The position numbers and the translations under genes are program-made. Below, one piece after another: positions 1 through 64,000 of a stretch of DNA of 64,000 nucleotides (positions within the stretch are counted from its first letter, which is position 1; each line of letters opens with the position of its first letter). This DNA is from Candidatus Babeliales bacterium. GTDB lineage: Bacteria; Babelota; Babeliae; Babelales; JANWKD01. Below the pieces are notes generated by a model. It saw only the letters and a program-made list of their open reading frames with translations, did not search any database and was not told the DNA's origin. The stretch spans positions 160,001-224,000 of the forward strand of contig CAVRJO010000001.1 in the NCBI GenBank assembly GCA_963722255.1, written 5' to 3'.

Positions 1-549
1 TTCTTCAAAGATCTTCTTAAACTTACACTCTTCTTTGCAATCATCCTCGACAAACAGAATTGTAGTTAGTGCAAAAGCAATCATCATATGCCAATGCCTT
101 TCTACATCTTGAAATCCAAAAAACTCATCCTCAATTTCATCTTTCTTATTTGACATTGACTCAATAAATTCTTTAAAACTTTCTACATATTCAACCGAAG
201 CTTTAGAAAGTAGCGCTGTAGAATCAACCACATCACGCAAAATATACCCCATGTCGCTACCTATTCTATAGAGATCATTTATTGAGCCAGTGTTATCCTT
301 CTTTATAAGATCCATAATCTTCTTTTTCATTTGTAGCTGTTTTATAGTAAGCTTTCCTACTAACTTCACCCTATCACCTTTTGAAATATCTGGTATTAGA
401 GCAAGCAATTTAATAATTAAATTCAAATTATCATCAAACTCAGCCAACATTTCTGGGTGAATAAGTAGATGAGCCCACTCAATACCTAGTTCCCCATCTT
501 GAGCAAATTCATTTAACACAGGAAAAACAGATTGATGCAATTTTGACAT
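1..549 (-). CDS. hypothetical protein, 3'-truncated by the window edge
   Basis: Manually translated open frame from ATG at 549 (MSKLHQSVFPVLNEFAQDGELGIEWAHLL...) with no stop before position 1; not in the ORF track. Confidence 0.6.
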   Translation of the reverse strand, partial: MSKLHQSVFPVLNEFAQDGELGIEWAHLLIHPEMLAEFDDNLNLIIKLLALIPDISKGDRVKLVGKLTIKQLQMKKKIMDLIKKDNTGSINDLYRIGSDMGYILRDVVDSTALLSKASVEYVESFKEFIESMSNKKDEIEDEFFGFQDVERHWHMMIAFALTTILFVEDDCKEECKFKKIFEE

Positions 550-776
550 AATAATCTTTCTTTAAAATAATTTTAAAAAGTCTTGTTTTAATAATTTAAT
601 AGTTTAAAGAATTTTTCATATAAGTTAAGAGCCCAATAATTAACAATAATATTCGATCTGTATTTTTTATTGCAGGTATTTTCAAATATAAAAAAATATT
701 AAAACATGTTATAAAAATAAATTATTCATACTAATTTTATTTGTCATAAAAAATTTTATAGATAAACTAAGATAGT

Positions 777-1871
777 ATGAAACAAAAACAACTATCAATT
801 TTTCACTCGAAAGCACAAAATACCATGTTAAACCATGATGAAGTTTCTGAAATTAATTCAAAAAATACCAAAAATGAGATTTTAGAAGCATACCAAGCTC
901 TTCTTCAAAAAATAACCCTGACTAAAGAAACAACAGTACAAGAGACTAAAAAAAAGAAAAATGAAGAAGAAGTAGTACATAAAGCCTCTCAGCTAACTAT
1001 TGAATCAATTGTTAATAATCTTGCTGATGCAAAATTATCAGTTTCAAAGGGGCTTGATATTCTTGAACAAAAATTAACAGAAGAATATCGTAAGCTCAAC
1101 GACTTACAAACGGCGATAGCATTGGAAAATAGTTCCTTAGAAGAACTCTATGAAATCAAAAAAAATGCTAATAGTCTTGCTGCACTCCTGCTTGCTCAAA
1201 AAGAATATAAAGCTCATTTTGAACAAGAGATGAATGAAAAAAAGAATGAGTTTGAGTATCGCATGGAAGAAACAAAAGCGGCTTGGAAAAAAGAACAAGA
1301 TGACTTTGAACAAACAATGAAAGAAAAACAAACTCATACCAAAAAAGAACGCATACGCGAAGAAGAAGAATATAACTATACTTTACAGCTTGAACGCAAA
1401 AAAGATCGCGATTTGTATCAAGAAAGCAAAGAGTTATTAGAAAAAGAACTTTTTGAAAAAAAATTGACCCTTCAAAAAGAATTCAGTGAACGCGAAGCTG
1501 CAATTCTTTCTCATGAACAAGAATTACAAAATCTACGATTACGCGTACAACAATTTTCGCAAGAACTTGAAACAGCAATACACACTACAGAGAAAAATAC
1601 TAAAGAAGCAATAGAACGTACCTATCAGTATAAAATTGAACTAACAGCAAAAGAAGTCGAAGGTGAAAAGAAACTTAACCAGCAAACTATCAGCTCATTA
1701 CAACAAAAAATAAAAGAACAAGAAGAGTTTATTGAGCAATTAACTAAAAAGACTGCTGATGCCGATAATAAAGTGCAAACTATTGCCTTGAAAGCAATCG
1801 AGGGTGCTTCAACTATTCGTTATTATGGCGCTTTTGAAGACACCAAAAAGTATCAACAATCAAATACGTAA
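777..1871 (+). CDS. long coiled-coil protein of unknown function
   Basis: 364 aa, E/K/Q-rich heptad pattern throughout; true start may be the downstream Met. Confidence 0.7.
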   Translation: MKQKQLSIFHSKAQNTMLNHDEVSEINSKNTKNEILEAYQALLQKITLTKETTVQETKKKKNEEEVVHKASQLTIESIVNNLADAKLSVSKGLDILEQKLTEEYRKLNDLQTAIALENSSLEELYEIKKNANSLAALLLAQKEYKAHFEQEMNEKKNEFEYRMEETKAAWKKEQDDFEQTMKEKQTHTKKERIREEEEYNYTLQLERKKDRDLYQESKELLEKELFEKKLTLQKEFSEREAAILSHEQELQNLRLRVQQFSQELETAIHTTEKNTKEAIERTYQYKIELTAKEVEGEKKLNQQTISSLQQKIKEQEEFIEQLTKKTADADNKVQTIALKAIEGASTIRYYGAFEDTKKYQQSNT

Positions 1872-1890
1872 TAAAAATAGCTTTAAATGT

Positions 1891-1932
1891 TGTCTGGTAA
1901 ATCAAGAGCTACACTACATGATTTACCGGACA
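1891..1932 (+). terminator. hairpin downstream of the coiled-coil gene
   Basis: tgtctggtaaatca ... tgatttaccggaca inverted repeat 20 nt after the stop codon. Confidence 0.5.
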
Positions 1933-2027
1933 TTCAAAAGATAAAATTTCTACAAAATAGTTTTGAAAACCGAAAAATTGGTATATAGTTACCATAAATT
2001 TAAAATACGCATAATAAAAGGAAAAGT

Positions 2028-2468
2028 ATGGAAATTAAAACTCAAACAAATGTTGAATTTAATAACTTCACATCTGACGACATATTAATTCCTTATAAAA
2101 AAATTATTCAAGCTTCAGTATGTCCCGAATTTGGTAACACGCTTGCTTTATTATCTGGAGCAAATGCCATACAAGCTTATAAAAAAACAACTAACTGCAA
2201 AGAAGGCACTTTAGAGTTAATGATGTATTTTGTAGAATGTGGTAATAAATTTACCATACTGTATGGCGATATTGATGAAGACTTTTACGGCAATCTAGAA
2301 ACAATGTTTCAAGATGTTGTCGATATAGTAAAACAAAGCAATAAAGAAATCATTGATCACTATTTACCGCGTCTTAAAAGAGTAGTAAAAGATGCTGATG
2401 GGATAGGTTGGGGATATTATGATACCATTGAAGAATATTTGAGTGATGCTTTTCCTAACAGTAAATAA
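2028..2468 (+). CDS. DUF6155-like helical protein
   Basis: LELMMYFVECGNKFT..YGDIDEDFY and GIGWGYYD motifs. Confidence 0.6.
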   Translation: MEIKTQTNVEFNNFTSDDILIPYKKIIQASVCPEFGNTLALLSGANAIQAYKKTTNCKEGTLELMMYFVECGNKFTILYGDIDEDFYGNLETMFQDVVDIVKQSNKEIIDHYLPRLKRVVKDADGIGWGYYDTIEEYLSDAFPNSK

Positions 2469-2765
2469 AAATCCCCACAGCAAGCTGCTGAGTATTTTTC
2501 TATGAAACAAATCAAGCTTCGGGGAATTGAACCCGCAAGAGATTAAAAATTTATTTATATTTTTGGCGATGCCAAACAAGTAAATCTCATTAAGCTTCCG
2601 TAACTATGCGTCACAAAAAGCAAAGATTGTTAGTTACGGTTATAACAAAATTGTCTATCTTGATACATAAGAATCAAAGACATTTTTGTAAAATTATTTT
2701 TTGTATTACTCCTTCAAGCACACTATCATTCTAGACGATAACAACGCCTAACAAATCCAAAAAAA

Positions 2766-2805
2766 GTTGCCCTTTTTATAACAACGTTGTTATAAAAAGG
2801 GCAAC
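2766..2805. terminator. perfect 40-bp palindrome, probable bidirectional terminator
   Basis: gttgccctttttataacaac|gttgttataaaaagggcaac between convergent genes, with an A-run on the left (U-tract on the minus strand). Confidence 0.6.
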
Positions 2806-2831
2806 CCCAGCTGATAGATAAAAAAAGCCAA

Positions 2832-3368
2832 TTATACAAGGCCTGTAGCATCATCTGATACTGTTGTTCCACTTGCAACTATGTTGCTAGCAATTTCTAC
2901 AAGAGCAGCAAACGTTAATTGTAGTGAACAATATACAACAGGTGCAGCTGGAGGATATACAAGCGCAGCAGCTCCTGCAACTAATGCATATGCAGTTTGT
3001 GCGGCAGCATGAACTGCAAATTTACTGAGCCAGAATCCTGCAACCTTTCCTCTAAGGCCGTTTCCATGAACATTCGCTTTATGCATCAACCTATATTCAC
3101 CATTTGATAGATGAGATGGTTGAGCTGGGTCATATTCCTCAAAGTTTTTAATGGTATTATCATGATTCAATACATGTAAAACTGAATGCACATCAAAATC
3201 ATAAATTTTTGAATATTCATGATCCCTCAATGGTTCAAATCCTTCATTGTTTTTAGATAGTTGAGCAGAATCAAGCTTTTGAGAAACAAAGATTCCTTCT
3301 TTCTTGGTAATCTCAGCTGCTTGTCCTAAAAAAAATAAAGACAATGAATATAATAATAGCTTATTCAT
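2832..3368 (-). CDS. secreted or membrane hypothetical protein
   Basis: N-terminal signal peptide and Ala-rich hydrophobic C-terminus. Confidence 0.6.
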   Translation of the reverse strand: MNKLLLYSLSLFFLGQAAEITKKEGIFVSQKLDSAQLSKNNEGFEPLRDHEYSKIYDFDVHSVLHVLNHDNTIKNFEEYDPAQPSHLSNGEYRLMHKANVHGNGLRGKVAGFWLSKFAVHAAAQTAYALVAGAAALVYPPAAPVVYCSLQLTFAALVEIASNIVASGTTVSDDATGLV

Positions 3369-3894
3369 ACTATATCCTTTGAATAACTAACTATTATAAA
3401 AAATAAAGATACAAAAATATGTAAGAAAAGAATTATATGATACTCATGAAAGGGGCTCCTTTAGTTTGGTACTGTTGAACACTGCTTTTGCTTATTACTA
3501 ACTGAATCCCTTAATGTCCAATGTATTATAACATTCATATTGCAAAAGGCAACAAAAAATTATCGAATCATGCTTGAATATGATTAACTAGCGCGTATTC
3601 TAAAGGGTTTTTTAAATTTTTTATAATATAAAAAAATGAAAATATTTTATATTTTTTAAAAGATCAAATAAATAAAAAAAAACCAAATCATGACTTTTAG
3701 ACAGGACTTAAAAGCATATCCTTTGCATTATTAGATTTGCAAAGCAAAGCATCTTTCTCTCATAAACCATTAAATTTGTAAAAACATTCGGTTGTTAACG
3801 CATCTTTTTTTGATTATAAAGATTAAATTTTTCAAGCAAATGCAAAACAGTCAATTTGCGTTTCTTATGGACGACAAATGTTAGCAAACCACTA

Positions 3895-5106
3895 TTAACG
3901 CTCATCTGAACTGGCTTGAGCGTTAGACACTTCTAATCCCAGTGCATAAAAAATCTCTTTCCATGCTTCTGGATCTCCCTTCCAGCTATAAGGCTGGAGC
4001 TGCCTCAGATAATAATTGTACACCCCTTCTAGTTTCCAATCAGATTCAATTTCTTGTGCACCATCTAATACTACCAGCAAAAATGGCCTACCTTCGCGCA
4101 ACGCAAACAACAAATTTTTAAGTTCTGCTGCCTGTTCTTGTGTAATCTTCTTGCGAATGAAAAGCGGATATTCGCTTGTAATTATCAAATCTATCAATCG
4201 ATCTATACGACGCAAATACTTTTCAGCAATTTCTTCATAATCTTTTAAAAAATCTTCTTGCAACTTAAAATCATGAAGCAATCTTGTCCCATATTTTTTA
4301 TCTAAAATATACTTCTCATCCCTCTCATTCACAACAAGCTCAAAATTATCCGGCCTCATAAAGCTTTCAAAATTATTTTTCAACATTTCTCGAAGGGCAT
4401 CATAGGGCGTAACCAATGTATCAAACGGCAATGCATATTTGCGCAAACCATGTATATACAGCTGATAAGCAGCTTGACAATCGCCACCTAAATTAATAAT
4501 TGCATCAAATGCTTGAGCTACAAAAGCAAACCGTAACATACGTTCTTTGCAAAGTTTCAAATATTCTTGAAGAGGTTCAAGCCCCACTGAAGCGCGCAAC
4601 TCATCTATACACTCAGGATTTTCAAGGGGAAGAACTTCACCTTTCTCATTAATCTGAGTACCATATCTTTGAAGCAGGTTGCTATTTATTTGTATACGAT
4701 CATAAAGATAGGCGATCAATTTAGAATCTACTTCAGTTTTATCTAAAGCCTCCATTTTTGTTAAACAATCTTTTTGAAATTCAGTATCATTGCAATGTTG
4801 CACGAGAATCCAAGCATGTTGGCAGGCTTCTTGACCAAATTCCGATATTTTTGGCCACCCATAATGATTGATAACTTCTTTTAAATACTCACTATGACGA
4901 GCATTGATTTGATCAATTCCGAGTTCTTTAAAAATTTCAGCTCTTGATGATGTTGCTTGTAGCCGTAATGCTTTTTTTCTTAGTTCCTGGTCTTCAATAC
5001 AATAGTCATTCAGTGTTTTTTTAATTGATTCTGCAGTTAACATTCCATGGCATTTCATTGTGCCGAGCATAAAAATACAAAGAAATAAGTGCAAAGTTCT
5101 TCTCAT
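3895..5106 (-). CDS. signal peptide + DUF6624-like domain fused to a DUF1796-like (papain-like peptidase) domain
   Basis: YGWP...AWILVQH...AYLYDR...QRYGTQ (DUF6624-like), then IINLGGDCQAAYQL...LPFD...LLHDF...KYLRRIDRL (DUF1796-like). Confidence 0.7.
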   Translation of the reverse strand: MRRTLHLFLCIFMLGTMKCHGMLTAESIKKTLNDYCIEDQELRKKALRLQATSSRAEIFKELGIDQINARHSEYLKEVINHYGWPKISEFGQEACQHAWILVQHCNDTEFQKDCLTKMEALDKTEVDSKLIAYLYDRIQINSNLLQRYGTQINEKGEVLPLENPECIDELRASVGLEPLQEYLKLCKERMLRFAFVAQAFDAIINLGGDCQAAYQLYIHGLRKYALPFDTLVTPYDALREMLKNNFESFMRPDNFELVVNERDEKYILDKKYGTRLLHDFKLQEDFLKDYEEIAEKYLRRIDRLIDLIITSEYPLFIRKKITQEQAAELKNLLFALREGRPFLLVVLDGAQEIESDWKLEGVYNYYLRQLQPYSWKGDPEAWKEIFYALGLEVSNAQASSDER

Positions 5107-5233
5107 GATTGTTTCCTTTTAAAATTCAAATAATCGATATACTTTATCTAATCATAAAATGCTCCAATAGTAATGATCTTCCTAACTCATGCAAGATCTC
5201 ATTAAACATTTTTTTGAAGAATTTCATTTATTA

Positions 5234-5503
5234 TTATGTGAAATTAATTACTCTAATTTTGGTTTTTTGTCCTACAATAAGCGAATAATAACCTTGCATC
5301 AGATAAAAATCAGAGGTATAACTTGTATAAACATCCAAAATTATATCATCAACCCTATTAGTAATCTTTTCAAAAATATTCTCGTTGAATTGCTGCTACC
5401 AAAATTTGGGGGTAGCCGTATAACACACCCCATTCACAAAAGTAGTACGTAATTCTTTATCCATAACAGCCATAGAAGGCATAGAAATTATTTCAAAATT
5501 CAT
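5234..5503 (-). pseudogene. GyrI-like/AraC effector-binding small protein, disrupted
   Basis: MNFEIISMPSMAVMDKELRTT...PKFW*QQF...ILDVYTSYTSDF...YSLIVG: internal TAG and truncated. Confidence 0.55.
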
Positions 5504-5547
5504 TGAATCCCCAGAAAAATTATTTAACAAAAATCACTCTTTTTATA

Positions 5548-5823
5548 TTAATCCTTCCAATTCCACCATTTCAGTAACTCTGCTTTTGGATTTTCTTCAG
5601 TTACAAAATAAACTGCGCAGCGAAAAACATAGAGCATGCATCGATCAACACGTGTATTTTGGAATGTACATAAAGATTCATATAATTCTTCAGCATTCGC
5701 ATTTTTTAGATCTTTTAAAGATCGAATACCAATGTTCCAAAAATCTTCTGCAATAACTTTACCTACACCTGGAATTTGTTGGAACTCAAGCAAAGCTTTT
5801 TGCTTTTTATTATCTTTTTTCAT
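5548..5823 (-). CDS. helix-hairpin-helix protein (Cdd1/pathogenicity-locus family)
   Basis: IPGVGK HhH motif; DRCMLYVFRCAVY...WWNWKD signature. Confidence 0.85.
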   Translation of the reverse strand: MKKDNKKQKALLEFQQIPGVGKVIAEDFWNIGIRSLKDLKNANAEELYESLCTFQNTRVDRCMLYVFRCAVYFVTEENPKAELLKWWNWKD

Positions 5824-6212
5824 GACATCGGGCTTGCAATTTCAACAAGTAAACCATTAGGATCACGAATATATGCTACAGTCTGTCCCCATGCTTTTAT
5901 TTCAGGTGAAACGACAGATATTCCTCCAACAGCAATAGCTCTCTTATAAGACTTCTGAACATCTGATACTGTAAAACAAATCTCACTAGCTAATGGTAAT
6001 TTTGTAATGTCATGGGGAATATAACCTTCTGGAAGATTACTACTACCCAATGTTTCAGATGCAAATGCGATAGTGGTGGCTCCTGTATTAAGCTCTGCAT
6101 ATTGATTACTTTCATGAATATATTTGAGTTGAATATCAAATGCATCCTTGTAAAATGAAATAGCTCTTGAGATATCTTTAATATAAAAAATAACATGCGA
6201 AAAATTAGCCAT
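5820..6212 (-). CDS. VOC/glyoxalase family protein
   Basis: HVIFYIKDISRAISFY...WGQTVAYIRDPNGLLVEI; start taken at Met 6212. Confidence 0.85.
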   Translation of the reverse strand: MANFSHVIFYIKDISRAISFYKDAFDIQLKYIHESNQYAELNTGATTIAFASETLGSSNLPEGYIPHDITKLPLASEICFTVSDVQKSYKRAIAVGGISVVSPEIKAWGQTVAYIRDPNGLLVEIASPMS

Positions 6213-6347
6213 TTTATGCCTTTTCTTACTTGATTGCCCAATGTAACTCATTAACAAATTAGATGTTCTTTATTGACTAAAAATAGTATACTTCTATGGA
6301 AAGAATTGAGCAATAATCCTTACCTGCACAACTCTCTAGGCCTGATT

Positions 6348-6543
6348 AAGCTACAAAGGGCATACTACTTCGCATCTAATCTAACAATAAATATCTTTTT
6401 ATTGATAATAGTTTCTTTAAAAAGGCTGGCCATATCGAATTGAAACTAATAAACAAAATGTTAAGACATTATTGGCAAAGCCTGGCGTCAGCCAGGCGTA
6501 GTTTGCCGAGCCAGAAGGCGTTGATAAGCGAAGCCGGACTGGC
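6348..6543. repeat. degenerate copy of the hairpin repeats found at the GIY-YIG/tRNA locus
   Basis: 6348-6434 aligns by eye with 25469-25556; 6491-6543 aligns with 25729-25777. Confidence 0.65.
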
Positions 6544-6742
6544 AAAATAAAAGACAATTAGTTTAAGCTGGTGATTTTGTCAATGCTAAAACTATCTCCT
6601 TGTGCAAACTGCTCTATCAACTCTTTATCATGGCAAATAATCAATATCGTTACTTTAAGATTATTACAAGAATGATCTTATTAGGATAACCAATACACGG
6701 ATACTAAAATAGTTGGAAAATATTTTTTCAAGATATATATTC

Positions 6743-6939
6743 CTAATGTGCAAAAGTTAAACATGCAAGAATATCTTCTTTAGTTAACTTAGGATATTCT
6801 TTTAATACCTCCTCTATAGAGATTCCTTGAGCACCAAAAGGCCCAAAATGAATTGAACGCTTAAGCGCGTTCCTTTAATGATCGGCTTTCCAACCATAAT
6901 TTGAGGATCAATCACAATTCTATTTATCAATTTATTCAT
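6743..6939 (-). pseudogene. DUF433 protein, frameshifted paralog of 21934-22170
   Basis: MNKLINRIVIDPQIMVGKPIIKGTRLSVQFILGLL, then a frameshift, then EYPKLTKEDILACL. Confidence 0.8.
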
Positions 6940-7287
6940 TTATAATTTTAATAATTTTTTTAATGCTATAGCATTATTATGTTCTTCATCATGTGCAGCA
7001 AACAATAATGTTACGTGCTTTTTTTCACGAATAAGATGTTTTAGTAAAAGAACAGCATCTTTGTGTTCTTTAAGCTCATTATTGTATTTTTTTTGAAAAT
7101 CTTTCCACTTTTTTGGATCATGATTAAACCATTTTCGTAATTCAGTGCTCGGAGCAATATCTTTGAGCCATAGATCGATTTTTGCTTTAGCTTTAGAAAG
7201 ACCTCGAGGCCAAAGGCGATCTACTAAAATTCTGAATCCATCTCCTGATTCCGGATGATCATAAACCCTTTTTAACTGGATCTTCAT
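6940..7287 (-). CDS. DUF488 (YeaO-like) protein
   Basis: IQLKRVY...[14 protein letters not shown]...[15 protein letters not shown]. Confidence 0.9.
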
Positions 7288-7333
7288 ACATATCCTTCAC
7301 AATACGGTTTGATAATTCATTTATTAAAAAAAT

Positions 7334-8698
7334 TTAATCTAAATCAAAAGATTCTAAATACTTTGGAATCACTACAGACCAACCAAAGCGCTCCTCTATT
7401 TTCTTTTTTAATGACTCAGCGGCTTCTATTTCGCCATGCGTAAGAAATACTTTTTTAGGGGGATTTTCAAAATATCCTAACCATTCAATAATTTCATTAT
7501 AATCAGCATGTGCTGAAAGCTCTATTATCATTTTTATTTCTGCACGAACAGTATATGACATTGCCATATATTTTTATTTCTTTTGCACCATCAACTAAAA
7601 GCCGTCCATGGAGTGCCCTTTGCTTGAAAGCCCACAAAAAGTATCGTATTTTTAGCATCAGAAATAAAATGTTCAAAATGATACATCACTCGTCCGCCAT
7701 CTGCCATGCCACTTCCTGCAATAATTATTGCAGGACCTGTAATACTGATCAAGCTGCTTTGATTCTTCCACCGTACGTGTATATACTGAGCAATATTAAA
7801 TATATCCTTACATAACGATGCTGATAACTTAAGTTCATCTTTAAACTTACAAAACAAATCAGTAACATTTATAGCCATGGGACTATCTAAAAAAATAGGA
7901 ATATCCGGAATAATTTTCTTTTGTTTTAATTGATAAAGACAATAAAGAATTGTTTGTGTCCGCTCTACAGCAAAAGCAGGTATTATAAGAACTCCTCCTT
8001 TTTGCACGGTTTCATTTACTACCTCACCTAAGGCTTTTATAGGATCACCTTTTTCATGAAGCCTATTACCATAAGTTGATTCAAGAACTAAAAAATCGGT
8101 TTCTTTTAAATGTGGAGGAGATTTCATGATAAGTTGATGAGGACGCCCAAGATCTCCAGAAAAAGTTAATTTTTGCTTTCCATCAGATACAATAACAAAT
8201 GAGGAGCCAAGAATATGGCCCGACTGTATCAGCGTAACCTTTAAAGATTTGATACTCAAAACGGTATCATAATCAACTGCTTGAAAAAATTTTAATGAAT
8301 TCTCAGCATCAAGTTTCAGTATATAAGGGTATACTGCAGGATGATGAGGATCTCATCTCTTATTACTATGCTTTGCTTCTTCTTCCTGTAAAGATCCACT
8401 ATCAATTAATAAAATAGCGCATAACTCATAGGTTGCTTTTGAACAATATATTTTTCCCTTAAAGCCATTTTTAACTAATAAAGGTATATACCCGGTATGA
8501 TCTATATGAGCATGCGTTAATACAACGGCATCAATGCTACTTAGGCTGCTATGGGAAATGGATCCCAATTACGCTGAGTGAGTTCGCTTCTCTCCTTGAA
8601 ACAGCCCACAATCAACTAAAATTTTTGTATCGTTCATGTTCAATAAGATATTTTGATCCTGTTACTTCTTCTACTGCACCCAAAAAAGTTATTTTCAT
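7334..8698 (-). pseudogene. MBL-fold beta-CASP ribonuclease, split by several frameshifts
   Basis: MKITFLGAVEEVTGSKYL at 8698; THAHIDHTG, GHILGS, FSGDLGR, ESTYG, LSAHAD and THGE motifs spread over different frames. Confidence 0.85.
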
Positions 8699-8735
8699 AG
8701 CTTCACCTACTACTATTTCTCATAAGTATTACTAT

Positions 8736-9128
8736 TCAACGTTCTAATAATTTTGCAATAATTGGCATATCGGGATTAGGTACATCATAAAGAAGCAGTT
8801 CATTTTTTTCAACCCATTTAATTTGTTTATGCTCATAAAGAATAAGTTCATTAGAAAATGAAGTAACATAATATGCATGCATTTCCATTGGAATGCCTTT
8901 ATATTCAAAATAGCTTGAACACAAATATTCACCAATCTCGGCTTCAATGCCCAATTCTTCAAACAGTTCTCTTTTTAAACATTCTTGTTCTGTTTCCCCG
9001 AGTTCCATCTTTCCTCCGGGAAATTCCCATTTATCATAAAATTCGTCTTTTTTAGAACGTTGCGCAATAAGAAACTTATTATCTTTTATTATGATTCCAG
9101 CAATAACTTTTTTGATTGGTTTAAGCAT
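8736..9128 (-). CDS. NUDIX hydrolase (MutT/NudG-like)
   Basis: WEFPGGKMELGETEQECLKRELFEELGI Nudix box. Confidence 0.9.
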   Translation of the reverse strand: MLKPIKKVIAGIIIKDNKFLIAQRSKKDEFYDKWEFPGGKMELGETEQECLKRELFEELGIEAEIGEYLCSSYFEYKGIPMEMHAYYVTSFSNELILYEHKQIKWVEKNELLLYDVPNPDMPIIAKLLER

Positions 9129-9298
9129 TTTTATAAATCCATCTCTTGAGACTTAAATCAATTTTTCAAAGTATCTCTTCACAATTTATTCCCAACAAAA
9201 AAATTTATATACCATTTTTTTAACTAAAAGCTTTAAGCCTTATAAAAATAACTATACATTAGTATAATGTTTTAAACTTACATTTTAAGGATAAAAAT

Positions 9299-9754
9299 AT
9301 GAAAGTATATGTTTCTGCAAAATTTAATGATAAAGAACGAGTTAATAAGGTATATGCCTTATTAAAACAAGATGAACACACCATTACGCATGAATGGATA
9401 CATAATAAAGAGTCATACCCTTTTGATGTAGATCCAGTATTTACTGCACACTGCGCTGTGCAAGATTTTAATGGCGTTTTAAATGCAGACGTTTTTATTT
9501 TATTATCAAACACTGAACCAAGTTTAGGAGCCTCAGGCGAGCTCGGTGCTGCCATTGGATCATTTATCACCTTTAAAAAACCATATATCTTTGTCATCGG
9601 GCCGCATTTTAATACAAACTTTTGCTTCTATCACCCCGCTGTTATGCAAAGAAATTCAGTTGAGGAAGTATTACAAGAAATGAAGAGGCTTGCATTTGAA
9701 AACAATGAAAACAAAGCAGTGGCACCAAAAGAATTTGCAAAGATTACTTTCTAA
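9299..9754 (+). CDS. nucleoside 2-deoxyribosyltransferase-like protein
   Basis: MKVYVSA...D..GV.NADVFIL...GA..ELGAA pattern. Confidence 0.65.
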   Translation: MKVYVSAKFNDKERVNKVYALLKQDEHTITHEWIHNKESYPFDVDPVFTAHCAVQDFNGVLNADVFILLSNTEPSLGASGELGAAIGSFITFKKPYIFVIGPHFNTNFCFYHPAVMQRNSVEEVLQEMKRLAFENNENKAVAPKEFAKITF

Positions 9755-9952
9755 TCAATCAATCGAGCAAGCCCTTTTTGTTTACTATGATTAAAGCAAT
9801 AAATAAACAATATAATTGCAGAGATTGCATAAAGAATACTTAACACATATCCCTTAATCAGGTAAAGTAGCAACTTCATAGTTATAGAGCTATATCATCT
9901 GTGCCTGAAGTAAATATTTTGGTAAGGTTTTCTACTTTGAACACTGGCATAG

Positions 9953-10354
9953 TTATCCTACAACTTCCGGATATTTTTCAGGATCAGCCAAACAATACTT
10001 TTCACCAAAACTATCTACAGCATGTTCTGCAATCGTAACAAATTTGCGCCCATGAAATCCGCCTCGTTCATCATATTTCTTATGCTGCACGTTCACAATA
10101 TCTTCAAAAGTAAAAGAGTGAACATCGCCAAGTGAAGAAATAACTTCAAGAATATCGGCTAGCTCTTCTAGTAATGCTTCTTTTGTTTGAGCAGTACAAA
10201 CTTCATGAGCTTCTTCCATAAATTTTATTTTTAATTGCTCAGCAAATTCACGATCATCAAGCCGTGTCCAATAAATTTTTGAGCCCATCTGCTCCAAGCA
10301 CTCAACTGCTTTATCTCGCCATAATTTATTTTGTTTAAATTTTCTCATTTTCAT
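9953..10354 (-). CDS. MazG-like all-alpha NTP pyrophosphohydrolase (house-cleaning type)
   Basis: NKLWRDK...KFMEEAHE...EELADILEV...K..ERGGF. Confidence 0.8.
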   Translation of the reverse strand: MKMRKFKQNKLWRDKAVECLEQMGSKIYWTRLDDREFAEQLKIKFMEEAHEVCTAQTKEALLEELADILEVISSLGDVHSFTFEDIVNVQHKKYDERGGFHGRKFVTIAEHAVDSFGEKYCLADPEKYPEVVG

Positions 10355-10403
10355 TATTTTTATCCTTACATATTTATTTTTGATGATTTCTATATTAAAA
10401 AAA

Positions 10404-10439
10404 TTGTTAGGGAGCTAACAAATCAAGCCCCCCTAACAA
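10404..10439 (-). terminator. intrinsic terminator
   Basis: ttgttagggagct...agcccccctaacaa hairpin with a downstream U-tract on the minus strand. Confidence 0.55.
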
Positions 10440-10447
10440 TTATAAGT

Positions 10448-11662
10448 TTATTTCGTTCTTTCTAAAATCCATTTCGTAATCACATCTAACACCACTGGTG
10501 AAATGGTTTGCACAAGAGCTCCATATTCTGCCATAGATCCCGTTTGGCATTCTTGAAACCAATGGTTCATCTTGGGTAATTCAAGAATAGTAAAATCTCT
10601 ATTACCATTTTCCTTCAGAGCATGCACAATAACTTGCAAATTCTTTTGCGACGATGTGATAAAATCACAATCGCCATTAAGCGCTAGCACTGGAATGGTA
10701 ATTTGCTTGAGTGTGTCAACGGGAATATAGTTCAAGAAAAACCGATACCAAGGCGAGTTAAACATGCCGATAAGTTGATCCGCTTTTGAAGATGTAAGTG
10801 CAAAAGGAAGCTTCTCAGCTTCGCTTCGCAATGATTCAGGTAAATTGGACCAATAGTCTGCAAGAAGTTTATGCATATGCTTGGCAGCAACCTCACAATC
10901 AATTTCTCGCTTTACTGTTTCAAGCAACTGTTTTCTGATTTTATTATCTTCAGCTATCATAAGATCTGATGCTCCATCAGCATGCAGCTGGCACGCAGTT
11001 TGATCAACGATACTTTCAATATCCATAACTAAACCTGCTGCCGCTAGCAATACTATAAAAGCAACATCTTTTGATTGTGCTGCTACCATTTGGGCAATCA
11101 TGCCCCCTTCACTATGGCCAAGCAACCCAATTTTTTGCGGATCTATATCAGCTCGCGTTTTTAAATAATCTATCGCAGCTTTAACGTCATCTGCAAAATC
11201 TTGGCTCGTTAGTGAGGCACTGTAGTTTCCGGTAGATTTTCCAACTCCACGTTTATCATAACGCAAAACCGCAATTCCTCGCTGAGTTAAATAATCCGCT
11301 ACAACTAAAAATAATTTATGGCCAAGCATTCCATAATCACGATCATTTGGCCCCATACCTGAGATCAAAACAACCGCTGGAAATGGTCCTTTGTTTTGTG
11401 GCAACGTCAAGGTGCCAGCAAGCGTTACCTGAACTGCATTATTTTCAAAGCAAACATCTTCTTGTTTATAAGTAAATGGTCCTTGTGGCGTTTGTGGTCG
11501 ATTTGGTTGTTGAGCCGGTGTTTGCTGCATTTCTTCATTCTTCATTTCGTTTTTTCTTTCATTAATTTCAGATTTAAGCGCAGTTGCATAGGTCTGTAAC
11601 AATAACAAACTTATACAAAAGGATACGATACCTGTTCTGCATTGCGCATACAACATGTGCAT
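10448..11662 (-). CDS. alpha/beta-fold serine hydrolase, probably exported
   Basis: GHSEGG nucleophile elbow, RYDKRGVG, C-terminal NH catalytic His. Confidence 0.9.
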   Translation of the reverse strand: MHMLYAQCRTGIVSFCISLLLLQTYATALKSEINERKNEMKNEEMQQTPAQQPNRPQTPQGPFTYKQEDVCFENNAVQVTLAGTLTLPQNKGPFPAVVLISGMGPNDRDYGMLGHKLFLVVADYLTQRGIAVLRYDKRGVGKSTGNYSASLTSQDFADDVKAAIDYLKTRADIDPQKIGLLGHSEGGMIAQMVAAQSKDVAFIVLLAAAGLVMDIESIVDQTACQLHADGASDLMIAEDNKIRKQLLETVKREIDCEVAAKHMHKLLADYWSNLPESLRSEAEKLPFALTSSKADQLIGMFNSPWYRFFLNYIPVDTLKQITIPVLALNGDCDFITSSQKNLQVIVHALKENGNRDFTILELPKMNHWFQECQTGSMAEYGALVQTISPVVLDVITKWILERTK

Positions 11663-11900
11663 TTTTCCTTTTCAGGAGTTTTGGGCATTATTCTACCCAT
11701 TGGGAATATAATTTAGAAATAAGAAATATCAGTAAAAGTAAAAGTATTACCCTGATATTTTAGTTGAAATGAAGAGAAACTTTCATAGCGCACCATCGGC
11801 TTTCTGAAAAAAATATTACTATATTTTTATGATAGCACATACAAAAAAATAATTCAAAAAAAATTGTAATTCTAAAAATCTTCAAAATTTACATTTAAAG

Positions 11901-12293
11901 TTATTCTATAGCAAAATTAAAGTAACTTGAATCTAGGTTAGCAGTAAAAGGCTCATTCTTTAAGGTAAAATGCCACCATTCTTGAGCAGAACCTTTAAAT
12001 CCATGCTTTTCCATAACTGTTTTCAAATAGATTCTTAATTTTTTAAACTTTTCTTATATAAGATTATTTTTCGAATATGAAGGGGTATCAAATAAATCAA
12101 ACGATGAACCCATATCAACAGCCCCATCATCAAGAATTTTAATCGTATAGCCATCTAATAATGTACGATCTTTTTCTTGAATTGCATGTAGATTTTCGCC
12201 ATCTTTGATAAGAGTCAAATCAACCGTACTGCCTCTGCTATGCCCTGAACGTTCTGCAACATATCCCAACTCAAAGACATCTGCTTTATTCAC
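11901..12293 (-). pseudogene. D-Ala-D-Ala dipeptidase (VanX/DdpX, M15D) remnant
   Basis: [12 protein letters not shown] and DMGSSFD, in-frame TAA at 12054, then MEKHGF...EWWHF; N-terminus missing. Confidence 0.8.
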
Positions 12294-13540
12294 ACTTTGA
12301 AATGCATTAAGCGATTGGATTGTGGCATTAATTTTTCTGCGATATTTAATGCAGAGGCTATAGCACTTTCATGCGAATCAAGATTATCCATATAACATCC
12401 TGCAAGCCAAAGGTTATTTTCCCCTTGAACATTTTTTAAATACGTTTGTGTTTTAAAATATTCCGGCATTACTTTTTGATGATTAAAATGTTCAAGTGCA
12501 TATAATGGCTCAGGCATTAAAGGATTTTTGCCGGGTAACCAACTTCGGAAAATAGGCGATGCTTCATTCAAATGCCAAGGCTTATAAACCGTTAATGCGC
12601 TGTGCTGACCATCATATTTTACATTAGCAACTGACCAATCCGGTTTTTTGGGCATAAATCGCTGATCTCCATGCACAGCAACGAGAACGGGAAATGATTC
12701 AAATGATAACAGTTGTTTGTATACTTTTTCTGCTAACACAATCTCTTTTAAAAGTAGCGCTGCTTGTTGTGGGTCTGTTGCAATAATGAGATGATCAACG
12801 TTCGTCTTGCGGCCATTTTTTTCTATAATTAGATAGTTACTTTGTTCATACATGTGCGCTTCTATGGTAGCTTCTTTCCTAATAGTGGTTTTTTCTAATT
12901 GTGCAACAAGAGCATTAATATAAACTGAAATACCACCAACAACTTCATACCATTCTTGTGGTTTTAAGGTTACCGCTTTTTGCGTGATCCATGAAAGTAT
13001 ATCATACGCTGAAAATTGTTTAAACGCATCAATACTACAACCCCAACCTGCTGTTAAAAATGGATACAAAAAATTATTTTTAAACTTTTCCGATAAAAAT
13101 AGAGTATCAGCAAACTGCTCAATGGTTACTGTATAATCTGCATCTCTTGCAAATCTTCTACCTTGTTGTAAGAGATACATAAATTGCAATAACGTTGATA
13201 ATCGTGAAGGATGAAAAAGCTGTTTAAGCATTCTATGGGCATGCTGAGAAGATAAGGTTAATACACCTTCTTGTGTATAAAAACAGTAGGTTAAGGGAAA
13301 AGAAGCAATAGGTACGTGTAAGACATTAAGCAACCGATTAAATTTTGGGAAAAGCCAAGCATTAAAAAATTCAAAGCCAATTTCTATAGGAATATTCTCA
13401 TTATCATGTTGAACAACAATAGTATGTGCATGACCACCCAAACGATTTTGTTGCTCAAAGAGAACTACTTCACATTCTTGATCAAGCAACCACGCAGTTG
13501 TTAATCCTGCAGAACCAGCCCCTATTATGCCAACCTTCAT
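12290..13540 (-). CDS. FAD-dependent oxidoreductase (amine-oxidase-like)
   Basis: [12 protein letters not shown]...[14 protein letters not shown]-terminal WLAGCY...HESAIASA. Confidence 0.85.
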
Positions 13541-13718
13541 GATCGTTTTTTTAACATAATCATGGCCCCCTTTTACAAAAATTACCACCTTTACTGCAGA
13601 GGCTAACACAAGATAAAAGGCATAGGGAACAATTTAAAAAATCAATGCTATGAAATTTAGAGCATCAACAAGAATAACTATTTAGTTCTTATACATACTA
13701 CAAAGATAATCAAAGAAA

Positions 13719-13750
13719 CAGCCTACGCTCCTTTATCTGGAGGTAGGCTG
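13719..13750 (-). terminator. intrinsic terminator
   Basis: cagcctac...gtaggctg hairpin downstream of the kinase-ankyrin gene. Confidence 0.5.
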
Positions 13751-13791
13751 GATAAATTACCATAATTGACAGTGCTGTTTTAAACAATAAA

Positions 13792-15153
13792 TTATGCTTG
13801 TAATAAGGCAATAAGTGATCTATTATTTTGGAATTGTGCTTTATACAAAGGAGTTTCTCCCTTATTATTACGAGCATTTTTATTACAATCTTCTTTCAGT
13901 AATAATTTTGCTGCTTTAAGACATCCATAATAAGCAGCTTCATGCAAAGGATTATTGCCATCTCGATCTCTTTTATTAACTGCTTTGCTTTTTTCATCAA
14001 GCAAAATTTTTACGAGTCCGGTTAGATCGGGATTTCCTGCTGCAATATGTAACTCAGATTTACCTTCGATTAAAAACTGATACTCAAGATTCTGGTTGTT
14101 TTTCTCATTCATCACAAGAATTTGTGTAATAATAGTGCGGATTTCTCGTGAATCTTCTTTTCTTACATTCGTGTTCCAGGTGAGTAATAACGCTTTTAGA
14201 GCGTTAAATATCATAGGACGTTGTTCATTTGGATAGGCACGAATAAAACCGAGTATGAAACTTGTCAAAGTAATTTTATACCAACGATTAAAATCTAAAC
14301 CTTTTATAAAACCCGGTTTACCCCATTCAATAACGAATGGCGAAGTAACAAAGAGAAAGCTCAAATCACTGCTAATATCTGATGGATGCTCAATTGTATT
14401 GGTTATACGCTCGTTATCAATAAGAGTAACAAGACGGCTTTTTGCGTCATAAAAAATATTTCCATGGTGCAAATCATTGTGAATGATCGTGTGATTCAAA
14501 GTACCATGGTTCTGGTAAAATTTTGCCATTGCCTTACCAAGATCATAATATGCCTTACATGCAAGCGAAATGACGCTTTGATCATAAGGATCATGTTTAA
14601 ACTTCTCCATAATCGATTGCATACATATGCCCTTCGCTTTTGGCATTATGACTAAAATGTGCTCTTTATTATGATGCACATAACGCACATAATCAGTTGG
14701 AAATATAGCTTGCAAACTACCCTTGCTTTTTGGGTAAATGTAACGTTGTAGACACGCTGCTTTACGAGCACGTTCTAAACGTTCGATTTCACCTCTTGGA
14801 TCTTTATCTTGTTTAATTTCTTTGACAATATAGGAACCACCATTTGCACATTTGACTAAAAACAACTGCTCATTTGCCCAACTTGCAGCAGACTCTTTAG
14901 TCAGTGTTCGTGCTTCTTGTATCTCTTTAAAACTAGCAGAAATTTTACCTTCTTGAGCAGCCCGTTTTAAAAATCTTGTTACGTCATTATGATGTAAAAA
15001 ATGGCCTTTATTGCTGAAACGCACACCGTCTAAATTTTGAACAATTGCTATTTTTTTTGTATTAGAAGGATCTTTTTGAGTAGATTGCCCAACTGCACAA
15101 ATAGGTAAAATACTAAAAAAAGTAGCCAATAATAGGTGAGTATATAAATTCAT
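13792..15153 (-). CDS. secreted kinase-like (APH/protein kinase fold) protein with C-terminal ankyrin repeats
   Basis: Signal peptide; YIVKE, IHNDLHHGNIF and LIDNE motifs; ELHIAA, NPLHEAA and TPLYKA ankyrins. Confidence 0.8.
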   Translation of the reverse strand: MNLYTHLLLATFFSILPICAVGQSTQKDPSNTKKIAIVQNLDGVRFSNKGHFLHHNDVTRFLKRAAQEGKISASFKEIQEARTLTKESAASWANEQLFLVKCANGGSYIVKEIKQDKDPRGEIERLERARKAACLQRYIYPKSKGSLQAIFPTDYVRYVHHNKEHILVIMPKAKGICMQSIMEKFKHDPYDQSVISLACKAYYDLGKAMAKFYQNHGTLNHTIIHNDLHHGNIFYDAKSRLVTLIDNERITNTIEHPSDISSDLSFLFVTSPFVIEWGKPGFIKGLDFNRWYKITLTSFILGFIRAYPNEQRPMIFNALKALLLTWNTNVRKEDSREIRTIITQILVMNEKNNQNLEYQFLIEGKSELHIAAGNPDLTGLVKILLDEKSKAVNKRDRDGNNPLHEAAYYGCLKAAKLLLKEDCNKNARNNKGETPLYKAQFQNNRSLIALLQA

Positions 15154-15312
15154 AACATAACCTCCAAAATAGTTAAAAACAACTAAATAATCCTAAAAAT
15201 CGCTCTTTTAACGATTAAATTAAGCAATATTTCATATTAGAAATATATAATATAGTATAGCAATACTATAGAAAATGGCAACCGGAAAGGTAAGGATATA
15301 AGGTTGGGTTAG

Positions 15313-15516
15313 CTATTTCTTTCTGAAAGTTGCGGTACCAGGGTAGTATTCAGAAGTCTTTCCGATTTCAAGATACTTGCAAAAATCATCAATTTCGAGC
15401 ATTTGTTCCTTTAATTGTTCATGCGGTGATAACGTAAGAACAACAGGGCTGATCTTAATGTAAGGAATACGCAACACCTTCAAACTTTTCTTATCCATGA
15501 AAACATCCTCGATCAT
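15313..15516 (-). CDS. small hypothetical protein or gene fragment
   Basis: 67-aa ORF with no recognisable motif. Confidence 0.25.
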   Translation of the reverse strand: MIEDVFMDKKSLKVLRIPYIKISPVVLTLSPHEQLKEQMLEIDDFCKYLEIGKTSEYYPGTATFRKK

Positions 15517-15631
15517 GGGAGTTTAGACAATATCTTGCAAAATAGTCATATATGATTAAAATTTGAATATACTTTGTATTAAAAAATATTTACAAACAAT
15601 ATTACATTAAATTAATTCCCTAGGAGCTTAA

Positions 15632-16432
15632 ATGAAAAGAAGATTATTTTTTTTATTTACTGTAATTTTTTTGATTTCTGAGCAGTTGGATGCTATGCAT
15701 AAGTCAAGAGGTGTCACTAAGTCAGCTCTTAGAAGTAACTTTCAATTTGCAATGCTTCGCCACAATTTACCATTATCTTCACTACACTCAAGCGAGCAGT
15801 TAACAAAAAAAGAAATTTTTACGACAAATCAAAGAAGTAAATTATTGAGCCAAATTCCAATTACTTCAACTAAGGTAACTGCAGAATCAAATCAAATTAA
15901 TTCAATTGGTAAGTGTAATTTGGGGACAGCACTTACTGCATTTGTAATTTGGAGATCAGTGAAACATCTTATTGATATTTATGATGATAATGATGTATAT
16001 TCTTTTAACGTCGACCCAAATGATCCATGGTGTCAAGTCAACCAAGGAATAGTGCATTCTCAAAAAGGTGATACAGAAAAAGCAAAGCATTATTATTCGC
16101 TTGCTGCTAATCAAGGTTATTCTATTGGGCAATATAATTTAGGGGTGCTTAATTTTAAAGAGGGAAATATAGAGGAAGCACTACGTAATTACTCACTTGC
16201 AGCTAATCAAGGTGAAACTTCAGCTTTAATTGCTCTTTGGGAGTATTATCAAAATACTGGCAATATAGAAAAAGCGAAACATTATTATTCACTTGCGGCT
16301 GCAAAAAATTGTCTTTGGGCACAAAAGAGATTAGATACTATTTATCAAGATGGAAAAGATAACAAAACAACGACTATTTGCAACGCGATTACTGATAATC
16401 AAAGCTTTAAAGAAATTGATTCGAATAATTAA
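15632..16432 (+). CDS. secreted Sel1-repeat protein
   Basis: Signal peptide; three KAKHYYSLAANQG-type repeats; GGAG SD. Confidence 0.85.
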   Translation: MKRRLFFLFTVIFLISEQLDAMHKSRGVTKSALRSNFQFAMLRHNLPLSSLHSSEQLTKKEIFTTNQRSKLLSQIPITSTKVTAESNQINSIGKCNLGTALTAFVIWRSVKHLIDIYDDNDVYSFNVDPNDPWCQVNQGIVHSQKGDTEKAKHYYSLAANQGYSIGQYNLGVLNFKEGNIEEALRNYSLAANQGETSALIALWEYYQNTGNIEKAKHYYSLAAAKNCLWAQKRLDTIYQDGKDNKTTTICNAITDNQSFKEIDSNN

Positions 16433-16536
16433 CTAAAGACTAGCTCTATTATAAGGACTCTGGTAGAAAATTATTGCTCAAATGCCTAGTAAAATGGTAA
16501 TATGGTAATTAAATTACAAGGCAAAAAGAGAAAACA

Positions 16537-17775
16537 ATGAATTATAAAAAAAGAATTTACGAATCCCTTATTACAGAGTTATCAAAAATATACAAAATTA
16601 TATTCTTAGTGGGAGCTCGGCAGGTAGGTAAAAGTTCGTTACTTTCCCATCTTTTCCCTTCAACCAAGATGTTTGTATTTGATCCCATTCAAGATCTTTA
16701 CAATGTCCGCAAAAATCCAGACCTCTTCTTAAAGGATTTTGGCACTCCCTTGATATTGGATGAGATTCAGTTTGTTCCTGAGTTGTTACCCTCCTTAAAG
16801 CGCTTTGCTGATCTTTCTGATAAACCGGGTCAATATTATCTAACGGGGTCTCAGCAGCTATCAATTCTTAAGAATGTATCCGAAAGTCTTGCCGGCAGAG
16901 TGGTAATCATACCTATAAACCCAATGACTCCCCATGAGATGTACGATGAATTTGATAAGGATAAAAATTGGTTTTTGAACTATTTAAAAAATCCAGACAA
17001 TTTCTTTAAAAATTCTCTGGAGAAGCTCAAAAACATGCCATCACGCTTAGAAGCTATTTGGCGCGGTGGCATGCCAGGAATCATTGATATCCCAAACAGC
17101 GCATTGCCCTTTTATTTTTCATCCTACGTACAAACCTATGTTGAACGGGACATAAGAACATTAGAAAACATCGAAGATCTTGCGACATTTGGACAGTTTT
17201 TAGGGCTGCTATCAGCATTGTCATCCCAAGAAGTAAATTATTCTCAGTTGGGAAGAGAGCTGGGCATTACCCCAAAAACTGCTCAACGATGGCTCAAGTT
17301 ACTCACCTACACCTATCAATGGACGGAATTACAACCTTTTCACATGAATAGTATCAAACGCCTTTCAGCAAAACCAAAAGGCATAATTTCCGATACTGGT
17401 CTTGCATGCTATCAACAACGAATCTCATCGCCAGAAGCTCTGGCTGCAAATCCCATGCAAGGAGCGTTTTTTGAATCCTACTGTTTTAACATGATTAAAG
17501 CTTTTTGCTCTTCACTACCCATGGCCCCCAACTTTTACCATTGGCGGACCTTAGCAGGTGCTGAAGTCGATATTCTTGTAGAAATTGATGGAACCTTCTA
17601 TCCAATTGAAATAAAATCAGCAACCAATGTCAGTAAAAATGATGTGCGCGGCATTCTCGCATTCAAAGAAACCTATCCTCATTTAAAGATTGCATCAGGA
17701 ATAGTTATCTATGCAGGCGATGAATGTTATCGAATTACAGAAAATATCATAGCGGTACCATGGGATTTAAAGTAG
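16537..17775 (+). CDS. AAA_14 ATPase with DUF4143 domain
   Basis: GARQVGKS, ILDEIQ, LTGS, ESLAGR, DTGLA, EVD...PIEIK. Confidence 0.9.
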   Translation: MNYKKRIYESLITELSKIYKIIFLVGARQVGKSSLLSHLFPSTKMFVFDPIQDLYNVRKNPDLFLKDFGTPLILDEIQFVPELLPSLKRFADLSDKPGQYYLTGSQQLSILKNVSESLAGRVVIIPINPMTPHEMYDEFDKDKNWFLNYLKNPDNFFKNSLEKLKNMPSRLEAIWRGGMPGIIDIPNSALPFYFSSYVQTYVERDIRTLENIEDLATFGQFLGLLSALSSQEVNYSQLGRELGITPKTAQRWLKLLTYTYQWTELQPFHMNSIKRLSAKPKGIISDTGLACYQQRISSPEALAANPMQGAFFESYCFNMIKAFCSSLPMAPNFYHWRTLAGAEVDILVEIDGTFYPIEIKSATNVSKNDVRGILAFKETYPHLKIASGIVIYAGDECYRITENIIAVPWDLK

Positions 17776-17793
17776 CGGCGCTAAGTTGTTAAT

Positions 17794-18125
17794 TTATGAG
17801 ACAAGTTTAACAAATTCTGTCTTTAAATCGTTCAATGAGCATTCGCTTTCAATTTTTCGAACGGCATAAAATTCTTGAGCTTCTTTTAAAATTGGCTCAA
17901 TATTCAAATGAAAATGCGCCAGCCGCTTCTTTATAATCGGTTCTGTATCAGTTTTTCGTATTGATAATTCAGCTCCACATTCACATTTACCTTTTTCTTT
18001 AGATGGTGCCGAAATAATATTATAAACCTTAGAACAATTCATACATACTTGTCGGTTTAAAACACGTTTTATACACACATCGTCATCCACTACAAATTGC
18101 AAAAAGATAACATCATCATTAGAAC
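17794..18125 (-). pseudogene. adenylate kinase C-terminal (zinc LID) fragment
   Basis: KRVLNRQVCMNCSKVYN...CECG..L..RKTD.E.IIKKRL; P-loop half absent. Confidence 0.65.
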
Positions 18126-18256
18126 CTTTAGGGGCCAAAGATGAACCATCATCAAATAGAAACAATAGATGAAAGTCGAATAGTTGCTTACTATCCCACA
18201 TTGTGACACAGTTAATTGATGGTTGCCATCTTTTAAAAACTAATAATATTACATTA

Positions 18257-19166
18257 GACCTCTTCTGAAACTCATTTAACCAACTCAAAATTATAGATAC
18301 CCGCAATAAGATTGAAACGGAGCCCAAATCTTTTTCGTCGATTGCGATATTTGTCAGCAACTATTTTAAAACGTTTTATCATACCAATTACATGCTCATT
18401 TAAAACACGCTGGCTTGATAATTCTCTATTTCGTTGTTTATCTGTTAATGTTAAAGGATTTTTTTTACTTTTTTTCTTTGGCATAGAAGTATTATTATGA
18501 ATTTTTTTTAGACCTAAATAACCTGTATCTGTAAGAACTTCAGTAGATTTTGCGAAGTGAATTTTTGAAGTTTTGAAGAGTTTAAAATCATGTCGTTTAC
18601 CATCTGAAAAATTTGTACAAACAATTTCTTTTGTTTTTTTGTTTACAACTACCTGAGTTTTTATAGTATGACGTTTTTTCTTACCGGAATAAAATTTCCG
18701 CTGTTTTTTTTAGGACGTTCAATAGGACTTTCAGTTGCATCTATTAAAATAACTTCAAATTCATTATCGCTTTTCAGTAGCGCTTTTCTGCCAGGCAATC
18801 TAAATTCTTTGCTTTGAATAAGAGTATTTTCAACCCATCGTATTGCTTCAAATGCATTGCTTTCAGCAATGCCATAACTTGTCGCAATATGAAGATATGT
18901 TCGATATTCCCGTATATATTCAAGAGTCATCAAAAGCATTTCTTCAATACTGAGCTTATTTGGACGTCCTCCCTTTGCCTTTTTTATTTTTTGCGCTTCT
19001 TTTAAAATAGAAACCAATACTTCAAATGTTTTTCGTTTTACTCCAGTTACTCTTCTAAAGTTTTTTTCTGATGAAATTTTTAATTTTTCATACTTCATAA
19101 TCGCTTACCCTTTTTTTATAAATCGATTATGATTATGCCATAAAATTTATAGTTTCAGAAGAGGTC
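18257..19166 (-). mobile_element. IS5-family (ISL2-like) insertion sequence
   Basis: Perfect terminal inverted repeats gacctcttctgaaact / agtttcagaagaggtc flanked by TA. Confidence 0.9.
18272..19098 (-). CDS. IS5 transposase in two frames joined by a -1 shift at an A8 run
   Basis: HTH ORF ending IDATESPIERPKK; -1 frame continues QRKFYSGKKKRHTIKTQ...DTGYLG...RVLNEHVIG. Confidence 0.85.
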
Positions 19167-19421
19167 TATTAACTTTCTAGAAATAAAATGCAAAAGACGA
19201 AGCAGTGCGCTCAATTTCAAACTATTCTCATTAACATCAATATTTACATCTTCAGGACGGGCTTCTGCGATATTTTTTAAAGCTTCATGAAGCAATTTAT
19301 CAGCTTCATTTTTATCAAGGCTTTTACATTTTTCCAATACGGATGAAAAATATAAATCTGCCTCCTTAGGATCTTTTAATTTCTTGATTAAATCTGCATG
19401 AGTTCCTTGAGCATTTACCAT
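19155..19421 (-). CDS. addiction-module antidote-like small protein; C-terminus altered by the IS5 insertion
   Basis: LIKKLKDPKEA..Y...ALKNIAEAR pattern; stop codon lies inside the IS inverted repeat. Confidence 0.45.
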   Translation of the reverse strand: MVNAQGTHADLIKKLKDPKEADLYFSSVLEKCKSLDKNEADKLLHEALKNIAEARPEDVNIDVNENSLKLSALLRLLHFISRKLIDLF

Positions 19422-19462
19422 TTTTTACCTCGTTATTTTTATGCGTTTATAGTTGTACTTCT

Positions 19463-20122
19463 TTAGAAAACCACTTTACTAAGAATTCTTTTATCAACAA
19501 TTTTTGTGCTTTTTAACATGAACTGAAAGGATCCTGGCGGCGCTTTCAATAATTGCTCAATGAATTGAGGGAACACTCGTGCCCTACGACTTAAATCTTC
19601 TTGTGACCAAGGATAAATTCCCATATCAGTAAGAAATTGAACACCGGCAAGAACAAATTCTGCGCATTCCAACGGATTATTTGTCTGAAAAATCCCTTCA
19701 TCGCAACCTTGCTGAATAACTTTGGCATATAAAGAAGCTTGTTTCATTAAAGCAGTCGCTAGAAGACGGGTGTGCATAGAACTATTACCACTCCGATGTA
19801 GGGGATCTACAATGAAATTATTAGATGCAGTCATATTACCAACTTTGATCAACGATTTAATTTTTTCTAAAGCAGTTCCCGTTGGGCTTTCAACAATAGA
19901 TTGCATCTGCTCAAAATTCTCATGCACAATATCTTCTATAACTGCTTCAAGAATAGCTTCTTTAGATTCGAAGTAATGATAAATAGTTCCTTTGGCGATA
20001 CCGAGGTAGTCCATCACATCTTGCATGGTTGTTTTGTCATATTCCTTGGATTGAAACAGGTAACGGGCAGCATTCACAATATCTGATCTCCGTTCTGTGG
20101 GTTTCTTTATAATTCTAGCCAT
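19463..20122 (-). CDS. TetR/AcrR family regulator
   Basis: RRSDIVNAARYLF...TTMQDV...GIAKGTIYHYFESKE. Confidence 0.92.
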   Translation of the reverse strand: MARIIKKPTERRSDIVNAARYLFQSKEYDKTTMQDVMDYLGIAKGTIYHYFESKEAILEAVIEDIVHENFEQMQSIVESPTGTALEKIKSLIKVGNMTASNNFIVDPLHRSGNSSMHTRLLATALMKQASLYAKVIQQGCDEGIFQTNNPLECAEFVLAGVQFLTDMGIYPWSQEDLSRRARVFPQFIEQLLKAPPGSFQFMLKSTKIVDKRILSKVVF

Positions 20123-20155
20123 GTTTAATCTCCGATCTTTTGATTGAATATAAAC

Positions 20156-20184
20156 AGCTTAGCATTAAACCGACCGTCGGTCAA
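20156..20184 (-). promoter_or_regulatory. sigma70 promoter with overlapping TetR-type operator
   Basis: Minus strand TTGACC-17 nt-TAAGCT; palindrome accgac-c-gtcggt (20169-20181) overlaps the -35 box. Confidence 0.65.
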
Positions 20185-20220
20185 TAGCCTTTTGATTATG
20201 GGTTATTTTATTTATATGAC

Positions 20221-20771
20221 CAGAATACCCCAGGCTTTTCAAGCCCGGGGATGAATGGTCATCCGATCAGAGGAAGTTGAGCAAGGCAGGCCTTTGCGAA
20301 GCTCCGAACAAATGGCATACTTATCTAAATGAGTAAATATTGGAAAAGTGCACATACAAAGCATAAAGTTATGTATCATATTGTTTGGATTCCCAAATAT
20401 AGAAAGAGAGTATTAAAAGGTGAAATAGCTGATCGAATCAAAGAGTTGCTTATCGAATGCGCTGAAGTGAATAGATGGCGTATAGATGAGTTAAATATAC
20501 AGATTGATCATGTACATCTTCTTATACAAATTAAACCAGATATTAGTGTCAGCAAAGCAGTTCAATTACTTAAAGGCAGAAGCAGTAGAATAATAAGAAA
20601 AGAATTTCCAAAATTGGAAGAATTCTACTGGGGTAATAATTTTTGGTGCGAGGGTTTCTTTGTAGAATCGGTTGGAAGTCTAAATGAAGAATCGATTAAG
20701 AATTACATCAAAAATCAATAAAATCTATCCTAATATGCGAAGCCACGGCTTTTAAGCCGTGTGAGCTTCAC
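20221..20771 (+). mobile_element. IS200/IS605-family element carrying tnpA only
   Basis: Left hairpin ccccaggcttttcaagcccgggg; right hairpin cacggcttttaagccgtg ending in ttcac. Confidence 0.8.
20329..20721 (+). CDS. tnpA: Y1 HUH transposase
   Basis: YHIVWIPKYR, DHVHLL, KGRSS, FW..GFF, YIKNQ. Confidence 0.95.
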   Translation: MSKYWKSAHTKHKVMYHIVWIPKYRKRVLKGEIADRIKELLIECAEVNRWRIDELNIQIDHVHLLIQIKPDISVSKAVQLLKGRSSRIIRKEFPKLEEFYWGNNFWCEGFFVESVGSLNEESIKNYIKNQ

Positions 20772-20853
20772 TGAAGGCAACCGGTAAAAACCATTTAAAA
20801 GACCCAGGAGCTCTCCCAAGAAACCATATTTATTGTCATAATCACTTTAATGG

Positions 20854-20990
20854 CTAGCTCTATTATAAGCCCCCTAATAGAAAATTATTGCTCAATTGCC
20901 TAGTAAAATGGTAATAGGATAACTAAAATACAAGGTAAAAAAGAGAAACAAGGAGCGTTTTTTGAATCCAACTGTTTTAATATGATTAAA
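20854..20990 (+). pseudogene. internally deleted copy of the AAA_14 gene and its upstream region
   Basis: Matches 16440-16537, then jumps to 17458-17499. Confidence 0.8.
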
Positions 20991-21042
20991 AAAATACAGT
21001 CTTTCTAATAAATAAATCATCCATTAAACTCTAAAGTGCCTT

Positions 21043-21870
21043 CTATCTACATGCAAGAAGTGGAAAACTCTTCAATGACGTATGCTTGTGGCCCCAAAAC
21101 TGAAATGCTGAGACAATTATTTGTTTAAGATCATTGGGTAATGATAAAGTTGGAAATAGTTCATCGCGAATTCTATTTTTGATTCTTTGACAAAGTTCCG
21201 GATCATTGACCCCTGATTCTTGAGCAAATTTCTCTATAGTTCTGCAAGGAACTCGACTAAATGTAACATGTGGCATAAATGGGTATTTATCCCCGTGAGC
21301 AAGAGGAAATAAATCAGTTTTAGTTGTGGGATTTTTTCGATAATATTGATTGAGTGAAAAGAGATTTTCTTTAATATCCTGCCGTAATTTTTTTAATGAA
21401 TCAGATGGATCACTGATTTTTACCACAATTTCATTATCAGTTCCAAAAAAATCAAAATCATTTGTTATAGTCAGCGGTCCAATAGGCCCTAAGCCCATTC
21501 CTAAACTTTGCATAAGATCAAGAGAATTAACAAATGCTGCTTCATGAACAGGTTCGATTTTACCAATATAGTATACCGATAATACGAGTTTATCCCTGAC
21601 TCCGGATTCGGGATATTTACAAGCAATTTTTTTATGCCCAATTACCTTATCCAACTCTTCAATAATAATTCGATCGATTTCTTTTTTTATTTTTTCTCCC
21701 AAAATTCGCATGCCTTTATGATTTCCAAGCTCAATAAGTACAAATGAAGCAAGATGAGGCTGCGTTTGCTTTTCTTCGCTTTTTTTAATGGGTAGCTCAG
21801 CTGACAAGTTACAATGCGTAAGCAAGAGAACACTCATAAAACTAATAAGAACAGAAAACTTACTTTTCAT
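21043..21870 (-). CDS. secreted 2H-phosphoesterase (2'-5' RNA ligase)-like protein
   Basis: Signal peptide; FMPHVTF second HxT motif; first motif degenerate. Confidence 0.55.
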   Translation of the reverse strand: MKSKFSVLISFMSVLLLTHCNLSAELPIKKSEEKQTQPHLASFVLIELGNHKGMRILGEKIKKEIDRIIIEELDKVIGHKKIACKYPESGVRDKLVLSVYYIGKIEPVHEAAFVNSLDLMQSLGMGLGPIGPLTITNDFDFFGTDNEIVVKISDPSDSLKKLRQDIKENLFSLNQYYRKNPTTKTDLFPLAHGDKYPFMPHVTFSRVPCRTIEKFAQESGVNDPELCQRIKNRIRDELFPTLSLPNDLKQIIVSAFQFWGHKHTSLKSFPLLACR

Positions 21871-21933
21871 AATTCTCTCCTGTAACGCTAGTGAATCAAA
21901 ATCATTTTAAAAATCTTTTTTCTGGTGCATATC

Positions 21934-22170
21934 TCACCTTATTGATAAAGGTGCAAATGTTGTATTCTCTAATGTATTATGTGCAAAAATTAAACATGCA
22001 AGAATATCTTCTTTCGTTAACTTAGGGTATTCCTGTACTATTTCTTCATTGGTCATTCCTTGAGCCAAAAGACCCAAAATAAATTGAACACTTAAGCGCG
22101 TTCCTTTAATGATCGGCTTACCAACCATAACCTGAGGATCAATCACGATTCGATTTATCAATTTATTCAT
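21934..22170 (-). CDS. DUF433 protein (antitoxin-like)
   Basis: RIVIDPQVMVGKPIIKGTRLSV...EYPKLTKEDILACL. Confidence 0.9.
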   Translation of the reverse strand: MNKLINRIVIDPQVMVGKPIIKGTRLSVQFILGLLAQGMTNEEIVQEYPKLTKEDILACLIFAHNTLENTTFAPLSIR

Positions 22171-22277
22171 TTTTCCCTCATATATAATCGAATAGAATTT
22201 TATTCATAATTTTACTATATTCAAAAAATTAACATAGGTATATATTTAATTTTCTGAACTTACACAAGAGGCGTTAT

Positions 22278-22478
22278 TTAACTTTTTTTAGTTACCTGAT
22301 CTTGCAAATCAGTCTTTAAATATCTCAATAGAGTTAAGAAGTTAGGCCAATCCCCCATATCACTCATTTTAAACTCATGTTTGTCCAAATTAGTGGCATC
22401 TAAAGTAATGCCTATCCCTTCAACAACAAACTTCTCTTTATACCCTGGATTCTGAACATTCCAAAGTATTTTAATCAT
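22278..22478 (-). CDS. small hypothetical protein or fragment
   Basis: 66-aa ORF. Confidence 0.3.
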   Translation of the reverse strand: MIKILWNVQNPGYKEKFVVEGIGITLDATNLDKHEFKMSDMGDWPNFLTLLRYLKTDLQDQVTKKS

Positions 22479-22532
22479 TCCATAAGGTATATATCGTCCT
22501 GAAATTTATCGAAAAAAATAACAATAAAAATT

Positions 22533-23141
22533 TCATTTATGAACAACCAAAAAGTTTTTTGCATTTTCATACCATTGAGGAAAATCTACATATAATTCTG
22601 ATGTTAAACCAAAATTTTCAGCTCCCTTGATATTATAAATATCATCATCCCAAAAAATAATATCTTCTTTCTTTTGCCCTACTATATCCAAAATGCTTTG
22701 AAAAAATGATGGTTCAGGTTTTTTTGACCCTAAATATGCAGAAGAAAAGGATCTATCGAATAATGTCTTTATTCTTTCTTCAAAAAGATTTTTTGTTCTA
22801 TATTTTTCATTATTTGTTGCCAAATAAACGTTAATGCCTTGCTTTCTTAGTTGCTGAATGATAGGCATAAATCTTTGGTCTATTATGTTATATTTCTTAT
22901 CAAACCAAAAAGCCAACAAGTCATCAACATTGCTTTTCCAACCCCATTGTTCAATATATTTGGCAATTTCTTCTTTTAAATCAGCTTTTCCTACAAGACA
23001 TAATTGAAATTCATTTTGAAAAAACGGCCTAGTCATCTCTAATGAAATATTAAACATTCTGGCTAAACGCAAATCAAATCGTTCACCATAAATCAACATT
23101 CCATCCGCATCAAAAATAACTGATTTTATATTCTCTTTCAA
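22533..23141 (-). CDS. HAD-family hydrolase
   Basis: VIFDADG, LATN, KPEP, FWDD motifs. Confidence 0.9.
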   Translation of the reverse strand: MKENIKSVIFDADGMLIYGERFDLRLARMFNISLEMTRPFFQNEFQLCLVGKADLKEEIAKYIEQWGWKSNVDDLLAFWFDKKYNIIDQRFMPIIQQLRKQGINVYLATNNEKYRTKNLFEERIKTLFDRSFSSAYLGSKKPEPSFFQSILDIVGQKKEDIIFWDDDIYNIKGAENFGLTSELYVDFPQWYENAKNFLVVHK

Positions 23142-23175
23142 AATATATACCTTATAATTAGGTTGAGTGAATAAC

Positions 23176-23634
23176 TCAACAAATTCTAGACACTTTTTTA
23201 ATCAAAATCCATTCAAACGATTCAAGCGTACGTTCAATTGTTTCAATCCTACCAATTATTGAATCGAGTAAACAATCTGAATGAAAAAAATCTGGGGACA
23301 ACAGCGTATTGGGTATTTCATCGTACCAATTTTTGTCTTGATTTAAAGAATAAACAGTAGCTTCACAAAATTCAATTCGTTGAAAAATATAAAAATAACC
23401 ATCATTTTCTACAATAGCAAATTTAATTTTAGAATCATGCGAAATAAAAATTATTTGGGCTATTGTACTTGTTGTTAAACCCTTTTGCACTAAATCATTT
23501 TTCATTAAGGATGAACAACCAAAAAGCTCTTCAAGTACCTCAATAAGTTCATCTTTAATCTCTAATGCGTAAATTTGATTTATAGACCCTAGCCCGAACA
23601 TGAAGAAAAAAAATAGGAACAATTTTTTTAACAT
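23176..23634 (-). CDS. secreted hypothetical protein
   Basis: Signal peptide; GGGG SD-like element. Confidence 0.55.
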   Translation of the reverse strand: MLKKLFLFFFFMFGLGSINQIYALEIKDELIEVLEELFGCSSLMKNDLVQKGLTTSTIAQIIFISHDSKIKFAIVENDGYFYIFQRIEFCEATVYSLNQDKNWYDEIPNTLLSPDFFHSDCLLDSIIGRIETIERTLESFEWILIKKVSRIC

Positions 23635-23724
23635 AGCAACCCCAAATAAACAGAAATCATTATTTTTCTAATATTTTTTAATTCATTTAAAGAACTGGCC
23701 CGCCAGGCATTTCAAATATATTAC

Positions 23725-25167
23725 TGTTAGCGCAAAGTGATAAGTTCCTATTATAGCGCAAAGTAAAAAGTTCCGGTTTTTAGGGTAAACTTAATCTTGT
23801 AAACAAAAAGAAAAACTCTAAAAATGCAACGGAACTTATATGGAATATATTACCATGAATCGCAAAGAACGAGAACAGGCAAAAGTGTTTGTTCAGGTTA
23901 AAGAAGGAAAAATGACACAGGCAGAGGCTGCAGCCCGTCTGAGATTTACAGAGCGGTGGGTCAGAGAAAAATATGGAAGATATTGTGAATCTGACGACTT
24001 TGGCCTTGTACATGGCAATAGGGGAAAAGAAAGCCCAAATAGATGGGATCAAGGAGAAGAACGATTGTTAATCTCATTGTTAGAAAGCGATTGGCAAGGC
24101 TTTGGGCCAACCTTTGCGGCTGAAAAACTTAAAGAGTTGCATGGAATAAAGATAAGTCGAGAAGCTGTTAGAAAGGTCATGATTAAGGCAGGAATATGGC
24201 AACCTAAAAAACAGCGCAGCAAGCATCGCAAGCGACGAGAAAGAAGGCGTATGTTTGGCATAATGATTCAGCTTGATGGCTCTCCACATGACTGGTTTGA
24301 AGGGCGTGCTGGGGTATGTACCTTACTTGTTTTTATTGACGATGCTACTGGCCAAATCCTTTGGCTTGAGTTTGCCCCTTCTGAATCGATGCATGCTTTA
24401 ATGACCGCAACTAAAAATTACGTTGAAAAATATGGGATTCCTCAAACTTTTTATACTGACCACGGTTCTGTTTTCCATGTTAATTTGAATAATCAAGAAA
24501 ATATTAAAAAGACCCAATGGGAGCGCGCTTGTAAAGATTTGGGAATTGATGTTATACATGCCAATAGTCCTCAGGCAAAGGGCCGCGTTGAACGTTGCAA
24601 TCAAACCCTTCAAGATCGCCTTATTAAGGAAATGAGACTTGCTGGGATATCATCAATAGATCAAGCAAATAATTATCTGCGAACAAGCAATTATATTGCA
24701 AAGCATAATGCTGCATTTCAAGTTCCTGCTGCCCAAGAAGGCGATGCCCATGCTAGCGCTCAATCATTTGATTTAAACGATATATTTAGCACTCAAGAGA
24801 CTCGTATTCTTACGAATGATTTTACTATTACCTACCAAAAACAGATTTTTCAATTAAGCGATCAGCAAAAAACAATCATTTTTCCAAAAAATACCATTGT
24901 TGTTAAAGTACATTTAAATGGAACCATAAAACTGTGGATTCGAAAAACAGAACTTTCTTTTAGCGAAATCTACCAACCCCCCAAATTCAGGAGAAAAAAA
25001 TATCTGACTGTATACCAAGAAAGCCTTCAAAAAATAGCCAACGTTTGGCAGGCTGGTTGCCCCCTAGTGAGAGTAGGTTGAAGCCGGTCGCGCCGGCCGT
25101 GGAGGCGCTTTAATGTTAGGAACTTTTTACTTTGCTAAATACCGGAACTTTTCACGTTGCGTTGACA
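23725..25167 (+). mobile_element. IS1202-family insertion sequence with a 17-bp target duplication
   Basis: TGT...ACA ends; imperfect IRs tgttagcgcaaagtgataagttcc / ggaacttttcacgttgcgttgaca with internal repeats; direct repeat catttcaaatatattac at 23708-23724 and 25168-25184. Confidence 0.9.
23840..25081 (+). CDS. DDE transposase (IS1202/ISNCY type)
   Basis: HGNRGK, GPTFAAEKL, QLDGSPHDWFEGR, IDDATG, YTD, PQAKGRVER..QTLQDRL. Confidence 0.92.
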   Translation: MEYITMNRKEREQAKVFVQVKEGKMTQAEAAARLRFTERWVREKYGRYCESDDFGLVHGNRGKESPNRWDQGEERLLISLLESDWQGFGPTFAAEKLKELHGIKISREAVRKVMIKAGIWQPKKQRSKHRKRRERRRMFGIMIQLDGSPHDWFEGRAGVCTLLVFIDDATGQILWLEFAPSESMHALMTATKNYVEKYGIPQTFYTDHGSVFHVNLNNQENIKKTQWERACKDLGIDVIHANSPQAKGRVERCNQTLQDRLIKEMRLAGISSIDQANNYLRTSNYIAKHNAAFQVPAAQEGDAHASAQSFDLNDIFSTQETRILTNDFTITYQKQIFQLSDQQKTIIFPKNTIVVKVHLNGTIKLWIRKTELSFSEIYQPPKFRRKKYLTVYQESLQKIANVWQAGCPLVRVG

Positions 25168-25180
25168 CATTTCAAATATA

Positions 25181-25423
25181 TTACCATAATCTTCTTTTTG
25201 CAAATGCATACCCAGACCCAGATTTAATATATTTTTCAAACTCTAATGCCTTAGCTTCCTCATCAAATCCAATAGATGATATCAATTTCCATGGCTTATA
25301 ATCGGAAGTATAAACAGAACCACCTTCATTATGCTTTTGTAACCGCTCTCTTACATTGGTAGTAAAACCAACATAGGTTTTATTGGGATCTTTTAACGAT
25401 TTTAATAAATAGACATAGAACAT
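25181..25423 (-). CDS. small stand-alone GIY-YIG nuclease
   Basis: MFYVYLLKS...TYVGFT...RLQKHN.G...YT..YKPW...FEKYIKSGSG. Confidence 0.92.
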   Translation of the reverse strand: MFYVYLLKSLKDPNKTYVGFTTNVRERLQKHNEGGSVYTSDYKPWKLISSIGFDEEAKALEFEKYIKSGSGYAFAKRRLW

Positions 25424-25575
25424 AAGAAAACAGATTTAAAGTTATAATAAGACTGCCCTACTACGCTAAAGCTACGAAGGACATACTTCGCTTTTTAGTC
25501 ACAATAACCATCTTTTTAATAAAATTTTACTTCCTTTAAAAGGATGGCCTGCCATACGAAGCTTTACGCGAAGTA

Positions 25576-25653
25576 TGGCGGAGGCTGATGGGACTCGAAC
25601 CCACGACCTTCCGCGTGACAGGCGGACGCTCTAACCAACTGAGCTACAGCTCC
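25576..25653 (-). tRNA. tRNA-Asp(GTC)
   Basis: Cloverleaf GGAGCTGTAGCTCAGTTGGTTAGAGC...CTGTCAC...TTCGAGT...GCCA; one extra C in the 3' acceptor strand. Confidence 0.9.
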
Positions 25654-25773
25654 AACTAAGATTATTCCACTATGGCGTCAGTTCTACTACGCTCTATGAG
25701 CTACGAAGAACAAGCAGAAAACTGGCCTGCCATTCGAAGTTTGCCAAGCCGGAAGGCCTGGATAAACGTAGAA

Positions 25774-25849
25774 TGGCTCCTCGGGCTGGACTCGAACCAG
25801 CGACCTAACGATTAACAGTCGTTTGCTCTACCAACTGAGCTACCGAGGA
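25774..25849 (-). tRNA. tRNA-Asn(GTT)
   Basis: TCCTCGGTAGCTCAG...CTGTTAA...TTCGAGT...CCGAGGAGCCA. Confidence 0.95.
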
Positions 25850-25934
25850 ACAAATTTCAACTATTTCAAAAACTGGCCTACTTTATTATTGATATCGAAG
25901 AATGGCCTGCCAGTCATTTCTGAGGGAAATGTAC

Positions 25935-26010
25935 TGGTGGGCGGTACTGGACTCGAACCAGTGACCCCCAGTTTGTAAGACTGATGCTCTACCAACTGAG
26001 CTAACCGCCC
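25935..26010 (-). tRNA. tRNA-Val(TAC)
   Basis: GGGCGGTTAGCTCAG...CTTACAA...TTCGAGT...ACCGCCCACCA. Confidence 0.95.
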
Positions 26011-26152
26011 ACTATCAAAGTGGACAGAACAAATTCTAAAGAAAAAGATTAAAAAAGTCAAAAAAGAATTCATAAATATTTATAAATCATCACATTTTAT
26101 TATAGACTACTATAAAACCTAACCACGTATGAGACAATCACTAAAGGATTCT

Positions 26153-27073
26153 ATGGCAAAAACCGCTGATTTTTTCAAAAACATCTTCATTCTACTGCTT
26201 GTACTTCAATTTGCTCCAATGCTCTTTGAAAGCATCAAAAAACAGTACAGCCGTTATTTTGAACCACATACTAAAGTCGGGTATCTAGCAATTAAAGGGA
26301 TTCTCCTTAATTCATCATATTATGTTCATCATCTTAAGAAGCTTTTTGAAGACAAAGAAGTTAAAGCTATTCTTGTATATATTGAATCACCCGGTGGCGC
26401 AGCAGGTACAGCGGAAGCAATTGCGCATGAAATCGAACAACTCAAAAAGGAACATCCTAAACCAATTATAACGATAGCGGAAAATATTGTTGCTTCAGGT
26501 GGTTACTATATTGCAGCTGCAACAGATTATATTATTGCATCTCCTTCAACGCTTGTTGGTAGCATTGGCGTCAGCATTCCGGGCCAATTTAAGTTGCATG
26601 ATTTTATTGAGCAGTACAAAATACATTATAACGTCATAAAAGCCGGAGAATATAAAGCAGTTACTGATCCTTTTGCTGAAGTAACACCAGGGCAAAATGC
26701 TCTTTTAACCAATGTTGCTGAAAGCAGTTATGAAAACTTTCTTGAACATGTTTCTTCACATCGTCCTAAATTGGAACTAGAACATGCTGCATCGTGGGCT
26801 GATGGTAAAATTTTCACAGGAAAACAGGCTCTTTCATTAGGCCTCATCGATCTCATTGGATCACAATCAAATGCTCTTCAAAAAATTAAAGAGATGACCA
26901 TTATTGAAGGCACCATTGAATGGATAAAACCTGAAAAGGTTTCCAACTTTTGGACACTGTTATTTGGTTCGCCTGATTACACTGATGGCAGTGATTCATT
27001 CATGACAAGAATGGTTAATTCACTATGCCTCACCCTTGAAGAACGATATGGATCGGTAAAAGGAATTATGTAG
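26153..27073 (+). CDS. sppA: signal peptide peptidase A (S49)
   Basis: IESPGG, ASGGYYIA, GSIGV, KAGEYK, DGKIFTG..A..LGLID. Confidence 0.9.
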   Translation: MAKTADFFKNIFILLLVLQFAPMLFESIKKQYSRYFEPHTKVGYLAIKGILLNSSYYVHHLKKLFEDKEVKAILVYIESPGGAAGTAEAIAHEIEQLKKEHPKPIITIAENIVASGGYYIAAATDYIIASPSTLVGSIGVSIPGQFKLHDFIEQYKIHYNVIKAGEYKAVTDPFAEVTPGQNALLTNVAESSYENFLEHVSSHRPKLELEHAASWADGKIFTGKQALSLGLIDLIGSQSNALQKIKEMTIIEGTIEWIKPEKVSNFWTLLFGSPDYTDGSDSFMTRMVNSLCLTLEERYGSVKGIM

Positions 27074-27896
27074 TTTCTTGCCCCTTTTTAATAAGGTAAC
27101 AATATTCGAGTTCTTCAAGTTTAAGCAATGGCTTTACAATAATTTTATAATAGAGACCATCATGCTCAAAAGAAGCTATACGGCCAATACCAAAACCTTG
27201 CGGAAATATAAGTCCTTCACCGCTTGATATGAGAATTTCATTTACGCTTAGCTGAGATAAATGGCTCACAAATTGTAAATTAGAATAGTGTTGATTAGAC
27301 CCTTCATGAATGCCTCGTGCTTTTGAAGAACGACAATATGCAGCAACCTTGCAGCAGCTATCGGTTATTAAACGTACTTTACTATAATAGGGATAAACAA
27401 ATTCAACACGACCAATTAAACAACTTTTATAGACAGCAACCATATCAACTTCAGCACCGTGCAAAGATCCACAATCAACAAGAAGCGAATGCTCATGAGG
27501 AGAAAATTCTTTTAAAATCACTTGTGCTAAAAGAGATTTTTGAACTTCATAACGCTTCTTAAAAGAAATAAGTTCTTGTATATTTTCTAAAAAATGGCCC
27601 GATGCATGCAATGAAACGTTTTCTGCCAAAAGAGAACTGTTCTCTTCTCGCAGACTAGCAATTTTTTCTTGCAAGCTGTGGTTTTTTTGCCACGATTTTT
27701 TATATCGAGAAACTTTTTTAACTATGCTCTGTTGCATTTGAAGAAACGGATATACCAAAGTCGAAGCTACTGATTCAGCAACGCCTGTTGTTTTATAAAC
27801 CATTTGATAACCAACAAAATAGAAAACAACGCTGATCAAAAGTAATAATGATACTGTTTTTGCTCTAAGAGCAATCATACTCAATCCCTCACACAT
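27066..27896 (-). CDS. mreC: rod shape-determining protein MreC
   Basis: TM helix, coiled coil, LIGRV..V....SKVRLITD, SSG.GLIFP.G..IG. Confidence 0.88.
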   Translation of the reverse strand: MCEGLSMIALRAKTVSLLLLISVVFYFVGYQMVYKTTGVAESVASTLVYPFLQMQQSIVKKVSRYKKSWQKNHSLQEKIASLREENSSLLAENVSLHASGHFLENIQELISFKKRYEVQKSLLAQVILKEFSPHEHSLLVDCGSLHGAEVDMVAVYKSCLIGRVEFVYPYYSKVRLITDSCCKVAAYCRSSKARGIHEGSNQHYSNLQFVSHLSQLSVNEILISSGEGLIFPQGFGIGRIASFEHDGLYYKIIVKPLLKLEELEYCYLIKKGQETT

Positions 27897-28050
27897 TTTT
27901 TATATATATTTTCATGAGCCTCTTAAGCTTTTTATACATTTTATAGCTCAGTTGAATAAAGTATAATAATTCTTTTTATTGAATGCTAATCAGTGCCTAT
28001 GATAGGCTTACAAAAAAAATATTGGATCATTATAGTAGCAAGGAGAAATA

Positions 28051-28458
28051 ATGGAAGGTCACTACAACCAAGAACACAAAAAAAGCTTTACAAATTGTAT
28101 AGAGATTTGTCAAAGAACAATTGATACGTGTCAAAAAGTGATAGATATGTGCAGTGCTAATGATAATATCGATTGTGCTGAGCATGTTGGTCTTTCTGTA
28201 AAAGAGTGTGCCGAATGCATCGAAGCATGTAAAATCTGTATAAAATCTTGTCGTAAACATGTAGAAGAATGTCATGATGAGGCATGTATTAAAAAAGCAG
28301 AATGGTGCATTAAAAAATGCCAAGATGCGATCGACGCCTGTGAGCTTTGCATGCAAGAATGCAAAGGTGGCAATAAAGCATGCATTGACAAATGCTTAAT
28401 CTGTATCGAAACTTGCGGTAAATGTTCAGAAGCATGCCAAAAATTTATGCAACCTTAA
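28051..28458 (+). CDS. Cys-rich helical-bundle metal (copper) storage-like protein
   Basis: About 23 Cys in CxxC/CxxxC helical spacing; AGGAG SD. Confidence 0.7.
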   Translation: MEGHYNQEHKKSFTNCIEICQRTIDTCQKVIDMCSANDNIDCAEHVGLSVKECAECIEACKICIKSCRKHVEECHDEACIKKAEWCIKKCQDAIDACELCMQECKGGNKACIDKCLICIETCGKCSEACQKFMQP

Positions 28459-29297
28459 AAACGATATGCAATTTTAAAGGCTGTACTATTATTAAACGAG
28501 GGCACACATTCAACAGACCACTGTGCTTCCAGTTTTTGATTAATTACTGCATTTGCTGCATAGGCAAATAGGAGTCCCAATCCGGCTCCTGCAATAAGCT
28601 GAGAGAGATAATGGCGGTTGCAATTGAGAAAATCCGCAAAAACAAATGATGCAAAAAGCCCTAAGGGAACTCCCCATGCAAAACCATGCCGCATACCAAA
28701 TAATGACGTCATATATACGACATTAGCCATATGCCCTGATGGAAACCCCCCCGATGAACGATGTTTTTTATCAAACTGTTCATGCCATGGGCGCAGACAC
28801 GATTTAAATCGTAATTTTTTAATAATATCTTTTCCTGAATGCACAAAGGGTAACCCAATGGCAAAAATCCGTGCAGTCGTGCGAAGATCTTCGTTCCATC
28901 CCCATACTGCCAAACTTGAAAGAAAAACCATTGGAATTCCAATGCCATAATGAGCAATATCATGACACTTTTGAGGTAACTGATAAATATTTTTATGAGA
29001 TTTTGAATCATAAAAATTATTTTGAATTCGTTCATCAGCCATACGCGAGGCAAGATAAAAGGGAGTAACCCCTGTAACAATATGAACCGATTGCATAGAA
29101 AGAAGTTTGACATGGAGCATCACCGCATCAACAATAATTTCACCAAAAAAACGTGCTGCCTTATGCATGCATCTTTGTTTTTTTATTTTTTTTGTACAAT
29201 AAATATTTCTTGGATAGATGTCAGAAGAAGATACAAGAATATGCGTAACCAGGAAATAACAGATAATGATCAAAAAAGAATTTTTACTACTGCACAT
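28455..29297 (-). CDS. PAP2-family phosphatase
   Basis: K......RP, FPSGH, NRHYLSQLIAG. Confidence 0.85.
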   Translation of the reverse strand: MCSSKNSFLIIICYFLVTHILVSSSDIYPRNIYCTKKIKKQRCMHKAARFFGEIIVDAVMLHVKLLSMQSVHIVTGVTPFYLASRMADERIQNNFYDSKSHKNIYQLPQKCHDIAHYGIGIPMVFLSSLAVWGWNEDLRTTARIFAIGLPFVHSGKDIIKKLRFKSCLRPWHEQFDKKHRSSGGFPSGHMANVVYMTSLFGMRHGFAWGVPLGLFASFVFADFLNCNRHYLSQLIAGAGLGLLFAYAANAVINQKLEAQWSVECVPSFNNSTAFKIAYRF

Positions 29298-29372
29298 ACT
29301 ACTTAAACACTTTTTTTATTGCAAAACTAGTTCCTATTCTTTCAACGTAAACAATTGTTTAAAAAAAAACCA

Positions 29373-31260
29373 ATCGGGTAGGAGCGAGTGATTAACTCGC
29401 GTCCTCCCACACCACCGTACGTACCGTTCGGTATACGGCGGTTCATGTCGATACTTTCGCGAGCATCTCATAATATCTTTCAACAAGACTTACAAGCCCT
29501 TGCTCTCGCCAATAAGCGAGGCCGAGGGCTTTGTTTATTTGTGGAGTATTTGCCAGCCGCCAGTATTTCTTGTCTGAGAATGCTATGCGTCCTGCCCATT
29601 TTCCTTCGATTCCTAGGTCTTTTAACTTTGCAAGCTTGGTTTTCCCTAACTTCCATTGTTTCAATAAACACATTCTCAATCTTCTGCGTATCCATTCGTC
29701 AAGTTCCTGGAGCACACTCTTTGTTTCGATAATACCGAAATATCCAATCCATCCAATGAGATACTCATTGAGCTTCTTCAGTCGTTCTTTCATAGATATA
29801 CCCCAATTGCGCTTCGTTAACTCGCGAATCTTCTCCTTAAACTTTATTCTGGTTTTGGGAGCGATTCGCAGCTTTACTTGCCAGCCAAAGGTGAATGAGA
29901 ATCCTAGGAACTTTCTTCTCGATGGATAGTCTATTGCACTCTTTTGTACATTTATATTGAGCTTCAATCGTTCTTGTAGAAACTTCATTATACTTGCATA
30001 CACTCTTTGTCCCGCTCGCTTGCTTGCTACGTAGATGTTGCAGTCATCGGCGTATCGAACAAAAGAGTGTCCTCTTTGTGTAAGTTCTTTATCAAGATCA
30101 TTCAGTATGATATTTGATAGCAGGGGACTTATTGGGCCACCTTGCGGTGTCCCGTCCTCTGATCTCACATGACATCCATTGAGCATTACTCCCGATTGCA
30201 AGTATTTGCGGATAATTGCGTGTATGCGTTTATCTTCGACATGTTGTGCTATTTTCGACATCAGTATGTCGTGATTTACACGGTCAAAGAATTTCTCGAG
30301 ATCGATATCCACCACAATTTTCTTTCCGTGTTGGATATAGGTTTGGGCTTTATGCACAGCTTGCCGTGCACTTTTGCCTGGTCTAAATCCATAACTGAAT
30401 TCTGAAAATGTAGCTTCAAATATTGGTGTCAAGACTTGTTGGATTGCCTGTTGGATAAAGCGATCAAGTACCGTTGGAATTCCTAATTCACGCACTCCAC
30501 CGTCTTGTTTCGGAATTTCGACTCGACGTACGGGAGCTGGTTTATAGGTTCCGTCAAGAAGCTCTTGTTTGATGCGATTCCAATGCTCATTCAGATATGG
30601 AAGCAGTTCATTGACCTGCATATTATCCACACCCGCCGAGCCTTTGTTTCTTTCCACTCGTTTGAGTGCCTTCTTGAGATTATCGTACTCTACCACTTTC
30701 TCCATCAGTTGATTATTATGATTTGCCAAGATATGTTTGTTGATTTGTGTCATAAGTTTGCTCAGTACCTCATCAGGACCTGGTAGAATTCACTACCGCC
30801 TCTCAGTGATGGTTCGATTTTTTTTTTCGATTTTCTACTTTCATTGCATTCTCGATGTACGTATCAATCATATCTTTATCGCTCATGTTCAGGCCTTCCC
30901 GATTTTTTTTTCGGTACTATGCCATCTGCTGACTTCTGTCCCTCAACCTCTATTTTCACAGAGGGTTGCCAACTTAGTCGGCGTGGAAACAGATCTCCCC
31001 GGGTAATTGCGCGCCCTTTCACCTCATCTACCTGCTCTATTTACTCTCGATAGTTTTGGCAACCATGGCTTTTGTCTTACTTGGCAGACTCATCCGCTAT
31101 CGCTAGCCTCGCATAGAGTTCGTATACCTCAGGCCAAGGTTTTGCTGCCGGCTTCCTTCAGATTTCACCTCGCGATGAACACCCTTGCCTTAGGCTAATG
31201 ACTTCGTTGCCTTCGTCATTCCGGACTTTCACCGGTAGGTCGCGCCCATGCCGGGCGCAC
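29373..31260 (-). mobile_element. group II intron, class IIC
   Basis: 5' GTGCGCCCGGCATGG; domain V GAACCGCCGTATACCGAACGGTACGTACGGTGG; 3' CCTACCCGAT; inserted directly after a terminator hairpin. Confidence 0.95.
29443..30753 (-). CDS. ltrA: group II intron reverse transcriptase/maturase, no endonuclease domain
   Basis: RELGIPTVLDR, GTPQGGPISPLL, RYADD, FLGF; domain X only at the C-terminus. Confidence 0.95.
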   Translation of the reverse strand: MTQINKHILANHNNQLMEKVVEYDNLKKALKRVERNKGSAGVDNMQVNELLPYLNEHWNRIKQELLDGTYKPAPVRRVEIPKQDGGVRELGIPTVLDRFIQQAIQQVLTPIFEATFSEFSYGFRPGKSARQAVHKAQTYIQHGKKIVVDIDLEKFFDRVNHDILMSKIAQHVEDKRIHAIIRKYLQSGVMLNGCHVRSEDGTPQGGPISPLLSNIILNDLDKELTQRGHSFVRYADDCNIYVASKRAGQRVYASIMKFLQERLKLNINVQKSAIDYPSRRKFLGFSFTFGWQVKLRIAPKTRIKFKEKIRELTKRNWGISMKERLKKLNEYLIGWIGYFGIIETKSVLQELDEWIRRRLRMCLLKQWKLGKTKLAKLKDLGIEGKWAGRIAFSDKKYWRLANTPQINKALGLAYWREQGLVSLVERYYEMLAKVST

Positions 31261-31261
31261 C

Positions 31262-31288
31262 AAAAAAAGGCCCACCACTGTGAGCCTT
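31262..31288 (-). terminator. intrinsic terminator, the intron target site
   Basis: Minus strand aaggctcacagtggtgggcc followed by a T-run. Confidence 0.8.
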
Positions 31289-31309
31289 CATATTTACTAT
31301 ACTGAGGTA

Positions 31310-31693
31310 TTACCAAAGACGACGATCTTTTATTCGCTGCAGTAAATCTTCAAAACGAGGTTTATAGTAGGTGTATGCACAGCAAATACCTACTAAAGCT
31401 GCCGGATACGCAACTAGTTTCGGAGTTTCTACAAAACTAGTTTTAATCCAAACGGCTGCTTTTAATGGAGCTTGGCGATCATAACGTGTACAATATAATG
31501 ACGTAGAGGCAAAAAATGTTAGGGTTGGTCCCCAGCCATTAAAGAATGACTGCGTATACTCTTGTATCGATCTGCTCAAGGTTCTTTTTGGAGCTGTTTC
31601 ATCATCATGCTGCATAGCACAAATGCTTGCACTCAGAGAAGATGCAATAAGAGCAATAACAACAAGCTTTTTAGATACTACAATAATCATGAT
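31310..31693 (-). CDS. secreted or membrane hypothetical protein
   Basis: Signal-like N-terminus after an AGGAG SD (start revised to the Met at 31693). Confidence 0.5.
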   Translation of the reverse strand: MMIIVVSKKLVVIALIASSLSASICAMQHDDETAPKRTLSRSIQEYTQSFFNGWGPTLTFFASTSLYCTRYDRQAPLKAAVWIKTSFVETPKLVAYPAALVGICCAYTYYKPRFEDLLQRIKDRRLW

Positions 31694-31756
31694 TCTACTC
31701 CTTTTAATAAAAATAGTTATAATGCTCTTGTACGGTAACTCATTGTAACAAAACAA

Positions 31757-32539
31757 TCAATCATCTCCCTTTTTTCGAGGCGATGATTTTTGATTTGGTG
31801 GAGATTTTCTCCCCTTTGAGTTCATTGCATCAGCACTATTTTTACGTTTAGTTTTCGATCGTTTTAATCCTTCTTCTTCATCTGATGAACTTGGCGATGA
31901 AACAGGCGAATGGGAAACTAATACAGGTGAAGTAGATTTTGGAAGAGGGCTTTGTCTTCTGGGTGAAGGCATTGCAATAGATCTCATTCGAAAAGAATCC
32001 GGTAATTCATTAGATGATAATGAACAAACTTCTTTAATAATATCTCGTATGGTAAAACCATCAAATTGTGGAATATGTGGTCGCATTACAAAAGGTTGTT
32101 TATGATTTTCAATTTCATTATATTCGGTTATTTTACGAGAAGTAAAAATAAATTTCCAAAGATAATTTAGATCATCATCTATTTTTTTTATATGTTTTTC
32201 AAACTCATCAACTCTAGTAGCTACATTACCTATTTCAGCTAACATCGCTGTAGTAGTTTTATTTGCATTAATCTGAGCAACTTCATCTTCCAACTGTTGG
32301 ATACGCTGTCGTGTTCGCATAAAATCATAGATAAAAAATCCACCAATTAAAACAGCAGCTGATGAATAGACAAAAGGTTTATATTCACACCACAAAGTAG
32401 TAACTATTTCTAATGGCCTACAACCGCTCAATGCAGGTTTCAAAAATAGATCCATAGGTTTTAGTGCATTAAATAAAGCGCTTGCTAACAATAGAAATAA
32501 ACACGCTCTTTTATACATACAAACCCTTTCATTCCTCAT
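31757..32539 (-). CDS. hypothetical protein with TM helix, coiled coil and a Ser/Pro/Lys-rich tail
   Basis: Composition of the ORF translation. Confidence 0.6.
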   Translation of the reverse strand: MRNERVCMYKRACLFLLLASALFNALKPMDLFLKPALSGCRPLEIVTTLWCEYKPFVYSSAAVLIGGFFIYDFMRTRQRIQQLEDEVAQINANKTTTAMLAEIGNVATRVDEFEKHIKKIDDDLNYLWKFIFTSRKITEYNEIENHKQPFVMRPHIPQFDGFTIRDIIKEVCSLSSNELPDSFRMRSIAMPSPRRQSPLPKSTSPVLVSHSPVSSPSSSDEEEGLKRSKTKRKNSADAMNSKGRKSPPNQKSSPRKKGDD

Positions 32540-32625
32540 AAACTCTAGAATTAGTATATGAATTTGGTGGCAATTAAAGTCAATATTTCTAATATTTTCT
32601 TACTTGTAATTTTATTTTCTAATAA

Positions 32626-33822
32626 TTAACAGGGCAATCTATATATTTTAAAGAGTGGAACATATGCTACGCATCGGCCCTGACAATCTAATGACTTAAG
32701 AGGAATTTTATTTTCACAACAATATATAAAATCATCCCAAGTTTCTATATCAGCAAATCGTTTTTTTAAAGAAATAGAATGTACATTTCCATAACCACGC
32801 GAATAACCTTGAGCTTCTATAATTTCATTATTTTGCAATGATGCAATAATCGCAACATAACCGGGCGCCCAAAGGATATCGCCTTCTTGAAGCTCAGAAA
32901 ATGGTACCAAAGATAATGAGTTTGCAACCGTTCGACTATTACAACAATAGTAGGACATTCCACAAATTTGTGCTGCTCGTAATATAAGCCCTGATGCATC
33001 AAATCCACTTAAAGAATGTTTGGAAGAAGTAGGACAAACCCAAGAACTTGATTCATTTCCATCATTAAACCATTTTTTCAAAACTATAGGTTCATCGGAG
33101 AAATCAATAAAACTCGTGCCGCCCCAAACAAAAGGAATCGATTTTCCTTTTGTACACCATGAATATAAAAGATTTACAAACATTTTTCTGCGCTGCTCAG
33201 GAGTAAAAAAACCGGAACTAATAGTTTTTGACGTAGGAATATGCGCTATCACGGATCTTTTATGCTTATGGTCATAGAGCATCACAGCACAATGATCATC
33301 ATCAGTTTGTTCAGAAGATAAACAAAATCGACTCCCCGCTGAATAGGTAACCTGAGTAGTATCATCAAACCAAGGTGTAATCAATGTAATAATTGATGGA
33401 TCACAACGTGTCGTTTCATTATATGCGCCGGGAAAAATAGATTGATCAATAGACAACTGATCAAGCTCCTCCTGAGTTATAATCCAATCCTTTAATGTCC
33501 ATACTGTTACCGGTTCATTAAACAATCCCATCATTGCTTTGGAACTACAATTTTGTAAAACTATTTGAACTTGATTATTTTTATAGGCAATAATCATTAC
33601 CTTCTCATTAAAAATGGCCTGATGCACTCGCAAGCATGATCCTTTGCCTTGTTCCGGAGAAACGGTAAGTGATTCATATGCTTCTCTAATGGTTTGTTTA
33701 TTGCCAAGATTAAATGGTTCTGCAACTAAATCAGCAACAGGAACACAAATATATCCGACCTGCGCTTGAAGCGATATACAAAAAAGTATGCTTCCTATAA
33801 AAATAACTGCGTTCATCCACAC
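32626..33822 (-). CDS. NlpC/P60-like exported protein with substituted catalytic residues
   Basis: IPFVWGGTS, GFDASGL (canonical DCSG), GDILWAPGYV (canonical GHV). Confidence 0.75.
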   Translation of the reverse strand: MWMNAVIFIGSILFCISLQAQVGYICVPVADLVAEPFNLGNKQTIREAYESLTVSPEQGKGSCLRVHQAIFNEKVMIIAYKNNQVQIVLQNCSSKAMMGLFNEPVTVWTLKDWIITQEELDQLSIDQSIFPGAYNETTRCDPSIITLITPWFDDTTQVTYSAGSRFCLSSEQTDDDHCAVMLYDHKHKRSVIAHIPTSKTISSGFFTPEQRRKMFVNLLYSWCTKGKSIPFVWGGTSFIDFSDEPIVLKKWFNDGNESSSWVCPTSSKHSLSGFDASGLILRAAQICGMSYYCCNSRTVANSLSLVPFSELQEGDILWAPGYVAIIASLQNNEIIEAQGYSRGYGNVHSISLKKRFADIETWDDFIYCCENKIPLKSLDCQGRCVAYVPLFKIYRLPC

Positions 33823-33922
33823 CCTTTCATCAAAGATATAAAAAAATCTTGAAATACCTTAAATAATTATAGCTAGATTATAGTATATTTTATGTAGATG
33901 CTCTGCAAAAAGGATTTCCTTT

Positions 33923-34336
33923 ATGATAATAAAAAAAAATTGTTTAAGAGCCTTATTATGCTTCATGCACGTAATTCACACTCATGACAATTCTCAGAAT
34001 TTAAGTTCATTTATTGAAACCACAACATTAGAAAATTTAAACTATCATGAATGCAAACAGGCCCGTAAAACTCAGTTAAAGAGTTGCTATAAAACACTTA
34101 CACATAAAGAACGAATACGCCTCTTTATAGAACTATCATTTGAACAAAAAGAAGAATTTTTAAAAGGAATAACTTTAGAAGAATATGAAGAGTTCCTCGA
34201 TGATTTTAATGAGTATGATTGGCACAAAGTTATTAAACAAATACCTGAAAAAGCACGACAAATTTGGCCTAAAACAGTTTATGAACAGCGTATGGCGCTT
34301 TTTGCACTTCTTAATCAAGATAAAAAAAATAAGTAA
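33923..34336 (+). CDS. hypothetical protein, paralog of 34342-34965
   Basis: Shared YE.FL....EYDW...........WPKTV.EQ block. Confidence 0.6.
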   Translation: MIIKKNCLRALLCFMHVIHTHDNSQNLSSFIETTTLENLNYHECKQARKTQLKSCYKTLTHKERIRLFIELSFEQKEEFLKGITLEEYEEFLDDFNEYDWHKVIKQIPEKARQIWPKTVYEQRMALFALLNQDKKNK

Positions 34337-34341
34337 GGGCA

Positions 34342-34965
34342 TTGCTCATGAACATATATAGTTATCTGCTATTTCTCTCTTTCCTTGCTAGCATGATCTG
34401 CTCCTTCAACGGTTCTTTAACTAAAGAGCAAGATCAAGGAAATATTTACTATAAAATAATAAATGATAATTCACAAAAAATTTATGTACAAAAACAAGAA
34501 TCAGAGTGTTGTGAAGATAGAAACAACTCTGAGTTTGTCGAGTGCATCTTTTCATTACCTGTTGAAGATCAAAAGGAAGTTTTCGGACAATTAACACCTT
34601 CAAGAAAACGAGAATATCTACGTAATTTAACGCCTGCACAGTATGAAAAATTTCTTAATGCATATAGTGAATACGATTGGAAAGTTCTGTATAATTCGCT
34701 CACTAAAGATGAACAAGCTTATTGGCCAAAAACAGTCAAAGAGCAGTTAATTGCAGTGCAATCAATAAAATTCAGAGCCGAAAAAGACAATGATCATATG
34801 AATCTGGCAATGATTGGAGTTGGCCTTTTTGTTAACCCATATCTCTATATAACATACTATGGATATGCTGCCTACATGTCATTTGTCAAAAATGAACGCA
34901 TTATTGTAGATAGAAATATAATGTGCTATTTTCAACACTATATGAAATCAACCTTTGAAATTTGA
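34342..34965 (+). CDS. hypothetical exported protein
   Basis: Signal peptide; shared block with the upstream ORF. Confidence 0.6.
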   Translation: MLMNIYSYLLFLSFLASMICSFNGSLTKEQDQGNIYYKIINDNSQKIYVQKQESECCEDRNNSEFVECIFSLPVEDQKEVFGQLTPSRKREYLRNLTPAQYEKFLNAYSEYDWKVLYNSLTKDEQAYWPKTVKEQLIAVQSIKFRAEKDNDHMNLAMIGVGLFVNPYLYITYYGYAAYMSFVKNERIIVDRNIMCYFQHYMKSTFEI

Positions 34966-35003
34966 ACGGATAGAGAAGCATAGTAAAAAAAAGAGGAGCA
35001 TGT

Positions 35004-35948
35004 ATGAAAAAAATAGTAATGTTAACTGCGCTCGCTGCAACAACAATTCTTATTCAATGCGAAAATGACAAGAATCCAAAAAAAAAGAAAGAGTACCAAC
35101 CAGTTCCACAAGGTGCTTACTTTTCAATAACGAATAATAATTCTCAGAGCTTTAATCTTGAGGAAAAAAGAAGAGAAGTGAGCGTGAGTGTACAACAGCC
35201 TCCTGTTGTCATTTCTACACAGCCGCCTCAACAACCGACTCAACAGCAGTACCACCAGCAATCAAATCCTACACACAAAGGCGCTCCCATCAATCAGCCA
35301 CCGCATACTATACAGCATGAGTATTCATACTCTCATCAGGAAACACGTGATTATTTTGTGCCATTTTATGATAAAATAAAAAAGATCCCAACACTTTTTA
35401 CTGCAAAAAACTGCCTTATTGCATTAGGTGCTGTTGCATGCAGCTATGCAGTTATCTATTTCACCTTACAGTATCATGTAAAAAATGTTAAAAAAAATAC
35501 CGGATGGGGATCTTTCCAAGAACATATACCGCCGGCTGATCTTAAAAGCATCGATCCTTTAGCATTGGCCGATGGCATTATTGAAGAAATTAAAGCTCGA
35601 TATCCATTGATAAACCCTGCAAATCTTATGCCTTCCATACTTCTTTTTAATAAAGATGTAGAACAAGAACTGGATGAACTGAACAATTTTATCGATTTTT
35701 ATACCGGAATTATCACCTATAAAGCTGCACCTCTATTTCCTAATTACGAAAAACTTTTGGTTAAGGCACAAACAAAAATTCAAAGACTTAACATAGTGCG
35801 TGATACTATAACAGAATGGATCAACATACATGTTACCCGCCTCATGCGGAATCAACCTATTCCACGACACAATGCTCATGAGGCCAATGGTGATGAAACA
35901 GGAACAATGAATGAAAAAAAATGCATTGCTTTTTTAGTACATGAATAA
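35004..35948 (+). CDS. hypothetical exported or membrane protein with a Q/P-rich linker
   Basis: GAGGAG SD, signal peptide, one internal TM helix. Confidence 0.65.
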   Translation: MKKIVMLTALAATTILIQCENDKNPKKKKEYQPVPQGAYFSITNNNSQSFNLEEKRREVSVSVQQPPVVISTQPPQQPTQQQYHQQSNPTHKGAPINQPPHTIQHEYSYSHQETRDYFVPFYDKIKKIPTLFTAKNCLIALGAVACSYAVIYFTLQYHVKNVKKNTGWGSFQEHIPPADLKSIDPLALADGIIEEIKARYPLINPANLMPSILLFNKDVEQELDELNNFIDFYTGIITYKAAPLFPNYEKLLVKAQTKIQRLNIVRDTITEWINIHVTRLMRNQPIPRHNAHEANGDETGTMNEKKCIAFLVHE

Positions 35949-36417
35949 CAAAAGCTTATGGATATTTTTGATAACTATTCAAGTATGCCCCATATCTCAT
36001 AGTGTGGGGCAACGGTCTTTTGATTTAAAACTAAAACGTAAAAAAATATCTAACTTCCAACAAGCACTTGCACATCTTTACGCACAAAAACCTCATCTTC
36101 TACAACCTCAACAACCTATCGAAACGGTAATAACCAATAGCCCCCCCTATTCCTGGAAAAAAATCTTAGCCCATTCAGTTGATCTAGTTCCTCTACTCTA
36201 TTTTTGTTATGGAACCTATGGAAATTACACAAACCATACTGAAGCACATCAACATTTTCAAGAAAGTTATTTGCATCAAACTATACTTTCTAACTTTCCT
36301 AGTTTATTTGTAAATACCCCACGACATGTCGGTTTCTTTTTGCAAGAAACCGAACTTTTGTTGCAGGCCTATTTGCTAAAGTTACTTTTAAAAATGATTG
36401 TTTTTTGTTTTGGATAA
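35941..36417 (+). CDS. hypothetical membrane protein
   Basis: Overlaps the upstream stop codon; hydrophobic segments. Confidence 0.5.
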   Translation: MNNKSLWIFLITIQVCPISHSVGQRSFDLKLKRKKISNFQQALAHLYAQKPHLLQPQQPIETVITNSPPYSWKKILAHSVDLVPLLYFCYGTYGNYTNHTEAHQHFQESYLHQTILSNFPSLFVNTPRHVGFFLQETELLLQAYLLKLLLKMIVFCFG

Positions 36418-36506
36418 TACAGATTCAATGAATTAGTATATATAAATGTTAACTCAAACAAATCCAATCTTGCTATTTGTATTATTTAATGTTATAAGTA
36501 AAAGAT

Positions 36507-36653
36507 ATGAAGATTACTATACCTACCATCAATAACTTATTCTTAGATGTTAAAGCTTATGGCCTTATCAATGCCAAAAGCCAGGATTGCGCCCTTTCTT
36601 ATAGCTATTCTTATTATTTTTATTTTATATACGAGGGGTCGCATTATGCCTAA
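36507..36653 (+). CDS. Tyr-rich attenuator leader peptide (48 aa)
   Basis: MKITIPTINNLFLDVKAYGLINAKSQDCALSYSYSYYFYFIYEGSHYA*: 6 Tyr + 2 Phe within 11 codons. Confidence 0.75.
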   Translation: MKITIPTINNLFLDVKAYGLINAKSQDCALSYSYSYYFYFIYEGSHYA

Positions 36654-36686
36654 ATTATAAGTTTTAAAAATTATAAGGCAAAGTGT

Positions 36687-36718
36687 AAAAACCCCGGAAA
36701 AAACCCCGGGGTTTTTTT
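36687..36718 (+). terminator. attenuator terminator upstream of the ABC operon
   Basis: aaaaaccccgg-aaaaaacc-ccggggttttttt located in the 5' leader. Confidence 0.85.
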
Positions 36719-36771
36719 ATTGCCAAAAATTTAAATTGTATTGTTATCGTACCTCAACAAAAGGATCTCAT

Positions 36772-37734
36772 ATGAAAAAGATAGTTTTGATTACATCAAT
36801 AATAGCAGCTGTTCCGGCATTTATTATCATGAAACGTATAAGAAAACCAAAACATGAAATAGCCTTTACTATCGGCATATTGCAAACAGCATCGCATCCG
36901 GCACTTGATGCTTCTCGTGACGGTTTTATTGAAGAGCTAAAAAATAAAATTGGCAACTCAGTTGAGTTTGTCATTCAAAATGCGCAAGGTTCTGTTGCTC
37001 AAGCTCATGCAATAGCACAACAATTTCATGCTAACAAACGGTTCATGGGATTTTTTGCAATTGCAACTCCTGCAGCTCAAGCTATGAGCACAGTTGAAAA
37101 AGAAAGGCCTATTATTATTGCAGCCGTAACTGACCCACATGCATTAGGATTAATCAATCCAACCACAAACGTTTGTGGTGTAAAAGATATGATCAATGTT
37201 AAAGCAGAAATTGAGATGCTTACACAATTAATACCTCATGCAAAAACAGTTGGCCTTATTTATACTTCAGGTGAAACAAATTCAATCGCTCTAATAAAAC
37301 AAATGCATGTAGAACTTGTAGCCAAAGGCTTAACCCCTGTTGATTTTGCAGTAAGCAATGAATCCGACATTCAAGCAGTCGTTGAGTTAGCCTGCAGAAA
37401 AACGGATGTAATTCTTGCTCCAACTGACAACACGGTTGCTTCAACTATTACGTTGATTGCAACAATAACACTCAAACATAAAAAGCCTTTAATCGTCAGT
37501 GATAATATGCTCGTTAAATTCGGTGCACTTGCCTCACGAGGAGTTGATTATAAAGCAAGCGGTAAAAAAGCAGCACAAATCGCCTATGAACTATTGAAAG
37601 GAGCTAAATTACCCTATGAATTACCGATTGAACAAGCACAAAGCGAACAAATATTCATTAATGAAAATAGTTTAAAAGCCCTTGGACTGAACATTCCGGA
37701 GTCATTAAAAGAACATATCACGTTAGTTTTGTAA
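36772..37734 (+). CDS. ABC substrate-binding protein (ABC_sub_bind; Trp/Tyr-type)
   Basis: IGILQ..SHPALD..RDGF, NAQG, AIATPAAQA, AVTDP, PTDNTV, GVDY. Confidence 0.9.
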   Translation: MKKIVLITSIIAAVPAFIIMKRIRKPKHEIAFTIGILQTASHPALDASRDGFIEELKNKIGNSVEFVIQNAQGSVAQAHAIAQQFHANKRFMGFFAIATPAAQAMSTVEKERPIIIAAVTDPHALGLINPTTNVCGVKDMINVKAEIEMLTQLIPHAKTVGLIYTSGETNSIALIKQMHVELVAKGLTPVDFAVSNESDIQAVVELACRKTDVILAPTDNTVASTITLIATITLKHKKPLIVSDNMLVKFGALASRGVDYKASGKKAAQIAYELLKGAKLPYELPIEQAQSEQIFINENSLKALGLNIPESLKEHITLVL

Positions 37735-37741
37735 GGAAAAT

Positions 37742-38587
37742 ATGATTGAACTACTACACATAGCACAAGGCATTGTTGAGCGAGGATTAATTTTCGGTGT
37801 TATTGTTGCAGCCGTTTATCTTGCTTCGCGTCTTATTAATTTTGATAATTTAGCAGTTGAAGGCGCATTCGGACTCGGCGGAGCCATAACCGCCCTCACT
37901 ATCAGTTACGGAATTAATCCTTGGATTGGACTTGTCGGAGCATCGATTGCGGGTGCTCTTTCTGGAATAGCAACAGGCTTGCTTACTACTAAATTACAAA
38001 TTAATGCGTTAATAAGCGGCATTGTTGTTACCACAGGACTATTCTCAATCACCTTAAAAATAGCCGGATCAAACATGGCATTACATGGTAACTCAACTAT
38101 TTTTACACTTTTGCCATCACTGTTTGCACCATATCAACCACTACTAGTTTTAACACTCCTCTGCGTCATACTATTTTCTCTTATCAACTGGTTTCTAAAA
38201 ACGGAAATTGGTTTCTTACTTCATGCTGTCGGAGATACGCCACAAATGCTTACTAATGTTGGTAAAAGCGTAGCCGGTTATACAATCTTAGGGTTAACAC
38301 TTTCAAATACATTAGCTGCAGTCAGTGGTGCATTATTTGTGCAGTATGCCGGTTATTTTTCAATTTGGACAAGTGTCGGTGTCTTAATTATAGGCTTAGC
38401 GGGCATGATATTAGCTCAAACATTCAGTGCAAATTTTGGGATAGCCATTGTAATCGGATCAATTGCCTACCAAGCAATTATTGCACTCACCTTTGAATTA
38501 CAAATGGATCAAGATTGGAACAAATTAATTACAGCATTACTTATTGTTCTCTTAATTGTAATTAAGCAGCAGCTCAATAAAAAATAA
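37742..38587 (+). CDS. ABC transporter permease
   Basis: GLIFG...F.NL.VEG.F.LGGA; multiple TM helices. Confidence 0.9.
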   Translation: MIELLHIAQGIVERGLIFGVIVAAVYLASRLINFDNLAVEGAFGLGGAITALTISYGINPWIGLVGASIAGALSGIATGLLTTKLQINALISGIVVTTGLFSITLKIAGSNMALHGNSTIFTLLPSLFAPYQPLLVLTLLCVILFSLINWFLKTEIGFLLHAVGDTPQMLTNVGKSVAGYTILGLTLSNTLAAVSGALFVQYAGYFSIWTSVGVLIIGLAGMILAQTFSANFGIAIVIGSIAYQAIIALTFELQMDQDWNKLITALLIVLLIVIKQQLNKK

Positions 38588-38597
38588 GGATACTACT

Positions 38598-39347
38598 ATG
38601 TTAAAACTTAAAAATATTAACATCTGGTACGGCAATAATCATATTTTACAAGATCTTTCTTGCGAGGTTCAACAAGGCGATTTTATCGTGATTGTAGGCG
38701 CCAATGGCGCAGGAAAAAGTAGTTTTTTTGACACAATTGCAGGGAAAATTAAACCAAAGTCCGGCACCATCATTCTTGATGGTTTAGATATTACACAACT
38801 AGATGAACAACAACGTGCTGGTATGATTACCCGTATTTTTCAGAATACACAACTCAATTCTGTTGGATCATTAACAGTAGAACAAAATCTTGCTATAGCT
38901 CTTTATAGCCGTAGAAACGCTCGCCTTGTTAACGGGATGCAAGCAATGCCGCGTGAACTCGCAAAGCAGCTTGTAACTAATCTCGGCATGGATCAATCTA
39001 TTTTAGAAAAACCAATGAATGCATTATCCGGAGGGCAGCGACAACTTATTGCATTTGTAATGGCCACACAACTTAGACCTAAAATACTTTTACTCGATGA
39101 GCCCACCGCAGCACTTGATCCACAGGCTTCTACAAAACTCTTACACCATGCTGTGAAATTTATTAAACAACATGCTATAACAACATTGCTTATAACGCAT
39201 GATCCACATATTGCACTGGCTCTTGGAAATAAAATTTGGGTTTTGGAAAATGGTACAATCTCCAGAGAATTTAATGCAGAGCAAAAGAAAAATTTAAATC
39301 CGGATCATCTGATTGGCCAAATTGATTATGCACAAATTGCACAATAA
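38598..39347 (+). CDS. ABC transporter ATPase
   Basis: GANGAGKS, LSGGQRQ, LLLDEPTAALDP, ITHD. Confidence 0.95.
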   Translation: MLKLKNINIWYGNNHILQDLSCEVQQGDFIVIVGANGAGKSSFFDTIAGKIKPKSGTIILDGLDITQLDEQQRAGMITRIFQNTQLNSVGSLTVEQNLAIALYSRRNARLVNGMQAMPRELAKQLVTNLGMDQSILEKPMNALSGGQRQLIAFVMATQLRPKILLLDEPTAALDPQASTKLLHHAVKFIKQHAITTLLITHDPHIALALGNKIWVLENGTISREFNAEQKKNLNPDHLIGQIDYAQIAQ

Positions 39348-39376
39348 ATAAATTTTATTGAGTGAAAATTTCTTTT

Positions 39377-41107
39377 TTATTTCTCTAGATATTTGGTGTT
39401 ATTCTTCTGTTCTATGTACCCTTTGATCGATTCTGGCAATTCATCAAATAAGATCTGGGTATCTTTTGACTCATTAATACAATTTATATTAGCAAGACCA
39501 TTGTTTTCTTTTAAATTATGCGCACAAGCATGAAGCAATGCAATATGATGTGCTGAAAAATTATGTAAATTTTTTTCTAATTCTTCATCAAATAACACAT
39601 GCTCTATTACACCCTTGTAACATTGTGCTGCCAGAGTTTTACCATCGAGAGAAAAAGCAACAGGGTAGGCATAATCTTTAAAAGTTCTTATTCTATGTCC
39701 AGATTGTGTGTCAAATAAAGTAACATGTGATTCTTCATCACATGTTAAAGCTAATAATGTTCCATCGGGGGATTGGATTAATTGATAGATATATTGAGTA
39801 TATTGGAATCGATAATCATCTAAGGGAATTACCTTAGATGGCTCATTTTTTTCTATATCCCAAAAACAAAGTTCTGCCTTATTACATGTGTCGCTATTGT
39901 TTTTTTTTGATAGTGAAAAAAGTGTTTTTTTGTCATGAGATAAGCATAAACAAGAAATAGGTTTCTTAGATCTTTTAAAGGAGGAAAAGCATGGTTGATA
40001 ATTACCATCTTCAATCCTGTATTTATAAATGCCTTGCTTCATATGAGCAATATAGAATGTGAGAGTTTCATTATCAAAGGCAAAAGCATCGATCTTGGGG
40101 CCAAAATATAATTGTTGAGATGCTTGATCTGTTAATGTGTTGATGTCAAGATAATAACTATAGATCCAATGATCTTGTATAAAATTGAGAACATTTCTTT
40201 GATGGGAATAAGTGAGTGCTCGAGTTCCTAGTTTTACGCTCCTTGTGGCTAAAAAATTACCTTGTAGATCATAAAGTTGAATGTTATTTCTAAATAAACA
40301 AAATAATTTATTAGATTTTGAACAAATGCATGCTGTATATAGATTTTCAGTGCTTGGTGTTGCAAATGTTGTTAAAGTATGATTATGCCAAAATGTTATT
40401 CTTTTGTAATTGCCTGATCGAAATATTAAAGTATCCACTGGAATAAAATTAGGATGAGAAGCATGAGTTTTTTTCTTATGAACGATATATTCCTGATTTA
40501 GTCTGATAAGTAAATGATGTATTTCTTGTGAATTTTTCAGTATATGATTTCCTAAAACTATTGAAATGGTTGCATTGTCAATATCATCAAGTAATGTAAG
40601 TGCTGCAGAAAGTTGATTGTTTTGTGTGAGTTGTAGTGTTTTAGCGCTTAAATATCTTAAGCATGCATTAAAAATTGGGGTAACATTAAGAAAGTCACTT
40701 GCTTTTAAAAGAGCTACAGCATTTTTTTGATAATGTTGTGTTTTGAATAATTTTTGCAGTGTAGCAAGTTGTCTTTCTTCTGTTTTTTGTTGAGCTAATG
40801 ATTTTACTGCTGTTTCGATTGTTTTGAAATATTTTTTAATAACAATAGGATGATTAATTTCAACAATAGTATCTTGTGTCAAATTATATTGATCATATAA
40901 ATATTTTACGTATTCGAGTTGTCTAAGACTCCATTGTGATGAATAAATAATTTCTTCTTGATTATTTTTTAGATTTACCGTAATTGATAAAGCATCATCA
41001 TTATCTGGAACCAAAGCAGGCATTTTAGGTTTTTCCAGTGTATAGGAATAGTGGACTGATGAAAATAAGAAGAGTGCAGAAAAAAGATAGATTTTTGATT
41101 TGAACAT
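39377..41107 (-). CDS. secreted Skp1/BTB-like + WD40 beta-propeller protein
   Basis: Signal peptide; LLKASDFLNVTPIFNAC; SPDGTLLA and FSLDGKTLA blades. Confidence 0.75.
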   Translation of the reverse strand: MFKSKIYLFSALFLFSSVHYSYTLEKPKMPALVPDNDDALSITVNLKNNQEEIIYSSQWSLRQLEYVKYLYDQYNLTQDTIVEINHPIVIKKYFKTIETAVKSLAQQKTEERQLATLQKLFKTQHYQKNAVALLKASDFLNVTPIFNACLRYLSAKTLQLTQNNQLSAALTLLDDIDNATISIVLGNHILKNSQEIHHLLIRLNQEYIVHKKKTHASHPNFIPVDTLIFRSGNYKRITFWHNHTLTTFATPSTENLYTACICSKSNKLFCLFRNNIQLYDLQGNFLATRSVKLGTRALTYSHQRNVLNFIQDHWIYSYYLDINTLTDQASQQLYFGPKIDAFAFDNETLTFYIAHMKQGIYKYRIEDGNYQPCFSSFKRSKKPISCLCLSHDKKTLFSLSKKNNSDTCNKAELCFWDIEKNEPSKVIPLDDYRFQYTQYIYQLIQSPDGTLLALTCDEESHVTLFDTQSGHRIRTFKDYAYPVAFSLDGKTLAAQCYKGVIEHVLFDEELEKNLHNFSAHHIALLHACAHNLKENNGLANINCINESKDTQILFDELPESIKGYIEQKNNTKYLEK

Positions 41108-41166
41108 ATGAGTACTTTCATTACAAGATGTTTTTAAATTTCATATTTTCAGATTGTTGTGAACAG

Positions 41167-42864
41167 TCAATTTTTGCCATTATTTTCTATGTATCTTTTG
41201 ATTTCTTCAGGTAATTCATCAAATAATTGCTGACTTTTTTCTGATAATTCAATTGGTTGATTGTTGAGTGCTTTTTGGGCGCAATAATCAAGTACGGCAA
41301 TATGTTCAGCAGTAAATCTTCGTAATTTTTTATAGAGTTTTTCGTTATAAAGATTACTTAATACAACGCCGCTGAATCCTTTTGCTGCTAATGTTTTTCC
41401 ATCTGGTGCAAAATCAATATAATGCGAGTTGTTCGAAAAAACTTTTATACAATAGCCATCCTGTGTGTCAATCAATTGTATGGGGCTAGGATTTGCAAAA
41501 GATACTGCCAACATGGTGCCATCAGGCGATAATCTTAAATGCCTTATTGGAGGTGGCATTCCATAGTATTGAATTGCCGGGTTGCATGCTATTGTTTTAA
41601 AAGTGGTTCCTTTATCGATATTCCAAAAAGATATTTGTGCTTGTTCGTTGCCGGAAAATAATGTTTTTCTGTCTTTTGAAAGGCAAAGTGCCGTAGTCGA
41701 AAAGTTACTAGTAAATGTTTTTGATATGCGAGGTTTATCAATTTCTAATATATCAATGCTTACTGCACAGCCTAAAAATAGACAATTTTTTTTTGAATCG
41801 GCCGCTACTGCTCTTATGTTTTTAATATGAGTATATTCTTCCAAGATAGCAGTTAATTCATTTCCATTTGGAAGATTCCAGATTGAAATTTTATTTTCGC
41901 CAAATATACATAAGGCTTTTTTTTCAGGTATATGCAATAAATGAGAAATTACTCTTGTTATTTTAATAGTATTAACATGACAAAGAGATTTTTCATTACA
42001 ATCAAAGGTATAAAGTAAACTATAAGGGTATGGAACATAATGTATTTTGTTTTCATCGGAGAAAATTATTGAGAATATTGATCCAATAGAGTCTTCTATT
42101 TGATATGAATCTGTATCATTAAGTAAAAGTTCTACATGTCCTCTATTTTGAATACATGCTAATGATCCTCCGTTTGGAGAATAACATAATGATATTGTTT
42201 CGCCTCCAAGTTTAATTGTTTTAAATGTATCAGAAATACAGACAAGCAATTGCTTTAAATGGCGAGAATTATCTAAAAAATGATTGCCAATGGCCACTGA
42301 AAGCTCAGAAACTTTTATCTCTTCTAATAAAGTTATCGCTCGATCACTTTTGTCTTCTAATGATAATGATTTCGCACGTTGATAAAGTTGATTTGCGCAT
42401 GCATCAAGTAATGGTTGGCAGCTAAGAAAGTTTGCGCCATTCATAAGTTCAATAAGCGTTTGCTCAGATTGTTTTGTATTGTTAAAACATTTTTTAAGCT
42501 GTTTTTTTTGTTTTTTTACTTGTTTTTTTGGATCTTCTTGTTCCAAACTTGCAAGAAGCATTGCTAATTTTTCAATGGTTTTTAATTGTTTTTTTGAAAT
42601 TTGTGATTCTTGCAGACTCAGGGGGGCATCAGATTCAAATTCATGTTGATCATGTAAAGTGCCGACATAATGCAGTTGTGTGAGATTCCATTGTGATGAA
42701 TAAATAATTTCTTCTTGGTTATTTTTTAGATTTACCGTAATTGATAAAGCATCATCATTATCTTGAATCGAAGCAGGCATTTTAGGTTTATCCATTGTAT
42801 AGGAATAGTGGACTGATGAGAATACGAAGAGCGCAAAAGAAAGATAAATTCTGGATCTGATCAT
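41167..42864 (-). CDS. secreted Skp1/BTB-like + WD40 protein, tandem paralog
   Basis: LMNGANFLSCQPLLDAC; WD-like blades; N-terminus nearly identical to 39377-41107. Confidence 0.75.
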   Translation of the reverse strand: MIRSRIYLSFALFVFSSVHYSYTMDKPKMPASIQDNDDALSITVNLKNNQEEIIYSSQWNLTQLHYVGTLHDQHEFESDAPLSLQESQISKKQLKTIEKLAMLLASLEQEDPKKQVKKQKKQLKKCFNNTKQSEQTLIELMNGANFLSCQPLLDACANQLYQRAKSLSLEDKSDRAITLLEEIKVSELSVAIGNHFLDNSRHLKQLLVCISDTFKTIKLGGETISLCYSPNGGSLACIQNRGHVELLLNDTDSYQIEDSIGSIFSIIFSDENKIHYVPYPYSLLYTFDCNEKSLCHVNTIKITRVISHLLHIPEKKALCIFGENKISIWNLPNGNELTAILEEYTHIKNIRAVAADSKKNCLFLGCAVSIDILEIDKPRISKTFTSNFSTTALCLSKDRKTLFSGNEQAQISFWNIDKGTTFKTIACNPAIQYYGMPPPIRHLRLSPDGTMLAVSFANPSPIQLIDTQDGYCIKVFSNNSHYIDFAPDGKTLAAKGFSGVVLSNLYNEKLYKKLRRFTAEHIAVLDYCAQKALNNQPIELSEKSQQLFDELPEEIKRYIENNGKN

Positions 42865-43117
42865 ATGAATACTTTCATTACAATGATGTTTTTTAGTTGC
42901 TTTATGTTCTTAGTTTTTTGTTAAAAAGTCAATTGTATTTGTTGTAGTTTGCACTTGTTTAAAGCCACTTGTTACGCTGATAATAATATGAACTTAATTA
43001 CAAAAAAGATTCCGTCTTCATTATTTAAATATCTGAATCCCATTATTAGTAAAAAGAAAAAACAATAAAATGATACTAATAAGTATTAATATTAGCTTTA
43101 AAAACATAAACTAATCT

Positions 43118-44560
43118 TCAAAAACCCTTTGGATGCATAGTATGCCAAGGAGTAGCTTGCTCATAAGCATGTGCTACTTGGTATAACAATGCTTCACTCA
43201 AATGTGGTCCCATGAGTTGTAGCCCAAATGGCAAATGATCTTTTGAAAAACCACAAGGAATCGATATCGCAGGGATACCGGTAATATTACTTGGACAAGT
43301 GAAATAATCTTGAAGATCCATTTGTAACTTATTATCATCAAACGCGCCAAACTTAAAAGCTTGCGTCGGCGATGTCGGTGCAAGTAGAAGATCAACTTTT
43401 TTAAACATTTCATTAAACTCAGCACGCATAATTTTTTGTGCTTTTACAGCGTTGGCATAAAATTCGCCTGCGTGACCAACAGAAAGAACGTAATTACCAA
43501 TCATAATACGTTTTTTAACTTCAGTACCGAAACCTTCTTGACGTGATTTTTCATACATTGCAACCAATGTATCAGCATTTTTATCGCGTAATCCATAACG
43601 CACGCCATCAAAGCGTGCTAAATTGGAAGCTGCTTCAGCTCGACTTATGATGAAATATATCGCAGCACCATAATCCATACTTGGCAAGGATACACGCTCA
43701 ATGGTGGCACCCAATTTTTGCAAGGTTGCAATTGAATTTTCTATCGCTTGCACCATATCAGGATCAACGCCTTCAGCATGTAATGCATTATCAATAATAC
43801 CGATTTTTAATCCAGGCTCAAAGGTACGCTCTAAAGAACGAGTATAATCGTGCCCCAAGAGTGAAACTGTTGTTGAATCATTGCTATCATTACCTGCAAT
43901 AGTAGATAGAATAATGGCATTATCCTTTACAGTGCGTGTTGCAATACCAATCTGATCTAAAGATGAGGCGTAGGCAATTAATCCATAACGAGAAATCAAA
44001 CCATAGGTTGTCTTAAGCCCGACAATTCCGCATAATGCTGCAGGTTGACGAACAGAGCCACCAGTTTCTGAACCAAGAGACCAAGGAACTAAGCCGGCTG
44101 CAACAGCTGCTATCGAACCTCCGCTTGACCCTCCAGGAACACATTCTTTATTCCAAGGATTTTTTGTTTTTTTAAATGCAGATGTTTCAGTCGAACTACC
44201 CATGGCAAATTCATCCATATTAGCTCTACCAAGGAGTGGAGCACCTACATTTTTTAAACGTTTTATAGCTGTTGCATCATACGTCGCTTCATAATGCTGT
44301 AACATTTTTGATGCACAGGAGGTTATTCGTCCTTTTTGACAAATATTATCTTTAATAAGACCTGGAATTCCCTGTAATACTCCCTGATCTTTAGCTGCTT
44401 GCACTATAGAATCTTTATCAAATATCTCCAACGCCGATCCAAGATCTTTATCATGCTCTTCAAATCGTTTAATACAATATTCAACCAATTCTTGAGGAGT
44501 TATCTCTTTTTTATATATAAGATTTTGTAGTTCAGTTATAGTAGCAAAAGCTAATTTCAT
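43118..44560 (-). CDS. gatA: Asp/Glu-tRNA amidotransferase subunit A
   Basis: IKDNI, MDEFAMGSS, PGGSSGGS, ASSNLARFDGVRYG-like, EVKKRIMIG. Confidence 0.97.
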   Translation of the reverse strand: MKLAFATITELQNLIYKKEITPQELVEYCIKRFEEHDKDLGSALEIFDKDSIVQAAKDQGVLQGIPGLIKDNICQKGRITSCASKMLQHYEATYDATAIKRLKNVGAPLLGRANMDEFAMGSSTETSAFKKTKNPWNKECVPGGSSGGSIAAVAAGLVPWSLGSETGGSVRQPAALCGIVGLKTTYGLISRYGLIAYASSLDQIGIATRTVKDNAIILSTIAGNDSNDSTTVSLLGHDYTRSLERTFEPGLKIGIIDNALHAEGVDPDMVQAIENSIATLQKLGATIERVSLPSMDYGAAIYFIISRAEAASNLARFDGVRYGLRDKNADTLVAMYEKSRQEGFGTEVKKRIMIGNYVLSVGHAGEFYANAVKAQKIMRAEFNEMFKKVDLLLAPTSPTQAFKFGAFDDNKLQMDLQDYFTCPSNITGIPAISIPCGFSKDHLPFGLQLMGPHLSEALLYQVAHAYEQATPWHTMHPKGF

Positions 44561-44572
44561 GTGTCTTATTTC

Positions 44573-44866
44573 CTAGGTAGTTTCCAAAATCATGGGTACA
44601 ACAAAATAATTTTGTTCCCTTTCAGGGGCTTGCTTTAATACTAATTCAGGATCAGTTTTTACAACAATATCGTCACGGAAAACATTACGATTTTTTTCAG
44701 AAGGTAGGACCTCGATTGCGCGCATCTGTACAATATCTTTAACACGTAATGCATAGGTTAATACATCATTAATCTGGGGGATCAATGAAAGCACCTCATC
44801 TTCAGAAAGTTGTAACCGGGATAAATGAGCTAAAGATATAAGCTCGTGTTTACTAATTTTTTGCAT
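44573..44866 (-). CDS. gatC: amidotransferase subunit C
   Basis: LAHLSRL...NVFRDD...APE...YFVVP; directly upstream of gatA. Confidence 0.92.
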   Translation of the reverse strand: MQKISKHELISLAHLSRLQLSEDEVLSLIPQINDVLTYALRVKDIVQMRAIEVLPSEKNRNVFRDDIVVKTDPELVLKQAPEREQNYFVVPMILETT

Positions 44867-44880
44867 ATTGGGCTCTTTTT

Positions 44881-46269
44881 TTAAATAGACTTATGTTGCC
44901 AACGCTCACCACGAAATCTATAAATATATAGTATACTCATTAAACCACTACCAAGATAAAAGGTACTATATACTAACAAAAATTTAAGAGAAGAACTTTC
45001 AAGTGGTAGCTTTGAAAAAATCCAGGAAACAGGCGCAAAAAACAAAAAGCAAATTGCTAAGCGAACCCACATTACCATTTTAACATTTGCTGCTCCGCGC
45101 ATTGCTCCGGACAAAATTAATTGTAACAGATCACAAAAGACAAGTACACTTAAAACAGGGAAAATTTTTGATGCAAATGCGGTAAATTTATCTTTATGAT
45201 CAAAAAGTTTAATAAAAAATTCCGGCCACAATGAAAAAACAAATAAAATTAGAAAAACAAAAAAAGAAGAAAGGAAAATAGTCTTTTTTATGGTGCTTTT
45301 TATACCTTCCCAATCCCCTAAGCCATACGCGTTACTCACTAAGAAAGTAATTACTTGTGCAAATGCTGCCGCAGGCAAAATTGCAATGCGTTCAAGATCT
45401 TTAATGACCGTAAAACTAGCAATAGCATATACACCCATAGGATTGATAACATATCCCAACCAAAGTGGTACTGCTGCTAAGGTCCCTTTATCAAGCATCA
45501 CGGGCCAACTCAACGTAAAGAGTTCTTTTATGCGAGCAAGACTTATGCGTTCAGCAAATAAATGAAATCCATATTTGCGATTTTCTTTATCAAAAATCAA
45601 ATAACTCAATGATGTTACTAACATCACCCCATATTGAATAACTGAAGCAAGAGCAGATCCCTGCAGCCCCATTTTGGGAAAACCAAAATGACCAAAAATT
45701 AACCCATAATCAAAGAAAAGAAAAATCAAAGCGCCAAACGTAAAAATCTGCATGGGAATTTTAGGCTTTTTTATTCCTCTTAAAAATCCAATAACAGCAA
45801 AATAGATAAACATAAAGAAGATGCTCAATGCGCGTAATCGTAAAAAAGGTACCCCGATCGCGATCATTTTTTCAGGAACACCATAGATAGTATATATCCA
45901 AGAAGCACCAAAAAAAAGAGTTAATGCAATAAGACCACCCGTTATAACTGTTGCCCAAAAGGCATTAACCATGGTTTTGCCAACTTCTTTAATATCCTGA
46001 AGCCCATTATAATGACCACTCATAATCGTTGTCCCTACAGAAAAACCTTCAGCAACCTTAATAATAAAATTCATCATAATATTGGTAGTTCCAGCCGTAG
46101 CATAAATTGCAGTAGACTTAAGATCTGCGACCCACCAAGCATCTATAATATAGAGAGCTAATACCAAAGCTGTAATAAATTCCGGAACAAAATAACGGAC
46201 GATGGTAAGATAACTCTCGCCTTGTGATTGATCGCGAATGCCGGTAAAATAGCTTGTTAAAATTTTCAT
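44881..46269 (-). CDS. MATE family efflux transporter
   Basis: About 12 TM helices in two repeats; GFLRG, FGFPKMGLQGSALAS. Confidence 0.88.
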   Translation of the reverse strand: MKILTSYFTGIRDQSQGESYLTIVRYFVPEFITALVLALYIIDAWWVADLKSTAIYATAGTTNIMMNFIIKVAEGFSVGTTIMSGHYNGLQDIKEVGKTMVNAFWATVITGGLIALTLFFGASWIYTIYGVPEKMIAIGVPFLRLRALSIFFMFIYFAVIGFLRGIKKPKIPMQIFTFGALIFLFFDYGLIFGHFGFPKMGLQGSALASVIQYGVMLVTSLSYLIFDKENRKYGFHLFAERISLARIKELFTLSWPVMLDKGTLAAVPLWLGYVINPMGVYAIASFTVIKDLERIAILPAAAFAQVITFLVSNAYGLGDWEGIKSTIKKTIFLSSFFVFLILFVFSLWPEFFIKLFDHKDKFTAFASKIFPVLSVLVFCDLLQLILSGAMRGAANVKMVMWVRLAICFLFFAPVSWIFSKLPLESSSLKFLLVYSTFYLGSGLMSILYIYRFRGERWQHKSI

Positions 46270-46459
46270 TATTTCCTAGCTCCTTTTTAAGATCATCTGC
46301 ATACAGATCGTTTTGTACATTAATGTACCCTCTTTACCTGGAGAACTATCATTTCAATTTTTAATCAAATTCATCACTACACGTTTCGTTTGATTGTAGT
46401 TAAAATAGCATAGGTTTGCAAATGGTTCCTAAAAAGTTACCATTTCAATACAATGAAAA

Positions 46460-46482
46460 TAGGCAGGAATAAATTCCTGCCT
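46460..46482 (-). terminator. intrinsic terminator
   Basis: aggcaggaat-aa-attcctgcct hairpin. Confidence 0.6.
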
Positions 46483-46504
46483 CAAAATCTTATCGCTCAA
46501 AAAA

Positions 46505-47347
46505 CTAGCTATTTTCAACAACTGTAAGCACATTATCTTCCACGTGCTTTGCATGAAATGCGCACATCTCTTTTCTATTTTCTAATTCTTGAGCTATTTT
46601 TTCCAAATCATCCGCACAGAGATATCCATTATTCTTAAGCGGACTATTCTCTTGTTCAAAAATAATTCTTCTTTGCTCAGCTGATTCATGAACACATTGC
46701 GAACAATGCGTTGCATAATGACCCTCAATATCTGCACGGCGCTCAAAATAATGATGATAGCATGAACTAGCATAACCACCTCCACACATCCCAAAAACAA
46801 TAACGGCAAGCGCATGTAAAATTTTATATTTTCCTGCAGGCTTAATTGCTTTTATACATGCATGTGTCCCTAGAGATAATCCTGCCATCATTGCTAATTC
46901 TAATAAAGTATCAGACGACATATCATTATTTTTTTTATGGATCGCTTCATGGAATAAAGCAGAACGACGCGCTCCATAAGAACGCTGATTTAACTTTTCT
47001 TCATTAACATAGATCGCATCGGCCTCTGCAACCGCTCCAACAAAGGGAGCCAAAGGATGCGTTGAAGGAATTTTTTTTATAGGAACATGGTACTCTTCTG
47101 GAATACCGGCAGCAATTTGAGCTTCTTTTCCCAATTCTTGATATTCAGGGGATGCTAATTCATTACCATATGGTAACAATTTAGGCAATTTTGCCATCTG
47201 ATTTTCAAAGAAATGCATAACTCTTGATTGATTTACAAAACAAAGAGCTTTATCAATGAGATTCTTTTCATTCAATAGTGACTGCGCAAGCGAAATCTGA
47301 ATTGGTAAAAAAGCCACAATAAGGATGAGTTTTTTTTGTACGTTCAT
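46505..47347 (-). CDS. secreted or membrane zinc metallopeptidase-like protein (M48-like)
   Basis: LFHEAIH, two TM helices, then ERRAD. Confidence 0.65.
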   Translation of the reverse strand: MNVQKKLILIVAFLPIQISLAQSLLNEKNLIDKALCFVNQSRVMHFFENQMAKLPKLLPYGNELASPEYQELGKEAQIAAGIPEEYHVPIKKIPSTHPLAPFVGAVAEADAIYVNEEKLNQRSYGARRSALFHEAIHKKNNDMSSDTLLELAMMAGLSLGTHACIKAIKPAGKYKILHALAVIVFGMCGGGYASSCYHHYFERRADIEGHYATHCSQCVHESAEQRRIIFEQENSPLKNNGYLCADDLEKIAQELENRKEMCAFHAKHVEDNVLTVVENS

Positions 47348-47487
47348 AGAAAATTCCTTTTACTATGTTGTTAAATTTTTATAGTACTCTAAAGGAAAGT
47401 GTAACATTTTTAGGTAGTTGCGGCAATCAACAATTATTATTTTTTATTTTATTTCAGGTATAAATTTTTTAAAAAATAGTATAGCCA

Positions 47488-48234
47488 TTAGTGTACTTGC
47501 TCTTCTTTTTCAAGAATTTCGTGTCGAACCAAATCTTCTTCAAGCTTATGAGCACCGGTAAAATGAACTCCTTCAATACCAACATCGGCTATCTGAGATC
47601 CTTCGATATTTTCTTGAAGATCATCGGTAAAGGCAGCTTTCATTGTAGTAATGCATTCATCATCATTCTTACACAACTTTTTTTCCATTCTCCTACGTAA
47701 ATTTTTATAATAAATGGGATCTGGCTTTCTACCATTTTTCTCACCGGCAATATGATAAAAATCAAAGAGTTCAAAAAGCTCTGGCTTTAACCTTGATTTA
47801 TTTATTTTAAAACTATCCTCATGCATATTAGAGGCTAAAACTAACTTTACACCTTGCTGTTTTAATCGTTTCAAAATAGCAATTGTTTCTTCATTCGGTT
47901 GCTCTAAAACATTCATGCATTCATATATTTCATCTTCATATTTCTCTAAATAAGGAACATCTCTAAAAATTGATTCAAGAGTTAGCTCCTGGCCATACAC
48001 ATATTTCTTTCCGATTTTTACCCCAGGCATAACCATATTTGGTAAATCAGTAAAATTACGACCAGCTATTTTAGTGCTGCACCAAGCTAATTTACGCCAC
48101 TGTGGATCAACTATAACGCCATGATAATCGATTGCTAAAACCTTCACCGGCTTTTTTATCTCTTCATCATTGGCAAACAAAACAGAACCTAAAAGGACAC
48201 TACTTAATAAAAAAACATACTTTCTATAGCTCAT
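47488..48234 (-). CDS. secreted HAD-like hydrolase
   Basis: Signal peptide; IDYHGV, LASN, KPDP, FTDD. Confidence 0.8.
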   Translation of the reverse strand: MSYRKYVFLLSSVLLGSVLFANDEEIKKPVKVLAIDYHGVIVDPQWRKLAWCSTKIAGRNFTDLPNMVMPGVKIGKKYVYGQELTLESIFRDVPYLEKYEDEIYECMNVLEQPNEETIAILKRLKQQGVKLVLASNMHEDSFKINKSRLKPELFELFDFYHIAGEKNGRKPDPIYYKNLRRRMEKKLCKNDDECITTMKAAFTDDLQENIEGSQIADVGIEGVHFTGAHKLEEDLVRHEILEKEEQVH

Positions 48235-48961
48235 CGGCTTCTTTCATACTAAAACATACTCTATTACATTCTTTTTCTAACTCTTCAGGTACTATTCCTC
48301 TAATATTAAGATTGGCAGCGTTAGCTGCTTGAACATTTTCTATTCTGTCATCGATAAACAAAATCTCCATATCATTGCTTACACCTGCATATTCATTAAC
48401 TTTTTCCCGCAATTGGACAAAGTAGTTGTTCTTATTTTTAGCAATAAAAACTGCATCATAACTTAATTGATCATCAACCTTAGACCCATTTTCCTCGGAA
48501 GCTAAAAAATGAAAATCAAAGAATTCCAAAAGCTCAGGGCGCTTTTTCATATTATGTTCAAATGTATCAGGCGCCATATTTGAGGCTAAAACAATAAGAT
48601 AGCCGCACTCTTTTAGCTGCTTTAAGAGCTCAATTATTGGCTCAACCGGTTCTTGTAATGTAATAAAATTGTAAATATCTTCTCTATATTTTTCCAGTTC
48701 AGGAAACTCTTGCAGAACTTTAGCAACCGTAATCTTTTCATGCTTGTAGCGTTTATAGATCAGCTTTATTGCTATTCTGACAATCATTGGTAATTCATAA
48801 AAATGTTTTACAATAAAGAGCGCAACATCCTGTTGCCTTTTCCATTTTTTACTTTTTACAATAACACCATGACAATCAGCTGCAATAATTCCACGGATTT
48901 GAGTATATAAAGAAGAAAAACTGAAAGAAAAAAATAGACCCAATAAAACTATTTTTTTCAT
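48224..48961 (-). CDS. secreted HAD-like hydrolase, paralog
   Basis: Signal peptide; ADCHGV, LASN, FIDD; start revised to 48961 (AGGAG SD). Confidence 0.8.
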   Translation of the reverse strand: MKKIVLLGLFFSFSFSSLYTQIRGIIAADCHGVIVKSKKWKRQQDVALFIVKHFYELPMIVRIAIKLIYKRYKHEKITVAKVLQEFPELEKYREDIYNFITLQEPVEPIIELLKQLKECGYLIVLASNMAPDTFEHNMKKRPELLEFFDFHFLASEENGSKVDDQLSYDAVFIAKNKNNYFVQLREKVNEYAGVSNDMEILFIDDRIENVQAANAANLNIRGIVPEELEKECNRVCFSMKEADEL

Positions 48962-48965
48962 ATAC

Positions 48966-51245
48966 TTAACTCCTTTGCGAAAGTTTAAAATCTTCTCGAG
49001 GTTCAATGCCTAAAAGCAGATAGATTTCAGAAGCATACAAGGTTTCTTTTTCAAATAAATTATTTGCGAGCTTTTCTAACTTATCTCTATGCTGCATCAA
49101 AAGAGCTTTTACCTTTTCGTAGGATTGCGATAAAAGTTTTTGAATTTCCATATCAATGCGTTCTGCAGTTCTTTGAGAGTAGCTATAATCCCCACGTCTT
49201 TGCTTATATACTACCAATCCCAATTCTTCAGTCATGCCATAACTGCACACCATATGACGTGCAATCTCAGTAGCTTTTTCAAAATCATTTGAAGCTCCCG
49301 TTCCAACTACATTAAATACGAGCTCTTCTGCAACACGACCGCCCAATAATACCATAAGCAACGCAAACATCTCTTCTTTAGTTTGCGAATGTTTTTCATA
49401 TTCAGGTAAAGAGTAGGTGACGCCTAACGCAAATCCACGTGGAATAATAGTTACTTTATGAAGTGGATCACAAAGATCCGGCATTAGAAGACGTACTAAA
49501 GCGTGACCAGCTTCATGAAATGCCGTAATTTTACGCTCAAGTTCAGTTAAAACCATCGTTTTTCGTTCTTCTCCGAGGGTAATTTTATCACGAGCTGCTT
49601 CAAAATCTGCCATGGTAACGGAAGTTTGAGAACTATTTTTGGTAGCATGCAAGGCAGCTTCATTAACAAGATTTGCTAAATCTGCGCCTGAAAATCCCGG
49701 TGTGCCACGAGCCACTTTAGATAAATCTACTGAACGATCCAACTTTATTGACTGTGCATGCACGCTTAATATTTTTTCTCGACTATAAAGATCTGGATAA
49801 GGGACTGCAACTTTTTTATCAAAACGACCGGCACGCACTAAGGCATCATCTAAAGATTCAGGCCTATTGGTTGCTCCAATTACAATAACCGAGCTATCAT
49901 CTGAATTAAATCCATCCATTTCTGCAAGAAGCTGATTCAATGTCTGTATGTGTTCTCGATTACCACCACCATCACTATCTGAGTCCCTGTGCATACCAAC
50001 AGCATCAATTTCATCAATAAAAATGATACTTGGACTATGCTTACGAGCTTCATTAAACAGTTCTCGAACTCTGCTAGCACCAACCCCAACATATTTTTCT
50101 ACGAAATCTGATCCATTTATTATAAAGAATGGACAATTTGCTTCTCCGGCTATAGCTTTTGCTAATAATGTTTTTCCATTTCCTGGATCACCGTGCAGTA
50201 AAACACCATGCGTAATTTTTGCTCCTAATCTCTTGTAATGTTCAGGTTTTTTAAGAAACTCAACAATATCTTTTAGCTCTTCCTTTGTCTCCTGCATTCC
50301 AGCAATGTTCTCAAAGGTGCATGTTACTTGATTAGGGACAAACATAGTACTATGATTCTTATTGCCTTGTTTTTTTAATGCTTGAAGCATAAGCTTATAA
50401 GCTTCTTCAATATCTTGCATAATGGTTATAGTCTGCTTTTTCCTTATGGTAATTCTAACAGCCTTGTTAATTAAATTGGCTAAATCAGAACCGGAAAAAC
50501 CTGCTGTATTTTTCGCAATTTTTTCAAGGTCAACATCCCATCCTAATCTAATATTTTTAGTGTGTATGCTAAGAATCTTTTCACGGCTTTTGGTATCTGG
50601 ATAAGGAACTTCAATTTTTTGATCAAATCTTCTTAATAACGCTTTGTCTAAAATTTCAGAATTATTAGTGGCTGCAATAACCAAAACGGGCGCAACATCG
50701 CCTGTTTCAAATCCATCCATTTCAGTTAATAATTGATTAAGCGTTTGCACCAATTCAGTATCAGAATAAGAGGTTCTTTGACGTCCAATACTATCAATCT
50801 CATCAATAAAAATAACACAAGGTGAACGGAAACGAGCCTCAGCAAAAAGATCTCGAACTCGCGCTGCTCCTACACCAACATACATTTCAATAAATTCCGC
50901 ACCCGATACACTAAAAAAATAACAGTTTGCCTCACCTGCAAGAGCTTTGGCAAGAAGCGTTTTTCCATTTCCGGGCTCACCAACTAATAATATACCTCGT
51001 GGAAATTGTGCACCAAGTTCCTGATATTTTTTGTAATTTTTTAAAAAGTCTACAACTTCCCTTAATTCTTGCTTAGCTTCATCAGCTCCTGCAACAGAAT
51101 CAAAATTGACCTTGATATCTGAAGGAGCATAAAGTCTTGCTGTATTTTGCATGAATTGAGAATCATGAACACAATTAGTAACCAATGAAATGAAAAATAT
51201 ACAAATATAAAATATATTTCTAAACAAATAACTTATTTTGTTCAT
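48966..51245 (-). CDS. FtsH-like M41 protease with two tandem AAA+ domains
   Basis: GEPGNGKT/IFIDEID and GDPGNGKT/IFIDEID, two FSGxDL motifs, HEAGH, GASND. Confidence 0.9.
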   Translation of the reverse strand: MNKISYLFRNIFYICIFFISLVTNCVHDSQFMQNTARLYAPSDIKVNFDSVAGADEAKQELREVVDFLKNYKKYQELGAQFPRGILLVGEPGNGKTLLAKALAGEANCYFFSVSGAEFIEMYVGVGAARVRDLFAEARFRSPCVIFIDEIDSIGRQRTSYSDTELVQTLNQLLTEMDGFETGDVAPVLVIAATNNSEILDKALLRRFDQKIEVPYPDTKSREKILSIHTKNIRLGWDVDLEKIAKNTAGFSGSDLANLINKAVRITIRKKQTITIMQDIEEAYKLMLQALKKQGNKNHSTMFVPNQVTCTFENIAGMQETKEELKDIVEFLKKPEHYKRLGAKITHGVLLHGDPGNGKTLLAKAIAGEANCPFFIINGSDFVEKYVGVGASRVRELFNEARKHSPSIIFIDEIDAVGMHRDSDSDGGGNREHIQTLNQLLAEMDGFNSDDSSVIVIGATNRPESLDDALVRAGRFDKKVAVPYPDLYSREKILSVHAQSIKLDRSVDLSKVARGTPGFSGADLANLVNEAALHATKNSSQTSVTMADFEAARDKITLGEERKTMVLTELERKITAFHEAGHALVRLLMPDLCDPLHKVTIIPRGFALGVTYSLPEYEKHSQTKEEMFALLMVLLGGRVAEELVFNVVGTGASNDFEKATEIARHMVCSYGMTEELGLVVYKQRRGDYSYSQRTAERIDMEIQKLLSQSYEKVKALLMQHRDKLEKLANNLFEKETLYASEIYLLLGIEPREDFKLSQRS

Positions 51246-51355
51246 AGAATTGCCTCCAAATTAAAAGATTTATAACCCCAAATTTACTGATATTTTAAGA
51301 ATATCAATATTATTAAATTATACATATTTTGAAAAAATATTCAATGAGAGAAGTT

Positions 51356-52030
51356 TTATTGAGAGTTTAAGGCAAAGAATACCAACTTTCTTTCCTTATT
51401 CTGAACTTTATAGGAACACTCTTTCCAAAAAAAAGGCTGCTCATGAGCAGTTATATGCCAATGGCGCGAAGCCCAATAGACGAGCCGAGCTTTTTTATAA
51501 GGGCACGAAGGACTAAACATACGAACCAGCTCATCAGTATGCAATGAAGCACGGCTTACAAAAAGGTCAATCGGGTACTCGGTTTTTCTCAAAAAGGTCC
51601 GCCAATCCAGTTCCTCAACTTTAATATTTTCTAATTGGAGCTCTTGAACAACTCGTCGTAAAAATTCAGCTTTTTTTGCTGACACTTCTATTAAGGTGAA
51701 TGAAATATGTGGATTTGCAATTTTTAAGGGAATTCCAGGAAATCCGCCACCGGTACCTACATCAGCAATATGGCTAATTGAGGACAAATCGTAACAATTC
51801 ATAAGCGCTAAGGAATCGATAAAATGATGCTCAATAATATCCTTAATAGATGTTATTGCTGTTAAGTTAAACTCCCTACTAGCTTGATAAAAAAGGACTA
51901 AATAGCGTTTAAACTGTTCAATCTGTTGGTCCGTTAACGAAAATTTTTCTTGTAATTGGACAAAAAGCGCTTGGCTTTCCAAATCCAATGATAAGGGGGT
52001 TTCCACGATAATTCCTTGAAACGATAGCAT
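51356..52030 (-). CDS. rsmG: 16S rRNA m7G527 methyltransferase
   Basis: FNLTAI, HFIDSL, DVGTGGGFPGIPL, VSRA. Confidence 0.92.
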   Translation of the reverse strand: MLSFQGIIVETPLSLDLESQALFVQLQEKFSLTDQQIEQFKRYLVLFYQASREFNLTAITSIKDIIEHHFIDSLALMNCYDLSSISHIADVGTGGGFPGIPLKIANPHISFTLIEVSAKKAEFLRRVVQELQLENIKVEELDWRTFLRKTEYPIDLFVSRASLHTDELVRMFSPSCPYKKARLVYWASRHWHITAHEQPFFWKECSYKVQNKERKLVFFALNSQ

Positions 52031-52097
52031 TTTGAAATAAATGTTTGTTATAGTAAGTATAACAGTAAGTATATGTAAAGAAAATTAAAGAGAATAT

Positions 52098-52814
52098 ATG
52101 AAAAGTAGATTTTTATTTGGTTTTTTACTATTTTCTATCTCTTTCCTTTCAGCTCGATTACCCGTTAGTTCTATTATAACCTTCTTTTTAGTTGAAGCTC
52201 CCTTCACCTCACCCGAAGAAGATGTAACAAAATTTAATCAAAAAATTGCAATACCGGGAAAAATGGCCAATAAAATTGCAAATGCTTTGACATCACAACC
52301 TAACAAAGGAATTTTTGCAACCTATGGAGGCTATTTAGTTGTTTCAAATTTTAATGGCCAAATAACATTTCCCAGAATGCAACAGAAAACGGATTTTTTT
52401 CTTATCGTTACCGAGAAGATTCAACCAATTTTAATGATTGGAAATACTATTCATCATTGGGAATTTACTAAAATGCCCACAACCATCTATTCAATAGAAA
52501 GAAAACAAAATAGTGAAACAAAACTTTTTTATTGGGATGTTCAAGAAGTTTCCAAGCCAGAAAATAATATTATTCCCCTCAACAGTATTATCATTTTTGC
52601 AAAACCAAAGAATATTATTGTTCCTACTGGCATTACGATCAGTAACGATAATCCCCAACTCATATTGCCTCCTGTTTATGTTGTAAAAAATAATAATAAT
52701 ACTCTACCAGCTCTTGAAACATTGCAAGTACGACAATTTTTTGGCACAATACATTTAGAAAATAAAAAAGAAAATGCTACCTATTATTCATCACAAATAA
52801 TCACTACGCAATAA
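52098..52814 (+). CDS. secreted hypothetical protein
   Basis: Signal peptide, 238 aa. Confidence 0.65.
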   Translation: MKSRFLFGFLLFSISFLSARLPVSSIITFFLVEAPFTSPEEDVTKFNQKIAIPGKMANKIANALTSQPNKGIFATYGGYLVVSNFNGQITFPRMQQKTDFFLIVTEKIQPILMIGNTIHHWEFTKMPTTIYSIERKQNSETKLFYWDVQEVSKPENNIIPLNSIIIFAKPKNIIVPTGITISNDNPQLILPPVYVVKNNNNTLPALETLQVRQFFGTIHLENKKENATYYSSQIITTQ

Positions 52815-52887
52815 CCCTTTTGTGCCATTCTAATAAATACTGTTATACTACTGATATATTGTTAACCATTTTCATTAAGGAAATGTC

Positions 52888-53517
52888 ATGAAATTGCAAA
52901 TTTCTTTTGACCTCACTGACTTACAAAAAGCTCTTGATATAGCAACAGATGTAGCACCCTATGCAAGCATACTTGAAGTTGGCTCGCTTCTTCTTTATAA
53001 ATATGGAACACAATCTATTGAAGCATTCCGTAAACAATTTCCTAAAGCAACTCTTTTAGTTGATGCAAAAATAAGTGATAGGGCAAAAGAAGCGGTAACG
53101 ACTCTTTCTCAAGCTGGAGCTGATTGGATCACCGTAATGGCAGGAACAACACCAAATGTTATCCATTCTGCTTGTACAACAGCACATGAACTCAATAAAA
53201 AAATAATGCTTGATCTTCTTGATGCGAGTTCTCTTGGTCAATCTGCACTTGAAGCAAAAGGCCATGGCGTTGATGCTCTCCTTTTTCATACACCACATGA
53301 TGAAGAAGCTTCGTTACTATTTCTGGATAAATGGGACATTGTACGAGGCAACACTACCTTACCAATTTTTATATCAGGTAAAATCTCTCGCACAATTATT
53401 GATAAAATTTTATCAATAAAACCGGATGGAATCATTATTGGAAAATCAGTGGTTGATGCAGCAAATCCAGCAGAAGAGGCAGAATTTTACCAAAAAATAT
53501 GCAATTCAGAACTATAA
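52888..53517 (+). CDS. hxlA: 3-hexulose-6-phosphate synthase / KGPDC family
   Basis: MKLQISFD, ILEVG.LL...G, DAKISD, AGADWITV. Confidence 0.75.
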   Translation: MKLQISFDLTDLQKALDIATDVAPYASILEVGSLLLYKYGTQSIEAFRKQFPKATLLVDAKISDRAKEAVTTLSQAGADWITVMAGTTPNVIHSACTTAHELNKKIMLDLLDASSLGQSALEAKGHGVDALLFHTPHDEEASLLFLDKWDIVRGNTTLPIFISGKISRTIIDKILSIKPDGIIIGKSVVDAANPAEEAEFYQKICNSEL

Positions 53518-53532
53518 CTTTATGCTATGCCA

Positions 53533-56500
53533 TCAACCTATATAAAGTTTTGAGGGTGAAAGAATATCGTTAGTTCTTGCGTCAATTGAAGGTTTAAGAC
53601 TTTTTTTAATAGCATCAGCAGAAATTTCACCATAAAAAGTATACATAAATAAATAGCTAAACGCTTCATAAAGCTTTAAGGCAAATTGTGCAATGGCGCT
53701 ATAACCAACTGCCCTATTGAAGGTATCTGATGAACTTTTAACCTTATTTTCAAATAATGAAAACCCTGTGTTTATCATTGCTACAAAATCCTTACCGTCA
53801 GGAAAATTCGTACGATTCATCATAAGCGTTACTGACCCAATAGTATCAAAGGCTATATTATTTTTTTTTGAAAATGTCGTAAGAAGTTCTAATGCAGAGT
53901 CATGAACCTTTTCGATGGTTTTATCATCAAGTGCTAACCACGTTAAAATCGAAGGCGCGTCAATATTTGAAATACCTTGTGTTATATAACTATTAGTAAC
54001 ATTATAAAAAATAAGCGCATCAAGAACTAGATTTCTCAAATCTTCCATCGTAGAAGCTTCTTCGGCTGAAATAGCTTCCGCTGAAGAACCCTTTGATAAA
54101 TATTTAATTAAAAGATCATTAAAGTTAATTGTTTCACCGGTATCTGCTATAGTAATTGGTTCGGTTAATGCTTTTTGAAATTGTCCCATCTTTAGTGTAG
54201 AACCCTTGGTTAATGCTGAAAGATAGTTCAAATAATAATGATCAATCGTTTTTTGAACTTCAAGCGTCTGTGGTTGAATTCTTTTAGATAAGGAAGCAGC
54301 AGTATAAAAATAAGAGATTGAATCAAAGTACTTACCTTGTTCTACTAAAAGATTTCCTGCAAAATTATGATTAACTGCTATATCTGCATACAAAGAACTA
54401 TCAAGATTATAGGTAGTAATTGCTACGATATATTTTTGAAGAATATCCTTTAAAATATCAACATAGTTAAACGATAAAGGGTCTCCGACCAAAAAGTTTT
54501 TGAGCGTATCGCCCCAATTTTTGTACGTAACGCCAATGAGAGTATGTATTGGTTTATAATTTTTATTTGTTTTAGAAACAAGATCATTTGCAAGCGGAAC
54601 AGTATAGTAACTTATCATTTGATTAAAAAGAGTATCTACTGAAGCTTTTAATTCTGAATAACTATCTAACACAACCGCCATATCTTTTTTATTACTTTTG
54701 ATAAGATTTTTCCATGCATCACTTTTCTGCAATTTTGTAAGTTGTTCTTGGTAAGAATACCCTTCACTCAAATAGGTCATCACTTGTTTAGTAACCATTG
54801 CATCATATTCTTGCTGATCATTGCCATGGGGCAATGATGCTTGCCCAACAGAGATTGTTTCATCTTCAGGTCCTGGTTTAAATAATGTAGCTGCCCATGA
54901 ATAATAAACAATAACCGCAGGATAGCGTGGATAATAGTTTTTTGTACCAACTATTCGAGGTATGGGTAAAGAATAGATATACAATACAAACTGTTTATCT
55001 GCTTTTTGCTGAAGCACAAAGTTCATACTTTTTTTAGCAGCTCGTTCCTGGAATAATGCCTTCATCTTTCCGGCAAAGCCGATCATAGTTACAAAAGCAA
55101 TCTTTTGATTATCATCAAGAGCTGTAAAAACAGGATTAATTTTAAGCTCATCATATTTCAGTGAAACAAGCGGCATTAAGCTCGTAAACTTTTCAGGATC
55201 ATTGATTTTATTATATATATATAACTCTACAGCTAGGTTGATGAGAAAATCAGTAGTCTTTGTTGGATCCGTTTTTAAAAAATCAAGATTTGGAAACCCT
55301 TTTGATATATCTGATGGCACGGATTGTCCATACAATTGCAACTCATATGATTCGGGAACCTGCATACCCGCAACAGATACTTGCCCTTGTGGAATAACTA
55401 AATCTCGGTAAAGCGATGCCAAATATAATGTGTTCGAAAGAGCGAGTCGTCTGATAAATTGAGGAGTAATTTGTTGACCTGCATCAGTGTAACGTTGACG
55501 CGCTGAACTATAAGCAGAATAAGCAATTTTATAATTTTTTTGATTAAAATAATGATCTCCAACCTGATTATAAAGATTTGCAAGCTTAAGGATAAGATTA
55601 GGCAACTCTATGGTTTTTTTCAATGTTATATAGGTATAAAGTACCGTTTCTGATTTTCCTTCCTTTTCTAGCATCATACAATTTGTACGTTGTTCAGGTG
55701 TTAATGATATGCCAACTGAAGTTAAAATATTCTTCTGTTGATCAAGCGCCTGATCTATTTGCTCTGCCCAAATAATTACTTTCTCTTGATCAATTGTCGC
55801 TGTGGTAAGCAAATTCGCTTGATTTACGATGGCACTAAGCAATCCTTGAATGTCACCGTAAGAAACTTCAAGCAATTTATCAATCTTTTGCTTAAGTGCA
55901 ACAGCCTCTTCTTCTTCATTATCATTTATGCGCAGAATAAATTGTTGATACCATAGCATTGCTAAACCCAGTTCTGGATTCACCGTGACATATTTTTTAT
56001 AATTTTCTGCATATTCATTTACTGCATTAATAAATGCAGCTTTTGCTTCTATTTTTCCTAAATGATATAAAGAAATATATTGTTGCAATAACTGGTCCCA
56101 CTGCTGAGAAGCGCTACTGGTATAAATTCCCTTAACATTTTTTGGCACCCAATCAGCATATGTCATTGCTAACAACTTTTTTTCATTGGTTTGCGCTTCA
56201 ACAAATAGTTTTTCAACTGCATCTTTTGACTTCGCTAGCTGACTAAGCTTTGATGTAAGAAAATTTTGAAACGTAAGAGGCAAAAATTGATTACGATTAT
56301 AAGCATTGATATAATAAGCTAGTTCTATCTCAACATATTGCGTTATTTGACCAGCAAGTTCGATACTCGATTTTGCAATATATCGTTGAGCCAAAATCTC
56401 AAAATTAAAAGGCGTTTCAGTAACTTTGTTTAAAAAAAAGGAAGGTACAAACTTATTAAGCTCTTGATTAGCTGCATACAGAAGATCGGCCTTCTTAAAT

Positions 56501-58404
56501 AGTTGCAGCGCATTTTGGTAATAGGTTGACTCTGCATCCTGCAAATTTGCAACTGTTTTTAATTGCAGCAATCTATCGCCATTTTGCAATGCTTCATACG
56601 CTTGACGTAAAGACATTAAAAGATCAACTGCAACAGATAGATTATTATTAAGGCGTTCAATATCTACCGATTGGGGCAATAAGGGATTGTTTGTTCTTAC
56701 CGCCTTATAGCTTGCTAAAGCATCTTGATAATACCCATAAACGGCTTGATACAGTTGTAATAAATCTGAAAATAGCTGACTTGCTTGATCCGAAATTAAC
56801 GTCCCATCAAGACTATTGCTGTAATTCAAATAAGCTTCGATATTCGTTTTATTGCTACTTTCAAACTTATTAAATAGTTCTCCAGCAGTCTTAAGCGCAT
56901 AGTTACTTTCAAGATCTGATAAAATAATTAAAACTTTATTAGCATCAAGAAGATCCGCTCCTTGTTCAAAAAAAGTTTGAGCCTGCTTGTAATATGTAAT
57001 CGTTTTATTAGAATCACCCGATCGCTGCATTATTTTTGCTTGTGCCAATGCCGCAAGAGCATCTGATAAATTTTTTGATAAATTCAAATTTTCTTGAGCC
57101 TGCGCTCCTTCTCCTGCTTGCGTAAAGTAAGAAGCCGCTTGCTTATAATATTCAATAAGTTTGGTAATACTAGCAGTATTGTCTTGAGCCATTTGCAAAC
57201 TCTTTAACAAAGATTGTGCGCTATTTACATACAGTATCGCCATAGCAGTATTAATCAGATTTATATCTTCCTTGACTGTTTTATTTGATTGCGACATTAC
57301 TGACAATTCACTCATAAGTCCATTATAGAACGCAAGCGCATAAGCACGTTGCTGTTCTGTAGGATTAGTCATTGTATTTGCTAACGTTTGTAATGCATTT
57401 TTGTAAACATTAAAGGTTATTTGAATCTTTTTCTTCCAATAATCATTAACTAACGTTGCTTGCTCATTAGCATCAGTAAAATATTTTTTTATCTCATTTT
57501 GTACTACTCCATCATAACCATACCGCACCAAAGCAATGTCTTTAGGATTGTTTGTACCAAGCAATCGTATAACCGTATCACTTAATAGTTTATAATAGTC
57601 ATCACCCAACTTTTTATTGTGTAATGCTGCTACTTGATCATAGGTTCTATCTAATAAAAAATTACCTATATTTTTTAAAGAGGCAATTAACAAACTATTA
57701 GAATCATTCACATCAATTGAACCAAACGAACTATAAACCTTAAATGCTAAAGCTGCAACAGACTGCCATTGCTGAACAATTGCATCTACTTTTGATACAT
57801 CATAGGGCTTTTTATAGGTTTCTAGACCAAAAAGCTGCATAGCTTGTAGCGCTTTAGTGAAAGAACCATATATTTTTTCAATCCCTTCAAGTTCAGCTGC
57901 CATTCTTTTTTGATATGCCTGCTGCGCCAGCTGCACTTTTTTTTCTTCTTCAGCCTGCTTTGCTAATGCTTCTTTATTTTCTACTGCTTGTTGTGAATTT
58001 AAGTAGTTTGTTAACTGTTGATCGACATCAATAAACACTAAAGAAACCAACTGTTTTATGTTTTGTTGAGCAGTTGTACTAATCGAAGAAATCTGTTCTG
58101 CTGCATCCAATTTTTCAATAAGATTTGTACTCTGAGTTTTTGGCTCTAAGGGCTTTATTGCTTCAAGAGCTGTTGAATAAATCTTATCAATTTTGCTTTC
58201 TACACCATTAAGCGAAACAAGCCATGTTTTTTTTACAGCATCGGGTAGAGGAGTAAGTTTGGATAACAGATCAGCTACTATTTTCTTTTCAGTTTGATAC
58301 GTCGTTTGTAAATCCTGCTCAGCAGAGGTTACCGGATATACCGTAGAATAAAATGTAAACCAACCAATTATCCCTATACTGACTGCCATCATTCGCTTCA
58401 TCAT
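53533..58404 (-). CDS. giant secreted alpha-helical protein (1623 aa)
   Basis: Signal peptide; TPR/SNAP-like YxxAxxYF helical repeats. Confidence 0.75.
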   Translation of the reverse strand: MMKRMMAVSIGIIGWFTFYSTVYPVTSAEQDLQTTYQTEKKIVADLLSKLTPLPDAVKKTWLVSLNGVESKIDKIYSTALEAIKPLEPKTQSTNLIEKLDAAEQISSISTTAQQNIKQLVSLVFIDVDQQLTNYLNSQQAVENKEALAKQAEEEKKVQLAQQAYQKRMAAELEGIEKIYGSFTKALQAMQLFGLETYKKPYDVSKVDAIVQQWQSVAALAFKVYSSFGSIDVNDSNSLLIASLKNIGNFLLDRTYDQVAALHNKKLGDDYYKLLSDTVIRLLGTNNPKDIALVRYGYDGVVQNEIKKYFTDANEQATLVNDYWKKKIQITFNVYKNALQTLANTMTNPTEQQRAYALAFYNGLMSELSVMSQSNKTVKEDINLINTAMAILYVNSAQSLLKSLQMAQDNTASITKLIEYYKQAASYFTQAGEGAQAQENLNLSKNLSDALAALAQAKIMQRSGDSNKTITYYKQAQTFFEQGADLLDANKVLIILSDLESNYALKTAGELFNKFESSNKTNIEAYLNYSNSLDGTLISDQASQLFSDLLQLYQAVYGYYQDALASYKAVRTNNPLLPQSVDIERLNNNLSVAVDLLMSLRQAYEALQNGDRLLQLKTVANLQDAESTYYQNALQLFKKADLLYAANQELNKFVPSFFLNKVTETPFNFEILAQRYIAKSSIELAGQITQYVEIELAYYINAYNRNQFLPLTFQNFLTSKLSQLAKSKDAVEKLFVEAQTNEKKLLAMTYADWVPKNVKGIYTSSASQQWDQLLQQYISLYHLGKIEAKAAFINAVNEYAENYKKYVTVNPELGLAMLWYQQFILRINDNEEEEAVALKQKIDKLLEVSYGDIQGLLSAIVNQANLLTTATIDQEKVIIWAEQIDQALDQQKNILTSVGISLTPEQRTNCMMLEKEGKSETVLYTYITLKKTIELPNLILKLANLYNQVGDHYFNQKNYKIAYSAYSSARQRYTDAGQQITPQFIRRLALSNTLYLASLYRDLVIPQGQVSVAGMQVPESYELQLYGQSVPSDISKGFPNLDFLKTDPTKTTDFLINLAVELYIYNKINDPEKFTSLMPLVSLKYDELKINPVFTALDDNQKIAFVTMIGFAGKMKALFQERAAKKSMNFVLQQKADKQFVLYIYSLPIPRIVGTKNYYPRYPAVIVYYSWAATLFKPGPEDETISVGQASLPHGNDQQEYDAMVTKQVMTYLSEGYSYQEQLTKLQKSDAWKNLIKSNKKDMAVVLDSYSELKASVDTLFNQMISYYTVPLANDLVSKTNKNYKPIHTLIGVTYKNWGDTLKNFLVGDPLSFNYVDILKDILQKYIVAITTYNLDSSLYADIAVNHNFAGNLLVEQGKYFDSISYFYTAASLSKRIQPQTLEVQKTIDHYYLNYLSALTKGSTLKMGQFQKALTEPITIADTGETINFNDLLIKYLSKGSSAEAISAEEASTMEDLRNLVLDALIFYNVTNSYITQGISNIDAPSILTWLALDDKTIEKVHDSALELLTTFSKKNNIAFDTIGSVTLMMNRTNFPDGKDFVAMINTGFSLFENKVKSSSDTFNRAVGYSAIAQFALKLYEAFSYLFMYTFYGEISADAIKKSLKPSIDARTNDILSPSKLYIG

Positions 58405-58477
58405 AGTTCTCCAATAAATAACTCTAATTAGTTACTTAACTGTAAAATAAGCGATTCAGGCAATACAATAGTTCTTT

Positions 58478-60226
58478 TTATGAAACTTTAAATTGATCAT
58501 TATACATTTCTTTGATTTCCTCAGGTGTCGTTGATTGCTCTGCTTTTTTATCAAGAACATAATCAATAAAACGTGGGAAACGTAATGCGTAGCCTAAACT
58601 AGTTTCAGTTTTAGCTGCAGTATGTAGTGGAGACAAGGTAATTTCATCAGCAAGAATAGAACACACAATTTCAGGAGCTACCCAAACATCAGGATAAAGT
58701 TCCTTTGGACATTCAACATTGTTTGGCTTATGATCTACGGCTAATGCATCAGATTTTTTTTTCAACTCTTTCCATCCATCATCCTTTAAGCCTGTTCCAA
58801 TTTTGGCTATTGTTTGAAAACAGTCTCTATGAGGATTATAGATTCCTACTAAAAAAGCACCTATACCCAATGAAGAACGTCGACCTTTGCCTTGATAATA
58901 ACCTAAAACAACACAGTCTATTGTGTCTTCAACATGGCTATTTACCATCCGCTTGAATTTGATCCAGTTGAAATTTCTTTTACCGGCCTGGTATACGGAA
59001 TTATCTTTTTTAACCATTATTCCTTCAAGCCCAGAATCTATATTTTTTAAAAAATAGTCTTTTAGTTCTTGGGCCGAATTAATGCTGACCTCCGGAATCA
59101 CGTGTATTACCGACCCTTGATAATTTTTTAAAATCTCTAGCAATCTATCTCTACGTTCATGATGAGTTTCATTAATTAATTCTTTGCCATTCAAATAGAG
59201 AATATCAAAAACGTAGAGCTGCAATGGGAATTCGGTAACCGCTTCCTCAATACCATGCTTCCTTTTTCTTTTTACGGTCTCTTGAAACGGAACAAAACTT
59301 CCTGTATTAGGATCATATACAATAGCCTCACCTTCACAAATCATTGTTTTGACAGGCAATTGCAAGAATTCTGTAACCAAATCGGGAAACATTTCAGACA
59401 TATCTATAAGATTTCTTGAAAAAAAATGAACAACAGGATTCAACAAATCCGTTTTATCCAAATGAATCTGAAGTCTAAAGCCATCAAGTTTTGGTTGCGC
59501 GATGGAAGCACCAACGCGTTCAAAAATTGCTTCGGCAGTTGGCAAACGTTCTGCAGCTGCCATACGAATAGGAATACCGAGCTTACACTGTAATTTCTCA
59601 ATTCCTGCGATACCGTCTACTTTAATTGTTTTAGCAATATAACCAATATCAGCACATAGATTATATGCCTCTTCAATCTTTTTATGCAAACTTTTATCAC
59701 CGGTTTCCATCCAAGAAAGAGCATCAATGAGAGTCATATCAGAAAATCCAAGGCGCAATTTACCTAAAATAATGCGTACTACATATTGAGCTGACAAAGA
59801 ATCTAAATCTCGAAGCAACGCTAAAGTAAAAAGAGATCTTTCTTCCTGAGACCCGGCACCACTTAATTTTTCAAGATGCAATAATTTAGTATATACATCA
59901 ATTACCGACAATTTCTTTTCCGGCGTCCAATTTTTTGTTGCTATAACTAAACCTAAATCACCTAAACTCTTTGCTTTTTGTTCAATCTCTTCTTGACTAG
60001 ATTCTAAAAGCAAAGCAACTACTTTGAGCAAGCTTTTCTCAGCCATATTAAATTGCGTTCCACCTTGATATGAAGGCCTAACAAGACCAAGCGACAGGTT
60101 ACAAATAATTTCAGACTCATCTGCTGAAGTATCGTGTAAAAGCTCGGCTAATATTTTGGTGATTTCAATACGAGATGAAACATGGCCAATTTTTTCAAAT
60201 GCCTGTGCTACCTTAGTAAAATCCAT
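58478..60226 (-). CDS. ATP-dependent DNA ligase with N-terminal DNA-binding domain
   Basis: PKLDGFR, FSRN, EGE, FDIL, EGIMVK, WIKFK, LRFPRF; start revised to MDFTKVA. Confidence 0.93.
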   Translation of the reverse strand: MDFTKVAQAFEKIGHVSSRIEITKILAELLHDTSADESEIICNLSLGLVRPSYQGGTQFNMAEKSLLKVVALLLESSQEEIEQKAKSLGDLGLVIATKNWTPEKKLSVIDVYTKLLHLEKLSGAGSQEERSLFTLALLRDLDSLSAQYVVRIILGKLRLGFSDMTLIDALSWMETGDKSLHKKIEEAYNLCADIGYIAKTIKVDGIAGIEKLQCKLGIPIRMAAAERLPTAEAIFERVGASIAQPKLDGFRLQIHLDKTDLLNPVVHFFSRNLIDMSEMFPDLVTEFLQLPVKTMICEGEAIVYDPNTGSFVPFQETVKRKRKHGIEEAVTEFPLQLYVFDILYLNGKELINETHHERRDRLLEILKNYQGSVIHVIPEVSINSAQELKDYFLKNIDSGLEGIMVKKDNSVYQAGKRNFNWIKFKRMVNSHVEDTIDCVVLGYYQGKGRRSSLGIGAFLVGIYNPHRDCFQTIAKIGTGLKDDGWKELKKKSDALAVDHKPNNVECPKELYPDVWVAPEIVCSILADEITLSPLHTAAKTETSLGYALRFPRFIDYVLDKKAEQSTTPEEIKEMYNDQFKVS

Positions 60227-60314
60227 AGAATTCCAATTCTTTTGACGATTAAAAAAGTTTTCACGGTAATAAACACAATAAACAATACTACTCAAGCACA
60301 GGAAATAAAATAGA

Positions 60315-60896
60315 TTAAATTTTAGCTTTTTTTGAGGCAAAGTAACGTCTAATATTTGTTTCATGTCGCCATAAACCCCAAATAGATATAAAAAAAGCAA
60401 GCATAATAAAATCAGTATCACAAGGCATTAAAGACCATACGCAATAGGGAACTGCTAATAATCCCACTACACATGAGATACCCATATTATTCGTTACAAG
60501 CGCTACTGGAAGCCAAACAAATACAAGATAGATAAGCACACTTGGATTAATTGCCAATAAGATGCCTAATGATGTTGCAACTCCTTTGCCGCCTTTTCCT
60601 TGGAGAAAAAACGAGATACTATTACCCAGCAACAAAGCCATTGCCCCTGCAATAATAGAGATGGAATCTGCCTTACAAAACTGTAGGACTCTAAGGAATA
60701 AAAAGGCCTTTAAGGAATCAATACATAACACAATAATAAAGTAGCGTAATCCCAGTATGCGACCAACATTTGTCGCGCCTATGTTACCTGAACCATATTT
60801 TGTAATATCATTGATACCGGCTTTATACGCAAGTAGCCATCCTGAAGGAATAGCGCCTATGCAATAACCAAGAAATGCAGATAGTAAATAGACCAT
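60315..60896 (-). CDS. plsY: glycerol-3-phosphate acyltransferase
   Basis: YCIGAIP, GSGNIGATNVGR, KGGKGVATSLG, RHETNIRR. Confidence 0.93.
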   Translation of the reverse strand: MVYLLSAFLGYCIGAIPSGWLLAYKAGINDITKYGSGNIGATNVGRILGLRYFIIVLCIDSLKAFLFLRVLQFCKADSISIIAGAMALLLGNSISFFLQGKGGKGVATSLGILLAINPSVLIYLVFVWLPVALVTNNMGISCVVGLLAVPYCVWSLMPCDTDFIMLAFFISIWGLWRHETNIRRYFASKKAKI

Positions 60897-60996
60897 AATC
60901 TCAAAGCTATTTTGTATGTTATTTTAATAGTACAACCACTAGTATACACGTAATTGGTTTTTTATTCAAAATATGTGGTCTTTTCTTAAACCTCTA

Positions 60997-62100
60997 TAGC
61001 GCCCCGCTTTAATTTCCGCACAAATGTGCTATACTATCCTTAAAATTTTAAAAAGGAGAAGCGAATGGCATTCAGTCTTGATTTAAGAGAACGAGTAATA
61101 GGGGCAGTTGATGGTGGCATGCATATAGACGAGGCCGCTAAAATATTTGATGTCAGCAGAAGGGTAATTTATGAATGGTTAGAATTACGAAAAAAAACTG
61201 GCGAGCTCAAACCAAAAACAGGTTATCAAAAAGGCCATAGCCACAAAATTACAGACTTGGAAAAATTCAAAGCATTTGCAAATTCTAATAAGCAATGTAC
61301 ATCCCCACAAATGGTTATTAGATGGGAGCAACTTACAGGCGTGAAGGTCTCTGAAGACGTGATGCTACGGATGCTTAAAAAGATTGGTTTTACATCTAAA
61401 AAAAAACTTTTAGCTACGCCGAAGCAAATGCAAAAACCCAAACGAATGCGTATCGCATTTAAATTTAGAAGATAATTAAAGACAATTCATGATCCAGCAA
61501 AAATCATTTACTCTGTATGACAACACTGGAAATTGTACTGATAATGAGGTCGATTCTTACTGGGTTTTAATGGGCACCAGCAAGGAATAGAACGTTCGCC
61601 AATGCGCAAAAACCATAAGACTCGAATCGTTATTAATTTGACTTTGATCCGTTATAAAACTATCACTGGCCATTTGCACTGTATAATTCTATTAATTCGT
61701 GATAAAGCCTTCTAGTAACGTAGCGCAATCAATTTTGTCTTGGCAAGCCAACGATTAATATAGCGATAATTCTGCTGCTCATTTATGAAACTTTACGTAG
61801 AACACTGTTGTTGGCTCCGTGTGTTAGAACTGCGAATGAGTACTTATGCTGCTAAATCTGAAACCAATCCTTTGCTAGCTTCCATAAATCTAAAAAAATA
61901 ATTCTAGATCTTATTCGATAGCACTTGTGCAGAGTTATATTATTACCCCCACATTCACCTGATTTTAACCCAATTGAGCATCATTGGACGGCTGTCAAAA
62001 ATGCAATCAGAAAAGCTGTTTGAAAATATTAAAGATTTTTATGAAGCAGCTGAATTTATGTCATTGAGTGTTAATGTGCGCTGCTTAACGAGGGGCGCTC
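60997..62100 (+). mobile_element. degenerate IS630-family element
   Basis: TA-flanked IRs tagcgcccc / ggggcgctc; HTH ORF MAFSLDLRERV (61065) up to an A9 slippery site; C-terminal remnants ASFHKS and LPPHSPDFNPIEHHW. Confidence 0.8.
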
Positions 62101-62132
62101 TATCGTAGCAGATAGAGGTTTAAATCATTTTT

Positions 62133-63407
62133 TTACGAAATAACACAAAAGGCGTTTTTATCCAATATAACATGCTCTTTTAAACAAGAATAAAGAACAG
62201 GATCTTTTATCATCTCACGATAACCGGCTTGAGCCTCAGGGCTGTTTGAAAAACTCAATGTATCTGAATATGCCGCTTTTTTGCCTATCATAACAAAGAG
62301 CAAAGCATATTCTGCTTTTAAATTTTTTAATGAATTTGCTAATGAACGATAGGTTAAAAACCAAGTAGCCAGCTTTTTTTTACATAAAATCTGGTGATCC
62401 GAAACAACTTTTCCCTCTTTGTCAAACACATAGGGACCCGATTCTTCGACACATTTAAAAAATCGAGCTTCTTTTTCCGGCTTTCTTACATTGTAACGTA
62501 TAAGTTCATTATCCCAGGTACTTGCTAAAAGCAATTTTGAATTTAATGAAAATGATACCGTAGAAACATGAGCATTCTTTGCAACAAATTTAGTAATACG
62601 CTTTTGTGTTTCGACTGAATAAATATGGATAGCTGCGTGGAGCTCTCCTTGAGAGACAAGAGCAATCTTTGATCCATCAGGAGAAAGGCAAATATCTTTT
62701 ATAGTATGAACATAACGAGCAATTTTATCATAAATAATTTGGCCGGTTCTTACATTAATAATCGTTACCCCTCTACCTAACTCGGCATACGCACAAAGCG
62801 ATTTGTCTGCTGAAAATGCTAGAGCTACAATTTTTTTATTCTTAATCGATTCTCTTACCTCATCGTAAGCTTTAGTCTTTAAATGCTTAGAAACAATTTT
62901 TTGTCCAAGCAACACAGAAAGCTCATAAGGAATATCAAAAGAAGCAACCCAGTTAAAAACATCTTCAATAGAGTTATGATCCGCTTCTGCAATGATAACT
63001 TCTGAAAGATAATTTAAAAAAAAGTTTATAAGGGGTTCACAGTTTAAAAAGTTTACAGTATTTAATAATTTAATACAGCGAACTATTGTTCTATCATTTT
63101 CTTGAAAAAATCTATCTTTTAATAAATTTTTTTGTTCATGAGCATCGTGACATTTAGCAACAATATCAAGAAGTGGTAAAAGAGCTATAAAGTTTTTTGA
63201 TTTTATGGGTACAAAAAATTTATCATATTGAATAACATCAGAATCATCAATGACATGTAAGAATGTTTTTGACGAATTGATACTCATTTTATGAATACTA
63301 AATTCTTTTGCGTCTTTGGTTACGGTCGTTATATAATCCATGGTGTAACTAGCATTAAATACCAGCAACAAAGAAGTTACCTGTATATATTTTAGCAAAA
63401 ATTTCAT
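62133..63407 (-). CDS. secreted Skp1/BTB-like + WD40 protein
   Basis: Signal peptide; LLNTVNFLNCEPL; FSADKS, LSPDGSKIA and FSLNSKLL blades. Confidence 0.7.
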   Translation of the reverse strand: MKFLLKYIQVTSLLLVFNASYTMDYITTVTKDAKEFSIHKMSINSSKTFLHVIDDSDVIQYDKFFVPIKSKNFIALLPLLDIVAKCHDAHEQKNLLKDRFFQENDRTIVRCIKLLNTVNFLNCEPLINFFLNYLSEVIIAEADHNSIEDVFNWVASFDIPYELSVLLGQKIVSKHLKTKAYDEVRESIKNKKIVALAFSADKSLCAYAELGRGVTIINVRTGQIIYDKIARYVHTIKDICLSPDGSKIALVSQGELHAAIHIYSVETQKRITKFVAKNAHVSTVSFSLNSKLLLASTWDNELIRYNVRKPEKEARFFKCVEESGPYVFDKEGKVVSDHQILCKKKLATWFLTYRSLANSLKNLKAEYALLFVMIGKKAAYSDTLSFSNSPEAQAGYREMIKDPVLYSCLKEHVILDKNAFCVIS

Positions 63408-63676
63408 AAGTGCGTCTCCATTTTTTTTATTTAAATTAGTTTATTCTTTCTAAGATCTAAGCATATCAGATTAAAATATATTGTCAAATAGAAAAACTAT
63501 AGAATTATAAAAATTACTATATTCTTCAGGAATTATAGCTATATGAGGGCGATTATAGCTCATTACTATAGAAAATATTAATTTTATTTACTATTTGTAA
63601 TATTATTATGTATAATAGTATTAATAAAGCTCGATAATTTTTTTATAAAATAACAGTAAAAACATGGAGTTCAAAT

Positions 63677-64000
63677 ATGAATCTTATTTACAGCAAATAT
63701 CTAAACCTTCTATTCAAAAACATCGCCGTTATTGTGTTTTTGTTTTTAATCAATAACACTTTTTGTAATAATTTATCACAGTATGGATCACTTTTCCCCA
63801 AAGAAGAATATGAACATTATTTGAATTTAATACGTACAATTGATGCGGAAGCATACAAAAAGCTCGTAGGATTTGAAATTAAAAATGATCAAGATGGGCT
63901 TTTAAATGGCAATTATCTAGAAATAATTTCAGGAAATGAAGAAAGCAATGGGTATCCAATTATTGTAATGCCATCAATAATGGATTGGACTATAAATGCA
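63677..64000 (+). CDS. secreted hypothetical protein, truncated by the window edge
   Basis: GGAG SD; MNLIYSKYLNLLFKNIAVIVFLFLINNTFC... open to the end of the window. Confidence 0.55.
   Translation, partial: MNLIYSKYLNLLFKNIAVIVFLFLINNTFCNNLSQYGSLFPKEEYEHYLNLIRTIDAEAYKKLVGFEIKNDQDGLLNGNYLEIISGNEESNGYPIIVMPSIMDWTINA

What the first reader, a model, noticed from the sequence alone, without database searches (positions are those of the whole stretch)
25181..26010. tRNA-CCA-anchored hairpin elements coupled to a stand-alone GIY-YIG nuclease
Seen: on the minus strand all three tRNAs are followed by the same architecture, in which the tRNA's own NCCA forms the left arm of a hairpin that closes with TGGC and is followed by AGGCCA. 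Asp: GCCA-TACTTCGCGTAAAGCTTCGTA-TGGC-AGGCCA. Asn: GCCA-TTCTACGTTTATCCAGGCCTTCCGGCTTGGCAAACTTCGAA-TGGC-AGGCCA. Val: ACCA-GTACATTTCCCTCAGAAATGAC-TGGC-AGGCCA. Inner sequences differ while pairing is kept, so structure appears conserved. The co-oriented gene downstream is an 80-aa GIY-YIG nuclease. Removing the IS1202 insertion places TGGCGGGCCA (23696-23705) just after its stop codon. Established: REP-type palindromes are usually linked to RAYT HUH transposases, and none is present here. Inference: either a miniature non-autonomous element that targets tRNA 3' ends (NCCA...GCCA resembles a short direct repeat) and is mobilised or maintained by the GIY-YIG protein, or a tRNA 3'-processing/regulatory signal that masks CCA.
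Basis: partly seen in the sequence, partly recalled or inferred. Interest (0 to 1): 0.85.

Follow-up and report, generated by a model that had tools for sequence, protein, structure and literature searches.

The report
Nuclease-linked hairpins behind tRNA genes
The hairpins that follow these three tRNA genes belong to a small cassette, found in many bacterial phyla and in none of the papers searched here, that sits directly after the CCA end of tRNA and tmRNA genes and carries an 80-residue SLX1-like nuclease gene; it most likely is a selfish mobile element.

Summary
In this 1.6-Mb genome, 16 of 38 tRNA/tmRNA ends carry a CCA-anchored stem plus the tail motif, against 0.94% of all CCA sites. 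By eye it is about 20 of 36 tRNAs and both tmRNAs.

The link to the GIY-YIG gene is also real. All four copies of this subfamily in the genome lie behind such hairpins. In relatives, 23 of 26 strong loci have a co-oriented tRNA or tmRNA just upstream. So do 57 of 80 loci from many other phyla.

The plan is conserved: CCA-X-CTWCG bubble hairpin, TGGC-N-GCCA, a perfect complement of the CCA-proximal arm, an inverted second hairpin, then the ORF.

Hairpins and nuclease co-occur across 41 related genomes. Occupancy differs between congeners, with insertions starting right after CCA. Copies are homogenised within a genome and occur flipped.

The protein is SLX1/UPF0213-like.

Best reading: a selfish, nuclease-associated mobile cassette with solo hairpin derivatives (confidence 0.6). 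How it moves is only inferred, and a role at the RNA level is not excluded. Rfam and ten literature searches gave no description of it.

The parts
26033..26061 (-). Promoter-like site TTGACT-17-TAGAAT upstream of tRNA-Val. It is the likely promoter of the Val-Asn-Asp(-GIY) unit.
   Evidence: Consensus scan, 10 of 12 matches. No comparable site lies directly before the GIY ORF. This is a consensus match only.
25935..26010 (-). tRNA-Val(tac)
   Evidence: ARAGORN; Rfam RF00005, 73.4 bits
25903..25937 (-). Hairpin module behind tRNA-Val (class A, perfect stem). The stem CCAGTACATTTC..GAAATGACTGG uses the tRNA's own CCA. The tail is CAGGCCA.
   Evidence: Sequence; DNA fold -8.4 kcal/mol, z -3.9; the same class follows five other tRNAs of the genome (Arg-tcg, Phe, Leu-caa, Arg-acg, Ser-tga)
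25774..25849 (-). tRNA-Asn(gtt)
25723..25776 (-). Hairpin module behind tRNA-Asn (class B). Outer stem CCATTC/GAATGG, 3x3 bubble TAC/TTC, long inner hairpin, tail CAGGCCA.
   Evidence: DNA fold -13 kcal/mol, z -4.2; the same inner hairpin follows 4 other tRNAs and both tmRNAs
25673..25711 (-). Inverted-type hairpin (GTTC-TTCGTA-GC..GC-GTAGTA-GAAC) followed by TGACGCCA, in the Asn-Asp spacer.
   Evidence: Sequence; same grammar as the hairpin before the GIY ORF
25576..25653 (-). tRNA-Asp(gtc), with its encoded GCCA end
   Evidence: ARAGORN and Rfam call 25580-25653; the sequence continues GCCA
25545..25578 (-). Hairpin module behind tRNA-Asp (class C). It reads CCATAC-TTC-GC-GTAAA-GC-TTC-GTATGG, with tail CAGGCCA.
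   Evidence: DNA fold z -2.4; RNA fold of the whole leader z -3.0; the same class follows Ser-cga, Met and Leu-gag
25482..25491 (-). Distal complement GCGAAGTATG. It is the perfect reverse complement of CATACTTCGC at the tRNA end.
   Evidence: In general, a 10-mer complement (at most 1 mismatch) is present in 42 of 74 elements against 0 of 74 for the reversed control.
25455..25482 (-). Second, inverted-type hairpin directly before the ORF (GTCC-TTCGTA-GC-TTTA-GC-GTAGTA-GGGC).
   Evidence: a homologous hairpin stands before the GIY ORF in relatives and in other phyla. As an isolated DNA strand its fold is not better than shuffles (z 0.16).
25181..25423 (-). 80-aa stand-alone GIY-YIG nuclease gene of the SLX1/UPF0213 lineage.
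   Evidence: Pfam PF01541, E 2.8e-15; profile hits to UPF0213 (1zg2, 1ywl) and SLX1; AlphaFold pLDDT 94.9; Foldseek top hits At-HIGLE and Slx1, query-normalised TM-score 0.71-0.74; columns Y5, Y17, R27, H31 and E63 invariant in 22 sequences
23724..25167 (+). Secondary insertion of an ISNCY-family insertion sequence into the tail of the cassette. It is flanked by the 16-bp duplication TAATATATTTGAAATG (25168-25183 and 23708-23723).
   Evidence: transposase NF033594, E 4e-120; rve domain below the Pfam cut-off
23695..23713 (-). End of the cassette: the right half of a class A hairpin plus tail (GAAATG-CCTGG-CGGGCCAG), then a T-rich stretch TTCTTTAAATG.
   Evidence: 90% match to the tRNA-Arg(tcg) trailer; other GIY copies likewise end in a hairpin right arm plus TGGC-N-GCCA
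6482..6541 (-). A hairpin module of class B type with tail TGGCTGACGCCAG that does not follow a tRNA.
   Evidence: BLAST of trailers against the genome; context; sequence

Best explanation
The three hairpins are modules of a small selfish cassette that lives directly behind the 3'-terminal CCA of tRNA and tmRNA genes.

The full cassette is about 0.4-0.5 kb. The one behind tRNA-Asp is a full copy. In order it contains:
- a hairpin whose left arm starts with the tRNA's own CCA and has a symmetric CTWCG/CTWCG 3x3 bubble;
- a short TGGC-N2-4-GCCA tail;
- a spacer;
- a perfect complement of the CCA-proximal arm;
- a second hairpin of inverted type;
- the gene of an 80-residue SLX1-like GIY-YIG nuclease, with no promoter-like site directly before it.

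The hairpins behind Val and Asn, and behind about half of the genome's other tRNAs, are solo copies without the nuclease gene. They are comparable to REPs or MITEs beside their autonomous partner, or to footprints left when the ORF is lost.

Shown here: the anatomy, its anchoring at CCA, its conservation across phyla, the co-occurrence with the nuclease gene, the turnover between related genomes, and the homogenisation and flipping within genomes.

Inferred, step by step:
(i) The nuclease is structure-selective and nicks the extruded hairpin or cruciform at the CTWCG bubble, or at the CCA/TGG foot.
(ii) Host repair then copies a module from another locus into the break. It uses the CCA...TGG...CCA microhomologies, which would explain the exact start after CCA, the terminal GCCA and the two orientations.
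(iii) The gene is expressed by read-through from the tRNA promoter.
For: 1. Anchoring and excess. 16 of 38 tRNA/tmRNA ends carry the element against 0.94% of all CCA sites. 6 of the 8 TGGCAGGCCA sites follow tRNAs.

2. Adjacency in this genome. All 4 genes of this GIY subfamily lie behind hairpin modules. Of the three not behind an intact tRNA, two are preceded by tRNA 3'-end remnants (Arg-tct-like GGGCACACCA, Glu-like GGTAACGCCA). The intact tRNAs lie about 9.5 kb upstream. A serine-recombinase island is inserted at tRNA-Arg(tct).

3. Adjacency elsewhere. 23 of 26 strong loci in this genome and 25 related genomes have a co-oriented tRNA/tmRNA upstream. So do 57 of 80 loci from other phyla, and most of the remainder show a tRNA/tmRNA-like end by eye. 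The strict CCA-X-CTWCG-plus-complement syntax is present in 70 of 111 copies against 2 of 111 in the control.

4. Structure conserved, sequence free. The three positions after CCA pair with their partners in 196 of 222 cells, against 18-68 of 222 when the partner is slid. The 52 elements with a contiguous stem of 5 bp or more carry 17 different triplets, and their bubble is TTC/TTC or TTC/TAC in 43 of 52.

5. Co-occurrence. 27 of 30 GIY-positive genomes have the tRNA-hairpin pattern. 7 of 11 GIY-negative genomes have none. Three families each contain one genome with both and one with neither.

6. Turnover.
- tRNA-Gly(gcc) is empty here and filled with the whole cassette in the congener. The downstream gene is conserved and the insertion starts right after CCA.
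- tRNA-Gln holds the gene in the congener and only the hairpin plus a decayed complement here.
- tRNA-His is empty here and filled there.
- The orthologous Val, Asn and Asp tRNAs carry different hairpin classes in the two genomes.

7. Signs of a selfish gene. Copy number runs from 0 to 6 per genome, and some matches contain stop codons. The protein is about as similar to loci of other phyla (54-59%, locus GC 0.48-0.60) as to its own paralogs (47-56%).

8. Copying at the DNA level.
- Each hairpin's nearest neighbour in the same genome has median identity 0.96 in the congener. In the genome without the nuclease it is 0.84, with none at 0.95 or more.
- 4 of 13 class A hairpins in the congener are exact flips, and 1 has only the loop flipped.
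- Direct repeats of 12 nt or more bracket the ORF in 20 of 111 copies, against 4 of 111 in the control.

9. The enzyme. Its nearest solved relatives are Slx1 and At-HIGLE. The At-HIGLE catalytic domain alone nicks a plasmid cruciform (PMC9071465, passages read).
Against: - No cleavage or mobility has been observed; the mechanism is inference only.
- G014 (99% complete, 2 contigs) has 11 tRNA hairpins, and its only GIY-YIG match lies in a 430-aa open frame. The hairpins therefore persist without the nuclease.
- G018, G019 and G024 have GIY matches and no pattern match.
- GIY paralogs within a genome are old. There is no DNA similarity except in one pair, at 81%, so the gene itself is not spreading actively here.
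- A hydrolytic GIY-YIG nuclease cannot join DNA, so movement must rely on host repair.
- The CTWCG-type hairpin is almost always in one orientation relative to the tRNA (51 of 52). A strand-specific role, such as one in RNA, would also produce that.
- The genomes that lack both features are the smallest (0.8-1.1 Mb), so their joint absence may simply reflect genome reduction.
- The loci from other phyla were chosen through the GIY gene, so they say nothing about hairpins without it. A strict pattern found only 0-1 tRNA hairpins per genome in 5 such genomes.
- No relative of the protein was found on phages or plasmids.
Confidence: 0.6

Rival explanations
1. The system works at the RNA level. 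The tRNA and the nuclease mRNA are made as one transcript. The hairpin pairs with, and masks, the encoded CCA, and it gives the released downstream RNA a base-paired 5' end. The alternative pairing of the CCA-proximal arm (local imperfect partner versus distal perfect partner) acts as a processing or expression switch. The GIY-YIG protein might itself act on the precursor. In an extreme form, the hairpins hold tRNAs hostage and the nuclease releases them.
For: - Promoter-like sites: the best one on the tRNA strand lies upstream of tRNA-Val, a weaker one (9 of 12) lies in the Val trailer, and none lies directly before the ORF. The one terminator-like site on that strand ahead of the ORF lies in the Asn-Asp spacer, so none separates tRNA-Asp from the ORF.
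- The hairpin starts exactly at the processing site in every phylum.
- Orientation relative to the tRNA is nearly fixed for the CTWCG type (51 of 52).
- Two mutually exclusive partners for the same arm are conserved.
- The leader folds better than shuffles (z -3.0).
- Dunin-Horkawicz et al. 2006 (PMC1564403, Slx-1 section read) report prokaryotic Slx1-like domains fused to a TrmH-like tRNA methyltransferase and next to COG4123 methyltransferases, and suggest a role in RNA metabolism.
Against: - There is no transcript-strand asymmetry. G-U pairs number 22 of 795 on the tRNA-sense strand and 22 of 790 on the other. The opposite strand folds better in 51 of 62 hairpins.
- Class A hairpins occur flipped, loop included. 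That preserves DNA symmetry but not RNA sequence.
- The distribution is patchy, 0-21 per genome among relatives, and turnover between congeners is rapid. Both are unlike a host processing signal.
- The same modules occur away from tRNAs.
- No GIY-YIG RNase activity was seen in the passages read.
Confidence: 0.2
2. The hairpins are ordinary host or REP-type elements: intrinsic terminators of tRNA genes, or palindromes moved by the genome's HUH Y1 transposases. The GIY-YIG gene merely lands beside them.
For: - In this lineage many tails are followed by a T run (GCCAGTTTTTT).
- One terminator-like site is called at the Asn tail (25731-25713).
- 11 Y1 transposase genes exist in the genome, one of them 4.5 kb away.
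Against: - Hairpins stand between tRNAs of one cluster (Val-Asn-Asp).
- No T run follows in GC-rich phyla, although the same architecture is kept there.
- The stem includes the tRNA's own CCA, and a conserved bubble interrupts it.
- The Y1 genes are multi-copy IS200/IS605-like units with unrelated end hairpins.
- Y1 genes are missing from 11 of the 28 genomes with two or more tRNA hairpins, for example G035 (12 hairpins) and G011 (8).
- The GIY ORF is physically joined to the hairpins in many phyla.
Confidence: 0.08
3. Chance or assembly artefact: the similar trailers arise from mis-assembly at repeated tRNA genes in metagenome bins.
For: - Most genomes examined are metagenome-assembled.
Against: - The same syntax, with covariation, appears in well over 100 independent assemblies, some of them single-contig genomes and cultured strains.
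- The reversed-pattern control gives 0-1 per genome.
- The flanking unique genes are conserved.
Confidence: 0.01

Closest known systems
REP/REPIN elements with their RAYT (HUH Y1) transposase
   Same: Many short, structure-conserved palindromes that are homogenised within a genome, together with one or a few copies of a small nuclease-type gene flanked by them. Solo hairpins far outnumber the gene.
   Different: The associated protein is a hydrolytic GIY-YIG nuclease, not an HUH transposase. The hairpins are tied to the CCA end of tRNA/tmRNA genes rather than scattered between genes. The genome's Y1 genes have other hairpins and do not co-occur with these.
IS200/IS605-family single-strand transposons
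   Same: Imperfect subterminal hairpins. Insertion directly 3' of a very short fixed sequence, here CCA. That flank can pair with a sequence at the hairpin foot (CCA with TGG), and the element ends in a related short sequence (GCCA).
   Different: The cassette carries no TnpA or TnpB, and GIY-YIG enzymes form no covalent DNA intermediate. The parallel with guide-sequence pairing in IS608 is recalled from general knowledge and was not tested here.
Free-standing GIY-YIG homing endonuclease genes, for example SegB in the phage T4 tRNA gene cluster
   Same: A selfish GIY-YIG gene beside tRNA genes, with presence/absence polymorphism between relatives. SegB is known to me from the search listing of PMC13096335 and from recall.
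   Different: The protein has only 80 residues and no DNA-binding extension. Its fold is nearest Slx1/HIGLE (Foldseek E 3e-5 to 1e-3), not I-TevI (E 0.49). It is chromosomal across phyla and not found on phages at E 1e-5. It comes with conserved hairpin modules.
SLX1 / At-HIGLE / UPF0213 (BH0048, EF2693) structure-selective GIY-YIG nucleases
   Same: Best sequence-profile and fold matches. This is the minimal stand-alone form described for prokaryotic Slx1-like proteins (PMC1564403). The enzymes of the lineage cut branched and cruciform DNA (PMC9071465).
   Different: No RING domain, no SLX4-type partner and no repair context. This subfamily is multi-copy, partly pseudogenised and fixed behind tRNA/tmRNA genes. 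The 2006 survey does not mention that: all 3 occurrences of 'tRNA' in it were read.
Integron attC sites and cassette arrays
   Same: Recombination-type hairpins in which structure and unpaired bases are conserved while sequence varies. Modules are chained head to tail, each ending in the same short core.
   Different: No integron integrase was looked for or seen next to the modules. The anchor is a tRNA end. This resemblance is recalled and was not tested.
Genomic islands that integrate into tRNA/tmRNA 3' ends
   Same: The same target class. Such islands occur in this genome, and one has pushed a GIY cassette about 9.5 kb away from its tRNA-Arg(tct).
   Different: The cassette has no recombinase, is 20 times smaller, starts after the CCA instead of replacing the tRNA 3' part, and is built of hairpins.

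Membership tests
REP/RAYT (REPIN) system | A single-copy HUH Y1 (RAYT) gene flanked by the same palindromes | tested here: not met
   The 11 Y1_Tnp matches form multi-copy groups with their own, different end hairpins. They are absent from 11 of the 28 genomes that have two or more tRNA hairpins.
REP/RAYT (REPIN) system | Many extragenic palindromes homogenised within a genome | tested here: met
   12-21 pattern matches per genome here and in close relatives. Median nearest-neighbour identity is 0.91-0.96.
IS200/IS605 | The element encodes a Y1 HUH transposase (TnpA) | tested here: not met
   The only ORF of the cassette is the GIY-YIG gene.
IS200/IS605 | Insertion 3' of a fixed short sequence, with subterminal imperfect hairpins | tested here: met
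   Filled sites start directly after CCA. The hairpins carry a conserved 3x3 bubble.
Free-standing GIY-YIG homing endonuclease (Seg / I-TevI type) | GIY-YIG catalytic domain with conserved Tyr, Tyr, Arg, His and Glu | tested here: met
   PF01541, E 2.8e-15. Y5, Y17, R27, H31 and E63 are invariant in 22 sequences. Their catalytic roles are assigned from recall.
Free-standing GIY-YIG homing endonuclease (Seg / I-TevI type) | A C-terminal DNA-binding region that reads a long asymmetric target | tested here: not met
   The protein is 80 aa and consists of a single compact domain.
Free-standing GIY-YIG homing endonuclease (Seg / I-TevI type) | The gene is present or absent at a conserved site between close relatives | tested here: met
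   The tRNA-Gly(gcc) and tRNA-Gln sites differ between the two congeners.
Free-standing GIY-YIG homing endonuclease (Seg / I-TevI type) | Cleavage of the empty site and copying of the gene into it | not testable with these tools
   This needs enzyme assays or crosses.
SLX1 / UPF0213 lineage of GIY-YIG nucleases | Sequence and fold closest to Slx1/UPF0213 rather than to UvrC or I-TevI | tested here: met
   Profile search: 1zg2 at 8e-10, Slx1 at 1.5e-9. Foldseek: At-HIGLE and Slx1 with query-normalised TM-score 0.71-0.74, I-TevI and UvrC at E about 0.5.
SLX1 / UPF0213 lineage of GIY-YIG nucleases | Structure-selective cleavage of branched or hairpin DNA | not testable with these tools
   Inferred only, from relatives (PMC9071465).
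Intrinsic (Rho-independent) terminator | A GC-rich hairpin directly followed by a U tract | tested here: not met
   Only one terminator-like site is called on the tRNA strand among the three modules. The T run, where present, follows the tail and not the main stem. Copies in GC-rich phyla have no T run.
Any Rfam 15 family | A match to a curated covariance model in the tRNA-to-ORF interval | tested here: not met
   Only tRNA/tmRNA matches, plus sub-threshold matches that overlap them, in window 23000-27000 and in 8 loci from several phyla at E up to 1.
Integrase-type tRNA-targeting genomic island | A recombinase gene and a direct repeat of the tRNA 3' part | tested here: not met
   The cassette has no recombinase. 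A separate island with a serine recombinase lies at tRNA-Arg(tct).

The most novel reading that the evidence does not exclude
This would be a mobile element that needs only a nuclease. A minimal SLX1-like GIY-YIG enzyme recognises an extruded hairpin with a two-fold CTWCG bubble, or the CCA/TGG foot at the end of any tRNA-like gene, and breaks the DNA there. Host synthesis then copies a module bounded by CCA...TGG...CCA from another locus into the break by 3-nt microhomology.

That single scheme would explain five things: the exact start after CCA, the closing TGG, the terminal GCCA that recreates a target and allows chains of modules, the flip-flop orientation, and the ability to colonise any tRNA or tmRNA gene in any phylum without a recombinase.

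It would also give the large orphan UPF0213 family its first natural substrate.
Probability: 0.3. Interest if true: 0.9.

Novelty: new variant of a known kind. Interest (0 to 1): 0.8.

Why it matters
- It would add an unannotated, phylum-spanning element to the ends of tRNA and tmRNA genes, which are among the most studied genes in any genome.
- It gives a concrete, testable substrate for the orphan stand-alone SLX1-like (UPF0213) nucleases: hairpins with a CTWCG bubble, anchored on CCA. These proteins have had solved structures since 2005 (release dates of 1zg2 and 1ywl). I recall no assigned function for them; that was not checked in any call.
- It shows a hairpin-repeat-plus-partner-gene arrangement that parallels REP/RAYT but uses a different enzyme class.
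- It explains why half of the tRNA genes in some reduced intracellular bacteria carry near-identical structured trailers. That matters for tRNA annotation, for reading 3'-end processing, and for assembly of these genomes.
- If the microhomology or structure-guided mechanism holds, it is a new way for DNA to move with a nuclease alone.

Tried and rejected
- Rfam at E up to 1 found nothing but tRNA/tmRNA, both in the window region and in 8 loci of other phyla.
- NCBIfam has no model for the protein.
- tblastn of the protein against phage and plasmid collections gave no match at 1e-5.
- Sequencing runs: all 20 runs holding any of the stretch held 16% of its sampled words or less, probably the tRNA parts, and all were kept as contigs. 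No reads were laid, so nothing about expression or habitat can be said.
- A strict tRNA-hairpin pattern in 5 genomes of other phyla that carry the gene gave 0-1 matches per genome. It missed even some known loci, so it is too strict to measure solo copies there.
- The tRNA-Asp locus of the congener is not a clean empty site. The DNA downstream is different: an ATPase-like ORF and an inverted copy of the same insertion sequence.
- I looked for recent duplicates of the whole cassette within a genome to define its ends. There are none except one pair at 81%.
- Strand asymmetry (G-U pairs, fold energy) did not separate RNA from DNA function cleanly.
- tRNA identity on a tree of 104 GIY proteins gave 41 changes against 52.4 +/- 1.7 in shuffles. 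This means partial site fidelity only. The tree rests on 80 residues, and related genomes share labels.
- Literature: ten full-text searches found no description of a GIY-YIG gene or hairpin family behind tRNA/tmRNA genes. Subscription journals are not covered.
- Rejected as the partner: the HUH Y1 transposases.
- Rejected as the main reading: plain terminators and integrase att sites.
- No complex prediction was run.
Full report
**1. The observation**

The window is G000:C1:160001-224000 of a 1.62-Mb, 34% GC genome in two contigs, with 36 tRNA and 2 tmRNA genes. Record titles of the closest related loci name Dependentiae/TM6/Babeliales bins. The window's own record is not named.

Each forms a hairpin whose left arm begins with the encoded CCA and whose right arm ends in TGG, followed by CAGGCCA. 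Folded as DNA, the three hairpins score z -2.4, -4.2 and -3.9 against shuffles.

The ORF at 25181-25423 (-) is an 80-aa GIY-YIG domain. The insertion sequence between it and the next gene spans 23724-25167, has a 16-bp target duplication and encodes an ISNCY-family transposase. Without the insertion, CCTGGCGGGCCAG would stand 13 nt after the stop codon.

**2. The feature is genome-wide and tied to tRNA ends**

The trailers of all 36 tRNAs show the same architecture behind 19 of them, plus a decayed copy behind tRNA-Tyr (read by eye). Both tmRNA genes have it too. There are four or five sequence classes.

With a fixed rule (CCA plus 3 nt pairing with at most 1 mismatch, then [CT]N2-4G[CT][CT]A), 16 of 38 tRNA/tmRNA ends qualify, against 352 of 37,566 CCA sites in the genome.

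TGGCAGGCCA occurs 8 times. Six copies follow tRNAs, one is the complement of tRNA-Trp's 3' end, and one lies just before another GIY-YIG gene.

Copies away from tRNAs also exist, one of them in the window at 6482-6541 (-). Most are still preceded by CCA.

**3. The nuclease link**

The genome has six PF01541 matches. Four belong to one subfamily of 80-aa-class genes, one to another small subfamily, and one lies in a 428-aa open frame. All four genes of the subfamily lie directly behind hairpin modules.

Three of the four are not behind an intact tRNA. Two of those are preceded by a remnant of a tRNA 3' end (GGGCACACCA like tRNA-Arg-tct, GGTAACGCCA like tRNA-Glu), and the intact tRNAs lie about 9.5 kb upstream. 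The third, at C1:460793, is preceded by GTGACACCA, which I could not assign. At tRNA-Arg(tct) the intervening DNA starts with a large serine recombinase gene followed by primase/helicase-like genes. It is therefore an integrated island that has pushed the cassette away.

**4. Relatives**

The subfamily is found in 30 of 41 genomes (this genome and 40 relatives), with up to 6 matches per genome, some of them containing stop codons. Of the 26 loci with tblastn E below 1e-10, 23 have a co-oriented tRNA or tmRNA 15-460 nt upstream: Gln, Asp, Glu, Thr, Ser, Arg, Ala or tmRNA. The trailers follow one grammar.

**5. Other phyla**

The best 80 loci come from bins labelled Alpha- and Deltaproteobacteria, Verrucomicrobia, Nitrospirae, Acidobacteria, Planctomycetes, Saccharibacteria, Bacteroidetes, Ignavibacteria, Omnitrophica and others, with locus GC from 0.27 to 0.70.

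ARAGORN finds a co-oriented tRNA/tmRNA less than 400 nt upstream in 57 of the 80. Most of the other 23 show a tRNA- or tmRNA-like 3' end followed by the hairpin when read by eye. At least 8 of them have under 500 nt of upstream sequence.

The strict syntax 'CC[AG]-X-CTWCG plus a later complement' is met by 70 of 111 gene copies, against 2 of 111 when the upstream region is read backwards.

Of 104 intact copies, 80 have an identifiable partner: 23 tmRNA and 57 tRNAs of 11 isotypes.

**6. Anatomy**

The general plan, from the tRNA end to the gene:
- **a**: NCCA-X-CTWCGC. X is 3-6 nt, counting the C that opens CTWCG.
- An inner GC-closed hairpin of variable length.
- **b**: GCTWCG-X'-TGG. Together a and b form hairpin H1, with a symmetric 3x3 bubble.
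- C-N2-4-GCCA, the tail.
- A spacer.
- **c**: GCGAAG-X'-TG, the perfect complement of a.
- **H3**: an inverted-type hairpin with GAA/GAA bubbles.
- 10-40 nt, then the ATG.

In some loci c and H3 are nested inside H1's loop.

Evidence from 74 elements in stored loci:
- The three positions after CCA pair with their partners in 196 of 222 cells, against 18-68 of 222 for slid partners. All four Watson-Crick pair types occur at positions +1 and +2.
- Among the 52 elements with a contiguous stem of 5 bp or more, 17 different triplets occur. Their bubble is TTC/TTC in 24 and TTC/TAC in 19.
- Segment c is found in 42 of 74, against 0 of 74 for a reversed control.

Where a tRNA lacks an encoded CCA, the anchor and its partner change together (for example CCG...CGG, read by eye).

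**7. Co-occurrence and turnover**

A tRNA-anchored pattern (T-loop, N15, CCA, N14-50, TGGC-N2-4-GCCA) gives 0-21 matches per genome in the 41 genomes. The reversed control gives 0-1.

| | Pattern present | Pattern absent |
|---|---|---|
| GIY-positive genomes (30) | 27 | 3 |
| GIY-negative genomes (11) | 4 | 7 |

Among the four GIY-negative genomes with a match:
- One match is not a tRNA.
- One genome (G013) does have a small GIY-YIG gene by Pfam.
- G014 has 11 hairpins, and its only GIY-YIG match lies in a 430-aa open frame.

In three families, one sampled genome has both features and the other has neither. These genomes are related, and the ones lacking both are the smallest, so no statistical test is offered.

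Between the two congeners:
- tRNA-Gly(gcc) is empty here, with a 184-nt spacer to a conserved downstream gene. In G001 it holds the full cassette, with a 538-nt spacer. The difference starts right after CCA, and the cassette ends in GCAGCCA plus a T-rich stretch resembling the H1 tail.
- tRNA-Gln holds the gene in G001. Here it holds only H1 and a decayed c.
- tRNA-His is empty here and filled there.
- The orthologous Val, Asn and Asp tRNAs carry different hairpin classes in the two genomes.

Within a genome the hairpins are homogenised. Nearest-neighbour identity has median 0.96 in G001 (12 of 21 at 0.95 or more) and 0.91 here. In the GIY-less G014 it is 0.84, with 0 of 11 at 0.95 or more. 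That comparison rests on one genome.

In G001, 4 of 13 class A hairpins are exact reverse complements of the others, and one has only the loop inverted (read by eye). By contrast, the CTWCG type is almost always in one orientation (51 of 52).

Direct repeats of 12 nt or more connect the upstream region with the first bases after the stop codon in 20 of 111 copies, against 4 of 111 for mismatched loci.

**8. The protein**

The alignment of 22 sequences keeps Y5, Y17, R27, H31, N32 and E63 invariant. A profile search hits UPF0213 structures (1zg2 at 8e-10, 1ywl) and Slx1. The AlphaFold model (pLDDT 94.9) is closest to At-HIGLE and Slx1 (query-normalised TM-score 0.71-0.74). I-TevI and UvrC are weak matches.

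Two papers bear on function:
- PMC1564403 (Slx-1 section and all 'tRNA' passages read) describes prokaryotic stand-alone Slx1-like domains as the minimal form of the fold. It notes fusions or neighbourhoods with a TrmH-like and a COG4123 methyltransferase. It does not mention adjacency to tRNA genes.
- PMC9071465 (passages read) shows that At-HIGLE cuts branched DNA, and that its isolated catalytic domain nicks a plasmid cruciform.

That COG4123 is a tRNA methyltransferase (TrmN6), and that I-TevI prefers a CNNNG cleavage motif (which CTWCG would fit), are recalled and come from no call.

**9. Interpretation**

The cassette behaves like a selfish element. Its distribution is patchy, it is multi-copy, some copies are broken, and it is about as similar across phyla as among paralogs (54-59% against 47-56% identity). 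It is inserted at one precise kind of site and is accompanied by many solo structured repeats.

I therefore read the window as one full cassette (Asp) plus two solo modules (Val, Asn).

The mechanism is inferred:
- A structure-selective nick or break at the extruded hairpin or at the CCA/TGG foot.
- Repair synthesis that copies a module from another locus through CCA/TGG/CCA microhomology.
- Expression by read-through from the tRNA promoter. A promoter-like site lies at 26033-26061, and there is none directly before the ORF.

Against a simple dependence on the nuclease stand three results:
- G014 keeps hairpins without the gene.
- The GIY paralogs within a genome are old.
- A GIY-YIG enzyme cannot ligate DNA.

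The main rival is an RNA-level role: CCA masking, a paired 5' end for the released mRNA, or a switch between the a-b and a-c pairings. It is supported by the fixed orientation of the CTWCG type and by the exact coincidence with the processing site. It is weakened by three results:
- the lack of transcript-strand asymmetry (G-U pairs 22 against 22, with the opposite strand more stable in 51 of 62);
- the flipped copies;
- the turnover between congeners.

Plain terminators and REPs driven by Y1 transposases are unlikely.

**10. Novelty**

Rfam 15 has no family for the interval and NCBIfam has no model for the protein. Ten full-text searches found no description. Subscription journals were not searched, and supplements were not consulted.

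I file it as a new variant of known kinds: selfish nuclease genes, and hairpin repeats with a partner gene. It has an enzyme class, a target and a syntax not described for either.

**Caveats**
- Almost all genomes examined are metagenome bins.
- The loci of other phyla were selected through the gene.
- Several counts were read by eye and are marked as such.
- Nothing here measures activity.

Noticed in passing
window 20359-20718 (+); also G000:C2:651384, C1:718312, C1:761156, C1:655406, C1:151908, C2:79929, C2:669475, C1:703014, C1:159512, C1:146107: The genome has eleven HUH Y1 transposase (PF01797) matches. They fall into a few groups of near-identical IS200/IS605-like units, each with its own end hairpins. 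Two contain stop codons.
   Followed up: partly
L117 (G000:C1:448500-461200), ORF 115-1584 (-), next to tRNA-Arg(tct) at G000:C1:448552-448628: A roughly 9.5-kb integrated island with a large serine recombinase, a primase-like gene and a D5/VapE-like helicase gene lies between tRNA-Arg(tct) and a 10-nt remnant of that tRNA's 3' end, which precedes a GIY cassette. The trailers of tRNA-Glu and tRNA-Arg(cct) resemble this junction, which suggests two further, partly decayed islands.
   Followed up: partly
G000:C1:795232-795599 and 797383-797822 (both -): ARAGORN calls two tmRNA genes 2 kb apart. Both end in the same tRNA-like 3' part and both are followed by class B hairpin modules. The second has an unusually long predicted tag and may be a duplicate or a decaying copy.
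   Followed up: no
G000:C1:725306-725521 (+): A fifth small GIY-YIG gene of a different subfamily is flanked by inverted repeats of another kind (GGATCCCTACGTCACTTC...). Nearby is a further repeat family with ends ACTGGGTCACCAC.
   Followed up: no
G000:C2:460714, C2:498353, C2:508026, C2:278940, C1:572199, C1:735794: The class B inner hairpin (GCTTATCCAGGCCTTCCGGCTTGGCAAGC) also occurs inside other composite repeats that are bounded by TAACTGGGT..CC / GTGGTGACCCAGT inverted ends. The hairpin modules are therefore shared between several repeat families of this genome.
   Followed up: no
L111 1727-2980 (G001) compared with window 23724-25167: The same ISNCY-family insertion sequence (81% identity) lies about 960 nt downstream of the tRNA-Asp gene in the congener too. 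There it is in the opposite orientation and sits in different surrounding DNA.
   Followed up: no
tally over 104 GIY copies in loci L002-L110 and G000: tmRNA genes are the partner in 23 of the 80 GIY copies that have an identifiable partner, although a genome has one tmRNA gene against some 40 tRNA genes. The reason is unexplained.
   Followed up: no

Follow-up and report, generated by a model that had tools for sequence, protein, structure and literature searches.

An ABC importer operon in a genome of the Dependentiae (Candidatus Babeliales bacterium) is very probably controlled by a transcription attenuator of the leader-peptide type, in which a translating ribosome monitors how much charged tRNA-Tyr is available; the importer itself is predicted to be of the tyrosine type. 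The site lies in the window, by which we mean the whole stretch of 64,000 nucleotides that was analysed. The analysis yielded sequence features, conservation among relatives, frame-specific Tyr codons, covariation in the helix formed by RNA segments 2 and 3 (helix 2:3) and a thermodynamic logic, and from these we infer that the leader ORF is translated, where transcription starts, that the system responds to tyrosine and what the importer carries. Such a system would provide a concrete regulatory mechanism for the Dependentiae, a phylum whose members are known almost exclusively through metagenome bins, and would add tyrosine, uptake genes and two more phyla to the range of leader-peptide attenuation.

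The upstream gene, with no assigned function and ending at 36417, is separated from the importer operon by a gap of 350 nt, and the leader sits inside this gap. The features of the region, all of them on the plus strand, are the following:

36470-36498, plus strand: predicted promoter, inferred from sequence pattern only, with -35 TTGCTA (36470-36475), a 17-nt spacer and extended -10 TGtTATAAG (36490-36498)
36507-36653, plus strand: leader ORF of 48 codons, from ATG 36507 to TAA 36651-36653
36588-36603, plus strand: segment 1, which forms the 5' arm of the 1:2 hairpin around the Tyr codons, with core tgcgccctttc at 36588-36598 (by folding)
36600-36632, plus strand: regulatory codon cluster YSYSYYFYFIY, codons 32-42, with 6 Tyr and 2 Phe per 11 codons
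36628-36643, plus strand: segment 2, with core gaggggtcgca at 36633-36643, which can form a helix with segment 1 or, by means of GGGGU 36635-36639, with the terminator left arm
36641-36686, plus strand: conserved middle hairpin, arms 36641-36651 and 36676-36686 (by folding and alignment of relatives)
36687-36718, plus strand: intrinsic terminator, arms 36687-36697 and 36706-36716 followed by a U tract (by folding, -16.9 kcal/mol)
36691-36695, plus strand: segment 3, the ACCCC in the terminator left arm, which pairs with GGGGU 36635-36639
36772-37734, plus strand: substrate-binding protein (PF04392), N-terminus of the signal-anchor kind, ATG preceded by AAGGA
37742-38587, plus strand: ABC permease (PF02653)
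38598-39347, plus strand: ABC ATPase (PF00005)

The leader ORF and its Tyr-rich cluster are present as the original prediction had described them, and so are segments 1 and 2, which pair when folded in a 14-bp interrupted stem (36588-36603 with 36628-36643, -12.9 kcal/mol). The predicted alternative pairing between GGGGT of segment 2 and ACCCC was reproduced by folding as a long antiterminator hairpin of -18.6 kcal/mol, with segment 1 masked and the right terminator arm not yet made, and the strong terminator expected ahead of the operon was confirmed, its arms being AAAAACCCCGG / loop / CCGGGGUUUUU at 36687-36716, then UU. The middle hairpin had escaped that prediction; the antiterminator helix closes over it, in such a way that the GGGGU-ACCCC pairing at its foot sequesters the left arm of the terminator. 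The stop codon UAA begins at the final base of the 5' arm of the middle hairpin, and segment 2 lies 8-23 nt 5' of the stop codon, within the footprint of a terminating ribosome.

According to the mechanism proposed here, transcription would start at the leader AUG or within about 3 nt of it, and a ribosome would translate the 48-codon leader with the RNA polymerase moving ahead. When Tyr-tRNA is plentiful, the ribosome would reach UAA 36651 and cover GGGGU of segment 2 together with the 5' arm of the middle hairpin, leaving the left arm ACCCCGG free, so that the terminator would form and transcription would stop before the binding-protein gene. When Tyr-tRNA is scarce, the ribosome would stall at the early Tyr codons (36600-36623) and cut segment 1 off from segment 2, which would then pair with ACCCC at the base of the middle hairpin; no terminator would form, and the binding protein, the permease and the ATPase would be transcribed.

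The frequency of such Tyr-dense frames was measured in the genome, which has a size of 1.6 Mb and a G+C content of 34%. Only 3 of 14,790 ATG-initiated ORFs of 15-90 amino acids hold at least 6 Tyr per 11 residues, the genomic baseline for Tyr being 3.7% of the residues in long ORFs and 4.0% in small-ORF tails, and the other two of the three are alternative frames of long genes, in such a way that the leader alone stands outside any. A coarser scan of the genome for small ORFs adjoining terminators and holding at least 5 of one residue in 10 gave 19 matches, among which the leader site, with its own two overlapping frames, was the only Tyr-rich one; the remaining ORFs were rich in Leu, Lys, Ile, Ser, Gly or Ala and, judged from their listing alone, none was convincing as a leader peptide. 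The overlapping ORF at 36547-36660, in another frame, was also considered as the sensor and rejected, as it has no regulatory run and the Tyr codons are specific to the first frame. Further copies of the attenuator RNA were not found in this genome, where three matches at E about 0.8 were taken as noise.

Related leaders were searched upstream of orthologous operons. The binding protein was matched in 18 of 41 related genomes, and scanning species genomes with a pattern yielded 64 loci, of which 56 (L037-L092) belong to Dependentiae, Chlamydiae or unplaced bins and the other 8 to Firmicutes (seven) and one unplaced bin (L096); except for a few, the genomes compared are metagenome bins. Reading of the upstream regions provided 36 leaders, and a covariance model of the 13 closest ones added 11 more. 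Of the 47 leaders thus obtained, one is that of the window and the others belong to two related genomes and to 42 of the 56 loci; a second copy is present at three of these loci. At 10 of the 56 loci (L046, L051, L054, L055, L058, L059, L070, L071, L076 and L089) no leader was found, L054 being devoid of upstream DNA, and at four more (L042, L074, L088 and L090) the leader is uncertain. The L042 copy (2517-2711) has a recognisable attenuator RNA (36.7 bits) located 300 nt from the operon and an ORF with a single Tyr and no aromatic run; it may be decaying or re-purposed.

For each of the 47 leaders, the final 22 codons were then compared among the three frames. Tyr codons account for 196 of 1031 in-frame codons (19.0%) vs 1.9% and 5.8% in the other two frames, which over the same spans contain 114 and 119 stops. 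By contrast, Phe codons showed no frame preference, with 14.6% in frame vs 11.3% and 14.9%, so that, within the proposal of a Tyr(/Phe) leader, Tyr is the better-supported signal. The conservation of Tyr codons upstream of orthologs, which the original prediction had put forward as a check, was thus detected as in-frame Tyr runs. The possibility it had also raised, that the run of TAT codons merely reflects AT-richness, is opposed both by the rarity of such frames in the genome and by their in-frame enrichment across the 47 leaders.

The leader ORFs of the family span 19-58 codons, and their N-terminal halves diverge freely. They always precede the same operon on the same strand, with the next gene 22-300 nt away. 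In some loci the leader is placed about 1 kb upstream, and different genes are then found in between. In G004 (L031 7707-8714), L039, L040 and L062, a class IV aminotransferase (PF01063) lies between the Tyr leader with its terminator and the binding-protein gene; it is predicted to be co-regulated by the supply of tyrosine, and a host keto acid may be the substrate from which it makes Tyr or Phe. A second binding protein occupies this place in L047, L050, L057 and L072. An ORF of 455 amino acids does so in L084 (1604-2971), and the same layout, with an ORF of 460 amino acids, was seen in the uncertain locus L088 (1507-2889); neither of these ORFs has a Pfam match, and both stand between a Phe-rich leader and a binding protein with a His-Asn pocket. 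The loci L056, L077 and L081 carry tandem binding-protein genes, each able to have its own attenuator. In the amoeba-associated Chlamydiae L081, L082, L086, L087 and L091, the orthologous operons have Phe-rich leaders (FFACQFFFFF, for example) with GGGG/CCCC switches that resemble those of Dependentiae, and two tandem hairpins follow the leader ORF in L081 and L087.

The pairing of the RNA was analysed on the 13 closest leaders with helices set by hand, RNAalifold having recovered only the terminator and a small hairpin on a first alignment. For the middle hairpin and the terminator, 82.4% of the cells pair, vs at most 60.2% when the helices were slid. Helix 2:3 pairs in 92.3% of the cells and shows compensatory changes in three of its five pairs (GAGG/CCUC in L049 and L075, AGGG/CCCU in L041, U-A to C-G in L085); its covariation score was reached by none of 500 shuffles, and none of six slid controls presented compensatory changes. 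A second register of this helix (GGGGU) showed no compensatory change. For the 1:2 hairpin, 68% of the cells pair among the 13 relatives, a pairing reached by 270 of 500 shuffles, and no covariation beyond that of the shuffles was detected.

The effect of the ribosome position was calculated as the probability of the terminator left arm being paired before the right arm exists. Folding identified terminators in 34 of 36 leaders, about 28 of them clear. Six of the 36 leaders were dropped because they had no clear terminator, and three terminators were set by hand, leaving 30 leaders with the following values:

No ribosome: median 0.75, with 24 of 30 above 0.5
Ribosome at the first aromatic codon: median 0.81
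Ribosome at the middle aromatic codon: median 0.78, with 25 of 30 above 0.5
Ribosome at the last aromatic codon: median 0.24
Ribosome at the stop codon: median 0.18, with 3 of 30 above 0.5

Thus, when the alternative structures were folded as the original prediction had suggested, the left arm was predicted to be sequestered with the ribosome at early Tyr codons and free with the ribosome at the stop. The stalled value is only moderately unusual, being reached by 199 of 1200 dinucleotide shuffles. The contrast between stalled and stop positions is clearer: its median is 0.59, the shuffles giving 0.15, and in 28 of 30 leaders it lies above the mean of the shuffles, with 157 of 1200 shuffles reaching it. 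The switch of the window, taken alone, was no better than chance (its antiterminator probability was reached by 14 of 40 shuffles and its contrast by 7 of 40), and the case consequently rests on the family and not on this single sequence. As the RNA free of ribosomes still sequesters the left arm at equilibrium, the classical branch in which no translation leads to termination is unsupported. Across leaders, segment 2 starts from -24 to +5 nt relative to the first base of the stop codon, and the duplex energies of own and swapped pairs of segment 2 and terminator arm did not differ significantly (456 of 5000 permutations). Having these data in mind, of the 1:2/2:3/3:4 logic originally put forward, helix 2:3 with its compensatory changes, the terminator and the effect of ribosome positions (25 of 30 leaders) hold, and the 1:2 hairpin, without covariation and dispensable in the equilibrium folds, is the least supported part.

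Upstream of ATG 36507 no Shine-Dalgarno motif is present, and the predicted transcription start lies 0-3 nt 5' of this ATG, from which the mRNA is probably leaderless or nearly so. The layout TTGCTA, 17 nt, TAnnnT, 6 to 8 nt and ATG recurs in many leaders among the relatives. A strict version of this promoter pattern abutting the ATG was detected in 17 of the 47 leaders, vs 0.8% of the 12,115 ATGs from the same DNA that served as background, and a further 11 have a Shine-Dalgarno motif instead. The leader of the window fails the strict pattern, its -10 (TATAAG, with TG upstream) ending in G, so that its start site is a predicted one. A probable leaderless start would give a compact model in which transcription initiation, translation initiation and attenuation are coupled. 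A promoter-like site on the minus strand (36681-36654) was discarded, since its second hexamer falls in columns that are variable among relatives.

The upstream ORF (35941-36417) contains, in its final 90 nt, a terminator-like hairpin (36329-36353, plus strand) with a T-rich stretch after it. The true end of this ORF may be earlier than its frame suggests, or the hairpin may insulate the leader promoter.

Other explanations of the same region were weighed against these data. The attenuator could work with no role of the ORF as sensor, the RNA (GGGGAUCGCAGUAUGCCUAA ... UAAGGC ... CCCCGG) binding a protein or a small ligand or being a plain pause or termination leader, with the Tyr codons arising only from a spacer rich in U and A. 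In the 13 closest leaders the nucleotides of the core are more conserved than pairing needs, which speaks for it, as do the lack of frame specificity of the Phe enrichment and a switch in the window that is no better than shuffles. We consider it improbable, given that in-frame Tyr codons are ten-fold and three-fold over the other frames, that an open ATG frame is kept where the RNA core differs (L063-L067, L053-L061, the L066/L069 type and Chlamydiae) and that no Rfam family reaches threshold. Alternatively, the nascent leader peptide could sense free tyrosine in the ribosome tunnel instead of tRNA charging, in the manner of TnaC, in which the nascent peptide arrests the ribosome with tryptophan. 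Most close relatives end in ...RGSQYA-stop, and this C-terminus, conserved in many of them, together with an ORF (45-52 codons) unusually long vs a classical leader, would agree with peptide sensing. In L043 and L085, however, the same conserved nucleotides are read one base out of frame, giving ...GDRSMPT/K, which argues that at the 3' end it is the RNA that is kept, and not the peptide, with the codon run kept upstream. The N-terminal halves are also free to diverge. Furthermore, an arrest at the stop codon covers segment 2 and favours termination, in such a way that the importer would be off with tyrosine only if the arrest is not needed, and the model then adds nothing; we regard it as very improbable.

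Similarly little credence is given to the ORF encoding a small aromatic-rich protein with its own function, the hairpin being its terminator. The frame is open, has start signals and was called as an unnamed gene in one public assembly, but only the aromatic run is kept, the remaining peptide and its length (19-58 amino acids) vary and the C-terminus changes frame; moreover, the same operon is always found downstream, on the same strand and with 22-300 nt to the next gene. A chance origin, in which an AT-rich open frame happens to lie beside the terminator of the upstream gene, is hardly credible: TAT and TTT are common words at 34% G+C, but the rarity of the Tyr run (3 of 14,790), the frame specificity and the covariation of helix 2:3 stand against it. 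Between the end of the upstream gene and the terminator there are 270 nt, and that gene carries a terminator-like hairpin of its own (36329-36353). In G004 the gene upstream of the leader is on the opposite strand, which implies that the terminator does not belong to a gene preceding it. Chance is already contradicted by conservation, as the leaders of the relatives would have to be artefacts too.

The tyrosine-sensing attenuator would act on an importer for which tyrosine is the likely substrate, as judged from its sequence. The binding protein scored 208.9 bits with PF04392, vs a cut-off of 25.9, and 231.2 bits with NCBIfam NF041285 TrpX, the equivalog for tryptophan binding proteins, under its cut-off of 390 bits. 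Its best solved relatives are CD0873 of Clostridioides difficile (6HNI, E 1.4e-49), VC_1101 (3LKV) and SP1069 (3LFT), which, according to PMC6816091, bind Tyr, Phe and Trp, respectively; the hint at an aromatic substrate that had been drawn from the leader agrees with these relatives. The same paper describes that Glu263 of CD0873 contacts the tyrosine hydroxyl, with Ala in this position in VC_1101 and SP1069, and that its Tyr279 blocks tryptophan, with Gln in the Trp binder. In the protein of the window, Asp244 and Tyr260 align with these two residues, in such a way that Tyr279 of the best solved relative is kept and Glu263 is replaced by Asp in the predicted Tyr binder. The Gln that admits tryptophan is missing from it, unlike the seven Firmicutes loci, whose binding proteins have Val and Gln at the two positions; L096 has Asp and Tyr.

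Genes for aromatic amino acid synthesis were also searched. Neither chorismate synthase nor prephenate dehydratase had a match in the genome, which is 93% complete, and the only match of prephenate dehydrogenase was below cut-off, whereas the three enzymes were matched in 14 of 14 control genomes. The absence of the first two fits the idea of a host-dependent auxotroph that accompanied the original prediction. The importer to which tyrosine is assigned as the likely substrate would be one on which an amino-acid auxotroph depends.

Leader-peptide attenuators form one class that includes pheL-pheA, pheM-pheST, trpL and hisL of E. coli. The leader of the window shares with pheL and pheM a small reading frame in which codons for one amino acid are clustered, a terminator, an antiterminator that uses the left arm of the terminator and a decision that depends on the position of the ribosome. 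In contrast to these phe leaders, its predicted signal is tyrosine and its target is an importer instead of a biosynthetic or tRNA-synthetase operon; its ORF has 48 codons with the run in the loop between segments 1 and 2, its mRNA is probably leaderless and its family is found in Dependentiae and Chlamydiae. No Rfam family reached threshold for the attenuator RNA in the window and 16 related loci, and the sub-threshold matches were driven by the terminator, the best one being Phe_leader RF01859 (30.9 bits, E 0.0086, below the gathering score of 55). In the literature, with subscription journals outside the coverage, we found no description of a tyrosine leader peptide, and none of an element of this kind in Dependentiae or for this transporter. 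The mechanism is a textbook one, and the family, the tyrosine signal and the phyla were not found in the RNA libraries or literature searched.

The same transporter family is controlled in other bacteria by T-boxes. In PMC9382623, trpX of Streptococcus suis and S. pneumoniae is described under T-box control; trpXYZ belongs to the same family (PF04392 binding protein, permease and ATPase) and, as proposed here, a choice between terminator and antiterminator reports tRNA charging. The sensor described there is a 461-nt RNA that binds uncharged tRNA-Trp directly, whereas a translating ribosome and Tyr would play these roles in the window. Across the 1.5 kb surrounding the site, no T-box match was detected with E values as permissive as 10, nor window-wide at the gathering score. 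The original statement that the family is commonly under T-box control in Firmicutes is thus backed by these two streptococci; the Rfam scan gave no T-box at threshold in eight Firmicutes loci, with none in the four Streptococcus loci. Its only match there was the Rfam trpB motif RF04312, which in three Alkalibacterium loci (L093, L094 and L100) was just above threshold, about 350-480 nt upstream of a TrpX-like binding-protein gene. Regarding Chlamydiae, PMC7755916 proposes attenuation at the leader (TrpL) of trpRBA in Chlamydia trachomatis, which is likewise an attenuator of the leader-peptide type in an intracellular bacterium of this phylum. That leader concerns tryptophan and biosynthetic or salvage genes, unlike that of the window, which would concern tyrosine and an importer.

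A wider reading, of which we are somewhat more doubtful than convinced, is that leader and operon form a cassette spanning Dependentiae and amoeba-associated Chlamydiae, in which the codons of the leader, often on a leaderless mRNA, track the binding pocket of the transporter, and that this cassette moved between phyla with its operon and recruited the class IV aminotransferase in some genomes. Among the 47 leader-protein pairs, counted raw, Tyr exceeds Phe in 25 of 31 leaders with an Asp-Asn or Asp-Asp pocket and in 3 of 16 with other pockets (His-Asn, Asp-Ile/Val, Asp-Ser, Ala-Asn and others), which are dominated by Phe. Only two independent contrasts between pocket and leader codons fall on supported branches, too few to take this link as a result, so it is offered as a lead. 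If true, the leader would be a built-in label for the substrate of uncharacterised transporters. In a midpoint-rooted tree, which gives no direction, a single clade with 100% support, placed amid the binding proteins of Dependentiae, contains six of the seven from Chlamydiae, and the seventh (L092) stands apart on a long branch.

Other features were observed elsewhere in the window. A cluster of three tRNA genes is located at 25580-26010 (minus strand), and group II intron domains were matched at 30892-31179 (minus strand; RF02001, 127 bits, and RF01998, 61 bits). Two tandem paralogous genes on the minus strand (39377-41107 and 41167-42864) encode proteins of 576 and 565 amino acids with nearly identical signal-like N-termini; the first of them, the sole one scanned, gave weak WD40/beta-propeller matches. 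Finally, the adjacent ORFs 33923-34336 and 34342-34965 (plus strand) have in common a C-terminal stretch, ...EY..FL....EYDW......WPKTV.EQ..., and apparently represent the tandem duplication of a gene without assigned function.
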